DNA of 63,855 bases from Heptranchias perlo (Eukaryota), in assembly GCF_035084215.1 (NCBI RefSeq), contig NC_090356.1:17732001-17795855 (forward strand), given 5' to 3'. Within the stretch, counting starts at the first letter, position 1. Each line of letters opens with the position of its first letter. Shown in pieces: positions 1 to 63,855 of the stretch. The translations under genes were made by a program, and so were the position numbers. The notes under the pieces were generated by a model, which searched no databases, had not been told where the DNA came from, and was given only the letters and a program-made list of their open reading frames with translations.

Positions 1-1266
1 AGCCAAACCTGGGCCTAAACCAGTAGGAAAAATGGTTCAAATCTGTTATCCCAGCTGAGGTGTTTGAATGTGTTTGTTTATTTATTGTTAGTTTACTAAC
101 AGGCTGGAATAGTTTAGTTTAATAACAAGCTAAAAGAATGAGAGAATCTAACAAACATTAATTTCTAATATTAAAAACAAGTTCAAAATCAGCTCGACAC
201 GATCAGTAGAAAGGGTTTCTTCTTATTTGGTGTCTTTTTTTAAACTGAGTGTAACAAAAAACAAATCAAACTTTACAGATTCCTGACAAATGTGAATGGA
301 TTTTCACCGATTGGGTAAATAAATCTCACTCTAATCTCCAGGAGTTCACCACTAACAAAAAACACAGTTTGTTTATACCCGAAAATTAAAATAACAAAAT
401 CCGAATTGATCAAACAGTCTGTGGCCTGTAACACCCAAAGGGCGACGGCTTCTGGTCATCTGCTCCCCGGTCACCCAGGCACTAATCCCGGGCAGGTGTC
501 CAGCGGTCCGAGTCACCCCGGTGACTGAATACGGTGAGAAATGTAACCACAGCGTTATTAGAAACGGCAGCTTCGAACAGAGAACCAGGGGGCTGACAGC
601 GGCTCGGGGGGATGGACACTGTGTGGGCACTGGGGGCGAACTGGTCAGACGGCTGCAACACTCACCAGCCCGGGGGCTGCCAGAGCTCAGTAACTAGGCA
701 GTGAACGGGGTAAATATTAACCAGTGAGTGGAGTCAGAGCCTGGGACAGAATGGGTGAAGGGCAGATTTTTTTAAAAAGGAGCTGTACTCTGTGTCCCTG
801 GTGCAGCCCGGGCTGGACACGATCATATTTAAACCGTTTTTAAAAACAGATTGTTTAACAAATCCGAACGTGGTCATTTGATGGGGAGCAGGTTTTATTT
901 TTTTAAATAAAAAACAACCCAGCCCAATTCGTACATTCCCCCATCACACCCACACCTTCCTGGGACTGGGCTGGGAAGGATGAAAAAGAACGAATCGGGA
1001 GAGAGGGACCGAGCCAACAAAATCAGGTCAACCCGAGATAACCCCAGGTTACCCGTAACATCCGCCGGGAGAGGAGGATTGGTTTGAAAATCCCTGGAGT
1101 GAAATATATTTTTAAGCCCCTAACTTTAAGTCACGGGGTGAAAATCACTCTTTGAATCACATGTTTACGGACCGTCCGGGGTTTAACCCCAGAGCCGGTC
1201 TGCAGCTTGGTTCTGGTTTACTAAATCTTCACTTTATGATTGACATTGAGAGCTTGAGATTTCAAA

Positions 1267-1507
1267 AAGGAGGGGGAACGGGAGGGAGAACGGTGAGGGA
1301 ACGGGAGAGGGAATGGGAGGGAGAACGGGAGAGGGAACGGGAAGGATACGAATGGGGAAAGGGGGAACGGGAGAGAGAACGGGAGAGGGGACGGGAAGGG
1401 GAATGGGAGAGGGAACGGGAGTGGGAGAGGGAACGGGAAGGGGAATGGGAGAGGGAACGGGAGGGGGACGAATGGGGAAAGGGGCGGGTGGGGGAACAGG
1501 AGAGGGA
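1267..1507 (+). repeat. Purine-rich hexamer microsatellite (GGGAAC/GGGAGA/GGGAAT)n
   Basis: Directly visible GGG-spaced hexamers. They generate the low-complexity EREREW and FPLPF ORFs. Confidence 0.92.
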
Positions 1508-1966
1508 CGTGGTCTTTGCTCGGATTTTCTCTCGTTTTGACCCCAGATCCTCCTCGCTTTCCCCCCGCGGACATTACCTCTCCGGCCCCCCGGCTCACCT
1601 CTCGCCTACAGTGGGGAGAGTTTCCCACTCGGGCGATCACCGGCAGCGAAGCCGTTCCAGAGCGGGGCGATTCCGGGGAGACGGACATGAAACGGCCGCC
1701 CATCCAACCCCCCGAGACCGGAGGACAAGAGACCCGGAGTGCCGTAAAATCTCCCCTTGCTCCCCGGCCGGACCCCGGCACCGACTGGGCTCCGGCTCCG
1801 GCCACTCCTGGCGATCGGGTCCGTCCCGCCAGCCGCTGGTCCAACAAACCCCGGGACCCGACCTCTCGGAGCTGCCGCTTCACCCGGGCGGCCCCGAGTC
1901 GGTGAGAATCTGCTCAAACGCCCGACCACACCGCAAGAAATAGCCGGGATCCAACCGGAGACTCAC

Positions 1967-2130
1967 CGGTCGCTCGCCCGCCGCCGCTCAGCGTCTCCTG
2001 TGACTGAGAGCCGGGGGTCTCGGGACCCCCAACAGCCCACGGTGGGTCTGAGTCGCGGCCGCTTTCTGAGCCAGCAGAAGTTTTTTTTACAAATGACATT
2101 TTCTCAACAGTTTTTACCTTTTAATCAGCA
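1967..2130 (-). other. Probable first exon of a minus-strand gene, by synteny NBL1 (DAN)
   Basis: TATA box at 2158-2171 about 30 nt upstream of the inferred start, CCG|GTGAGT donor at 1967/1966, inside a CpG island. NBL1 lies downstream of MICOS10 on the same strand in other vertebrates. No NBL1 coding sequence is visible here. Confidence 0.5.
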
Positions 2131-3036
2131 AAACGTTGTCCAGAGTTGGTGTCTCCCTTTATATATATAAAACAACCCTTCGGATATAAAGAGGCTGTTT
2201 ATACTGAAAGAGGAGGCGGCGAGTCTGAGCAGATCAGGAACCGGCTGCTCTCAATCTCAGATTCAAACTAGAAAATCGGTAAAGTTTTTTTTATAATGAA
2301 ACTCAATGAGAGCGAGAGGTCGGAGCCGCGCTGTTGAATGGGGACCAAGTTGACCGCAGTCAGGGGACATTCACACACTCACTGCCAGTGTACCAGGACT
2401 TGGGGGAGGCTCTGTAATAGTTGGTGGGACACCTGTATTTAACCCTCCCTCTGGTTCCTGCTCTGTATTCAAACAGATTTTCTGCATTTCAGCAGATTAA
2501 TTCTTTCGTTTGTCAAATTTACTTTAAGCGGGATCTCAGTCACAAAGTCCACTGCTAACCAAGGATGTCAAGTTTTAGAAACGGGCTGTGCCAACCAGGG
2601 TGGAATTTGGGGATCAACCTGAATCAACAGAGTGTAGTTTACAAACTGAACCAAACGGGCTCGGAGTGTTGGAGCGGCCACACGAAGTAATAAGATGCCG
2701 GGTGGGGTCAGCATTTCAGACCGATTGGGTTCCTAATCTCAGTTGTGCCGTCAGTGGGAAACAAAAATCAGAAAGTCACCCCTGGCCACATGTGTATGGC
2801 TCCTACAACCTGGTGATCAAGTAATATTTTCAGACTCCTAACTAGGGTGTGTCTCAGCTGGGCCGGTGAAAGGGGAAGAGAGGACAAAATAAAAACAATT
2901 TAACAGAGAAATAACAACCCATAAATTCAGATGTACACATTGTTATATTCATCAAAGTGAGGGTTGTCAGTGCTGGGGATTGGAACATTTTCCATTTCTG
3001 ATACCAGACAAACATTAGTCACTCTCAGATCAGGTC

Positions 3037-3380
3037 CAGAGTAAAGCTCCCTCTACACTGCCCATCAAGCATTCTCGGGTCAGGTAGAGCGTGGGTTAGA
3101 TGCAAAGTACCCTGTACATTGCCACATCAAGCATTCACAGGTAAGGTTCCGCATGGGTTAGATGCAGAGTAAAGCTCCCTCTACACTGCCCATCAAGCAT
3201 TCTCGGGTCAGGTAGAGCGTGGGTTAGATGCAAAGTACCCTGTACATTGCCACATCAAGCATTCACAGGTAAGGTTCCGCATGGGTTAGATGCAGAGTAA
3301 AGTACCCTGTACATTGCCACATCAAGCATTCACAGGTAAGGTTCCGCATGGGTTAGATGCAGAGTAAAGTACCCTGTACA
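3037..3380 (+). repeat. Tandem array of 61-67-bp units (cagagtaaagctccctctacactg...gggttagatg) with a 128-bp higher-order period
   Basis: The block at 3037 recurs at 3165, followed by 67-bp units at 3293 and 3360. A related dispersed copy is at about 7780-7900. Confidence 0.9.
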
Positions 3381-5732
3381 TCACATTAATTTGCCTCAGC
3401 CCCAATCTCAGAAAAGTGTCCTCTAATGCACCAGTGTGACGATTTCTAGTTCCTACATTCGTCATCACGTGAGGTTGCCCATTAGTGCTCAATTAGGTTC
3501 AGTTTTGTGTTGTGGGCCCATATCTAGGATTGGGTTGAGAGGGTGTAGGACCCTTACAGCCAGCAGCAAACAGAGTGGGCTTTCAGCCTGTAAGCCTGGG
3601 TTGGTTTTGAACCCAAGTGCCAGAGATGAAAGAATTTTGTCCTTCCGTGTAAGGAGTTGCTATTACTGTTCAGGGATTTTGCTCACTAAACAATGGGATG
3701 AGTTCCACAGAGTAATAAACAGATTAGAATTATTGAATGTATTTCAGTTACCAAAATTATACATGAAGAGAAATGACACAGATAAAAGCAGAACTTGTCA
3801 CTGTATTGGTGCAACATCACTGCTGCACATTTAACCGCTGAGTGACAGGAATCTGCAGATTGCAGCAAGCCCAGAGGGTCCTTTCATAGTAGTAGTATGA
3901 TACAGCCATTCGGCCCATCGTGCCTATGCCGGCTTTTTGAAAGAGCTATCCAGTTAGTCCCACAGCCCTGCTATAGTTTCACAACAGTCAAATTGTAAAA
4001 TGAATAAATCTATTCCACTTATCAAAGTTAATTTTTTTGAATTTAGTACAAAATTGTACTCAACTTAATCATTCACTGAACAGGAATTCAAATATGTCTT
4101 TTTTTTCATTTACTGAAGGTGCTGATTTTTCTGTTGACCAAGTGACAAATCGTCAAATGTGAGCCTGGACAATGAGCGGCAATAGGCCATTTGACTACAA
4201 GAGGACACAACAGCGGAATCCAATCCTCTCCTCACCCAAAAAGCACACCCCATACTTTCGAGCTGCAGTCACTGATTGGTGATCAGGCGTGGGAACCCTG
4301 CTGATTTCTTGCCCTCATCCCAGGGCTCTGAGACTAACTATAGCACACCTACTGACATCCCCGTTAGATCAGCTAACTCAGAACGTGGGGCCTGCCTGTG
4401 AGTATAAATAGTGGGGGTAATTTTCAACTCCACCGCCTGGGCAGCAACCTGGTGGAGCGGGTTCCTCACCCATTGTAAAACCCGCGCAATGTTCATTCCA
4501 TTGGTTCCATGGAACTAAAATCAGACCGTTTCTACAACAAGGAGTGACCTGCTCTTCTAAGTTAACGTAGTTTACTAACACGGTACTGATGGAGTCCAAA
4601 ATCTGAGTGTTTTTTTTTTAAACTCACAAACAGTTAAATTATTACTTTCTATAGAATCAATCCGTGATTTTCAGATTCGATTACCTTCTTGAAGCCCATC
4701 GGTCTTTACAGCCACAACGGGGGCTCCGCATTCACCGTCGGCGTGGAATAAGATTAAAATAAAATCAGATCAGTTAAGCCTTCTTCGGTTAGCTCTGGTT
4801 TCTTTGTAACCTATTACAAATAAACTTATGTAAGCGCCAAGTCTTTGACATGTGAGCAGAACCGGATTGAGAATTATTGGGGCTGTAGTTACTGCCGTTC
4901 ACTAAGAGGGGGGAAATGAGCCAGGGATCCCTTACCTGACCACTGGAGAATGACTTCTGCTGGAAAATGTGCATATGTAGGGGTTGGATGAGGTCAGGAT
5001 TGGGCGCAGTTGTGACGCCCCTCCCAGTTGAATACCCTGCTGGAACTCACCGGCTAGATTCACGTATGAAGAATAGTTTTTCGTCGAGGTACTAGAGACT
5101 AGTAGCTTTTGATACCTGACTCCGGTGTGAGTCTGCACTGTCAGAGGAGGGGAAAATCTAGCGAAAAAAGCAAGCAGTGAGATGGGAAAGTGAAGAGACT
5201 TTACCTTTGGTTGAGAAAATTACTTGATTCTTCTTCGCTTGGAACCTTGACAATGCTGAATGATTTCTCCTTGAAAACGCATCAATATATTTCCAGATTA
5301 ATTGAATTAAATCGTTTACTGAGGTTGAGGAATGCGGTAGAGATTCCTCCAGTTAGAACGTCGTATAATCCAGAATCACTGTCAATATAAGGAATCACCA
5401 GCCTTGCAGCGCCGTGTAACTGGAACACATTTTTACATTCTGCTACACCCCATCTGGCTTTATTCCTAAAACCTACTTACAGTGGGCGGTGCTCAGAGTT
5501 ATTTTGTGACAGATGTAACAAGTCTGATAGAGTCCTTGGTATTACCAATCCCTGATGTGATAGCCCCCTCCCCTCAGGGCTGTGTACAACCTGAATGGAT
5601 TTGTCAAAGGAGAACGGATAATTAAAAGTGGATCAAAAGCAAAATACTGGGGATGCTGGAAATCTGAAATAAAAGCAGAAAATGCTGGAGGAGCTCAGCA
5701 AGTCAGGCAGCATCTGTGGAGAAAGGAACAGC

Positions 5733-5768
5733 GTTAACGTTTCAGGTCGAAGACCTTTCGTCAGAACT
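5733..5768 (-). ncRNA. Minimal type I hammerhead ribozyme, inverted copy
   Basis: Reverse complement of the 7216-7252 motif with an identical core. Stem I is one pair shorter. Confidence 0.7.
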
Positions 5769-6334
5769 GGAAGATGTTAAACGAGTTAAAGTTTTTGAGC
5801 AAGTACAGAGCCAGGGAAAGGGAGGGAGGGGGGAGGAAAGAACAAAAGGGAAGGTCTGTGATAGGGTAGAGGGCAGGAGTGATTAAATGACAAAAGGGAT
5901 GATGGTGCAAGGCAAGGAAGGTGGTGATGGGACAGGTTAAGAAACAAAAGATTGGTCAGGAGTAGCTATAAGTGGCAGCAGCAGAACCATTACCAGCACT
6001 AGCTGACCGAAAAAATGGGAGCAGTGGTTATGATCTGAAGTTACTGAAATCAATGTTGAGTCCGGAAGTTGTAAAGTGCCTAAACAAAAGATGAGGTGCT
6101 GTTCCTCGAGCTTACATTGAGTTTCATTGGAACAGTGTAAGAGGCAGAGGACAGAGAGGTCAGAGTGGGAGCGGGAAGGGGAATTAAAATAGCAAGAGAC
6201 CGGCAGGTCAGGGTCACACTTGCGGACAGGGCTGACATGTTCAGCAAAGCGACTACCCAGTCTGCGTTTGATCTCCCCAATGTAGAGGAGACCGCATTGT
6301 GTGCAGCGGATACAGTATACTAAATTGAAAGAAG

Positions 6335-6957
6335 ATAGGGTCCTCCTTTGTCCTCACCTTCCACCACACCAGCCTCCACATTCAATGTATCATCCTCCAC
6401 CATTTCCGCCACCTCCAGCGCGATCCCACCACCAAACACATCTTCCCCTCCCCCCTTTCAGCATTCCGAAGGGACCGCTCTCTGCCACACCCTGGTCCAC
6501 TCTTCCATCACCCCCCAACACCCGCTCTCATCCCCACAGCACCTTCCTGTGCGAGTGCAGGAGATGCAACACCTGCCCCTTCACCTCTTCCCTTCCCACC
6601 GTCCAGGGCCCCAAACACTCCTTCCAGGTGAAACAGCAGTTTACTTGTACTTCTTTCAATTTAGTATACTGTATCCACTGCACACAATGCGGTCTCCTCT
6701 ACATTGGCGAGACCAAACGCAGATTGGGTGGTCGCTTTGCTGAACACCTCCGCTCTGTCTGCAAGCATGACCCTGACCTGCCGGTCGTTTGCCATTTTAA
6801 TTCCCTTTCCCACTCCCACTCTGACCTCTCTGCCCTCAGCCTCTCACACTGTTCCAATGAAGATCAATGGAGGCTCGAGGAACAGCACCTCATCTTTCAT
6901 TTAGGCACTTTACAACCTTCTGGACTCAACATTGATTTCAATAACTTCAGATTATAA
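6335..6957 (+). pseudogene. PLE C-terminal fragment with Cys-rich linker and GIY-YIG endonuclease
   Basis: CRRCNTC...FTCTSFNLVYCIHCTQCGLLYIGETKRRLGGRFAEH...HFN...EQHLIFHLGTLQPSGLN is a canonical Penelope endonuclease. No start codon or RT domain. Confidence 0.9.
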
Positions 6958-7215
6958 CCACTGCTCCCATTTTTTCGGTCAGCCAGTGCTGGTAATGGTT
7001 CTGCTGCTGCCATTTACAGCTACTCCTGATCAACCTTTTGTTTCTTAACCTGTCCCATCACCACCCTCCTTGCCTTGCACCATCATCCCTTTTTCATTTA
7101 ATCACTCCTGTCCTCCTCCCTATCACAGACCTTCCCTTTTGTTCTTTCCTCCCCCCTCCCTCCCTTTCCCTGGCTCTGTACTTGCTCAAAAACTTTAACT
7201 CTTTTAACATCTTCC

Positions 7216-7252
7216 AGTTCTGACGAAAGGTCTTCGACCTGAAACGTTAACT
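7216..7252 (+). ncRNA. Minimal type I hammerhead ribozyme in PLE terminal repeat
   Basis: agtt-CTGACGA-a-AGGTC-ttc-GACCT-GAA-ACGT-t-aact: conserved core, 5-bp stem II, palindromic helix III, 4-bp stem I. Confidence 0.75.
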
Positions 7253-8039
7253 CTGTTTCTTTCTCCACAGATGCTGCCTGACTTGCTGAGCTTCTCCAGC
7301 ATTTTCTGTTTTAATTAAAAGTGGAACAGCTGCAAGGAGCGGAAACGCGCCCTGGAGGAAATATAAGGTCCGGGAGCAGTCCTGATCCTCGCCGTTGGAA
7401 TGTGCACTAGAGCCGTCTGCTTTGATATCAGCTCCCGCCCTAATCCTCACCACCGCCTTAATGCGGCCTTCGTCTACATGTGATCCATAAAATTAATGGC
7501 TTTAAAATCTCTCAATTTGATCTTACAGGAAGAATCGCTGTTTAACGACTGATGTGGTTTGTTACATTGTTTTCCGACAAAAAAAAGCTACAGTGATACT
7601 GACTGGCCTGAGATGTGAATTCACTGAGAGCCGAGTCATCTTGATGCATTGTGCGGAGTTCACAGTTGGGGGCGGGGACACATTCTAGCCTAGCGAGAAC
7701 GCCAGAAAACGCTGCTGGAATCGTGAAGTTCCTTTTTAAATAACGTTTTGTGTTTAGCAAGTTAGTTAATGCTGAGTAATGGAAACATTTTCCATTTCAG
7801 GTACACCAGCATCAAGTATCCCCAGGACAAGTAAAGCAGGAGTTAGATACAGAGTAAAGCTCCCTCTGCACTGCCCCATCAAGCACTTCCAGGTCAGGTA
7901 CTTGGTGTTGTCCCTATGGGGCCCAGTCTGCCTGTTTAGGTAGATGTTAATGATCCCTTGGTACTGTTTTGAAGAAGAGCAAGGAGTTGTCCTGGACAAC
8001 ATTCCTTCCTCAGTCAAAACAGATTAACTGGTCATTCAA

Positions 8040-9060
8040 CAACAATAACAACTTGCATTTACATAGCAGCTTTAACATAAGAAAATGTCCTGAGGTGCTT
8101 CACAAACAAGTGTAAGCAAGAAGAGCTGAGCTGGAAGGGAAAGCTTAGGAGGGGTGATCAAAAGCTTAGTCAAAGAAATAGGTCGATGTTTTTGCAGGTG
8201 GAAAGAGAGAGGTGTCGAGGTGAAAAGATTTTTAGAGAGAGTCAAAGAGTAGGACAAAGGCTCTGCTACCGATGGCGAGGCAAAGGGAGAGAGGATGCAC
8301 AGAAATCTGAAATCAGAGGAAAGGGGCATTCAAGGAGTGTTATTGGACTGAAAGAGATTGCAGAGATAGGTTGGAGCAAGGCTTTGGAAGGATTTATTGA
8401 TCAGGACCAGGATTTTAAATGTGATACATTGGAGTACAGCTAGTGTAAGACCAGCAAGGACAATATGATGGACAGAAGGGAATCTCATGTGTCTGGCATC
8501 ATAAGTCATAACTTCCTCCAGCACAACATTAGAAGACCAAAGCCATCATGTGATGGGACAGAATGTGTGTGAAAGAGTTTTGGACAAGTTGGGGATGGGA
8601 GGCCAGTGAGGGAAGCATTGGAGTAGTCAAGTCTAGAGGTAACAAAGGGTCATAGCAGTGGAAGGGCTGAGATAGGGCAATGATGTTGAGGTGGATCTAA
8701 GCAGTCTTGGTGATGGACAAATGTGGTGTCTGAAGCTCCAGTCTGAGTTGAATAGGATGCTGACATTATGAATGGTCTGGTTTAGCCTGAGAGAATGGCC
8801 AGGGAAGGGAGTGGAGCTCATGACGGAGGTCAAAGATGACGGCTTTGGTATCTAATGTTGTGCTGGAGGAAGTTATGACTTGTGATGCCAGACAGGAAGT
8901 GTGGCAGCATGGAGGTAGTCAAAGGGTCGAGAGAAGTGATGGAGAAATGGATCTGTACACATCTCAGTACATGTGAAAACTGACCCTGTGCTTGCAGATA
9001 ATGTTGCTGAGGGACAAAACATAGATAAGGAGGTAGGGGTTAATCCTTGGGGGACTCCAG
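8040..9060 (-). mobile_element. Degenerate L2 LINE 3' part
   Basis: IICKHRVSFHMY and ITFKILVL...LAPTYL remnants plus the aacaacttgcattta 3' tail. Confidence 0.75.
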
Positions 9061-12000
9061 AAGAGGTAACATAATTGCTGTTTGTGGGTTCTTGCTGTGT
9101 TAAAAATAGTTGGTGTTTTGCCTACATAACAACAGCCACTGCACTTCAAATAATTCATTGTATGTGAAGCACTTTGGGACATTTCTGAGAGACTTGATAA
9201 ATTGCTAAACTGAGATTATGTGACAAATGAAAACAGACAGCGCTTTAAAAAATTATTAAATCAGTGCGATTATTGTAGTCTGCACAGGTCACATTACAGT
9301 GAGCTGTCGGCCACTATCCGGTGACTTCTAATGAAAAATACACGTGTGGACATTAGACTGGGACATATTTTGGCTAAACTGTGATGCCATCCACAGTCAA
9401 ATAGGCTGCCTAGTGGAAAAATGGCACTTGGGTAAGATACTGGAGGATGGCGAGCACCTGTGGACCTTTACCCCAACCCTCAGGAGAGATGGGGGTAATT
9501 GGAGGAAAATATGGCAATGAGCAGTAGGGATATATTCAGAAAATACTTTGTGATTGTCAGTGTTCCTTTACTTGAAAGGAGGCATTTACTTGTCAATTAT
9601 TCCACTGTTGACCAATCTTTTACCGGTGCTGCAATAGGCCATATGGTAAAACTTCTGATGCCGCAAATTGAACATTTTCAGCTGTCTTCTGCACACATTT
9701 CTTTTGCTACATCGACTCAGTCGCTGATATCTGCTGGGAGTCTCCCCCTCCTTTCTCTCTCATGTACTGGATATTAGTCAGACCACTGTAACAGTCTGTT
9801 GCTTGAGAGGGTGATGACAGGAGGTGGGTTAGCGGCGAAGTTATTCTGCAGACACCGATACTAGTGCAGGAGCTGGGAGAATCCGAGAGGCGCAGTTGGA
9901 TATATATTTATAGCTTTGTTTCAGTATAGACAGCAACATACTCATTGAAGTCACTGTGAATGGATAATAGTGTCGTTTAGAAAAACACATTACTCAATTT
10001 AATTAATAAACAAACCAAAAAAATTTAGTTTTGCCATTCAGGTAGAAATCTCCAACCAACGTTGCCTGGTTTCTGAACATGAAATGGACAAGGTTCCAAA
10101 TCTGCACATGCTTAAAATTAAAACCCCAATTACTGAAGCAATTCTATTTATCAGTTTTTAAAAATCAATCATTTTCAAACAAACTATATTATTAAAATTA
10201 ATTGTGTCGAGTGTTACTTTTGAGCAAGCTGATAGGTCCGAGGGATATGAGATCAAAATAATCAAGCCAAGAATCAATACGGGGTTTCACTAAGTCTTAC
10301 TTCGTAAAGTTTCATATGAAACTAATGAAGCCACCCGAATATCATTCCATTTATCAGATTCTCTCAGTCTAGGAAGCCCTATTTTTCTTATCAGTTTCTA
10401 AACTCTGAAAGTTATATTACTAAGGTATCTCCTCTATTACGACATCAAGGTTGTGGTATCCTGGTTGCAGTAACAATGCAAGAGAAGTTGGTATAAGGGT
10501 GAGGTTATGATTAATAATTATGATCATTTGAGACAGTTTAATTTTTAATCGTTTATTTTGATATAAAATGGAAAACGCAATCAGAAAAAACATGTTGATG
10601 ACCTCAAAGAAAATAGGCAGATAGTGAGGGAGGGGCATATAGCGGTGGCTTGGGCAATTTATCCATACCTCTGGACATTTCTTTCCACAGAAAAGCAAAA
10701 AAGAATGCTCCCCAATTGTTCAGTTGGTAGCAAACTCTATGCTTGACTGGTGGGGAAAATATGCAGGAATGAGATCTGGTAAAGTAGCATTTGCGGACGT
10801 GTATGTATACCGCCTAAAAATATCCTTTGCAGCATCATCACACACTACAACTCTAACTGGATCACAGCAAGGTCATATAGATTTATTCAAAAAGGGCACG
10901 TCTGTATGTTGTTCTTACAGAAAATGGAAGAGAGTCCGAACATAGTGATAGAAAATGTGTGAGAACCAGAGAGAAAGACACAGGAACAATCAATCAGAGA
11001 GCGAAAGGCAAACAGAGTTACAAGAGATGCAAAGTTTTAAAAAAAAATACTTTTGTCCTTAAGCAATTCTATGGAAAATCAACTGGTATTTCCAAGTGGA
11101 CAGAAATGATTTTTAAAAATCTATATCGTGTGACGCAAATGTCGAAATCATATTCACAGACAAGAGTTTAATTTGATTTGATTAGTTTCATGAACCAGTC
11201 ACAGCACAGCTTCCTATTTTCATGTATCTCAATGTTTAGGCGAATTATATAACGAAGTGTGACGAGCACAAGTCAAAAATTGAAACATAACCACCTCAAG
11301 CACTACTGTTATTTCGTGCTGCAGACACTGACAGTTTTTGGAATCCCAATATTTAATTCACTTAAAGATTGAGTTTTTTCCTTTAAAAATAACCAAGATT
11401 TTCAAGAGTAATTATGAATACACATTTTGCAATTTTGTTTTTAACGAGAATATCTTCTATGGCATTGCTCACAGTAAATCAGAGGCTACACTAAAAAAAA
11501 ACCTTTTCACGGTGACGCTGGCAAGGCCTCATTTATTGCTCATCCATACTTGCCCCGAAAAGGTAATGCAATGGTGGGATTTGAACTCACGATCTTTAAT
11601 GTGCTAGTTTAGGATCATAACCATTACACTGCCCTATCTCAACTAGAGTTGGAAAAAAACAGAAATGATTCCTTTATTTCTCTTTTTAATACTTTTTATT
11701 TTAAAAGTGTTGCTGGTGTGATCCTGGACAGTGTCAGCAAGCTATTCAACCATGCAGAGCATCAGAGCTGAGCTCAACCCTGTCCTTAGCTACACACTTT
11801 CCAACAGGATAGCTGGAGTGGAAACGTTGCATTAGTTTTCTCTTTCATAATCCACTTGTAGTACCTGGAGTGCAGCCTTTGCCGAGGTCAGCCAACTCCG
11901 CACAGATCAGATTTGGAATCTGGGACCTTCCCGCACTCAGTGCCACCCTGGGCAAGCTGTTTAAGTTTATGAAGGGGGTACTGATTATGAACTCCGTCCA

Positions 12001-15000
12001 ATTTATTTGTGATGCCAGGTTGATTTAAGCTCAGCAGTTTGTAACGCGAGTCAACCCACGCTCTTGGCAATAAATCCGCTGATGTGAAAAATCTTGAACT
12101 AGCAACCTTCCTTATGAAGGGCGTTTGCAACCAGGTCACAACTCATAGGTAACTCTGATCAACCTCATCTCTAATTTGTTGTTTTTGTGATGACTCACAG
12201 GCTCGCCATTGCTATGCAGCACTAAACTCAAGTTAACTAATGAGGCGTCCACTTGTACCTCTCTTCTCTTCCCAGATTTAATTTCCCAACCAATCCTTAC
12301 TTTATTATGAACTAGGTTTCATCTTTGCTAAGATTATCGCTGCTTAGTCCCACAGCAATCATTCTTCTCAAAACGCATGGTTATTTTCATTTTATACACC
12401 TTAGAATCGGTTTCAAGGTTCAGCATTGGAGCCATAATTATTTTTCGTGAATTTTATGCCTATTAAGAACGGGAATGCTAGTGCTGGGGAATGGAAGACT
12501 TGTACACCCTTAATCAAGCACTCTTAGTCAGGTAAAGGAGAAAAAAGGGTAGTATAAAGGTGGATGAGGAGATTTCAGCAGCAGAGAATGTAGTTAGGTG
12601 TCTGCTTCATCCCACCTCTTCTGCAACCATTTACTTCAGCTGGCTGCTCTATACAGCTGAAGATACAAGACACACACCTCAGGAAACTAACACAAATTCA
12701 TAACTGAGGGTTTCCATGATAAATATTCAAAATCATTTTTTTTGCATGGATAACACTAAGCTATAGTCAATTTCACTTTTATTGGTGCAATATAATTATG
12801 AAAGGTTGGGGATGAATGGAAATGGAAATCTTTATGTACTTTATGAAGGATTTGCTTCTCCACAACCAATGTCTGTAATTGTCTCGGTAAAGGCCCCCAT
12901 TATCCCATTTATGTTAAGAAACACACCGAGTAGCAGAAAATAACTTAAAATCAAACTAAAAGTTTGCCGTAATTCTGCCAGGACAACAACTAGACAGTAC
13001 AACTCAGCTCATCATCCTGTGGTTTCACCCCCTGATCACTATTATAGTATTCTGCTCAAAAGTGACCTTCTGTAGGCAGGGCCTGGTCTGGCTGTGATGC
13101 CCTCCAGTGAACACCCTCCCAACACTCATGGTCCAGGCTCACACAAGGTATGGCCCTTCGTCTGAGGTACCAGAGAGCAACTGGAGAAAACTGCTAAATA
13201 AAATTTAGTGAATTACAGCACTGGTTAAATCACAAAGGCATCCCTGCAGCCTGCTTCTGCAACAAGTTATTGAAACAATTAAAACATTTTCTTCCCCCCC
13301 CCCCCAGATTTAAAAGGAGACATTGAAAGATTAATTTTTGTTAAGTTTCCAAACCTTGCTCTATATAATCCTGTCCAGTGGCTTTGAGTAATATTATTGC
13401 TGTTCTAAGCTATTTTCAGGCTCTTAAAAATCTGCTATGTCACACTGCTCCATTTTTGAGTTGCTTCAAAGATGTACATGATCCTCGTACCTCTGCAGCA
13501 GCTTAGAAGAGTGCGAAGGTGATTACCATCTTGTACTGCTGCATATGTCACCAATGGAGGGGTTTCTGGGGTCCTGCAACTCCAGATTGATCCTCAGGCT
13601 GGTCCAAGTTCCCTCTGAGCTCAACTGTATTGCTCCAGGAGCATCCCCATAAAACTACTCAACAAAATGACTCTGGAAGGCAGCAATATCTGAAATGGCA
13701 CATTTCCTTAGCCTGAAAATAGCCTGTAAAATTGACAATAATTACAGATAGGTGTTAGGTATGGTGTATAAAAAACTTTGGGACAGGGAAAGTGCACAAA
13801 GTACTTTTCCCCTTGTGAATCCTCCCCTCCCAGCAGATCCTCCTTTAATCACAGAACATCCCCTTTACCTGTTAAACAAAAATAAAAGTTAAAAGACCAA
13901 TCACAGGCTTATGCAATCCTTGGACAATTTAATTTAAGCCTATATGTCAACTAGGGTTTATTCTAGTAAAAGTGTTAACCAGCAAATCATACCCATTAAT
14001 ATACAGGTAATTTATAGACTGGGGAATCCACATGCTTGTGGACAGGACACTCAGCAAGAATTATTTGAAAATGTACCGTTAACATTTGACTTATAGCAGG
14101 CTCCCTATTACAGAGGTGACTATATAATTTCACTGTAGTAAATCTGCAGTGAACCTTTGCAATTTTGCTCTCCAGTGCAAAGCATTAATTGAGCTGATTT
14201 ACTAGCAGCCTGGACTGCATTTAGCAGCAATACATTATCACACTGTAATTTATTGTTAGCTACATGGTGGTTCTAGATTCCAGAGATTGCACAGAGGGAA
14301 CATTCCAAACCAGGAGCTCAGCTTATAGTCTGACTATAAACACAGGAGTGATTTAAAATGCCCTCTGGGGGAAGGCTGTTGTGGAGAGCAGAGGCCGTGT
14401 GCTGCAATGCTCCTGCTTCACAAGAAAGCAAGAGCTAGCCTTTCTTTTAATAACTCCAGCTGTGGGTGTGTGCTCCTTTGCGCAGCTCCTGTGTGACAAG
14501 TAAAAGGAAAGACTTCCTTAGAAAAAGATTCCTACGACCACAACAATGCTGAAGACAGACGAGAATGTTTCAATAAATGTCCATTTAAGGAGAATATCAA
14601 ATAAACTAAAATCAGGTTTAATTGCATGTTTGATAATTCAACAACTATTTTCAGAACTCCACCTCACTTGCTCATGCCATCAGTGGCCATATTTTACATG
14701 TTTTCCCAGATGAGCCCATCTGTTAATCCTTAGTCCTAAACAGTTTCTCATTTCTATGCACAAATGGATCAAGCGGCACACAATAAATAGGACTCGTTAG
14801 CTCTTTTTATTAATGACGATTCTAGTGTACAAGTTTGTGAAATTAAATAAAGTACAACAATAAGAATCTCTATTACAAGCACACAGGCAGAATTAATCCA
14901 CGGAAAACTGGTACTGTACAGTAAGTGCAGAGTCTGAGAAAATCATCCTAAGGCGGTACAAAGGGAAGGTCCTTATATTTATTGGTCCTGTTAAAAAATT

Positions 15001-15099
15001 AAAATTTCCAAAATTAGTATTAAGTTTAATTCTGCATAATTTAAGGCACAGTGATAATATTCTATTATTATTAAAGAAGCAACACATAAAATGACTTAC

Positions 15100-15112
15100 A
15101 TCTACTGTGCTC
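15100..15112 (-). CDS. MICOS10: Candidate MICOS10 exon 4 / micro-exon (GAGCACAGTAGAT)
   Basis: ttttctttgag|GAGCACAGTAGAT|GTAAGT. Starts with GAG CA, like the usual EQ C-terminus, and has a perfect donor. The TAG is out of frame and the GAG acceptor is atypical. Confidence 0.4.
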
Positions 15113-16779
15113 CTCAAAGAAAACATTGGCATGCTTAACAAATAATAGAAAAGGGTGGACACCAAACTGAGAGAGAGAGAATTGGGAAGAGAGGAGGGCC
15201 TCCAACAGCATAGTCAAAGAGAAGAGTTTTGGAAGGAAGTGGCAAGACAAAAGGATTTGGGAAGAGAATTCCATGATAATCTTACATCCGGGGATGCATT
15301 CCATCAAATTTGTGTTCTTGACACTGCACTTGGGAGCACTAGAGGCCTAGGAACAAATCAGCTTCCTGGCCTCAGCTGGGGAAGCTCTTTGTGTAGAGAG
15401 GAGATACAGAGAGGTTCGAGGGAGAAAAGGTTCGAACAAAGAAGGCTGAAAGGGAGAGGAAGATGGGCACTCTCTCATGGCTGCATAATTAATTCCCATT
15501 TTGAAACATTTATCTTGACCATTCAAGCCTAATTTCAGCTAAAATGCAATACATAGTATCATATCCACCAGACAAGCCCAAATTAAGCTGATAGGAAATT
15601 GCACCTTGTATATACTTTCACATTTGTCTACATGTGAATTATAATTTCAATTTTATTTGGGTTCTAGTAGGATGAACATTCTGCAGGTGAATTTCAGTAT
15701 TTCTGGTTTACTCTGAAGCTTTGAGAGTCACAACTGAGTAAAACAAAGGGACATGCAGCACATACTATTTATCAAAAGCTTAATTGTCCTGCCCTGAAAG
15801 CTCCTCGCTGGGGCCAACTTCATGGGCCTTGACTGCCCTATGATACTTCATCCAAGGGGCCATTCTTCATGCATGACCTTAGACATCGAGTGTTGGTGGG
15901 ATATTCAACTATAGAGGGCATCATTGCAGAGTCCAATCTCGACCTCATGACACCTGCACAATTGCATTTTGTAGCAGAAGCAGGAATCATAACTGCCAAA
16001 CAACCAACCCCCCTCCTCCACTCACAAAGAAATCATTACAATCTTACACCAATCGCAATATAGTCTATTCTGGATAAAAACACACCTGATCCAATTGTTG
16101 CACTTTAATATACAAACCATATTCCACGTAATGTTATTGTAGTTTGATTCAAGAATAAAATGTTCAACTATTCAATTTTTAACAGTTATAATGGAATTTT
16201 AAACACATACATTGAAACAGAGCTCTTGGTTTTAAAAATTAATCAATTTGGAATAAAATATGTTTTTAGTTTGGACCCAATTAGTGAGAGTTAACCAGCC
16301 TGTGTTAGAAAAACTTGTGAAATGGCTATCACTTGAAATTTGTTGAAACTTCCTCAGGAAAAACCTGGTGAGTATTTTGCTAAACTAAGTAATTTATTAA
16401 GATTCAACTACATTAGCAGTATTTTACGTGGATGGCAGTTGGGAAACAAGTGGCCTCACTGCCTTTAGGTCTGGTGCAGGAAAAGCAGCGAACTCCTGAT
16501 CAGTATCCAGCACCCCCTGCTGCAGGGTGCATGTGTGTGAGGATCAGGTAAGGAAGGAGTAAGCCTGCTTCCAATGCTCCCCATAGTTAAATATATCTTC
16601 CTTGTGGGACAGTGAGATCTAGAAGGCATGGTTCAGTGGTAGGATGTCCTACAGCTTTGCAAGGCCAGTAAGGGGCTCCTTCCTGTAAATATTCTGCAAA
16701 TGTGAGATTCAAGGGAAATGGAGGAAACACATGTCTAAGGAAAGGAGAGACCATCTATCCTTTGAGCTAACTTGTCAAT

Positions 16780-17200
16780 GATCCTTGAGCAGAAACAGAG
16801 GAGCCGGTCATTGTCCATGACCCATATTGGAATTGCAAGTCAGCCAATGGAGCAAGATTCCTCAGGGCACTGACCTCACTCCTGTGTCCATGGCATCCAA
16901 TGCAGAATAGTCTTGGTACAGACAAGATTGTGGGCTGCCTTTCCTATAATCTGCAGCTGTGGCACCCCATGCTGATCAAACCCTATCCAGTAGAATTCAT
17001 GACAGGATTCAATCCTGAAAAATGACTGCCTGATTGCCAAACTCCTGAATTGCCAGAGATAAAGTGGACCAGTAGGTTTTGTCTTCATTGACCATAATTC
17101 CAAGCTGCTTACATATGACAGCACAAACTCCCTTGGCAAGGGCCCAACAGAAGCTGAAGGAATGGGCTGTTGAGAGATTGTTTGATTCTCAGTATCATCT
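16780..17200 (-). mobile_element. Possible DIRS/Ngaro-type RT-RNaseH fossil
   Basis: The minus strand reads VICKQLGIMVNEDKT, then after a frameshift TGP, like the Ngaro C..LG.P.A.EKT.GP motif. Weak IWG-like RNaseH trace downstream. Confidence 0.4.
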
Positions 17201-17251
17201 GCCCTAATATTGAGCAAAATCACAAAATTAAAATTCAGTATCTGTACTCAC

Positions 17252-17361
17252 TTTGACAAACTTTCCGTGCAAGAGATATGGAGACTGGAAATCATTCTGG
17301 CAGTTAGCATAGGCCATTCCTATACCCATTCCTGCACCAAAAGTAATAGGCCATATGCGCC
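17252..17361 (-). CDS. MICOS10: MICOS10 coding exon 3, (R)[36 protein letters not shown]
   Basis: 110-nt exon with tttcttgtgtttag| acceptor and |GTGAGT donor. Completes the KRR loop and encodes the second GxGxGxG helix and the typical [15 protein letters not shown] tail. Confidence 0.97.
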
Positions 17362-17877
17362 CTAAACACAAGAAAAAATAACATTAGGCTAAATGTAAAT
17401 ACCTAGAACATGGAATTGGTTAAATATATTTTTTACAATCTACTTAACTCTGAATTTCTACAACTGATTCATTTGATTTTTGTTTGATACCCTCTCCCTG
17501 CCTCTTCTGAAGGCACAGACTTGAGCTGGCATTTGGTTCCATAGCCACACTCAGCCATTGCGCACCTCACTCAAATCACCATTCTTCATGTACGCGTTTA
17601 GACAGTGAGTGTCAGTACGCTATTCAACCAGGGGGAGCAACATAGCCCAGCCTGATTCTTACCTCACACGGCATTAATTTGCTAGCAGGGGTTACTGGAT
17701 AGTGTCAGCACTTCCCACAATATTGCTGAGTCATCCATTAGGAAGCACAACAGCAGTCTCAGAATGACCCCAGCCTCCAGTCTATATGCTCCCCGAATTT
17801 TCCTTCTCTCCATTACGACACTCACAATCATTTACTGTTCCATATATGCTCCATAAACAGTAAATAACAATACTTAC

Positions 17878-17925
17878 GCTTAAAAGCGATGACAGAAAGT
17901 ACAATTCCTAAGCCAAGGCCAGCAC
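17878..17925 (-). CDS. MICOS10: MICOS10 coding exon 2, (G)AGLGLGIVLSVIAFK-R
   Basis: 48-nt exon with ttctcag| acceptor and |GTAAGT donor, phase 1 to phase 1. Encodes the first GxGxGxG transmembrane helix of Mic10. Confidence 0.96.
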
Positions 17926-18549
17926 CTGAGAATATAACAGAAAATAGAAGTATAAAAATGGCTCAAAATTTAACCATCAAAAACTAAAGTGCACCAGTTC
18001 TAAAAACTGCTCGAATCAGTGGCATTGCAGCATTTAATATTACTGTACACTCACAACTCTAAGTCATTTATGTATGTTTTGTAGCTTTTCTCAAATAACC
18101 TGATATCTACCCCATCAATACTGGACTAGTCTATAGACCTCTCCCCTCCCCCACCCTGATGATTTTTGAGGCCAGAGAGGCGCAGGGGGTGTTAAGTAAG
18201 TTCTGGCTTTTCATCTTGAAAGAGAATCTTCCTTAGGGGCAACTAACACAATTACAACTTGGAGTCAAGTCATGGTGTTCAACAAATTGCAGGAACTACT
18301 GCAGGGGAAAAAACTTCCGCCCGCACAACTGTGAATTTTAGCTTGTCTGGCACTATTAGTCTTAACAGATTGATTGTATAAAGAAAGACAGGTACCTACT
18401 AACCCAAACTAATAAATGAACACACTTCAACTCAGTGCTAATTAGCTCCACGTCAAAGACTTTAAGACCAGATCTACCCGCTCCCGAAAAAAAGTTTACA
18501 GTTTTTGTATTTTTATATCAAGGGCTCCCTGAAGGCTTGATGAGCTTAT

Positions 18550-18900
18550 CAGGGATGTAGCCGAGACATACAAACTAGGAGGTCCCAGATTCAATTCTTG
18601 GTCTATGCTGAGTTAGTTGATCCAGGGCAATACTCCGGAGAAAGGGAAAACAGAGCTGAGGGGTCCGGCTTTCCGCTTCGTATAGTTATCGAGTGACACC
18701 CGGTAGAAGTGGACATTGGCTGAGGACAGAACCAAGCTTAGCTGTGATGTCCCTAGTAGTCGCATAGCCTGCTGAAACTCTCAGTCCATGCTCACACATG
18801 AATATCATGCACTTGGGTGAGGTACTGGAAGCCAACCTAGATCTGTGGTACTGCACCTCAGCAAGGAGTCAATGCCTTGAGGGGAGAAAATTTGGCAAGA
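18550..18900 (+). mobile_element. Old abundant SINE-like family of about 350 bp (representative copy)
   Basis: Shared motifs ggtcccag.ttcaat, gctgtgatg.cc, atagcctgc, gctcacacatgaa and cacttgggtgaggtac recur at about 4110-4400, 9300-9500, 11710-11940, 13010-13190, 15790-16030, 17490-17700, 30920-31140, 31380-31720, 32240-32590, 60270-60430 and 61960-62175. Family name not determined. Confidence 0.7.
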
Positions 18901-21439
18901 AAAGGGAGGGAAAAGAGATTAAATACATCATTTTGGAGGATGGGGCGAAGAGATAAGAAGTAAGTTTTCTAAACAAATCAATTACTGGTTAAAAGGAATT
19001 GGAAAATATAATGCACGTACAACAATCTCACATCCAGCTGTTACCTCACAGCCGTCAGCAGACCTCTCTACCACAATTTTAGAGCACAGAACCAGTAATA
19101 GAATTTCAGACTGTTAAATTCAACATTTATTTTGTGAAATATGCTAGACATTTTCAAAGCCAGTGTAAAAAATATTTACTCAATATTTAACTTGCTAATA
19201 AACTTGTCTAATAGTTTTAAACTTTATGTGCACATTATGTCGCAGCCACAAACAAGCCAATTTGCATCTTCCACTGGAGATTTTGGTAATTAGATCAGTA
19301 AGAATTTGAGAACTTGTTTAACTTTTTTGTTCAAGCATTTTTGAACCTCAAAGCCCACTACAATTAACAATTTCCTAAAATACCATGCACAGAAATTATA
19401 CCTAACTAGTACAAGTTAACCATCAACAAGAATGTACAAAATAGGGAAACATTTCGACCTTTAACCTTCATCTCTGCTGCACACCACCTGTCTCCCAGAC
19501 AGAGATGCATTAAGGTCTTTTTCTGTTGCCCTTAACCCTAGGGCTGGGGCCCACAAGAAGGGACTTTATAAAGAGGTCAAGTCTGCATTTTGCAACACAT
19601 CTTTGTCTTTTTAAGTATATATGTATTATTTCATTCTCCTCTGTTGGAAACTGACTTTTACTCTAAATATTTAAAAACAGTGTTATGAAAAATTTATAAA
19701 CTTTACAAAAATAAGCTTTGCACAAGGAATTATTTCATCAGGAGAAAAGCAACCTGGGTATGCAGTCAGTCAGTGCTGCTGTAGGCTAATTTATTTATGT
19801 AGTGTTCACATTTGGATTGCAAAGCCATTTATGTATTGGAGTGGAATCATATAGAAAACACTATGTAAACTGCAAATATGCTAAAAGAAAAGGGGATGAA
19901 CTTCTGTACTTACTGCTTAAATATGTTGTACGGATGAGGCTTTGTTTACTCTTTAATGTAGAGAAACACATTAAAACATGTATGCAGTCCTGAATAACTA
20001 AAACATAGTAGACTGAAAGAGTTTTGTGGCATTTTGGAATCTGCCATCGAGAGGCCTCAGAATGGAACCTTTGTAATCAGAATTAAAATCAAACTGTTAT
20101 GTTTCAGTGCTGTCCAGATGATCTATAACCAAATTTATCAATATATTCCAAACTGCTTTAACCTGATTGTACAAGTAGTTTATGCCTGAGATTATCTGAT
20201 TAGATGAGAGATAGTGGGCACCACGCTGCTACTACTAGTGAATCCTAATCTGCAACTCTACATTATATGCAGCACAGATACAAGGCTGGTAGACAAGGAA
20301 TAAATAACTCCAAGCTAAACAGCAAGAACAAAGATCAGAGATTTCAGAGGCCAGTCCTGCCAAGCTTCATTGTTTGGAAGAAAATATATACAGGTTAAAT
20401 ATAAAACTCACTGTTTAACTCAAACTATATTTAGTACATATGCAAGCTATTCCCAATGACAACCGAGCTGGGTGTACATGATACCTACCGTCAATGGTAA
20501 CTCTTCTTACAAAGCCATCACTAGGCTTTGGCCAGGTGGCCATGATCGGAAGGAACATTGCTGATTCAGTCATTATAGCCCAGCCCAGGGCTGGTTGGGA
20601 GCACGTTCTTCTTTCAAAATTGAGGCAGTCTTAATTCCATCAGCACAAAGTACATTGCTGAACACAATCAAACTGTGATTGATTATAAAAACTGCATTTG
20701 TTACATCTTACAAATTAGAAACCAATACACAAAATAATATTTTGAAAGGCATTTATATAAACCTTACCACATCTTTGGGGAATGTCTCAAAGTGCTTCAC
20801 TTACAGATAAATAATTTAAAATACAGCAGCTTCCGTAGGCAAATGCAACACGTGGATAAAAGCCTGCTCTTCTAATAGGGCTAAGTGGGGATTTCTTGAC
20901 CTGAACAGGTAGATGCGGTTATCCTCAACTGAAGGATAGCACCTCTTGCAATTCAGCATCTCCTCAATATAGCATTAGAGCATCCGCCATGATTGCACTG
21001 TAGTCTGAGTGGTGCTGAGACCCTTAACTTTCTGTCTCAAAAAGGTGATAGCTGAGCCAAGCTAACACATTTTGAAGTTATATGCCCAAGATAGTAACAA
21101 TTTTTGATCTATCCCTGTAACCCTCTAGCCCCTGCCCCCAAACTCTCTGTTCCTTCAACTCTGGCCTCTTGAGCATCCCTCCCCCTTCACCCCACCGTCG
21201 ACAGCCATGCCTTTAGCCACCTTGACCCCACTCTCTGGAATTCTCTCCCTAAGCCCCTGGACCTTCACCTCCTCCTTAAAACTCACCTTTTGGTCACCCC
21301 TACCAGTATCTGCTTCCTTGGTTTGAACATTTTTTGATTATGTCTACAGTACTGTGGAATGTTTTTCTACATTATAGGTGCTATACAAATATAAGTTTTT
21401 GTCGTTGTTTATGTAAAATTCTTTTCATAGTGTTGGTTT

Positions 21440-22180
21440 CCTGGTCTATAAGCCTTGACCCCACACCTCAACTTGGAAAAATCTCTGTACTCGGTACCAG
21501 TGGTGGTACAGGGATCCAGGCTGTGGATGGAGGGCCACGTGAGTGAATTTTTAAACTGTGTTGCAAAAAAGTTCTCTTCCTTCCCCCTTCCGGATCAGTT
21601 TCAAGTAGCAGGAATACATGACATGCAATCTGGTGAAGGCACTGTTAACAAGTACAGTGAAAAAGGAATGGTCCATCTCGCCCTTAAGGTGGAAACTTCA
21701 GAGAGTTAATCTATAACAGGGCTGAAAATCTTCTACCCAACTAAAGACACGGTGAAGCTAATTTTGAAGGCACACAGAATCTCTATTTCCACATGCCCAG
21801 AAAATACAAATGCATCAAGAGGAGCCTGGGAAAGAGTCCCGGGACAAACCCTATCTGACGATGACTAGGATTCGATTTGTAAGGCAACCTGTAATAAACT
21901 GAAAGACAGAAATTAAAATCAACCTCAGGAATTCTCGCACAAGGAATTGCACTTGTGGAATTTCTGCTGAGCCTTTACACCGTGACATACCTCCCTTGCT
22001 CCTCCCAAGACACTTAATACTGGCAGGCTGTTGGGTTTTCTCATAACTGCACCCGGTCGGTACACCCCCTCGAGGTGGGGGGCAGAAGTCCCCTCTGCCC
22101 CCACCACACCAATGTGGTTGAGGCACCGTGGAAGATTGCCCAGTCTGAGGAAATATATTCCATGCGACTGAACCAGTGCC
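21440..22180 (+). mobile_element. Highly decayed L1-clade ORF2 C-terminal remnant
   Basis: AWERVPGQTLSDDD*DSICK at about 21823-21883 and LITA...RWG..P...PMWL...IAQSEEIY resemble fish L1 ORF2 tails. Confidence 0.5.
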
Positions 22181-24649
22181 TGGCTAGAACAGCCCTGCAT
22201 AAGTCACATGCTAAGCACCCAGAATATGCTCCACCCCACCCAAATAGGCTAACCAGCAAAGCACTGGTGATAATCAAAACCCACTAAGCATTGATAGTGT
22301 TTGAGCACATATTAATGCCAATGATAGCCCCAGGGTCATCTTCAACTTCAAAACCTCAGCAAAGCTCGCTTACTACCCTAATGTATCGTATGTACATTGT
22401 GGCACAGTATTATACACCGTAAATAGAACGGATGTTAATGCATTGCAGCGGAACAACTGCAAGAAAATATTTTTTTTAAAATATAATTTAATTCTGTTAC
22501 CAGACAGATTTCAAGAGAAAGGCAATTTTTAGCTATGAGGGTCATGAAAGTAATGCCCTGTTGGGAGCAAGATGGAAACTTCTGATTACCCAAATCCATG
22601 GAGTATCAACAATGAATGAACTTCGTAGGGTGCAAGTAAAAGGTTTAATGGAATTAGATGAGTTGCTAAGGAAAAACTGGCCTTGAACAACAAACATCTA
22701 GTAGTACAGCAGGCGAATGTCTGAACCCCATAGAATTAGCAGCAGAGAGAAGAGTCTTACTAACTTTTTCCCGTCAGAAACTCTGTACGGTATGGGGCAA
22801 GGGGCCAGCAACAAGAAACAGTTCTATAGATTATAACTTATCAGCCGTCCTTCTATAAATTACATAACTGCTCTCTCTAAACCATTACTTAACCTTCTAA
22901 AAAAAATCTAACCATGTCCTTTTGTGAGGACATGAAGGTAGGAGAGAACTATTTCAGCTTCACTATTTTGTCGTTGTATTGATACACCTGGAATGTATGA
23001 TTTGCTTTCTAGACTGAAGTCAATTTCACCTCCAACTTCAGGGCCTGTAACAGGCCTCCCTCCACCCCATTAAATGCTTCAGGGCTAACAGCATCACATT
23101 GTGACCACCAGTCCATCAATACATGCACACTACACCAAACATCAGTAACATCCCAATGCATAGTGGCACACTACAATTAGTACTTTCAGTCGAGGCAGTC
23201 ACATTGGACAATCTATCGCAAGTCACAAACAACAGGCATCTGAAAAGGGGAATCAGGATATGTGCACTAGAGAAAGTTACAGGTAATATCAATGCACCAA
23301 GAGAAAGTTTACCAGAAAACTAGGCAATTGCATAAGACCATTGATCAAATGGGGAATATAGGCAATTCCCAAATGGCTACACTGTAGCCCACCATAGATA
23401 AAATAGCAATCACAGATGCTTGAATTATCAGGAGTGACCTAACGAATAATCTTACATATGATCAGTTCTAGCGAACTGAGATTAGACAAGGATTGTTGTC
23501 ACTTCTGAGGGAAGGTAAGTGAAATAAACCAAGATGGTCACGCAAACATCCCAGAAGCCACCTAAACAGCACTGACAGAGATGCAAGACACATGTTGCTT
23601 TATGTATGTCTCACAAAGCAGTTTTATAAGAGATCTGTATTAGGTCAACTGCAGCGCTTGGGAAAGTAAAATTATTAACGATTACAAGGCTACTTTCTGA
23701 ACCACATCTAAAGTAACCAGTGCTAACATGAAAAACAGAAAATCAACTGTAGGGTGCTGTTGATTGTAGGTTCCTGCACCTGTCTCCAATTCAGCTTGCT
23801 CATGGACAAACTAGTCTCAATGGTGGTTAATTAAACAGGTTATATTCTAAAAAGTTTGTGTCCAAGATAATAAATAGCAGCTCAGATTTGCAAGCAGTGA
23901 AAGAGGAATTAGCATAGAGCTGCAAAAAAATTTAAAATTGACTGAAGATTCACTCATTTTAGGATGCAGTTCACTTTTACCATCAGTAGCATCTAGCAAG
24001 GCACGGAGAAGATGGAAGTAAAATTACATTTCCCCTCTCCCCACAACACCCAAAATAACAAAATCTCATTGCTGGGTTAGCCCACTTAAGAATAATTATT
24101 TTAGAAGCGTGACTGCTTCAGTCAACTGCAGAATTGTCTTTAGAGAAGTGCAGAAATTTAGTAGCAAAGCCTGGTTCAATTTTCACCTCAGTATTAAAAA
24201 TCAAATATATGGGAAAGGTCACAGAGAGTGGTCTTAGCAACAGCTTTAACATTTACAGGGTCTACTAGGTTCCGGCTTTTGCACACAATTTCCATTATAT
24301 GGCAACACATTGCCTAAAATACTGTCCACACGAGTAAAATGTAATTAATTACACCACGACCCTACAGATGGTTTTACTGTGATTTTGCTCCCAAGTCAAG
24401 CTTTAACTCCATAGCAGTTACACAATAAAGGTTAAATTGGCAATAAAATACAAATGATTCAGTTTTGTTTTTGTTTAGAATGCTGACAGCATTTTGTGCG
24501 ATGTCTCTCAAAGAAAATACCTCCATGAAAAGCCATACAAATAAATTAACTACTGAACACTTTGATCTCAAACAATTTGCCCTGAAATCTGTAGTGACAT
24601 GCTCTTTGGAAATGAGATCTACATTTTCAACAGTGCCCAAATCAGTGCT

Positions 24650-25200
24650 TTTCTGTATGGTTTAAATTGCTGGAAAGGTCTGAAAGAACTTTAAAACATC
24701 CAAAGGTTCAAAAGCACAAGTATGAAGGGAATTTTGAAGACCAGCAGCAACGAGTGGTCGAACAGGTTGGATGTCAGGAGGTTATTCTTTTCCCAGAGAA
24801 TAGTGGACCTCTGAAACAGGCTGCCGTCTCATGCGGTAGACATCGATTTGCTGAATTCCTTCAAGCGAGAGCTGGACCTGTTTCTGGCTGGGGCAGAGAT
24901 CACCTCTTACAAAAGGTAGGTACTGCATAGAATTATCAGGGCCAGAGAGATCTCATGGACTTGTTACTTGTTTCAATTGCCCTGGGGTGGGGGGGGGGGG
25001 GGTCAGAGAGGAATTTCCCAGATTTTTTCCCCCCAAATTGGCCTGGGTTTTTAAATCTAGTTTTTTGCCTCTCCCAGGAGATCACATGGCTTCGGGTGGG
25101 GTATATATATAATATACACACATACACACAAGGTATAAACAATTGTGTGGGACAGGCTAGATGGACCAGAGGGTCTTTTCCTGTACATCATTGTTCGTTT
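24650..25200 (+). mobile_element. Degenerate CR1-type 3' end with longer 3'UTR
   Basis: QRVV..W and F..ELD.FL-like remnants, ending ggctagatggaccagagggtcttttcctg. Confidence 0.6.
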
Positions 25201-25867
25201 GTAAGAGGAGACTCCAATCACAATTTTATGATCATGTACCTAGAATGAATGATAGATGTCTAGCAATCCCAAGGAGCAAGCTGGCTTGGCAGACCATAAG
25301 ATAAATGGTGCACGAAAAATAATCGTAATCTCAACGCAAATGAAACATCAAGAACACCACAGGATTGAAATGGAGTGTCACCTTATTGCTGTCCCACAGA
25401 CCATATGAAGCGGAGGAAGGTTAAGCAAAGTTTAAGTATATTTCACTAAAGCTACTTCATTTGAAAATTAGGAAAAAAACCTAGACCACTTCAAATACTT
25501 AGAACAGATCTAAATTAGAAGGGGCACTTCAAGACAAATCATTTTGAACAGAAGCTAACGAAGTCCCTTAATAGTTCACATTCTGTACTTCAATTCATGA
25601 TTTATAATCAAAAGTACACACCTCAAATGACTGAACAAAATACCTCTACGACAGCTACATTCAATTATTGTTTCTTGTTAAGTTGCACTTCTGTGGAATT
25701 CTATAACTGAGTAGCACATGAAATACATGTACATCAACAGACTTAACAGGCATTGTCTATTCTGTTCTGCGGGCCCACACCCAGTAGCAATTTGGATATA
25801 GGCTGCCAAATCAAATTCCCTCCCGCTCACATGCACACAGAAACAGGCATACACAGACAGAGTGCGC

Positions 25868-26046
25868 GCACATGTGCATACCAGCGCGCGAGAGGGAAGG
25901 CGAGTGATTGGGAGAGATCGAATAGACAGTGGCATGACAGACAGTTCAACAACTTGCATGCCGCTGTCTATTCGATCTCTCCCAATCACTCGCCTTCCCT
26001 CTCGCGCGCTGGTATGCACATGTGCATAAATGCAAGTTGTTGAACT
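25868..26046. repeat. 69-bp inverted repeat with an interleaved 17-bp inverted repeat
   Basis: 25868-25936 pairs with 25957-26025 (one mismatch). 25943-25959 pairs with 26030-26046. Confidence 0.93.
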
Positions 26047-26084
26047 TTAATTTAGTAAAACATCCCAAGGTGCTTCACAGAAGA

Positions 26085-26600
26085 GATAACCCAGAGTGAG
26101 GGGCAAAGACTAGAGCAGGGAAAGGAAGAGTAACAACCCAGAGTAAAGGGGAAACACAACAGGAAATAAAGTGGGGGGGGGCAACAGTGAGCAAAGTGGG
26201 GGGTGGGGGGTTGAAGAGAATGGCTCAGAGCAAGTGGGGGGAAGAGAAGAATCCAGAATGGGAAAACAGCCCAGGGCAGAGGAAAAAAATCACCCAGAGC
26301 ATGATGGGGGCAGGGGAAACCCAGAACTTGCTTTGGGGTGGGGGTGGGGGGGGGGGGATACACACGACCCAGAGCATGATGAGGGGAGAATGATCCAGAG
26401 CAAGGAGGTGGGGGGAGAAAGAAAGGAACGACCCAGAGCGTGATGAAGGGTTGGTACGAACTAGAGCATGATGTTGGGGGGGGGAAACACGACTGAGAGG
26501 AATGAGGGAACAAAGACAGAAAAGGGAAGAGGGCAAGGAATAAGAAGGACCAGGAAAAGTGGGGGATGTAGGAAAGGAGAAAGGGAAGAGACAGCATGAG
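26085..26600 (+). repeat. Degenerate purine/G-rich minisatellite (acccagagcatgatg-Gn)
   Basis: The (cc)cagagc(a)tgatg core recurs many times, separated by G runs. Confidence 0.75.
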
Positions 26601-28594
26601 CGAAGAAGCAAAAGCGGTGATGTTTACACCACATTCTTTTGTTCACTAGTTTAACAGTCATTAACCCAGGAGTTTGACACAAACGCATTAACCAGCATGT
26701 TAAATAGTGCATGAAGATATTTCATCTACTAGGTTAGAGGGCTGATGAGAGTGCTTACCCCATTAAATCTGCCACTTCCCTACAACATGGTTTTAAAATA
26801 AATAGATAGTACAAATGGATTTGGACCTCAATTTAATCAGGCTCAGCTGGACCAAATTTCCATGCCAAACTCTGCCAAGTGTAGTTAAAAGAAAAACTGC
26901 AGCTTCAGAACAGAGCACCAGATACAACGATCAAGTCAACAAAAAAAATGGGTCAGTAAAAAAGTGACCAGTGACATGTTTGAGATAAGCACTCTACCTC
27001 CCCCTCTCACTCACTTACACTGACTCTGGTGCAGTTTTATTTACATGATTAATCTTTTTTTCTTTCTTTCCAAAGATTGGCTTTCATGTAGGTATGGCAG
27101 ACTCAGAATATTACCAACAATATCCAATCTAATTGTTTCTTTCTAATGGAAATGTTGACATACATTTCCCTTACTCAGCTTACCCTGCAATCAATGCCAA
27201 TTTAATTAAAATTGACCAACAGCATGACTGGCATACTTGGGTTATCATTCAACACCTGAACACAAACCTTCAGGCACAGGCTATAAACTGAACATGCTAA
27301 CCATCATGCTACCTCAATACCGTGAATAGCATACAGCTCAAACGATGCACTGCATCTTGAGGAATATTTTTGATGCCCAATTCTAATCATAGAATGACCT
27401 GGCTTTCATTGAAACTTTTGACCCATTTTACTGCATAAAGTTGCCAGATAGTTCTTGGGATTTAAATTGTTTTTATAATTTGATACTGATTGATGGAAAC
27501 AAGTATCGCATTAAATTAAATAGTACACGAGCAATTAGCCGGGCCAATGTAAAAGTGGTTTCAAAATGGAACAGAAGTCTTATTGTGCTCCAAAACATTA
27601 ATGTCATTGAGTGCTCCCACAATATCTATTATTTATGAAGTGCACTATTGGTAGTTCTGTGCTGTGGATCAGATTCTATTGGGATGAGATGGAGGATGCC
27701 AAAACTCATTTAAAGTGTGACCTTCATAACCCTTCAGTAAGAGGTGACCTTCATTATCCATTCCCAGGCTGAATTTGAGCTTGCTGCTTCAGACTAACAT
27801 TATGCTCATTAAAATACCGTGATAAATATCAAATTGAGTGCTCCAATTTAGGAGCTTAACAGTAAAGCACACAACCTTAAAGGCAAATTTCTTTTCTACA
27901 CATTGTACATTAATATTTCAACTGAGATACAATAGACAGGAATTCCTACTGATCTCTTTAAAGACAAGAAACTATTTCTCTGAATGGAAAGGCTGATGGT
28001 GTAATAAAGGTAATCATGCTAAAACCAATCCAGCAGTCCTTTTGTATTCAGCCATATAGATAGATAGAGAGTACATTGTCATGCTGTGTCTGCCTTTGTG
28101 TTGCAATTTGCAATGAGAATTCAGCTAATAGGGTTTCAGTAAATGCAAACAGACTGCTTTATTTCCATATTTATTTGGTACTTGTTTTTAAAATGTGAAA
28201 CCGCCATCTGTATAAAATTACTAGAAGTGCAGCGACCTATATAGGGTATCAGATTACACAAACACTACCAACCCTAGCTTCCAACAGAAGTCCTTTTCTC
28301 TCGAGGTAGGTTTCGCTCTCCCTTGCCCCTTCAATTTCTCGCCCATTTTTCTTTGTCTGCCTGGTCTGTCATTCTTCTTGTAATCAGACTGGCAATGCCA
28401 TCGGTAACTGGTCAGAGGCCAGGAACCACCCTGGCATGGCTGCTGTCTGATTTTCCTCCTCCCTTCCAGGGAGATGCCAGTCCACGCATTCAACTTGGCT
28501 CAGATTAGAAAGTCAAACCTACATCCATTCCCACTTCATGATAATTGTAAACAATTTTACAACACCAAGTTATAGTCCAGCAATTTTATTTTAA

Positions 28595-28635
28595 ATTCAC
28601 AAGCTTTCGGAGGCTTCCTCCTTCCTCAGGTGAAT
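28595..28635 (-). ncRNA. Minimal type I hammerhead ribozyme, sense to the MICOS10 pre-mRNA
   Basis: Exact reverse-complement copy of 28651-28691. Confidence 0.8.
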
Positions 28636-28650
28636 GTGGAAAATTTCCAC

Positions 28651-28691
28651 ATTCACCTGAGGAAGGAGGAAGCCTCCGAAAGCTTGTGAAT
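28651..28691 (+). ncRNA. Minimal type I hammerhead ribozyme
   Basis: ATTCAC-CTGAGGA-a-GGAGG-aag-CCTCC-GAA-AGCT-t-GTGAAT: perfect 6-bp stem I, 5-bp stem II, palindromic helix III. Confidence 0.8.
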
Positions 28692-29164
28692 TTCAAATAA
28701 AATTGCTGGACTATAACTTGGTGTTGTAAAATTGTTTACAATTGTCAACCCCAGTCCATCACCGGCATCTCCATATCAGCACTTCATGATATGCACAGAG
28801 CTAAAGTGCCACTTCTTTGACTTCAATTGCTACTACCTCCACAGCAGACCCAATTTGCCAACAGGTGGCAGTTAACTACAATTATACAGTAAAGAAAGAT
28901 TTTTTTTTAAAGATCATCTAGAATTCACAAGGCTGAAGTTAAATTCCCAAGTACATTTTTAATTCAGCCAATTGTCTTAATGTCGTCATGCAGAACACTT
29001 TGCAAAATGATTTGTGAGTATACCCAACCAATGAATGGGATGAAAATCTCCCTTCTCTGGTGGCAATAAAATCTGGTGTTCAGTCTCACTTGGTATGGAA
29101 AACTTACACATTACTCGGGTGTCACCTCTTCTGAGATTAGCATAATATAAGCAAGCACCATTCA

Positions 29165-29523
29165 GAGGGCTTGGCAAGGTAGATGTTGAGAGGATGTTTC
29201 TCCTGGCTGAAGAGTCTAGAACTAGGGGACATAGTCTCAGGATAAGGAGTCGGCCATTTAGCACTGAGAGGAGGACAACAAATTTCTTCACTCAAGAGGG
29301 TCGTGAATCTTTGCAATTCTCTTCTCCAGAGTGCTGTGGATGCTCAGTCCTCGAGTATAGTCAAGACTGAGATCGATAGATTTCTTGGATTCTAAGGGAA
29401 TCAAGGGATATGGGGACCGGGCAGGAAAGTGGAGTTGAGGTCGAAGATCAGCCATGATCTTATTGAATGGTGGAGCAGGCTCGACGGGCGGTATGGCTTA
29501 CTCCTGCTCCTATTTCTCATGTT
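29165..29523 (+). mobile_element. CR1 LINE 3' end
   Basis: SRTRGHSLRIR-like coding remnant and gatcagccatgatcttattgaatgg 3'UTR. Confidence 0.88.
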
Positions 29524-32500
29524 CAGCCCCTCACCCATCCTATATCTGACCTTGCACTGATTGATGCTGGCACTGGCTGCAAAAAATGTGAAATATTCCA
29601 TTCCCCGCAGTACTGACAGACATCCCTGAGCAATTACCAGCAAAATTAAAAGCTAAATAGAATACAGTTACTTTTATAAAAGAAAAGAAACTCTGCAGGG
29701 TGTGGAAGCTGGATAGAATGGAGTTTGCAGTTTCTACCAGCGTTAATAGGATGGTCAGAGAAAATAAGGAAGTTATTTATCACTCGTAATAAATATACAT
29801 AAGCACACAGAATATCTAAAAAGTTGCATTTATATAGCACTTTAAGTTGAAACGTCTCCATGCACTTCACACAATTACTTTTGAAGTACACTTACTTATG
29901 TAGAGAAATATGACAAGCCATCCTGTGCCAGCGAAGTCCCACATAGAAGGATGAGGTTAGTGACCTGTTAATGTCTGGTTTTGGTGCTAGTGCTTGAGGG
30001 GGTAAGTATTGCCCGGGACACCGTAGAATTAACACACAAAAACAAGCGGTAGAGGGAAATTAATCCTCCGTTTAACTTCTCATCTAAAGGACAACTCCAA
30101 CAATAAAACATTCTCTCAGCATGGCACTAGGGTGTCAACTTCGATTGCAAGCTGAAATCCACAATCTTTTGACCCAGAGGCGAGAGTGCTACCAATTATT
30201 TATTTAACGCATGCCGACTCAGTGAATAATTCCAGCCATCTTGGGGCATTGTTATCCCACCAATGGAGGCATGCTGACACGCAGAGCAGCTTTGGCAGGA
30301 GTTGGCAGTAGAGCAGGAGATCTAACATGAGAAAAAAAGAACAAAATGTATTAAATGGTGTGGAACTACAAAATATTCAAACCAGAGGGGGAGATAAATA
30401 GTGAATGGAATTATAGGAATAGTTCCTGAATAAAGAAATAAACAAACATCAACGTGAACAGTAAAGGACTCTCACTATTCATATTTCTGGTAATTTGTCA
30501 AATGTGCCTGAGAGAATGTCCTAATTAAAAGGAACATCCTGGGTATCTGGCCTCAGTCCAAGAGCAGCAAATTTGTTCTTCACCTTTACATTGCAGCTAA
30601 GTGTCATACAGGGCTTGAAGCGACACGAGTCACTCCACTTACTATTACAAGGGGAATCTTCCTTTGTTCCTTTGAGTCCGGACATTAGAATCGACCAAAG
30701 TAATTTGATTTCAAGCCTTTGAAGAAAAACAAAATTAGGACATTTTCCCTACATATAGTTCCATAAATACAAAGCTCAGTAAGCCTATCAATGTGATGCT
30801 GAGCTGTGAAAGACTAAGATTTCATTTAAGCAATTTTACAATGTTGAAATCGGTCAAGAAAATCCTCACCAACAACTGTATATCTATACATTGCGTCACA
30901 CTGTCTTTTTGCCACTTTTTCTCTCTCCCTTCCCTGAAGGTGGTGACTCGTACTGGGGTACAGTTCCACAGGTACCGAGTGCCCTCTACTGCTTCATCCA
31001 AGTGGCCGTTATTCTTAAATGAGCCTCGACAGTGAGATGAGAGGCTTTTCAACAATGGTTCATGATTCTGAACCCAATCCTGTCATCTACACAAGTGCAC
31101 TATCTACCTGGGGTCATTGTATTGCCATCAGGAGTAGTATAAAGATTATTGTATACATGTGAACTAAAAAGGTACCTAGTAATTTTTAATTATATATTTC
31201 ATTCTTCCAGAACTGGCTATGTTTGGAGACAGTATTTCTGTGTTCGAGTGAAGTACATGAGCAATTTATGATAAATTATCACACACAAAGTACATTACCA
31301 CATTAAAAAGAAATGACAAGTATAGTTTTTCCTGAAGTCTGTTACTACTGATACATAAAATGAGACTAGTGACAACTGGGTCAATGTACTCAGCCATACA
31401 AACCAGAAGGTCCCAAGCTTGACTTCCAGTCTGTGCAGTTAACTGATTTCAGCCAAGACACCAAGGGAGGGGCAGAGCAGGCTATAATTGGCCTCAAAGA
31501 AAAAAAAATCACTTATAACTCTTGCTCCCGATTACAAATCAATGTGCCCTGCTGGGTGAGGACAGGACCAAGTTCAAACGTGGAGGGTATCACACCCAAA
31601 GACTGCTCATATTTGGCTCACACATGAAGATGGGGATGGTACTGGAGGGCTGCTAGCACCTAATGAACCACACCCCAGCACGAATCAACACTTTCAGGAG
31701 AAGAAAATTGGGGAAAAAGTAATTTAAAACTTTTATAAAGCTATGTACTGCATAATGCAAATTTCCTCCACCTCCCAACACCCACCCATGCGATCTAGAA
31801 ATCTGTTTCCAAGTCTCTGATTATTTTTGTACCAGCTGTAAACCACATTGACAAACATAATTAACTAAATATAAGTTACATTTCTAAATGTCATCCAACA
31901 AAGCTCGAAACTAAAACAACAAGCTGACACAGCATGAATGCCGTCATAATAGTTCTCTTTAAAATTAGTAGGAGCTGTTACTGGTGTAGTATAATACTTT
32001 GGTTACAGCTTCACTCTCAACGATACACAACACACACCCTGTTATTTGGCTCATGTGATTTTAAAGAGAGAAAGATTATTCTTACCTCCCTTTGTAGCTC
32101 AAAAAGACAATTTACTATAAATATTTAATAATAATAATCTTTGTTTGCAAGTAAAGGCATTTCATTAGAGTAGATTCACACAGCTGAACTCGAGCAAGAA
32201 AATCCTTACTAAGTACAGTATATTCATTAGCTGCCACTGACTGACACACAGTCTTGTTGCCAATTCCTCTCCTCCATTCCTGAAGGTGGATTCCTGCTGG
32301 GGGAGTTCCACGCGTACGTTCCATATCTCACTCAAATGGCCATTATTCACGTGAGCCAAACTTTAAGTATCGGCAAGCTATTCAACAGTGGAGATCATTA
32401 CAATGAACCCAATCTAGTACTCATCTGATATCCTCACATGCATACTTTCCAATATACATAAAGATAGATAGATATCAGGAACGTTAAGTTGATACTTACC

Positions 32501-33226
32501 CTCTGTAGCTTAAGAAATACTGAAAGCAATTGTAGTGCTTCAACTACCACCCTGGTTGAGATCAGCTAATTCAGCAAAGACCTGGGGATTTGCCACGTAG
32601 AAATTACAACATGGAATCAGGTTGTTTGGCCAAACCAGTTTGTATTCATGTTTATCCTCCACACAAGTAGTCGTCCTAATCCAATGTGCCAGCTCCGTTC
32701 CTGAATCCCTTTAACCCGTATCCTTCAACCACCTATCCAGCCTGTCCTCAAAAGTTTGTCTTTGCTACAATCACTCCAGTAGTGCATTGCACAGCCTGTG
32801 TAAAAAAGGGTTTCTCTTGCTTTCTATCTTAAATCTCTTACATTAAATCTTATATCTATGTCACTTCATTCTAGACCCTTTAATCACTAGAAACAGTCTG
32901 TTCTATCCACTCTGTTCCATCACTTCATGAGTTTAAACATCGCTATCAAATTACCCCTCAATTTCACAATCCTTTAATTTGATTTGTTGCTTGCCCTGAT
33001 CACTCAGGTCCCAGCTGCCCGGTTTCCCTCAATGCAACATTATCAGCTCGCACTTTTAGTAGTAACTTGTCATGCAAAAAAATTAAAAATTAGACTTGTC
33101 CTTGCATGTTTAGGTTAACAGCAGGCTAGATGCCCTGCCACAGCAAATTATGGCCCAATGTCTTGTGAACCTGAACTCCCAAATCCCTCTGCTCTTCCAC
33201 ATTACCCAGTTTTCCCCCAAAGTATA

Positions 33227-33512
33227 ATAAGAACATAAGAAAAAGGAGCAGGAGTAGGCCATATGACCCCTCGAGCCTGCTCTGCCATTCAATCAGATCA
33301 TGTCTGATCTTCGACCTCAACTCCACTTTCCAGCCCAATCCCCATATCCCTTGATTCACCTAGAGTCCAAAAATCTGTCTATCTCCGCCTTGAACATATT
33401 CAATGACTGAGCATCCACAGCCCTCTCGGGTGGAGAATTCCAAAGATTCACAACCCTGAGTGAAGAAATTCCTCCTCATCTCAGTCTTAAATGGCCAACC
33501 CCTTATCTTGAT
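33227..33512 (-). mobile_element. CR1 LINE 3' end
   Basis: FKTEMRRNFFTQ and the typical 3'UTR/tail (taagaacataagaa). Confidence 0.88.
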
Positions 33513-33806
33513 ACTGAAATTACTTCGTTTTTTTTTAAAAACCAAATCAGACTTACTGATGTTGAATTCTATCTACCACCTTTTTGCTCATTCCACCCTC
33601 TTCTCAATATCTTCTTACAGCTTCCGTTGGTTCTCAAAATTATTTACTATGTCTCCTATTTTAGTATCAAGTGCAAATTTGGACACCACTCTCTCTATCC
33701 CTATATCCAAATCATCGATAAAGAAAACAAGGCTTCACTTATGCATCATCTTGCTCCCTTTTTATAAATACTTACTTTTTGTGTTAAATCTAAATAATGT
33801 CATAAG

Positions 33807-34440
33807 AACATAAGAAATAGGCGCAGGAGTAGGCCAATCGGCCCTTCGAGCCTGCTCCGCCATTCAATAAGATCATGGCTGATCTGATCCTAACCTCAAA
33901 TCTAAATTCATGTCCAATTTCCTGCCCGCTCCCCGTAACCCCTAATTCCCTTTACTTCTAGGAAACTGTCTATTTCTGTTTTAAATTTATTTAATGATGT
34001 AGCTTCCACAGCTTCCTGGGGCAGCAAATTCCACAGACCTACTACCCTCTGAGTGAAGAAGTTTCTCCTCATCTCAGTTTTGAAAGAGCAGCCCCTTATT
34101 CTAAGATTATGCCCCCTAGTTCTAGTTTCACCCATCCTTGGGAACATCCTTACCGCATCCACCCGATCAAGCCCCTTCACAACCTTATATGTTTCAATAA
34201 GATCGCCTCTCATTCTTCTGAACTCCAATGAGTAGAGTCCCAATCCACTCAACCTCTCCTCATATGTCTGCCCCCTCATCCCCGGGATTAACCGAGTGAA
34301 CCTTCTTTGTACTGCCTCGAGAGCAAGTATGTCTTTTCTTAAGTATGGAGACCAAAACTGTATGCAGTATTCCAGGTGCGGTCTCACCAATACCTTATAT
34401 AACTGCAGCAATACCTCCCTGTTTTTATATTCTATCCCCT
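33807..34440 (-). mobile_element. CR1 LINE 3' fragment, same young subfamily as 62180-63516
   Basis: ORF 33908-34411 (LYKVLVRPHLEYC...RRNFFTQRVV) and its 3'UTR are almost identical to about 62880-63516. Confidence 0.95.
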
Positions 34441-35629
34441 AACTGTACATGACAAACTGTCATGTACAGTTTGTCAAGCAAAACCTTCCTTTCTGTTTCT
34501 CTTCATCTAGAATATATGGGTAGTGCCTTTGTCCTTTGGGTCACCAGGGTAGCTCCACAAGCTTTCTAATATCATCTTGGCCACATTGTTACTTGCTTCA
34601 GTTGGTAGCACGCTCATCTGTGAGCCAGAAGGTGATGGGTTCAAGCCCCACTCCAGAATTTCAGCATCAATCCAGTGCATTACTGGAGAAATGCTGCATT
34701 GTTGGAGATGCCACCTTTCGCACGAGACATTAAAATCATGGCACATGCACCTGTTGAAGAATTAAAGGAAGATCCCTCAACCAACACCACCAAAACCAAA
34801 TTAACTTTTATTCATCCCACTGCTGTTTGGGAGACTTTACTGTGGGTAAATTGGCTGATGCATTTACCTACAAAACAACAGTGACTACACTTCAAAAGTA
34901 TTCGTTGACTATGAAGCACTTTAGGATGACCTGAGATCATGAAAGGTACCTATATAAATGTAAGCTTTTTACTCTTTCTCACCAAATTTTGCAAAGAATA
35001 GAGCAAATGTCAGTAGGGACAATGTTAGTCCAGTCTGAGATAACCACCCAGCAATCAAGCTTGTAGTTGTGCTGTCTAGTGAACTGCACGTCTTGACATC
35101 TGCTTCACTTCTGGTTGTCTTCGACTCTCCATAAAGCAGCACCTGAACAAAGGTAGATGGCAGTAGGTGGTACAGATGGCTGGATGGGGTAGTATTTTCT
35201 ATAAAAGTTTTTTTTAAAAACAAAGAACTCCATTGCCCCAGCTGAGTTTTCACTCCTTTAAGAATCTTATGTAAAAAATTTGGCATTTCTCATTAAAATT
35301 GTAAAGCTTGTTACATTTATTGCCTGGATTTTTGCATGCGTCAAACAATCTTATCTAGATTCTGTGATTCACAGGTAACAAGCTGATCTAATATGTCCTT
35401 ATTCTGTGACATAAATAGCTGCCCAACACACCGTAAGTGGTTAGTTTTATTCCATGTGCTATTGCACAGGAGATCAACTAGTTTGCTCAATAAATAGATT
35501 TGTCATTATAGCAAATAATGTACAAAGTTCACTCCAACTTTTTGTAATGAATGGCACACATTCAGCAGTGTGCAAAAGTTGTATTTTCACAACATGATTT
35601 ATGAACTCAATATGAGGCAGGAAATATAA

Positions 35630-36470
35630 ATCAACAACTTGGATTTATGTAGCACCTTTAATGCAGAAAAACACTCAAGGTGCTTCACAAATGGATACCA
35701 AGCAAAGAAGGAGAGGGAACAGGGAAGGGCAGGATGCACAAGAGACCAGCCAGTGGAACGGAGAGTTTTTGTGGGGTTGTAGGAGGCTAGAGATAGAGGG
35801 GCAAGGCCATGAAGGGGTTTAAGCACAAGGATAACAATTTTACATTTGAAGCATTGGGACCCTGGGAGCAAGGGCAGAAGTGCTGAGAAGGGGCAGAGGC
35901 AAGCAACGTTATAGAGATAAACGTAGGCAGCCTTTGTGATGCAGAGGATATGGGCACAAGCTGAAGGTTGCCGAGGTTGCCAAGACTGCGAAAAGTCTGG
36001 TTCAACCTGAGACATGGCCAGGAAGGGGGACGGAGTCATTGGAAAACATACAGAGTTTGTAGTGTGGACCCGAAGACAATGGCTTTGGTCTTCAGTGTTT
36101 AGCTGCAGAAAATAGCAGCTCATACAAAACAAGCAGTCTGCTGCTGACACCCTCATTCATGGCTTTGTCACCTCCATACTCGACTTTCAATGTTCGCCTC
36201 TGCCCCACCTCAACTCCTTTGCTGCTGAAACCCTCATCCATGCCTTTGTCACCTCCATACTTGACTTTCAACGCTTTCCTGGTTGGCCCATCCCCCACCC
36301 TCCGGAAACTTCAGCTCATCCAAAACTCTGCTGCCCGTGTCCTATCCTGCACCAAATCCTGATCACACATCACCCCTGTCCTTGCTGATTTACAATGGCT
36401 CCCGGTGTCCCAACACTTCAAATGTAAAATTGTCATCCTTGTGTTTAAACCCCTTCATGGCCTTCGCCAG
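35630..36470. mobile_element. L2 3' fragments in opposite orientations (minus about 35630-36140, plus about 36140-36470)
   Basis: FKCKIVILVLKPLHGLAP on minus, LQLIQNSAARVL on plus. An 81-bp-period duplication sits at the junction. Confidence 0.75.
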
Positions 36471-38524
36471 CCAAGGGGGAAAATAAAAGGTGGCATGACT
36501 AGGACACAGGAAGAGGAGGAAACAGGAGCAAAGAGCCCAAGAGGGGAAAAAAAAAGGTAGAAATAATGAGCTTGGGTTTGGAGCAGCAGACAAAATTCAA
36601 GTTACATAGGCATGGCAGAGAGTAGAAGACATGTCCTGGTCACAGAGGACCTTCCCCCTTTACTCCAAATGCCTTGCAGCTGATGAATCAAATGTTGTTA
36701 CAACCGGCACACTTGGTACCTTAATGTTACAATAAATGTTAAAATATCTAATTAACTATCAGTCCACAGGTGCAAAGATTCACTGGATCAACCACCTCAC
36801 CAAACACTGAAGCACTCCACATAGCAAAGCTCACAAGTTCAACAGAAGTTGTCCTCCTTTTTAAAAAAAAATGAACCTACCTGTGGATTTGGTGGGTAAA
36901 GGCTGTCCCCAATTCCCTGATGGTTTTTTGTGTTGCCAAAGTTTAGTAACTAAATAGCTATAGTGCATTCAAGCATCTCCAATCTTTTCCTGATGCAAAT
37001 TCCATTTGGTTGGATTCATGCACACTAAAACACAATAAAACGTAGACACACTGCGCTCCTTTCCTCTTCGCCAGTACCTCACCCAAGTAGCATTTCAACA
37101 TGGACGAGCCTAAGCAAGCTACTTGAGTGTAGTACTGAGGAAGTATTGCATTGTCCGAGACGCAGCCTTTCAGGCAAGACATTAAACCAAGGTCCCATCT
37201 GTCCCCTCAGGTGGACGTAAAAGATCCATGGCACTATTTGAAGAGTAGGGAAATTTTCCTGGTGTACTAGTCAACATTTATCTCTCAACCACCAAGAAAA
37301 AGTTATGCTGTACTTGCCTACATAACCACACTGATTACACTTCCAAAGTAATTCATTGGTTGTAAAGTACTTTAGGATGTCCTGAAGTCATAAAAGGCAT
37401 TATATAATATAACACCCTTAACATAGTAAAAGTTGCCAAAGCACTTCACAGGAGTGTAATCAGACAAAAATTAACACCAAGCCACATTAGGACATATGAC
37501 CAAAAGCTTGATCAAAGAGGTAGGTTTTAAGCAGTGTCTTAAAGGAGGAGAATTAGAGAGGCTAAGAGGTTTGGGGAGGGAATTCCAGAGGTTACAGCCT
37601 AAACAGCTGAAGGCACAGCCATCAGTCCTGGGTCAAAGCCAGTGGGGGATGCACAAGAATGCAGAGTTCTTGGAAGGTTTTAGGGCTGGAGGAAGTTACA
37701 GAGATAGAGAGGGGCAAGGCCATGAACACAACATAAAAATGTCTTTCTTTACATACAGTCTTTCTTTACTTGACTGCCAGAGCATCAGTCAGGCCTCATC
37801 TTTTCCTCATAAAAAGCAAAATACTGCAGCTGTTGAAAATCAGAAACATAAATAGAAAATGCCAGAAATACACATCTGTGGAGAGAATAGACAGGTTACT
37901 GTTTCAAGTGTAGACTTGAAACATTAACTTCTCTAACTGACCTGTGTTTCTCTAGTATTTTCTGGTCCTATACTCACCTAACATCCACACTTTCTGGCAG
38001 GAGCCATCAGATAGTGATTAGGAGCAGAAGCTGTGCTGATTTTCCCCCTCCTAACCCTCCAAGGTCGAAGGGCCAGCCAACACTCACTATCTAGGTTAAC
38101 ATGTGAAGAATGGCAGTTGGATGAGGCATCAAAAACGGCCGATTATCTGCGGAACTCACACCCAAGCCAAAACCAAAGCCTTCATGGAGAAGAGAGAAAA
38201 TAATTAATGAGGAAGGTAGGCGGACAGACACGGGGGCAAGGGCACGGGGGAAAAGACCTTTAATCCCTTGTGCTAGCACTATTTAAAAGTATTGCGGGAA
38301 ATAATAACGCGGTCTTTATTTGCTACATGGTGCCGTTATTCACAGCGGGCTGAACTGGTGCTACTAGTTAAACCGAATCAGTGGCAGGACACCTTGCCCA
38401 AGGCCTGCAAGCTAGGCCCCGGACTCAATCTCTGACCGCTCCGTGACATACCGGTCCACGAAACCAGCCGTCAACTCAGGAAAGGACGTGCCCGAGACAT
38501 CGGCTGCAGTCTGAGCAAATTTAC

Positions 38525-38588
38525 CTAATTTCACCACCGTATCCGCCAAGCACCGTTCCACCTTCTTGCCGACTTCGGCCTCCGCCAT
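38525..38588 (-). CDS. MICOS10: MICOS10 (Mic10/MINOS1) coding exon 1, MAEAEVGKKVERCLADTVVKL-G
   Basis: ATG in strong Kozak context (aagATGG). 64 nt followed by a G|GTAAAT donor. Peptide resembles the vertebrate Mic10 N-terminus (MSESELGRKWDRCLADAVVKIG). Lies in a CpG-rich promoter. Confidence 0.95.
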
Positions 38589-38670
38589 CTTGCACTTCCC
38601 TAGAACTAGCTCTCGCGAGCATTGGACGAGATTTGGCAACAAGTGGGAGATGAGGATCACGTGACCACAG
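38584..38670 (-). promoter_or_regulatory. MICOS10 TATA-less housekeeping promoter
   Basis: YY1-like GCCATCTT over the ATG (38584-38591), ETS-like CACTTCC (38593-38599), TCTCGCGAG (38611-38619, BANP-like), CCAAT box (ATTGG 38621-38625) and TCACGTGAC E-box (38657-38665). Local CpG enrichment about 38300-38670. Confidence 0.75.
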
Positions 38671-38694
38671 AGGAGGAGGAAATTCTGCAATAAA

Positions 38695-38900
38695 TTCCCA
38701 AACTTCATCCATCAACAATCCTACAACTTCCATCAATAGCCCTGCTAAATAATCCAAAACACTACAAACCCCCTATCATCAACCCTGCAAACCCATCAAC
38801 AACGCTGAAAAAAACAAACCCATTAATAATTTTAAAAACCCATCAATAATTCTGAAAAGACATTACTAACCAAGCAAACTCATTAATTACACTGCAAAAT
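38695..38900 (+). repeat. Degenerate minisatellite of about 20 bp (aaacccatcaacaaccctgc)
   Basis: Recurrent ccatcaa/cattaat...ctgcaaa units immediately upstream of the MICOS10 promoter. Confidence 0.7.
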
Positions 38901-39051
38901 CTAGGCTGACACTTCAGTGCAGTACTGAGGGAGGTGCTGCATTGATAGAGGTGCAGTTTTTGGATGAAATATTAAATGGAAATCCTGACTGTCTAGGTGG
39001 ACATGAAGATCCCATGATTTGAATAAGAGCAAGAAAGATCTTATATGTTCC

Positions 39052-39240
39052 CCCAGGGATCTGTACTGGGGCCTCAGCTTTTCACCATATACATTAATGA
39101 CTTGGATGAATGAATAGAATGTTGTATATCCAAGTTTGTAGTTGACACTAAGTTAGGAAACACAGTAGGTTGAGTGGATGAGGGCAGGAAGCTACATTGG
39201 GACATAGACAGACTAAGTGAGTGGGCAAAACTATGGCAGA
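39052..39240 (+). mobile_element. CR1 RT fragment
   Basis: PQGSVLGPQLFTIYINDLD and a degenerate SKF-DTKLG. Confidence 0.8.
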
Positions 39241-41315
39241 CTCATTCCCATTCCCATACACATGTTCAGACTGCACAATCCAAATTCAGTTTACAGTGGT
39301 GTAGTTCTGGGCAAAAATATCAAGTTCAAGCCGAGACATTTAGGAGAGGCTGAAGTCTTCAAGTAAAAACATTAGTGATGGCATTATAAAAGACAGTACA
39401 ATGTATAAATTTAATTATTATTGTAAAATATGTAATTTCTGAAATCTTTCTATTTTATTTATACTCTTATATTGAACAGTAGAAATTTTAGTTACTGGGA
39501 AAAAAATGTCCAATCAAGAATTTTCAAATAAACAATTTTCAGAAAGCAATTTGAGTGATTTGTGGGAACCCAGTACCCAGATTGCACAATCAGAGTGGCG
39601 AGTTTACATAGGAAAAATCCATTATAAAGATGGATATAGGAATTTATAATAGTAAAAAGTTTTCACAAAAAGTGTGACAAAAACACAACAACAGGAAATC
39701 AAGTGTGAAGTCAGGAAGTGCATGAATGCATAAGATTTTTAATAAGACATAAATAAATAATTACTTTAAAGTTTAAATATCAATTCTAGGTGTTTCCTTG
39801 GAATCTGTATTGGCAACTCTGGACAGTGGGTCTGGGGCCTGGACTAAAGCCCCAGTTGTCTTTGTTCCCCAAGTTAATCAAACCATAGATTCTTTGAAAG
39901 ACCAGGAGTAGTTTATATTCAGTTTACATTCCAACCACTCAGATGGGATTGTAGCTTGAACTACTGTCATGTATCAAAAACAAATAAACTATTTGAAATA
40001 TTAACAAATGCTGATTGACAAATAGTTGAATAGATTAACTTAATTTCTCTGATTGCTGAACCATCAAAAAAATACTAGGCGGAAACTGGTAATAATTAGT
40101 CATGAACAACCCACTTTACAAAGTGTGCGAGCTGCTGTACTCCCAGTTTTGTATGTTGACTTTGAAGGAACAGCTATAATATGGAAGAATTCCTGTGGCA
40201 TAAATCACAGTGCTGGCTGTTCATATCTTTAGCTCCGGCTGGTTTACTGAAATCTGTGGTTGTACTGAAAATTTGCGTCACACCATGACATTCAAAAACA
40301 AAAGATTGTTTCATCCAAAACTCCTGTCACTTGTAACTGCTGTGTAAGAAATACACTCTAAAAAGTTTATATTAACAACTTAAAATACAGTCAAAATAAT
40401 CTATGCTGGAAATACACAGCAATCGGTCAGCATGTGTAGAGAGAAAAGACAGGTTAATATTTTGGGCAGATCCCTTTGTCAGAAAAACAAGGCATGTTAA
40501 TAGAATCAGAAGCCAAAGACAGAGAGGTCAGGATATACCTGACACCGACAGAACTTTGAACATGCAAAAAACATTTGCCACTGGTGGTTGAGTACCTGTC
40601 ATATTGAAGTTAGCCAATTCAAATTTCCCACACCTCAGGGAGCTGCTGCATCAGTTACCAAGGCCCTTTGAATCACAAGAAATTTGAATCTATAACTGGC
40701 TGAAAATGTGGACAAGCGTGGAATGTGGAAATGTGGCTGCCACTGGCAAGTTCCTGCAATGAGCCTGCCCTGATTACCTTTGCCTTGGTCGGACCAGGCT
40801 CTATGCTGGAAATTGCCAGCTGGACAGCCTGCTTGTCTACATTTGAAGCCAATTGAATTAGCGGATTCAAAAAATTTTCACACTGCAGGGAGTCACACGA
40901 CATCTCCCTGGAGCAGGGGAAGTAAAAAATAGCTGACTTAACTGGCTGCAAAGGACAAAAAGATTACAAGCCAGCAAGTGCTGGTATTGAGATCATCATG
41001 ACCAACACAAAAGGTCTCAGATTGAGGGTGCGTCACACCTAATATTATTGGGAGAGTTGTTCCCACTGCTTGTACAAGAATATGTTATAAATGAGCTTAG
41101 GAAATTCTGCAAACACAGGGGGACGGATTTGGCGGGACCTAGGAACAACAGAGTTCTGCCCTTCTATAATGCCCAATAAATTATGGCAGAAGTGGGGGTG
41201 CACGCCCAATGTGGTGGTCCTACAGATATGATGGGATGGTGATGGATGTCATCACCCATTAGAAATCCTGACATTTCTGCCAGTACTAGACCTGAATTAC
41301 ATCAAGTTACATCAA

Positions 41316-42290
41316 AACTACAGCACAGAAACAGGCCATTGGCCCCACTGGTCTATGCCGGCATTTATGCTCCACGTGAACCTCCTCCCTTCCTACTACA
41401 TCTAACCCTATCAAGATACACTTCCATTCCTTTCTCCCTCATGTGCTTATCTAGCTTCCCCTTAAATGCATCCATGCTATTTGCCTCAACTACTCCTTGT
41501 GGTAGTGTGTTCAACATTCATACCACTCTCTGGGTAAAGAAGTTTCTCCTGAATTCCCTATTGAATTTATTAGCGACAATTTTATATTTATGACCTCTAG
41601 TTTTGGACTCCCCGCAAGTGGAAACGTTTTCTCTACATCTACCTTATCAAACCCTATCATTATCTTAAAGACCTCTATCAGGTCACCCCTCAGACTTCTG
41701 TTTTCTAGAGAAAAGAGCCCCAGCATGTTCAGCCTTTCCTGGTAACGATATCCTCTCAGTTCTGGTATCATCCTTGTGAATCTTTTTTGCACCCTCTCCA
41801 ATGCCTCTACATCCTTTCTATAATATGGAGACCAGAACTGTGCACAATGCTCCAAGGGTGGTCTAACCGAGGTTCTATACAAGTTTAACATAACTTCTTT
41901 GCTTTTCAATTCTATCCCTCTAGAAATGAACCCTAGTGCTTGATTTGCCTTTTTTATAGCCCTATTAACCTGCATCACTAATTTTAGTGATTTGTGTATC
42001 TGTAATCCCTTGGTCCCTTTGCTCCTCTATCCTGTTTTGACTCTTATTATCTAAGCAGTATGTGGCCTCCTTACTCTGCCTACCAAAATGCACCACCTCA
42101 CACTTATCTTTATTGAAATCCATTTGCCAATTACGCACCCATTCTGCAAGATTATCACTGCCCACTTGCATTTTGACGCACTCTTCCTTTGTATTAACCA
42201 CACCCCCCAATTTGGTGTCCTCCGCAAATTTTGAAATTGTACTTCTGATTCCCAAATCCAAATCGTTAATGTAAATTGTGAACAGCAATG
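41316..42290 (-). mobile_element. CR1 LINE RT and 3' fragment
   Basis: FTIYINDLD, SKFAEDTKLGG and RPPLEHCAQFWSP motifs in ORFs 41965-42288 and 41511-41978. Confidence 0.92.
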
Positions 42291-42511
42291 GTTCATGCCT
42301 GCATCACTTGCCAAAGCATGAAATAGCACAGTTCTAAGGCTGACGGTTTATAAACTTTTGTGTATCATATCTCAGTGTTGAATGAAGTGTTTTGAATTTT
42401 TTTTGTGTTGTCCTGCTGACAAAAGAGTCTGCTAGCTGCCTTTCAGTAGTTTAAGACAGACAATTTTTTTTCCCACCCACATTTCATTGTGCCCTTACCA
42501 CGGAGTTCCCT

Positions 42512-42735
42512 ATGGGCATTCCCATATATGCTCTTATAATGGAGGCAGAACGGGAGTGGAATGAAGAGGAAATAAGAGAGGCACACAGGATAAAGCTGCA
42601 TCAAAGGAGAAGACCAACTAAGATGTACCCTTTCACCAGAGCCTATAGACCATGACGCTCCTTTCAGGATATGTCAGAAGAGATCTGCTTAAAGAGGCTA
42701 CGGTTCGATAAGAAGGCCTTGCAGAAACTCTGGAG
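42512..42735 (+). pseudogene. PIF/Harbinger (HARBI1-like) transposase N-terminal remnant
   Basis: In-frame MGIPIYALIMEAE...RRRPTKMYPFTRAYRP*RSFQDMSEEICLKRLRFDKKALQKL resembles the Harbinger R.Y...S..DMS...C..RLR motif. One TGA interrupts it. Confidence 0.7.
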
Positions 42736-43144
42736 TAGATTTTCAAATTGACGATTGGGCTTAAAACCGATGTTGTGGATCGGCCATCTGTTATAGAAAC
42801 TGCCAGATTTTCATTTCCAAGTGAAATTTAATAGATAAAGAGATGACCCTTTCGCGGTCCTTACACTGGTACGAACAACTTTATAGATAATAGTGACCCA
42901 ACATCTTGCCTTTATCCCTTCTATAATTTGTCAATTAAAGAATCGCAATTTTCCTTTCAGTCCTCTCTAAATGCAACCCTCCAAGTACATTGAAACACAA
43001 TACCCAATCAAAGAGCGACATACTTCTGAAAATTGAACTTGATATCACAAAATGTTCTTACTGTGCACATTTATATTTACAACAAATGCTTCCAGTTTCC
43101 TCATGCCGCTCTGTGCTATTCTTAAACCTATCCTATGACCCTAT

Positions 43145-43924
43145 TGGCAGGAGGAGTAGAAAAGCAGTATATTATTTAAATGAAGAGAGATTGCAGAACT
43201 CTGAGGTACAGAGGGATCTGGCTGTCCTGGTACATGAATCACAAAAAGTTAGTATGCAAGTGATTAGGAAGGCAAATGGAATGTTGTCATTTATTGCAAG
43301 GGGAATGGAATAAAAAAGTAGAGATATTTTGCTACAGTTGTACAGGGCATTGGTGAGACCACATCTGGAATACTGTGTGCAGTTTTGGTCTCCTTATTTA
43401 AGAAAGGAGATAATTGCTTTGGAGGCAGTTCAGAGAAGGTTCACGCGACTGATTCCTGGGATGAGGGGGTTATCTTATGAGGAAAGGTTGGACAAGTTGG
43501 GCCTGTATACACTGGAGTTTAGAAGAATGAGAGGTGATCTTGAAACATATAAGATCCTGAGGGGGCTGGAAGGGGTAGATGCTGAGAGAATGTTTCCCCT
43601 TGTGGGAGAGACTAGAACTAGGAGCCATAGTTTAAAAATAAGGGGTCTCCCATGGAGATTAGGAGAATTTTTTTCTCTCAGAGGGTCATGGGTCTGTGGA
43701 ACTCCCTTCCCCAGAGAGTGGTGGAGGCAGGGTCATTGAATATTTTTAAGGCAGAGTTAGATAGATTCCTGATTAACAAGGGAGTCAAAGGTTATAGTAG
43801 GTAGACGGGAAAGTAGGGATGATGTGGCAATCAGATCAGCCATGATCTGATCAAATGGCAGAGCAGGCTCAAGGGGCCAAATGGCCTACTCCTGCTCTTA
43901 ATTCATATGGTCGTATGTTCGTAT
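43145..43924 (+). mobile_element. CR1 LINE 3' fragment
   Basis: QRDLAVLVHES, LYRALVRPHLEYCVQFWSP and the CR1 3'UTR. Confidence 0.93.
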
Positions 43925-44509
43925 AACTCCTGCTAGAAGTATGAGTGTGTAGATCTTGAGTGAGGACTGGATCAGGATGGGGATCCCTGTGATGTTGCCT
44001 ATCATCTCACTCATTTGGAGTGGAATTCATTCATTTTGGTTTAAAAATACAACCTCACTCGAAAAAATAAACCCTACTTCATGTATTTAAATGGGTTTGT
44101 AATCTGTGTTACTCTATTTGATAGTAAATCAGATTCAGCATTTCCCCAGTATTAGCTCTGAATTGAACCCCCTTGCATAGAGGGAAAAAAATCTTATTTT
44201 GGAGGCTAGAAAAAGGCCCATAAAGCAGAATAAAAATATTTATGCAGATTCTAGAACCATATCATACCAATGTGGAGAGTTTAAAATATAGTTTATTTCA
44301 AGTGATGACTGAAACTTTAGCTCCTCAAAAGTTATTGGGTAAATGAACTTTTGATGTGTGGTACTTAGTCATACAAACCAAAAGGTCCTAGATTCAATTC
44401 CTGATCTGTGCTCAATTAGCTTTCTCAGTGGTCAGGATGTGCCCTCTTGACTAGGGAGTGGAAATTATAAATCAGTAACTTCTGCTAAAAAGTGCTCACA
44501 TGCACATCA

Positions 44510-46135
44510 GGCTCCTGTCCCATGCTTCAACACCCCACTCCTCAAAAAAACACCTTTGATCCTTTCCTCCTTTCCAACTACTGCACCATCCTACCTCTAA
44601 CCTCTTTAGGGTGCTCAACCATTTATCGCCACCAAACTCTGTTCCCACCTCTCACTGTTTGATTCACTTCAGTCTTGTTTCTACCCTCCCACAATACCGA
44701 TACTGACTCGATTAAAGTCATCAACAACATCTTATGTGACTGTGCCTGTAATGCAGTATCCCCAATTGCCCTCCTCAACTTCTTTCTGGAGTTTAGCACA
44801 GTTTATAGAATCATAGAATGATACAGCACAGAAGGAGGCCATTCAGCCCATTGTACCTGTGTCGGCTCTGAAAGAGCTATCCAATTAGTCCCACTCCCCT
44901 GTTCTTTCTCCATAGCCCTGCAAATGTTTCCTCTTCAAGTATTTATTCAATTTCTTTTTGAAAGTTATTATTGAATTTTCTGCCACACCTTTCCAGGCAG
45001 TGCATTCCAAATCATAGCAACTCGCAGTGCAAAAACAAATTTCCTTGTGTTGCCTCTGGTTCTTTTGCCAATTACCTTAAATCTGTGTCCTCTGGTTACC
45101 AACTCTTCTGCCACTGGAAACAGGTTCTCCATATTTACTATATCAAAACATTTCATGGTTTTGAACACCTCTATCAAATCTCCCCTACCCTTCTCTGCTC
45201 CAAGGGGAACAGCCCGAGTTTCCCTAGTCTCCCCCGGTAACGGAAGTCCATCCTTCTCCATTGAATCTCATCTGTGGTCTGTCTCTGTGGTACTGTCCTC
45301 ACTTGGTTCCAATTCTATCTGTCCCAAAGTAGCCAGCACATCTCCTGCAATGGCTTTTCCTCACATCTCTCAGGTTGCTCCAATCCTTGGCCCCTTCATT
45401 TTCATGGCTACATGCTTTCCATATATATGCTAATAACACCCAGTTGTATGTCTTCACCACCACCCTTGAATCCACGACCACCATTGTGTTACTTATCTGA
45501 CATCAAATCATGAATGAGAAAGAATTTTCTTCTACTTAACATCAACAAGACTGAAGTAGTCCTGTTTGGCTCCCAACATAAACTCCAGACCCAAGTCTGA
45601 TTCCATTTCCCAACCAATCACCCTGCCCCCAGCTACTCACTCCAGCTAAACCTGATAATTAACAACCCATTTAAATCTTTGTTGCCCACATCCTATCATG
45701 CACTAGGTCCTGTTGCTATACTCACCTTTCCGCAGAACCTTCATTGCCCCGGCCCTGTATTCTCCCTACCTCTGCAACCTCTTCAAGCCCTGCTCTTCCA
45801 ATTCTGGCCTCCTTTGCATTTCCCCCCTTCACTTCAGTAAACTCTATTTACTCTCCCTAATCTTCAGTACCAGAGTTACATGGAGTGAGGGATTTGCAGT
45901 ACTACCTTTGGTCACAGAATCTTCACAGTCTCAGCCCCACACTCTGTTTGCTCTCCCTAAACTCCTCCAACTTGCCACCTCTCTCCTCCTTCAAAGTCTT
46001 CTTCAAAACCCATCTATTTGATCATGCCTTCAGTCACCTTTCTCCCATCACTGTTCAGTGTCCAGTTATCCCACCTGTAAAGTGTTTTCAGACATTTTAT
46101 TACATTAAGGGTGCTGTTAAAATGTAAATTGTTGT
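44510..46135 (+). mobile_element. Degenerate L2 LINE pieces, split by a CR1 insertion
   Basis: LKK..LDP....NY.PI, YANNTQLY and LNINKTE remnants followed by an L2 3' tail. Confidence 0.7.
44805..45240 (-). mobile_element. CR1 3' fragment nested in an L2 remnant
   Basis: RGDLIEVFK...TRGHRFKV and an atagaatcatagaat tail. It interrupts the L2 RT sequence. Confidence 0.85.
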
Positions 46136-46409
46136 TTACAAGATTGCGACTCTCACTGTCTAGGCTTACACATAACAACAGTCACTGCACTTCATAGTAG
46201 TTCATTCATTGTACGTGATGCACATTGACACGTTTCTGTGAGATGTGTTCTATAAATACAAGTTGTTCTTTTTAGGCTCAAACACAAAGTGTAGCCACTT
46301 GCGCAAGGTTCCAAAGATGGACCTGCTGGCAACAGCGGAACCATATTCCCAGCAAGAATCAGCACCTTCAGGACAGGAAGAGGGGAAAATTAGTGGAGGG
46401 TGGCAGGGG

Positions 46410-48545
46410 GATGGCAGCTGAAGGCACTGCTGCCAATGGTGTGGTGAAGAGAGAGGGATGTATGAGAGGCCAAAATAAACGGAACAGAGATTTCAGGGGG
46501 AGGGTTTGCAGGATTGGAGACGGTTACAGAGATAGGGTGGGGGTGGGGCCATGAAGGGATTTAAACATGAGCATAAGAATTTTAAATTTGAAGCATTGGG
46601 AGATCAGGAGCCAGTGTAGGTCTGTGAGGATGGGGTGATGGGCAAGTGGGATGGTACGAGATAGGATACGGGCAGCGGTGTTTTAGATAAGCTGTTTTTT
46701 ACTGAGGGTAGAGGATGGGAGCCTTCTAGGAGAGTATTGAAATAGACGAGTCTGGAGGTGAGAAAGGCTTAGATGAGGGTATGACCAGCTGATGGCTGAA
46801 GTGGGGTGGAGGTGGATGATGTTATAGAGGTGGAAGTATGTGGTTTTTATGATGGAGAGGATATGGGGTCAGAACATCAACTTGGGGTTGAAAAGGACAC
46901 TGAGGTTGTGAACAGTCTGCTTCAGCCTGAGACAGTGGCTTGGGGGGAAATTGGAATCGATGGTAAGGGTATGAAGACCTAAGACAATGGCTTCAGTCTA
47001 CTCAATGTTTAGCGGGGAGAGATTGCAGCTCATCGAAAACTGCATTTTAGACAAGTAGTCTGACAACACAGAGGCAGTGGAGGGGTTGAGAAAGGGGGTT
47101 GAAAAGTACAGCTGGGTGTTGTCAGTGTACGTGTGGAAGCTGACTCCGAGTCTGCGGATAATGTCGCCAAGATGTGGACGAGGAGCAGGCCATAGGTAAT
47201 GGTGCTGGGATTGGATGAAAAGCCATTGCTGGATTTGCAATGGCTACAATTGGATAAAAGTAAAACTAAACAAGGACAGTCCCAGTGAGCTGTACAACAG
47301 AGGAGAGGCATTGGAGGAGGATGGTATGGTCAACATGGTCGGAGGCTGCAGAGAGGTTGAGGAGGGACAATGCATCATGGTCACAGATGCACACACCATG
47401 GCCACAGACACACACACTCCAACCTAGGGACATAAGAGGGCAAACTTTCTGACTTTGTACTCCTGGAGAAGAACCTTGCCCATCAAGAGCACACATATGT
47501 CAAGGAAGGATAATGCACCATGGTCTCAGTCACAGAAAATGTATTTGTGACTTTTGGTTAGGGCTGTTTTACTGCTGTAATAGGGGTGGGAACCTGATTG
47601 GAGAGATTCAAGCAGATAGTTGTGGGAGAGATAGGCATGGATTTGGGCAGTGACAACACATGCATATGGTCCAGCCAGATCTGGTGATGGATGTCTAAGT
47701 CAGTTGTGTGCCAGGTACGCTGGACTTTGAAGAGGAAAGGAAGGATGGAGATGGGGTGGTTGTTGTAACAACAGAGGTGTTGAGAGTGGGTTTTTTGAAG
47801 AAGGGGTTAAGATGGCAGTTTTGAAAGGAATAGAGAACAGTACCCGAAGAGAGGGAACCATTTACAATGTCAGCTAGCATAGGGGCCAGGAAAGGAAGTT
47901 GGGTGCAGGAGGTGAGGCGCAATGAGTGTGGAGAGGGCATAAGGTGGGAGAGAAGCTAAAGAGATGCAGATGATTCAGGGCTAGGGCAGGGGGGAGTCCA
48001 GGGAGGGGTTAAGCTTAGTGGACAAAGCAGCAGAGGCAGTTGAATGGACAGTCTCAATCTTGGTAACAAAGAAGTGCACTTGTTGTTGGAGGTAAGGGTG
48101 GAGGGGTTGGGGATAAAGGTTTGAGGAGACAATTGGTAATGGAGAAAAGAAGCTGGAGGTTATTTTTGCTCTCCAAGATAATTCTGGATTTGTGGGCAGA
48201 GGAGAGTGAGATCTGATATTGCTTGATATGGTCCAGCCAGATCTGGTGACGGATGGCTAAGCCAGTCGTGTGCCAGATACGCTGTCTTTGCCCCTTGGAT
48301 TTGAGGGACCGAAGATAGGGGCTATACCAGGTGGAGCAACCGGGATGGGAAAGAGTAAAGGCTTTGCTGGGAATTTGAAAGTGCTGTTGTAAGTAACTCA
48401 GGGGAGAATTTTTTCCAAGGAGGATGTAGAAAGAAGTAGGGTTGGGAGGGGATAGGAGGATGTGGGAGGTGAGGGATACAAGGAAGTGGGGTTGGAGATG
48501 GCCTTGTCAGTGATCGAGACCATGGGAGTAGAGGGGCCATGGAAT
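46410..48545 (-). mobile_element. L2-clade LINE remnant (RT and 3' region)
   Basis: LLNLSAASDHVDHTILL (LDLSAAFDTVDH) and LGDIIRRLGVSFHTYTDNTQLY (YADDTQLY), with many stops and frameshifts. Confidence 0.88.
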
Positions 48546-48564
48546 ACGGCATCTTTGAGGTGTG

Positions 48565-48825
48565 GCTGTAACAGAGTGTGGGAATTGCAGTACCAGCCTA
48601 ACGGGCTGAGAAAGTTGTAGTGCCAGTGTAACAGGGAGTTGCAATGCCAGTGTAAGAGGGAATGAAGGACTTGTAATATAACACGGAATTGCAGTACCAG
48701 CGCAACATGGAATTGCAATGCTAAAGCAACAGAGAATTGCAGTGCTGGTGTAACAGAAAGTATAAGGGCCAGTATGATAGAGTTGCCATGTCAGAGTACC
48801 AGGCATTGCTGTGCCAGTGCAACAG
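48565..48825 (+). repeat. Degenerate 24-bp minisatellite (ggaattgcagtgccagtgtaacag), resuming at about 49120-49260
   Basis: Visible 24-nt periodicity. The array is interrupted by CR1 fragments. Confidence 0.8.
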
Positions 48826-49120
48826 ATGATACCAGAACTGAGAGAGTACAACTATTGGGAAAGACTGAACAGGCTAGGGCTCTTTTTACTTGAAATTGTC
48901 AAATCACTGAATTTGGCTCTCTTCCAGTTGGGTATTTCCACCCTTGATTTTTCTTTGTCCCTTTCCCTAACTACTTTAAACCTAATTATATTATGATCAC
49001 TATAACCCAGATGTTCACCCACTGAAACACACTCCACTTGGCCTACTTCATTCCCTAGAACTAAATCCAACACTTCCCCGTTGGGCTAGAAACATTCTCA
49101 TTAAGAAAGTTCTCCTGTAC
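48822..49120. mobile_element. Two CR1 fragments (plus-strand RT C-terminal piece; minus-strand endonuclease piece)
   Basis: MIPELREYNYWERLNRLGLF on plus. LDLVLGNEVGQV...LGYSDHNIIRF (APE endonuclease SDH motif) on minus. Confidence 0.85.
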
Positions 49121-49259
49121 AGATAGGGAGTTCTTGCAGTTTAATGAGGAGTTGTATCCAGTGTAATCAGTAGTGTGCATATAGTATAATAGGGAGTGCA
49201 TAGTATAAAGACTGTGTGTATAATGTAATAGGGAGCATGTTTACAGTGTTGGAGGGAGT

Positions 49260-49780
49260 GTACGCACTGAACCGCCACTTCCGCATTACAAGGACCATAC
49301 TTGGGCAAGCTGGAGTTTCGGGCGCTGATTGGTTAAGCGCGGGGTTGTCTGTGTGACCCGGATGATCACACGGGCCCGAGGAAGGAACCGTCCGCGAGAC
49401 AGCAGCCGCCGCTCCCGCCGACCTGCCACCAACCGTCGTCATGGTGAGTACCGGCCTGGGGCTGTTCCATGTCCGTTCTCCCAAGATAACGCAGAGTCTT
49501 TGGCTGCCCCTCCTCGCTCCGCACCAGGGAGCTGCGAGCGTTAGAAGGCGCGTCCGGGGTGTGTGAGGAAGAGCGGAAACCGGAGAGGGAGAGCTGCCCT
49601 ACTCGGCCCGGCCCAGCCCAGCCCAGCCTCCCGTCCCGTCCAGTCCATGCCGCATCTTCTGTCTCTTTACCACCACCACCACCACCACCTCCCCCCGGTA
49701 ACGGCTCCTTGAGGTGGCCGCCGTTAAGGGCTCATAAATTCTGTGGAGCTGCCACAAAATTTGCGCCTCTCTCTAAAAGT
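49260..49780 (+). promoter_or_regulatory. CpG-island promoter and 5'UTR of the plus-strand gene (putative CAPZB)
   Basis: Sharp CpG/GC rise, CACTTCCG ETS site (49276-49283), CTGATTGG CCAAT box (49325-49332) and a strong donor after the ATG. Confidence 0.8.
49441..49443 (+). CDS. CAPZB: ATG-only first coding exon, probably CAPZB (capping protein beta); remaining exons lie beyond the window
   Basis: GC-rich 5'UTR ...ccgtcgtcATG|GTGAGT in a CpG island divergent from MICOS10. CAPZB is the head-to-head neighbour of MICOS10 in other vertebrates and has an ATG-only exon 1 with a long intron 1. No SDQQLDCALDL-type exon 2 was seen in the window, so identity is by synteny only. Confidence 0.7.
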
Positions 49781-51621
49781 GGAGGTAAACTTCCTGCCAA
49801 ATACTGTTCCTCATTCACACTATCTGAGTGAGGAGTGTGAGCTGTGACTGCTTTAGTCCCTGGGGCTGTCACATCCTGTCTCTAAACTCAATCTGTGCCA
49901 TCATCCTACTTTTGATGGCCTGTTCAAACATTGTATTTTGTTGAAAGTGTATTATTTGAATTGTAATCTCCTAAATATTCTATGGAAACTCACTAATGGC
50001 AGTTGGGTTTCTTTCTGATGTCAGGCTATTGTGATCTCAAAGTTTCCCATTGTGCCATCTTAAAGGAAGTGTTGCTCAATACAGGGTACAAACTATTCAG
50101 GAACAGCATTGAGCATACTTGCAGGGGGGTTGTAAGGTATTAGATGTGGTTCAGATGATTGTCAAGCTACAATGGTGATGATTGAGTGGTTTATAAAGTG
50201 ATTATCTAAACCCAGAGATTAGATTGCAAATTTTAGACAATCAGTTTGAACCCCTGCTTACGATAGGGCACAATGCCTTTGGGGTTTATGAATGTAGCCA
50301 AACCAGTGCATTCCATCCTGGTAGTGTTCAATGAATGATATAAGCACTCTTTTACAAAACTGTTAACATTTTTAGATGTAATTTGCCAACCTCTATATTA
50401 AAAATTATTTCCTCCCCACCCCCCCCCCCTTCTCCATTTCTGCCATTAATGGTGGCACATCAGACATTTGATTGTATAAATGAGGAAGTTGTGTGGGTGA
50501 CAGAATGGGTTCATGATGTGTTGGGTATAGATTTACAGAAACAGTAGTTTTGAAGATCCTTTTTGAAGAATCTGTTTTCTAAAATGTTGAATGGCTTGCA
50601 ATGCAATAAAACACTTTTGCTAATTCATAATTGTAATCAATTCAATTCTAAAGGTGTCATTTGGTGTCTCCTGATCTTGGCAAGATCCTTTTGTAGATCA
50701 AATGACACTTACTCTGCTAGTTTATATTTGCTGATAAGTCTCTTTAACAAGAAGTTGATGGTTAAGTATCCAGGCCATAGCTCTAACGCCATAGCTCTAA
50801 CTATACTTTGGCAGTGTATTTGTCATTACATGACTTAAATACATGTCAGATTGTAAGAGTGATAACAGACCTGCACTCCCCTTCTGCCTAGATAGCTTGT
50901 CATAGTTCAATTCTCATTTCCAATGGTTCCAAATTAAAGGAACACTGAAACCTTTTAGAGCTCAAGTAATGTCTCGTCTTTTTACAGCTTTTGTGTAGGC
51001 CAAATGGAACTTTTGGCTGTACTTGAGATGCTCTTAATATTTCTGTGTTATTAGCAGGATTTCAGTAAAAAGTAATGGGCATGTGAAATTTTTATACTAT
51101 TTGCACTAGAACTGTGAAAGACAGTAGTGCAAATACAGATTTGTTTTCTTCCAAACTTGTGTTGGAAGAATTTAGCAGTATATGACACTTGGGTGAAGCA
51201 CTGTTGGTTATAAGTTTCATTTGATAGTGGGAGCAGTTTCATGTAATGAATGAAGACTCACACAGCATTAAAGTCTGTTGGCTTGTGTAATGTTTCCTGA
51301 ATATACTAAGAAAGGCTAGTGATTGCCTCTTCAAATGAGTACTTTTAACTTTTTGATCTTGTGGCCAGTGTGCAATACCTCTTGTACTTTTTCTCTGCCT
51401 AACTTTTCTTAATCTCCCTCTATCATATGCTATCTATGGATGAGCAACTTGCTTCTAGGCCTTTTCCAGTACCACCCTGAAACCCATTACTAGGTGTATG
51501 TGTGGCCCAGGAATTACTCTCCCTCCAATTGCCCCGGCACTTGCTGTGCAGAACCAGGGATGTTGCATCTCCCTTCGACTAAAATCAGTAACTCGGCAGG
51601 TGGGCGAAGAATAGATAGAAA

Positions 51622-52051
51622 GAAAGAACTTGCATTTATATAGCGCCTTTTACGATCTTGGGATGTCCCAAAGCACTTTACAACCAATTAAGTACTTTTG
51701 AGGTGTAGTCACTGTTGTAAAGTAGGAAATGCGGTAGCCAATTTGTGCACAGCAAGGTCCCACAAACTGCAATGTGATCATGACCAGATAATCTATTTTA
51801 GTGATGTTGGTTGAAGGATAAATATTGGCCAGGACTCCCCTGCCCTCCTTCGAAATAGTGCCATGGGATCTTTTACATTCCCCTGAGAGGGCAGACGTGG
51901 CCTTGGTTTAATGTCTCATCCGAAAGATGGCATCTCCGACAGTGCAGCACTCCCTCAGTCTAGATTATGTACTCCAGTCTCTGGAGTGCGACTTGAACTC
52001 ACATCCTTCTGACAGAGGCAAGAATGCTACCACGGAGCCACGGCTGACACC
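51622..52051 (-). mobile_element. Near full-length tRNA-headed Deu-domain SINE (SacSINE1/AmnSINE1-like)
   Basis: On minus: A/B-box head (tggctccgtgg...gttcaagtc), Deu-type core gctgcactgtcggagatgccatctttcggatgagacattaaacc, and an L2-like tail. Confidence 0.8.
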
Positions 52052-52714
52052 AATCCTGTGTGGTTCTTTGGCTTTTTGGAAAAAATAGGTTATGTACCCT
52101 TTTTGAGGATATGCAGTATCGCTGCCTCAAATTTCTCCTCAGCTCGTTCTCCCTTGCTTACACACATCCTGTGCGGGTGTAAGTACTACTAGTTCACTGT
52201 CGGTGCCACTATTGGCTGACTGTCAGGAGGAGTAGTAGGGTGCCGGAGACATGCTCATCCATTTTTCTCTACTGCCTGTTTGACCCTGTTCTGAACTTCC
52301 ACTGGCAGAAATGTGTATTACTTAAAGTTTCAGAGGAAAAAGGGAGGGGAGAGTAATGTACTGTTGGTAGCTGTTCCTGAGCCTCAAAGTTCCTGTTGCT
52401 TGACCTTTTCTCAAGAGCAAGGGGAAAAGTAATTTCTGGTGTGCCAGTAATCTTATTGCAAGGACACTGGAATCTCCAGTACCTACACTCAAAAAATTTA
52501 CTTGTCTTCTCAATTATCTGCCGTGATTTTCGTAAACAAAACCTTATGCATGTTGTCTCACTTCACAGCTTGCTAATGTAAACTTCCTATCTGACATAAG
52601 TTAACTTCCCAGACCACGAAAAATTACACTCATTTTTGTTTTGTATTGTACTGCTCTTCGTTCCTGTGCGAGATGTAAGACCAAGTTCTGGGTACTCTGC
52701 CAATTGGCTGCCAA

Positions 52715-52774
52715 TTTCCATTATCCACCTGGATGGTCCCTGCCATTATAGTGGATAATGGAGGTTCCACTGTA
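52715..52774. mobile_element. Tigger/pogo-like terminal inverted repeat
   Basis: ...ggataatggaggttccactg|ta is TA-CAGTGGAACCTC on minus. The partner end was not located. Confidence 0.4.
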
Positions 52775-54754
52775 TTTCAAAACTCATAGCTCTTTTTCTC
52801 TGGGTAATTGTGACAAAGCAGGCATCTTTGGGTAGATCTAAGAAATTCTGTACAGTATCCTTCGCAGTGCATAGACTTTACTCACTAAATCCATATTCAA
52901 ACAAAATTTAATAACCAAAATTCAATTAACCAATTCTTAATTTACACTGAAAACTGTTGCTGGGTGCAACCAGGATGTTCTATTTATTCCTAGTCCTGGA
53001 ATAGAAAAATGTCATAGTTATAGAACTGAGATCTAAATATGACACTTCTGCTTTTATTTTACTGTACAACATTTTTATTCTAAAATGCAGCACTGAAAAT
53101 GAATAAAAGCAATCAGGCCCTGTAATGTCTGTCTTTGCCTATTGATGGGGTTTCCAATCAGACTGGGGGTGGGGTGGGGGTGAGATCTGGTGGAAGCTTG
53201 ACATTTTCGTGTCACTTTAAACAAAAAGCAATCTCAGTGGTTCTAACAAATTTCTGTTTGCAGCTGTAAACTTGCACATATTGTGAATTTGTACTTTAGT
53301 TACAATAAAAGTCCCAGTTATTTACTTCTGCCATAATTCACAGTAAATACTGGAAAGAGGATTTAAATGTGTAATGAAGCTGATTCTTTAGCAACTTGGA
53401 CTTCATGGGATGTAAGATCATGCAATTTTCCACATGCTGAGTTCCTGGTTTCGCCTATGCTATTAAAGGAAGGTATGATTTCAGAGGGAGGGACGGTTGT
53501 CCGAAGGTAAGTCAGCCCAGATAGCTGTTACACACATGATGTGTTGGGATTATTGCTTAACGTTCATCCAAGAGCTCTCAGAGAAGACCTGACTAATTCA
53601 ATCAGACTTCATTTAATAGCACAGCAGTATTACAGTTGAGTCCATGTATATAACCAGCTGTTCAGATCTGCTGGCACGAGGCTGATATAATTGGCTTCTC
53701 CTTGGTGAATCTGCTTATGTCGATGTAATGCTAGGAGCCAGCGCTTACTCTGGTACTGTAAGTAGAATATGCAGAATTAGAGGTAGAACAGGTCTTTAGG
53801 CAATAACTGTTTTGATCTCGCTTTCCTTCCTCCTGCCCAATGCTGTACATTGTTCCAGCGGCAAAACATATTTTGTGGGTGTTAGTTATATTTTAATTTT
53901 CCTAGACCTTATTACATGAAGTACTCTTTTTGAAAACAGAGGGGATTCAGTATATGCAGTAACTCGATAAAAATACTGTGGAAGGCAAAACATCCCAGTC
54001 ATACAGAACAGTAACTATCTTGTGCTGCCATGGAACCTTGGGGAAAAAGGCACAAGATTTGGTTTATTTTCTTTTTATCTACTAGCATGGAGTCTCCAGC
54101 TTTTAGTTGCCTGAGTGTGCCCACATTTAATACTGGAAAAATATTTTTCAAAGGCTTGTAACATTCTAGAATCTATTCTGCATAAACTATAAACTTTCCC
54201 TGTTCACTGCCTGCATGTCAATTTGTTTTACCATACCATAAATTGAATTATTTACTCTGAAGTTCATTAGGAAGGGATATGGTATTGTGGGATGGACGTT
54301 GTAATAATTCGGTTTTTTACGATAATTAGTTACTGTATATACTATTCAGTATATATTTTAATCAATTGCTGCATCTCCGGTAGATTCAAACACACAGTCC
54401 ACTGTTCAGAAAGTTTTATCTCCTGGCTTTGGTTACTTAATCAATCGACTCTTTTGGTTGCAGACATTAATATGTGGTAAAAGCCTGCATTCCAGGAACT
54501 GGCACAGCTCTGTTGTTACATTAATCGATCTGCAAGTGTTTGTAATGACTTTTCCTGTGTGCTCTGTGCCGGAATACAAGAATTCAAGTTGATGAAAACA
54601 TTTGGTAGTACCTCATGCTTCAATCTGTAATGTGTGCCTATTCCAGTTTAAAACTGGCTGGAATACCTGCAGCTAAAATGGTATTATCAGGATTTTGTAC
54701 ACTTTTTGTGTGGTTTTGAGAAAGTTGCCTTGCAAGATTTTTAAAAGGATTTTA

Positions 54755-55135
54755 ACACGCTTGCCTCTGAGTCAGAAATAATATGGCTGAACTCTAGTGC
54801 CGCACTGTCAGAGGTGCCATCTTATGGATGAGACGTTAAACCGAGGTCCTGTCTGACCCCTCTGGTGGACGTAAAAGAGCAAATTATGCTATATGAAGAG
54901 GAGCAGGGGAGTTCTCCCACTATCCTGGCCAATATTTATCCCTGAACCAACATCACTAAAACAGATTATCTGGCCTTTTATTTCATTGCTGTTTGTGGGA
55001 CCTTGTGCACAAATTAACTGCCGCATTTCCCTATGTTCCAACAGTGACTATACTTCAAAAGTAATTAATCGACTGTAAAGTGCTTTGGAATGTCCTGAGA
55101 TCATGAAAGATGCTATATGAAAGCAAATTCTTTCG
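54755..55135 (+). mobile_element. Deu-domain SINE
   Basis: ggtgccatcttatggatgagacgttaaaccgagg core. Further copies at about 34590-34968 (+), 37125-37410 (+), 38903-39050 (+), 20745-21070 (-), 29820-30195 (-) and 7915-8040 (-). Confidence 0.78.
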
Positions 55136-56048
55136 TACTTTCTTTCTTTCGTGTGTTGTGTAAAATTATTGAGTCTTTGAAAGCCATATTGGGGTTTGAA
55201 TTTCTGGCCTGTTGGTCAGCGGATTGCTTGTGAATTGCAGACTATATTAGAATTGGAAAAAAATTAACTTCTACCACATTCTGTCTCTTGTTCTTCATGT
55301 TAATCTGGTTATTTGTTTCACTTTTGTTCCTGATTTGGTTTTGCTAGTGGGAAGTGTAAGCTTAGATACCATTTGAACTTCAGTGTGTACAAATGTTCCC
55401 AGTAGGCTTAATTGGTTGGCTGCATATTTGCAATGGGAAGGGAAGCCGAAGGACAGGCAATTGTAAATGGACAAAAGTGGGAGTCAACATGATGAGGGAC
55501 TGCATTATTATGTTGCCAGGAGCTTTGGGGGGAGGTGTAAAGAAAAGAGGTAGTTGCTTTGCAAGGTCTTTGGCTCAATAGGTTCTGAAATTAAAGCATG
55601 TCAATCACGCATGAATAGTGTGTAGATGTCAGATTATGGCAGTTCTTAGTGAACCCAATATCCATTTTGATCTTTCAGACAGTAACAGGCTAAGTCACAC
55701 TATGTAGTTTATATTTATTTGTAGGACCGATGGTATGGAAAGAATACATACAAGAACAACTGCTGTACAAAATCTGGAATGCACAATATATTCCTGATCT
55801 GTTCGGTTCCACAAATTTATTAAGTATTTTTATAGTCAGAGAAGTAGTTTTTCCTCATTCATTTAGTCACCACATACAAATTAATACTCTGCCATCAAAC
55901 AGGGAAATATCACTTAGTTTTTAATATTGTGGTGTGCCATTGTGGGCAGGTGACCTTCTGCATCGTACTGTAAAGTGGGACATTTTCATGTAGGCCTTAT
56001 TTGGTGGATTTTGGACTTGCCCTTTAGTCATAACAAAACCTTCATGGT

Positions 56049-56258
56049 AAAAGCAAAATACTGAAAATCTGAAACAAAAACAGAAAATGCTGGAAATACA
56101 CAGCAGGTCAGTCAGGATTTGTGGTGAGAACAGAAGTTTACAATTCAGGTGTGGACCCTTCAGAACACAAGGGTCTGCACCAAAAATGTAAACTTGTATG
56201 TTATTTGCATGAATGCTGACTGACTTGTGTGTTTCTAGCATTTTCTGTTTTTATTTCA
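56049..56258. mobile_element. Old degenerate fold-back PLE-terminus element
   Basis: Starts aaagcaaaatactg...aaatctgaaa...cagaaaatgctgga like 5633-5700 and ends in its inverted complement (ctagcattttctgtttttatttca). Similar decayed copies at about 37812-37966 and 40380-40490. Confidence 0.7.
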
Positions 56259-59200
56259 TGAATATATTCTTCATGTCATCTGGGAAATTAAAACCACACC
56301 AACTTTTGTTAAGTTCATTCTCAGGAAAAATTACTCAATTTACTGTATAGTGGCCTTGTTGTAAATTGCACCTCAGCATTTTCCTCTTTGGTTCTTTGTC
56401 TCTGCAGTAAAAGTTTTTAATTCTTTGAGTCTGTGAATTTGCATCTTATTTTGTGTTATTGATGCCCTGGGTCTTTGGTAGAAAAATTTCTGGAAAGTTT
56501 ACCACAGCTTTAAAATAAATAAATACATTTTAACTGAATTTTCAACTTGCAGAGTCAGTGGTGAACTCCCTCTTGGAGTTCATTCTTGAAAACTCAGCTG
56601 AATTTCTAAGTTGGTTTTGTAAGATCTCACGAATATGTACTTTCACACTATGATCTGTGAACTCCACAGGAGTTCAAAGCTTCGGTGCTTTGGGTGTCAA
56701 CCACCAATACATGATTTGCCCTGATGTTAAGATGAGTGTTAATAAAATGGTTGTCCTTAGTGGTAGCATTTCTTGGCTGACACAGTGCAACACATTGGCT
56801 GATGCAGTGATGTTAATAGACATGTTGGCATTTCTTACATCCATTGCTGGTTTATTGGCACTCTTAGCTGCAGATAACTGGCAGGTCCTCAGTTTAGTTG
56901 AGGATTGGGTTCCTCATTTATCACACAGTTCCAGCAACATCTAATTGAGGATCTGCCCTCATAGGTGCCTAGTTTCAGAGAAAACTGCTTCAGGACCATA
57001 CAGTTAAAATGCTTCAGCCTCCCAGTAAGAGGAAGGATTCTGACTTGGTATTATGCTATCCCTGAGACACGCGCACTGATCCCAGAGATTTGGTCAAATC
57101 AGAGGTAGCTAATATGTTGAGTGGTTTCCAGAGTTGAGCAGACTCTATCTATGCACTCTGTCAACTCTTCACCTGGTGACTGCTTCCTTCAGGAGTCGGG
57201 TATGAAACGTGCAATGTGATTGTCATTTTTATCTTATCTACTCTATAAGCATTTGTAATAGCTTGATGGATAATAGGGATTGGCTTTTTTTGTACATTAA
57301 AGCGTGCTACATTCACATAATACCATCAAGTTTTGCAAATAATGTATACAGTTCCAGCAATTTAAACTGGTAGCAGAATAACAAAGACAAGCTGATTGGA
57401 TAGTTCAGTTTTGTACAGCTATTCAAAAATAATCAAGTTAATTTTAAAATTAAAGTTGTCTGACTTGAAGAGGTGATGGTGTAGGATAAAATCATGACGC
57501 GCAGTATCTTAAAATCAAATTTGAAAAGTTTGAAACTTTCAAAAGGTATTGCGTGTTGTGTGAGGGTGACTTCCTTGAATGTCTTGATTAACTGATGGTT
57601 TTATTCATTTTTTGCTATTAGTTTAAATAATTTCTAAATCTGTTTTACTGCACCCTACCTTTCCAGTCCAATACTCAAACCCAGATGATAATACAATTCA
57701 ACCAAAGTATTTTGATTTGCATCTCTGCAACTGCTGAAAAGTTTCCCAGCCCCACAAATCTGGTATCTTTTATAGTGATGTTGGAATGTTAGCAGGTTGT
57801 TTAGTCATTCTAACTTTCGTGATACAAGCAGCATGAGTGAACTGAATGGTACCATAGTGTTCTACTTTGGAGTTAGAAAATAACACCTGTAGTATCGATC
57901 AGTTTGCTTTTTTTTTAAAAAAAAGGTGCCTTTTGCGTTGTGAAGTTTTACATTTTAATCACTGTGAGCAGTAGTTGGGAACAAGATTTCCAAACATAGT
58001 AGTTTGAAACTGTTCCCAAAAGTAGTTTAGCACAGTTATTAGATTTACTTCACACCCTCAGTCACTATCTACGGTAATTAAGGAATATAGATGATAAATA
58101 TGATCTTCCTTGATTTATTTCCATTTTGATCAGGTGAATTTTCTTCCCTTTGGCCAGAGTCCCTTTACTCTGTTGTGAGGGATACCTGTGGACCAGTTTT
58201 CTTTCATATTTGGATTTAGGGGTATCCTATTTGTTTCTATTGACATGGGTTCATATTCATATACTACCAAAATTGACAGATTATTGAAAATAAAGGAAGA
58301 TTGTGGAAAACATTTAAATGAGCTAATGACAAAAATTTACTTATACCTTTGGTCTCTCATATCTTTGTGTTTACGTGACGTTTCTCCTTGACTGAGATAG
58401 TGGAAAGTTTACAGTGATGCAGCCCAAAGAAAAAGGAAGTATATCACATGTAAGAAACAAAACTGAAGTTACATGTCTGTGTCTCTTCCATAAAATGCTT
58501 TTCCTCTGGGTTTAAAATATACATATGTTTTTATGCTCTTTATCAAATGAGAATATTTGGAATCTTGGTATACATGGACAGTCAAGAAATCCGTGCACCA
58601 GTCCTGTGCTGGAATCTTGTTATGTATCTTTTCCCAAACATAAGTCACCACCTTCAAGAGGAATAGGGTAGCATTTGTAATGCCTGCTTCTGTGAATCTG
58701 ACTACATTTCCTGTAACCATGGAAAAGCCCTTTTATGTAATGTAGATCCTCATGAATGATCCTTTTAAGATATGGTTTAACCTTAAAACAGGTGGAGATA
58801 TTGGTCTTTAAACCAGGAATACAAGGTCGGGAGTGAGAAAGGCCATTCAACTCTCCAAGCCCAGTCCATTCAGAGTCAATGTATGATTATTCCATCTTGG
58901 ACTATCTTTCTCCCCCTTTTGCCTAACAGCTGTTGATCCCTACTTGAGAGTAAGGGACACTTATTTTAAATTTCTGGATTCTTCATGAAGGCATCTATTT
59001 CATGTTCATACTTATCTTCCCCTCTGATTTAGCATAGTGCACAATAGTTAAGCCTCATATTTCTTTTCACAGGTGCCACTATATAATTTCAGGTGAAGAA
59101 ATGTTTGATCGTTGCTAACATTGTGCACTGAGAAAGGTCAGAAGTAATTTAAAATGTGGATTTCAAATTGAAGAATATGGGGAACAAAGCTGATTGGTTT

Positions 59201-61299
59201 AAAAGTGCACTCTTTCCTTTTGCATACCCCACTGTAAGCTCATACATGTGCCGATGGCCTCCTTCTGTGCTACATGATTCTATGTTTATATACACTTAAT
59301 AGTACACCCATTTCTTGGCTGTAGTAACTAAATCTTGTGACTATGGATTAAGTTGTTTAAATTCTCCACCAAAGTGCTAGAATGTTAAACTCTTAAGAGT
59401 TTTGGCGTGCACAACCAACGGATCAGTTAAATTTAATATTTGATGGTGAGATCAGTTGCTATCCAGCTGCTTTCAAAACCTCTTGTAAATAATATGAACA
59501 TCCTTTTTGCCATAAAATTTCTAAGTTGTGCTGATGATCTCATCTGGGGAAGTGCTGCTGACTAATTTATACAGTGGAAACTTAAGCATCATTGATTCTT
59601 ATCAAGGTTATTTAGTTTTTAATCATTATCAGACTCCATAGCTGCACCATGCCAGTACTCCTATGAGATTATCAGCACTCCCTGTTTAAACAATATTAAG
59701 AAAAGAATTTACTCTTAAAATATTATGCTGATGAGGACAGCAGCTCCTTGGGGGCAGAACTTGATAATCCTTTTCCGTAAAATAGATGACTGCATCTATG
59801 TTTTTAAATGTTTTTAGTATCTGGGCTCCATCATTTATACTTAGCTGGTAGTAGTCTATAGTATTTCAGGAAATATCTCAGACAAATTTCAATTGAGGTG
59901 AATTTGATCTTTGACTAGTTAAAACTTTGGCTGTAACATTGGTTCTGGAGATTTCCATCTGGATTCTAGCTAGCCTTGTGGGATGTTTTCATTCAATATT
60001 TAAAAAAAATAAAATCACCTAAATACTGAGCAATTCGAAGAACAAGATTTTGACCATTAAAAATTCCATAGAGGAGTTGCCTTCCCTCATTGGATAAATG
60101 CATTGCAATATTTGATACCAAACCATATAGATCAGGATGGTGTAAGTTTAAGTCCTGGTTTGTGCTGGAGAAATGGTGCGAAGCTAGAGTGTGGAATGTT
60201 ACTGCGTCCTTGCTACTGATTGGTGTCCAGTGATCTCTGCTGGAAATTGGACAAAGTTGTTGGACACACAGGATGAGGCTAGGCCATGAGACAGGTCCAT
60301 TGGTACAGAGCACTTGCTGTTCAAGCTTGCACATGCAAAATGGAACTTGCCCAAAGCATAGTTGGGTGCTAATGTCTGTAGAGCCATACCCCAGCATGAG
60401 TTGCCCCTTTCAAGGATAAGGGAGAAACAGTACAGGCAGCATTAAAGGGCATTTCTCCATTTCCCCATACATGAGATAAGATGTCACAAAGATGAGTGTT
60501 GATTTTTTTTAAAAAACTGTGGTGAAGTCAACATGTTGATATGATATCAGTATTTCATGACAGGCTTAAAAAATATTGCCACTTTGCATTTGTGGGACTC
60601 AGTTGCTGTGGAAGTGCATGCTAGTTCAATGCATGTTCCAAGGATATCTCTGCATGCTGTTTTATTTCAGAAAAGTTGAGCTAAAAAACACATCAGTCAA
60701 GATGAGCAGCTCATAGTTTTACACTTGACAAATTCTAGTTGTTGTGAAGTTGGAGTGCAATTTATTTTCTCATTTGACTTAGATTTTTACTTTCTGTGCA
60801 CTTCATTAATTGTATTGGGTTTTAAAATTGTGTAAAGTTGCAGTGTTTGCACCAAAGTAAAATGATAATCTTTAAGACGGTTGCACAGATTAATACACTC
60901 ATGCGACCTTTTGCTTCAAACCATTTATGAAGATTTGGTGAAACAGAGCTTCATTATTGGTTAGAAGTGTGGCTGTAGCTTTTTCTGTCCCCATTCCTAG
61001 GCCTTCTAAAAAGGATGCTAGTTTCAGCAAGAATTAAGCAAAACACTTCACTGCTCACATTTTACATCTATTATCATTCTCGCACCTCAGACAATTTGGG
61101 TTATAGATGTTGTAAATGCAAAGATGCTGTGCGACAAAAGTATGGATTTAGCCACAAACTGTTTACAATTTATGGTAGGGCGTTATAGAATAGTTGCAGG
61201 CCTGCTTCAGGGATCCCAGCCATGCAAGGAGCTGATAAAACATGTCTGAGATTTTGCATCTGGTAATTAGAATGTCAGATCAGGGCAGGACTCTTATGA

Positions 61300-61890
61300 T
61301 AACAGCTTCATTTATACAGTGCCTTTAACGTAGTAAAATGTCTCAAGGCCCCTTCCCAAGAGCGTTATCTGGCAAAATTTGACACCGAGCCATATAAGGA
61401 GATATTAGGACAGGTGACCAAGTGTCTTAAAGGAGGAGAGAGAAAGGTGGCGACGCGGAGGGGTTTAGGAAAGGAATTCCAGAGCTTAGGGCCTAGACGG
61501 CTGAAGGCACGGCAGTCAGTGCTGGGGTGAAGAAAATCATGGATGCACAAGAGGCCAGAATTTGAGGAACGCAGAGTTCTCAGAGGGTTGTAGGACTAAT
61601 GGAGGCTACAGAGGTAGGGAGGGGCGAGGCCATGGATGGATTTGAACACAAGGATGAGCATTTTAAATTTGAGGCGTTGGTGGATCGGGAGCCCATGTAG
61701 GTCAGTGAGCGCAGGGGTGATGGGTGAATGGGACTTGGTGTGAGTTATGATGCGGGCAGCAGAGTTTTGGATGAGCTCAAGTTTACAAAGAGCGGCAGTT
61801 GGGAGGCCGGCCAGAAAATCATGGAATAGTCGAGTCTGGAGGTAACGAAAGCATGGATGAGAGTTTCAGCAGCAGATGGGCGGAGATGGG
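61300..61890 (-). mobile_element. L2 3' end
   Basis: RAFSRLGPKLWNS motif and L2 tail. Similar tails at about 21110-21410 (+) and 37400-37730 (-). Confidence 0.8.
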
Positions 61891-62179
61891 AGTCATTACA
61901 ATATTATAATGCTGCATTTGTTCGATTAGTGGATGCCTTGGGTTCCCCTTTCTCAGTTTACTTCCTTTCCTCTCCTGATGGTGCTGACATATGTTGGGAT
62001 ACAGTTTCACAGCTGACAGTGACCCTTGCTATCTTGCCCAAGTGGCCTATCTTTGTGTGTCCCTAGGTGCTGTGTGTCAATAGGCTATTTGGGTGTAGGT
62101 GATATTGCAGCTGAATCTGCTCAAGTGTTCATCATCTGGGTGTGTACTTTCCAGCAGTGGTCAGTGGGGAACCCACTCT

Positions 62180-63516
62180 TTTGGATAAACATAATTTAAT
62201 AGGACAAAGTCAGCATGGCTTTACGAAGGGGAAGTCATACCTGACAAATTTGCTTGAGTTCTTTGAGGACATAACGTACAGGGTGGATAAAGGGGAACCA
62301 GTGGACGTCGTGTATTTAGACTTCCAGAAGGCATTCGACAAGGTGCCACATAAAAGATTATTGCTCAAGATAAAGAATCACTGGATTGGGGGTAATATTC
62401 TGGCATGGGTGGAGGATTGGTTATCTAACAGGAAGCAGAGAGTTGGGATAAATGGTTCATTCTCAGACTGGCAACCAGTAGCCAGTGGTGTTCCGCAGGG
62501 GTCGGTGCTGGGTCCCCAACTCTTTTACAATCTATATTAACGATTTGGAGGAGGGGACCGAGTGTAACATCAAAATTTGCAGATGATACAAAGATCGGAG
62601 GGAAAGTAGAGAGTGAGGAGGACATAAAAAACCTACAAGGGATATAGACAGGCTGGGTGAGTGGGCGGAGATTTGGCAGATGCAATACAATATTGGAAAA
62701 TGTGAGGTTATGCACTTTGGCAGGAAAAATCAGAGAGCAAGTTATTATCTTAATGGCGAGAAACTGGAAAGTACTGCAGTACAAAGCAATCTGGGGGTCC
62801 TAGTGCAAGAAAATCAAAAAGTTAGTATGCAGGTGCAGCAGGTGATCAAGAAGGCCAACGGAATGTTGGCTTTTATTGCTAGGGGGATAGAATATAAAAA
62901 CAGGGAGGTATTGCTGCAGTTATATAAGGTATTGGTGAGACCGCACCTGGAATACTGCATACAGTTTTGGTGTCCATACTTAAGAAAAGACATACTTGCT
63001 CTCGAGGCAGTACAAAGAAGGTTCACTCGGTTAATCCCGGGGATGAGGGGCAGACATATGAGGAGAGGTCGAGTAGATTGAGACTCTACTTACTGGAGTT
63101 CAGAAGAATGAGAGGCGATCTTATTGAAACATATAAGATTGTGAAGGGGCTTGATCGGGTGGATGCGGTAAGGATGTTCCCAAGGATGGATGAAACTAGA
63201 ACGAGGGGGCATAATCTTAGAATAAGGGGCTGCTCTTTCAAAACTGAGATGAGGAGAAACTTCTTCACTCAGAGGGTGGTAGGTCTGTGGAATTTGCTAC
63301 CCCAGGAAGCTGTGGAAGCTACATCATTAAATAAATTTAAAACAGAAATAGACAGTTTCCTAGAAGTAAAGGGAATTAGGGGTTACAGGGAGTGGGCAGG
63401 AAATTGGACATGAATTTAGATTTGAGGTTAGGATCAGATCAGCCATGATCTTATTGAATGGCGGAGCAGGCTCGAGGGGCCGATTGGCCTACTCCTGCTC
63501 CTATTTCTTATGTTCT
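62180..63516 (+). mobile_element. CR1 LINE, 5'-truncated, RT region plus 3'UTR, young but frameshifted
   Basis: SQHGFTKGKS, VYLDFQKAFDKVPH, SGVPQGSVLGP, FADDTK and LVRPHLEYC motifs. CR1 3' end ...ggcctactcctgctcctatttcttatgttctta. Confidence 0.95.
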
Positions 63517-63682
63517 TAATAAAGGCTCTGTTTGGTCAAGAATCCCAACAGGAGTAAATTTCCTCCTTTTTAAAGGGAATGGTACAATGTTTTGGAAGTA
63601 AATTGTCCATGTCTGAACTATGCACGCTAGGAAGATCCAGTTTCGAGCTCCAGTCTGTGTGAAATTAGCTAATCTCAGTTTG

Positions 63683-63822
63683 ATGTGGAGATGCCGGTGA
63701 TGGACTGGGGTGGACAAATGTAAGGAATCTTACAACACCAGGTTATAGTCCAACAGTTTTTTCAACAGGATTTTCAAATAAAACTGTTGGACTATAACCT
63801 GGTGTTGTAAGATTCCTTACAT
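63683..63822. mobile_element. Shorter member of the same palindromic family, opposite orientation, lacking the ribozyme
   Basis: 44-bp inverted arms (63717-63760 and 63780-63823), same tail (ccccagtccatcaccggcatctcc on minus), 13-bp TSD TAATCTCAGTTTG at 63670-63682 and 63823-63835. Inserted into a SINE head. Confidence 0.85.
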
Positions 63823-63855
63823 TAATCTCAGTTTGGGTAGCCGTAGGAGTAATAC

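Follow-up and report, generated by a model that had tools for sequence, protein, structure and literature searches.

The DNA analysed here, called the window, is a stretch of 63,855 nucleotides of the shark Heptranchias perlo. The MICOS10 gene lies on its minus strand and was recognised by a PF04418 match at 17288-17365. A palindromic insert was found between exon 2 and a stretch with a GT donor, which we take, from its motif, to be coding exon 1 (Table 1). The two flanking exons thus place the insert in intron 1 of MICOS10, as the first-pass annotation had stated, and the locus itself is ordinary.

The insert measures 236 bp between two exact copies of a 12-bp target duplication (TSD). Its palindrome has arms of 104 nt at 28539-28642 and 28644-28747, which are 98% complementary, with mismatches at 28592/28694 and 28542/28744. 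Between 28543 and 28743 the palindrome measures 201 bp and includes a single mismatch; counted by the full arms it reaches 209 bp. The tail has no mirror copy elsewhere in the palindrome. Arm alignment and the exact repeat bore out the near-perfect palindrome, the one-sided tail and the 12-bp TSD described earlier, and the complete minimal hammerhead claimed for each arm was found with its core motif at 28657 (+) and 28629 (-). Among the repeats in 27500-29800 one inverted pair was present and no tandem head-to-tail copy.

Table 1. Features of the insert and of the surrounding MICOS10 intron (window coordinates; signed positions are relative to hammerhead C3)
Feature	Position	Strand	Remark
MICOS10 exon 2	17878..17925	-	lower boundary of intron 1
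MICOS10 coding exon 1, presumed	38525..38588	-	GT donor; upper boundary of intron 1
Left TSD, CACTTCATGATA	28532..28543		last 5 nt match arm at 4/5 positions
Tail-less inverted pLTR arm	28544..28642	-	-13 to +85
Minimal type I hammerhead	28595..28635	-	sense in MICOS10 pre-mRNA; cleavage predicted at 28601/28600
Unpaired centre base	28643	+	A of parent initiator-like TTCA(+1)TTT, 27 nt below parent TATAAAT (parent upstream sequence from L002)
Tailed pLTR arm	28643..28778	+	-14 to +121; ends on A of parent start codon
Minimal type I hammerhead	28651..28691	+	core from 28657; stem I 28651-56/28686-91; stem II 28665-77; helix III palindromic (AGCU); cleavage predicted at 28685/28686
PLE tail, 36 nt, one arm only	28743..28778	+	30-40-bp tail known from the available text of PMC8557442
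Single extra G	28779	+	neither in parent (T there) nor in TSD
Right TSD	28780..28791		exact repeat of left

Several other repeats were observed in the window. A second Penelope-like element (PLE) family of the same architecture occupies 5619-7325, with a 14-bp direct repeat (5619-5632 / 7312-7325), arms of 668 bp that are 93% alike, two hammerheads, 5764 (-) and 7220 (+), whose stem II differs completely, and endonuclease remnants 32-38% identical to the protein of L163, a full-length copy described below. An older relative of the insert's own family lies in reverse orientation at about 63669-63836 with a 13-bp direct repeat; it is without ribozyme because its arms join downstream of the hammerhead. 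A decayed 74% palindrome at 56070-56258 has ends resembling the second PLE family. The 158-bp palindrome at 25868-26025 (92% complementary) is GC-rich, unrelated and without hammerhead motif, and a 637-bp repeat occurs twice (33803-34439 / 62883-63518), the two copies facing opposite ways at a distance of 29 kb with 97.5% identity.

Parent element and architecture of the copies

The genome-wide copy count proposed in the first-pass annotation revealed an abundant family. The exact 29-mer of the ribozyme core gave 13,367 genome matches, compared to 0 for the control, and many of the core copies extend upstream into an ORF. The full-length unit is about 3.02 kb and runs from a hammerhead through about 90 nt, the tail, an ATG, a 902-aa ORF and a 3'UTR to the next hammerhead. 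Units of this kind about 3.02 kb apart, as partial tandems with direct pLTRs, were found at six loci (L151, L152, L153, L157, L160, L163). Intact copies of the 902-aa ORF are present, for example L163:3140-5845, in which RVT_1 scored 34.8 bits, above its cut-off, and a GIY-YIG domain at the C terminus scored 21.2 bits (E 3.7e-4), just below the cut-off of 22.6. Homologues of the ORF carry PF00078 and some also PF01541; the nearest named ones are shark proteins at 80-94%, followed by turtles at about 44%, and a comparison of the ORF with solved structures gave zero matches. The CxxxxCxxC motif which precedes EN in the parent ORF fits the description in the available part of PMC8557442, and this linker motif suggests that the parent may be of Neptune/Nematis type. 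Pieces of the PLE ORF were also seen inside annotated shark host-gene isoforms (P0018, P0062, P0093 and P0097; epn2, NOXP20-like, XRCC5 and septin 5a), either by exonisation or as an annotation artefact.

The insert is the equivalent of the parent sequence upstream of the ATG, and its tailed arm is 99.3% identical (135/136) to the ends of the long copies L002, L096 and L282. Judged by this sequence match, the insert is the hammerhead-bearing end (pLTR) of a young, abundant EN+ PLE encoding RT and GIY-YIG. The identity, the one-sided tail and the TSD support the earlier suggestion of an extreme product of PLE integration, and the insert is almost certainly a PLE insertion product. It consists of two head-to-head copies of the hammerhead-bearing end between the 12-bp target duplications.

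The same architecture was found in the other copies, whose loci are a mixed sample drawn from searches ranked by similarity or ordered by position. A tailed arm faced a tail-less one in 100 of 115 pairs; 4 pairs had two tailed arms, 4 had two tail-less arms and 7 were of other kinds. In the young pairs the tail-less arm ended at +82 to +88 in 70/86 and the tailed arm at +119 to +122 in 79/86, the query itself stopping at +122. A TSD was present in 82/86 young pairs, 11-14 bp long in 70, with the mode at 12 bp (37/86). The TSDs are 71% AT, against 54% in the flanks. The target edges are roughly dyad-symmetric, with C at -1 in 36/62 and G at +1 in 39/62. The way the TSD is defined introduces some bias into these base counts; in this target matrix the loss of A at -1 and of T at +1 is partly an artefact of how the TSD is defined.

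Palindrome centres ranged from 0 to about 5 kb across copies, and the 44 mini centres together with further rows have many different lengths and sequences. The earlier proposal of a young non-autonomous ribozyme family did not hold against this range. A discrete palindromic element, retrozyme- or MITE-like and propagating as a unit, is very improbable and largely refuted: length, centre and ends are not shared across copies, contrary to a MITE/SINE-like family, the locus has no tandem head-to-tail monomer array, and the stub has no TATA box. Such an element would agree with the non-autonomous PLE derivatives known from the accessible part of bioRxiv 10.64898/2026.07.22.740005 and with the recurrence of some centres, one 12-nt centre being seen by eye in 10 of 100 rows listed. 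This recurrent centre, however, is a 2-nt microhomology join in which either arm is longer and the outer ends differ.

Long insertions gave information on how the two arms are related. Forty-two were examined, of which 41 had both arms of at least 40 nt; two of the lengths are bounded by the reference. The tail arm was longer in 16, the tail-less arm in 17, and 8 pairs were within 20 nt. Arm lengths correlate (rho 0.56, p 1.5e-4), and the 8 equal-arm pairs compare with 1.2 expected, a number matched by 0 of 20,000 shuffles. The downstream haplotype agreed between the arms in 79/80 pairs, where random expectation is 40% discordance. The upstream subfamily type differed between the arms in 9/46 pairs, about half of them convincingly, and some long arm pairs are only 92-95% identical. 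These two observations indicate that two templates went into some insertions. Recombination at the site of ribozyme cleavage was considered and rejected as too thin (about 4-5 convincing discordances in 46 upstream, 1 in 80 downstream).

Two further observations concern individual loci. At L188, L018, L023 and L233 the arms differ in subfamily upstream of the ribozyme and agree downstream, for which two templates or a template switch are possible. Kilobase palindromes with arms of 1-2.2 kb, 95-99% alike, stand in the assembly at L099:1134-5048, L094, L113, L268 and L277.

The haplotype common to both arms (79/80 pairs) and the equal arms in 8/41 long pairs can also be explained by single priming followed by fold-back or self-priming, which would make the mirror arm from one cDNA. 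A version with an antisense template is proposed in the available text of PMC3846280, and small hairpins do occur at some centres. The other architectural data speak against fold-back. The tail-less arm is longer in 17/41 pairs, with sequence missing from the other arm; a tail cannot come from copying a tail-less cDNA; both outer ends are fixed and the TSDs are clean; and the two arms of some pairs carry different subfamily sequence. Because either arm can be longer and yet one is tailed, two first-strand cDNAs fit the data and a folded-back single cDNA does not. Fold-back is accordingly regarded as quite improbable.

Short arms and the predicted start site

In the position-ordered sample 93/131 arms end within 40 nt of C3. 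In most long copies TATAAAT lies 38-48 nt upstream of C3, some subfamilies having a variant of it, and the position of the short-arm ends was compared with that of the TATA box. In the subfamily with TATA at -39, a group in which a small number of related variants and one local triplication are counted, 33/53 arms stop at -8 to -10, which is TATA+29 to +31. For the -47/-48 subfamily (30 arms), 16 arms read through, and the stops lie at -16 to -19 in 6/14 and at -8 to -10 in 2/14. The shift of the stop with the TATA box between the two subfamilies gave a Fisher p of 1.2e-4. A reading by eye of 100 rows listed for the -47 subfamily found 52 reading through and 48 stops, of which 4 were at -8 to -10, 13 at -11 to -14, 23 at -16 to -19, 2 at -20/-21, none at -22 to -26 and 6 at -27 to -34.

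The window's own subfamily showed short arms in 18 of 100 listed (by eye, with a pattern that favours long copies), and 4/30 computed stops at -12 to -15. The short-arm share by eye is thus about 18/100 here against 48/100 in the -47 subfamily, under patterns that differ in bias. The window stop corresponds to TATA+27/28, 2-3 nt short of the +29 to +31 mode elsewhere. From the motifs and stop positions, A28643 is inferred to be the predicted 5' end of the transcript. The earlier alternative of randomly truncated PLE ends was partly sustained, as the centres do vary, and partly not, as the short arms gather at a point specific to the subfamily, about 30 nt below a TATA box.

The pile-up may have another cause than the transcript start. 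A twin-primed PLE product whose arm ends are set by RT pausing or by U-rich microhomology would account for the ATTT(C/T)C motif at the stop, common to five subfamilies, for the T-run expansions at centres and for the secondary stops at -11 to -14. A G of the kind that a cap would leave stands before the -18 stop in 22/52 rows by eye, but many of these come from the opposite arm, and compared with plain flank the excess is zero. The -39 subfamily, however, has no ATTT(C/T)C and yet keeps the same TATA distance, and by eye 0/48 stops fall at -22 to -26, where the second ATTTC repeat begins. The upstream hairpin that could block RT was likewise not found, no stable structure being seen 5' of the stop (z -1.3 to 0.8). 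Pausing or microhomology as the determinant of the arm ends is therefore considered unlikely. A splice acceptor as the cause of the stops was also tried and rejected, AG being absent before them.

On the tail side 14/61 minis reach the ORF ATG, and therefore their template ran from the pLTR into the ORF. The minis probably represent run-off copies, without promoter, of the 5' end of a transcript whose start site is predicted from the sequence. Since the TATA box is absent, the stub was likely dead on arrival.

Ribozyme core and predicted folding

Both hammerheads share the core CTGAGGA-A-GGAGG-AAG-CCTCC-GAA-AGCT-T. An Rfam search of the insert returned zero hammerhead families at E<=10 and only sub-threshold miRNA-like hairpin matches. 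Across 297 arms the hammerhead core is 98-100% conserved, and the neighbouring positions are also at about 95-100%, the family being young. Variation sits at N7 (90%), in loop II and at stem I -3, where C gives way to a U wobble. Across subfamilies stem II has compensatory variants (GGAGA/TCTCC and GGGG/CCCC), and the second family has its own, AGGTC/GACCT.

The half element alone folds with stems I and II at -32.2 kcal/mol (z -1.95), and the whole insert forms a hairpin of -185.4 kcal/mol (z -29 against 200 shuffles). In the dimer cofold two copies join through an AAGCUU helix III, and A14 also pairs U17. The antisense arm is transcribed first in the MICOS10 pre-mRNA. In the pre-mRNA fold the long hairpin pairs C3 with a probability of 0.99998, and the stem II probability falls to about 1e-17. 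The long hairpin is predicted to bury the ribozyme in the host pre-mRNA, and by this model cleavage of MICOS10 RNA is unlikely. The first-pass annotation had proposed that the hairpin could switch cleavage off; a blocked ribozyme agrees with the prediction, and no sign of a regulated switch was seen. Among the sequencing runs listed for the insert none was of RNA, and four contig runs from one sample matched the repeat without reaching the intron on either side.

The intact core and the predicted 100-bp pre-mRNA hairpin could point to a role of this copy in MICOS10 expression, as a ribozyme switch or as a dsRNA signal, whatever its origin. The vanishing stem II in the pre-mRNA and the additional A14 pairing in the dimer fold stand against this, as does the report, in the available part of PMC4209133, that the min-HHRs of PLEs show no activity as monomers and little as dimers. 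The intact core reflects youth, because the copy is 99% identical to the family ends. A role of this kind in MICOS10 is very doubtful. The family also implies long hairpins, thousands of them, in the introns of shark pre-mRNAs.

Integration mechanism and known systems

In L1 twin priming both target strands prime, giving an inversion with TSD and a microhomology join; it inverts a non-overlapping part of the element, whereas in the shark family one and the same stretch would be copied into both cDNAs, primed at two fixed sites. The insert was probably made by twin priming, both copies running off at the predicted start site. A dimeric RT-endonuclease would nick both target strands about 12 bp apart. 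One 3'-OH would prime at about +121, at the tail end and the ORF ATG, and the other at about +85, a two-site step which agrees with the in vitro data on a lizard PLE. For a transcript beginning about 30 nt below TATA, priming on its 5' pLTR would give cDNAs that end after 100-135 nt; if the downstream pLTR were primed instead, long palindromes would result. The cDNA ends would then be joined and one arm trimmed. Junctions with 0-6 nt microhomology or a few added bases are seen in the copies, and the joining enzymes are inferred.

The general reading is that PLEs integrate by obligate asymmetric twin TPRT and that the shark hammerhead palindromes are leader run-offs marking TATA-driven starts; a probability of about 0.55 is given to it. 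If it is true, two fixed RNA priming sites 35 nt apart explain the tail, the inverted pLTR and the TSD together, and the centres map the start site of each subfamily within a few bases. The second stop group of the -47 subfamily at -11 to -14 counts against the twin-priming reading. A model with one RNA for both arms has against it the 9/46 pairs differing upstream and the window arms, which differ at +37 as the sole discordant pair at that position among 86 young pairs. The TATA-less internal promoter of D. virilis Penelope, given in the available text of PMC2377424, counts against a TATA-driven start.

The EN+ PLE insertions described in the accessible parts of PMC3846280 and PMC8557442 resemble the insert in their head-to-head inverted pLTR, one-sided tail of 30-40 bp (PMC8557442) and short TSD. 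They resemble the shark family in the TATA and initiator-like motifs of the pLTR, noted for Pen2a_Av in PMC3846280, and in a tail reaching the ORF start. Unlike them, the window insert has no body and both its arms stop at the predicted start site. As to mechanism, self-priming on an antisense template is proposed in PMC3846280, and PMC8557442, in the text available, attributes tandem and inverted structures to still undefined features of the life cycle.

The Poseidon protein PAc of Anolis (PMC11167929, in the part available), a predicted dimer, cuts both strands and extends them; its RT has two start sites, which delimit the tail, and ribozyme cleavage is unnecessary. Likeness to the shark family extends to a hammerhead upstream of the start sites and an AT-rich target. 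The PAc ORF starts inside the hammerhead, whereas the shark ORF begins at +121, and for PAc in vitro the two strands showed no start-site difference, whereas the shark genomic pairs are asymmetric. That part of the paper offers no model of how inverted arms or run-off minis come about, and the titles and opening lines of abstracts in the open literature state neither twin priming nor run-off minis for PLEs. A young family with intact ORFs, two fixed start sites and, for each subfamily, a predicted transcript start gives sharp predictions for in vitro work with a system such as that of PMC11167929.

The minimal PLE hammerheads of Cervera and de la Pena 2014 (PMC4209133) share with the shark ribozyme the extra base between A9 and G10.1, the G10.1-C11.1 pair, the palindromic 15.2-16.2 and the dimer design, and opposite-strand dual motifs 100-700 bp apart were already noted there. 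The text available does not mention the shark family, in which helix II is 5 bp, unlike in those hammerheads. The non-LTR retrozymes of bioRxiv 10.64898/2026.07.22.740005, by the portion accessible, are likewise non-coding, hammerhead-bearing and pLTR-derived; they are head-to-tail tandem units, whereas the window insert is one inverted pair with a TSD. The inverted pLTR, tail and TSD are thus already published for PLEs in the available texts of PMC8557442 and PMC3846280, and the copies add the arm asymmetry, the finding that either arm can be longer, the correlation of arm lengths and the 12-bp TSD peak.
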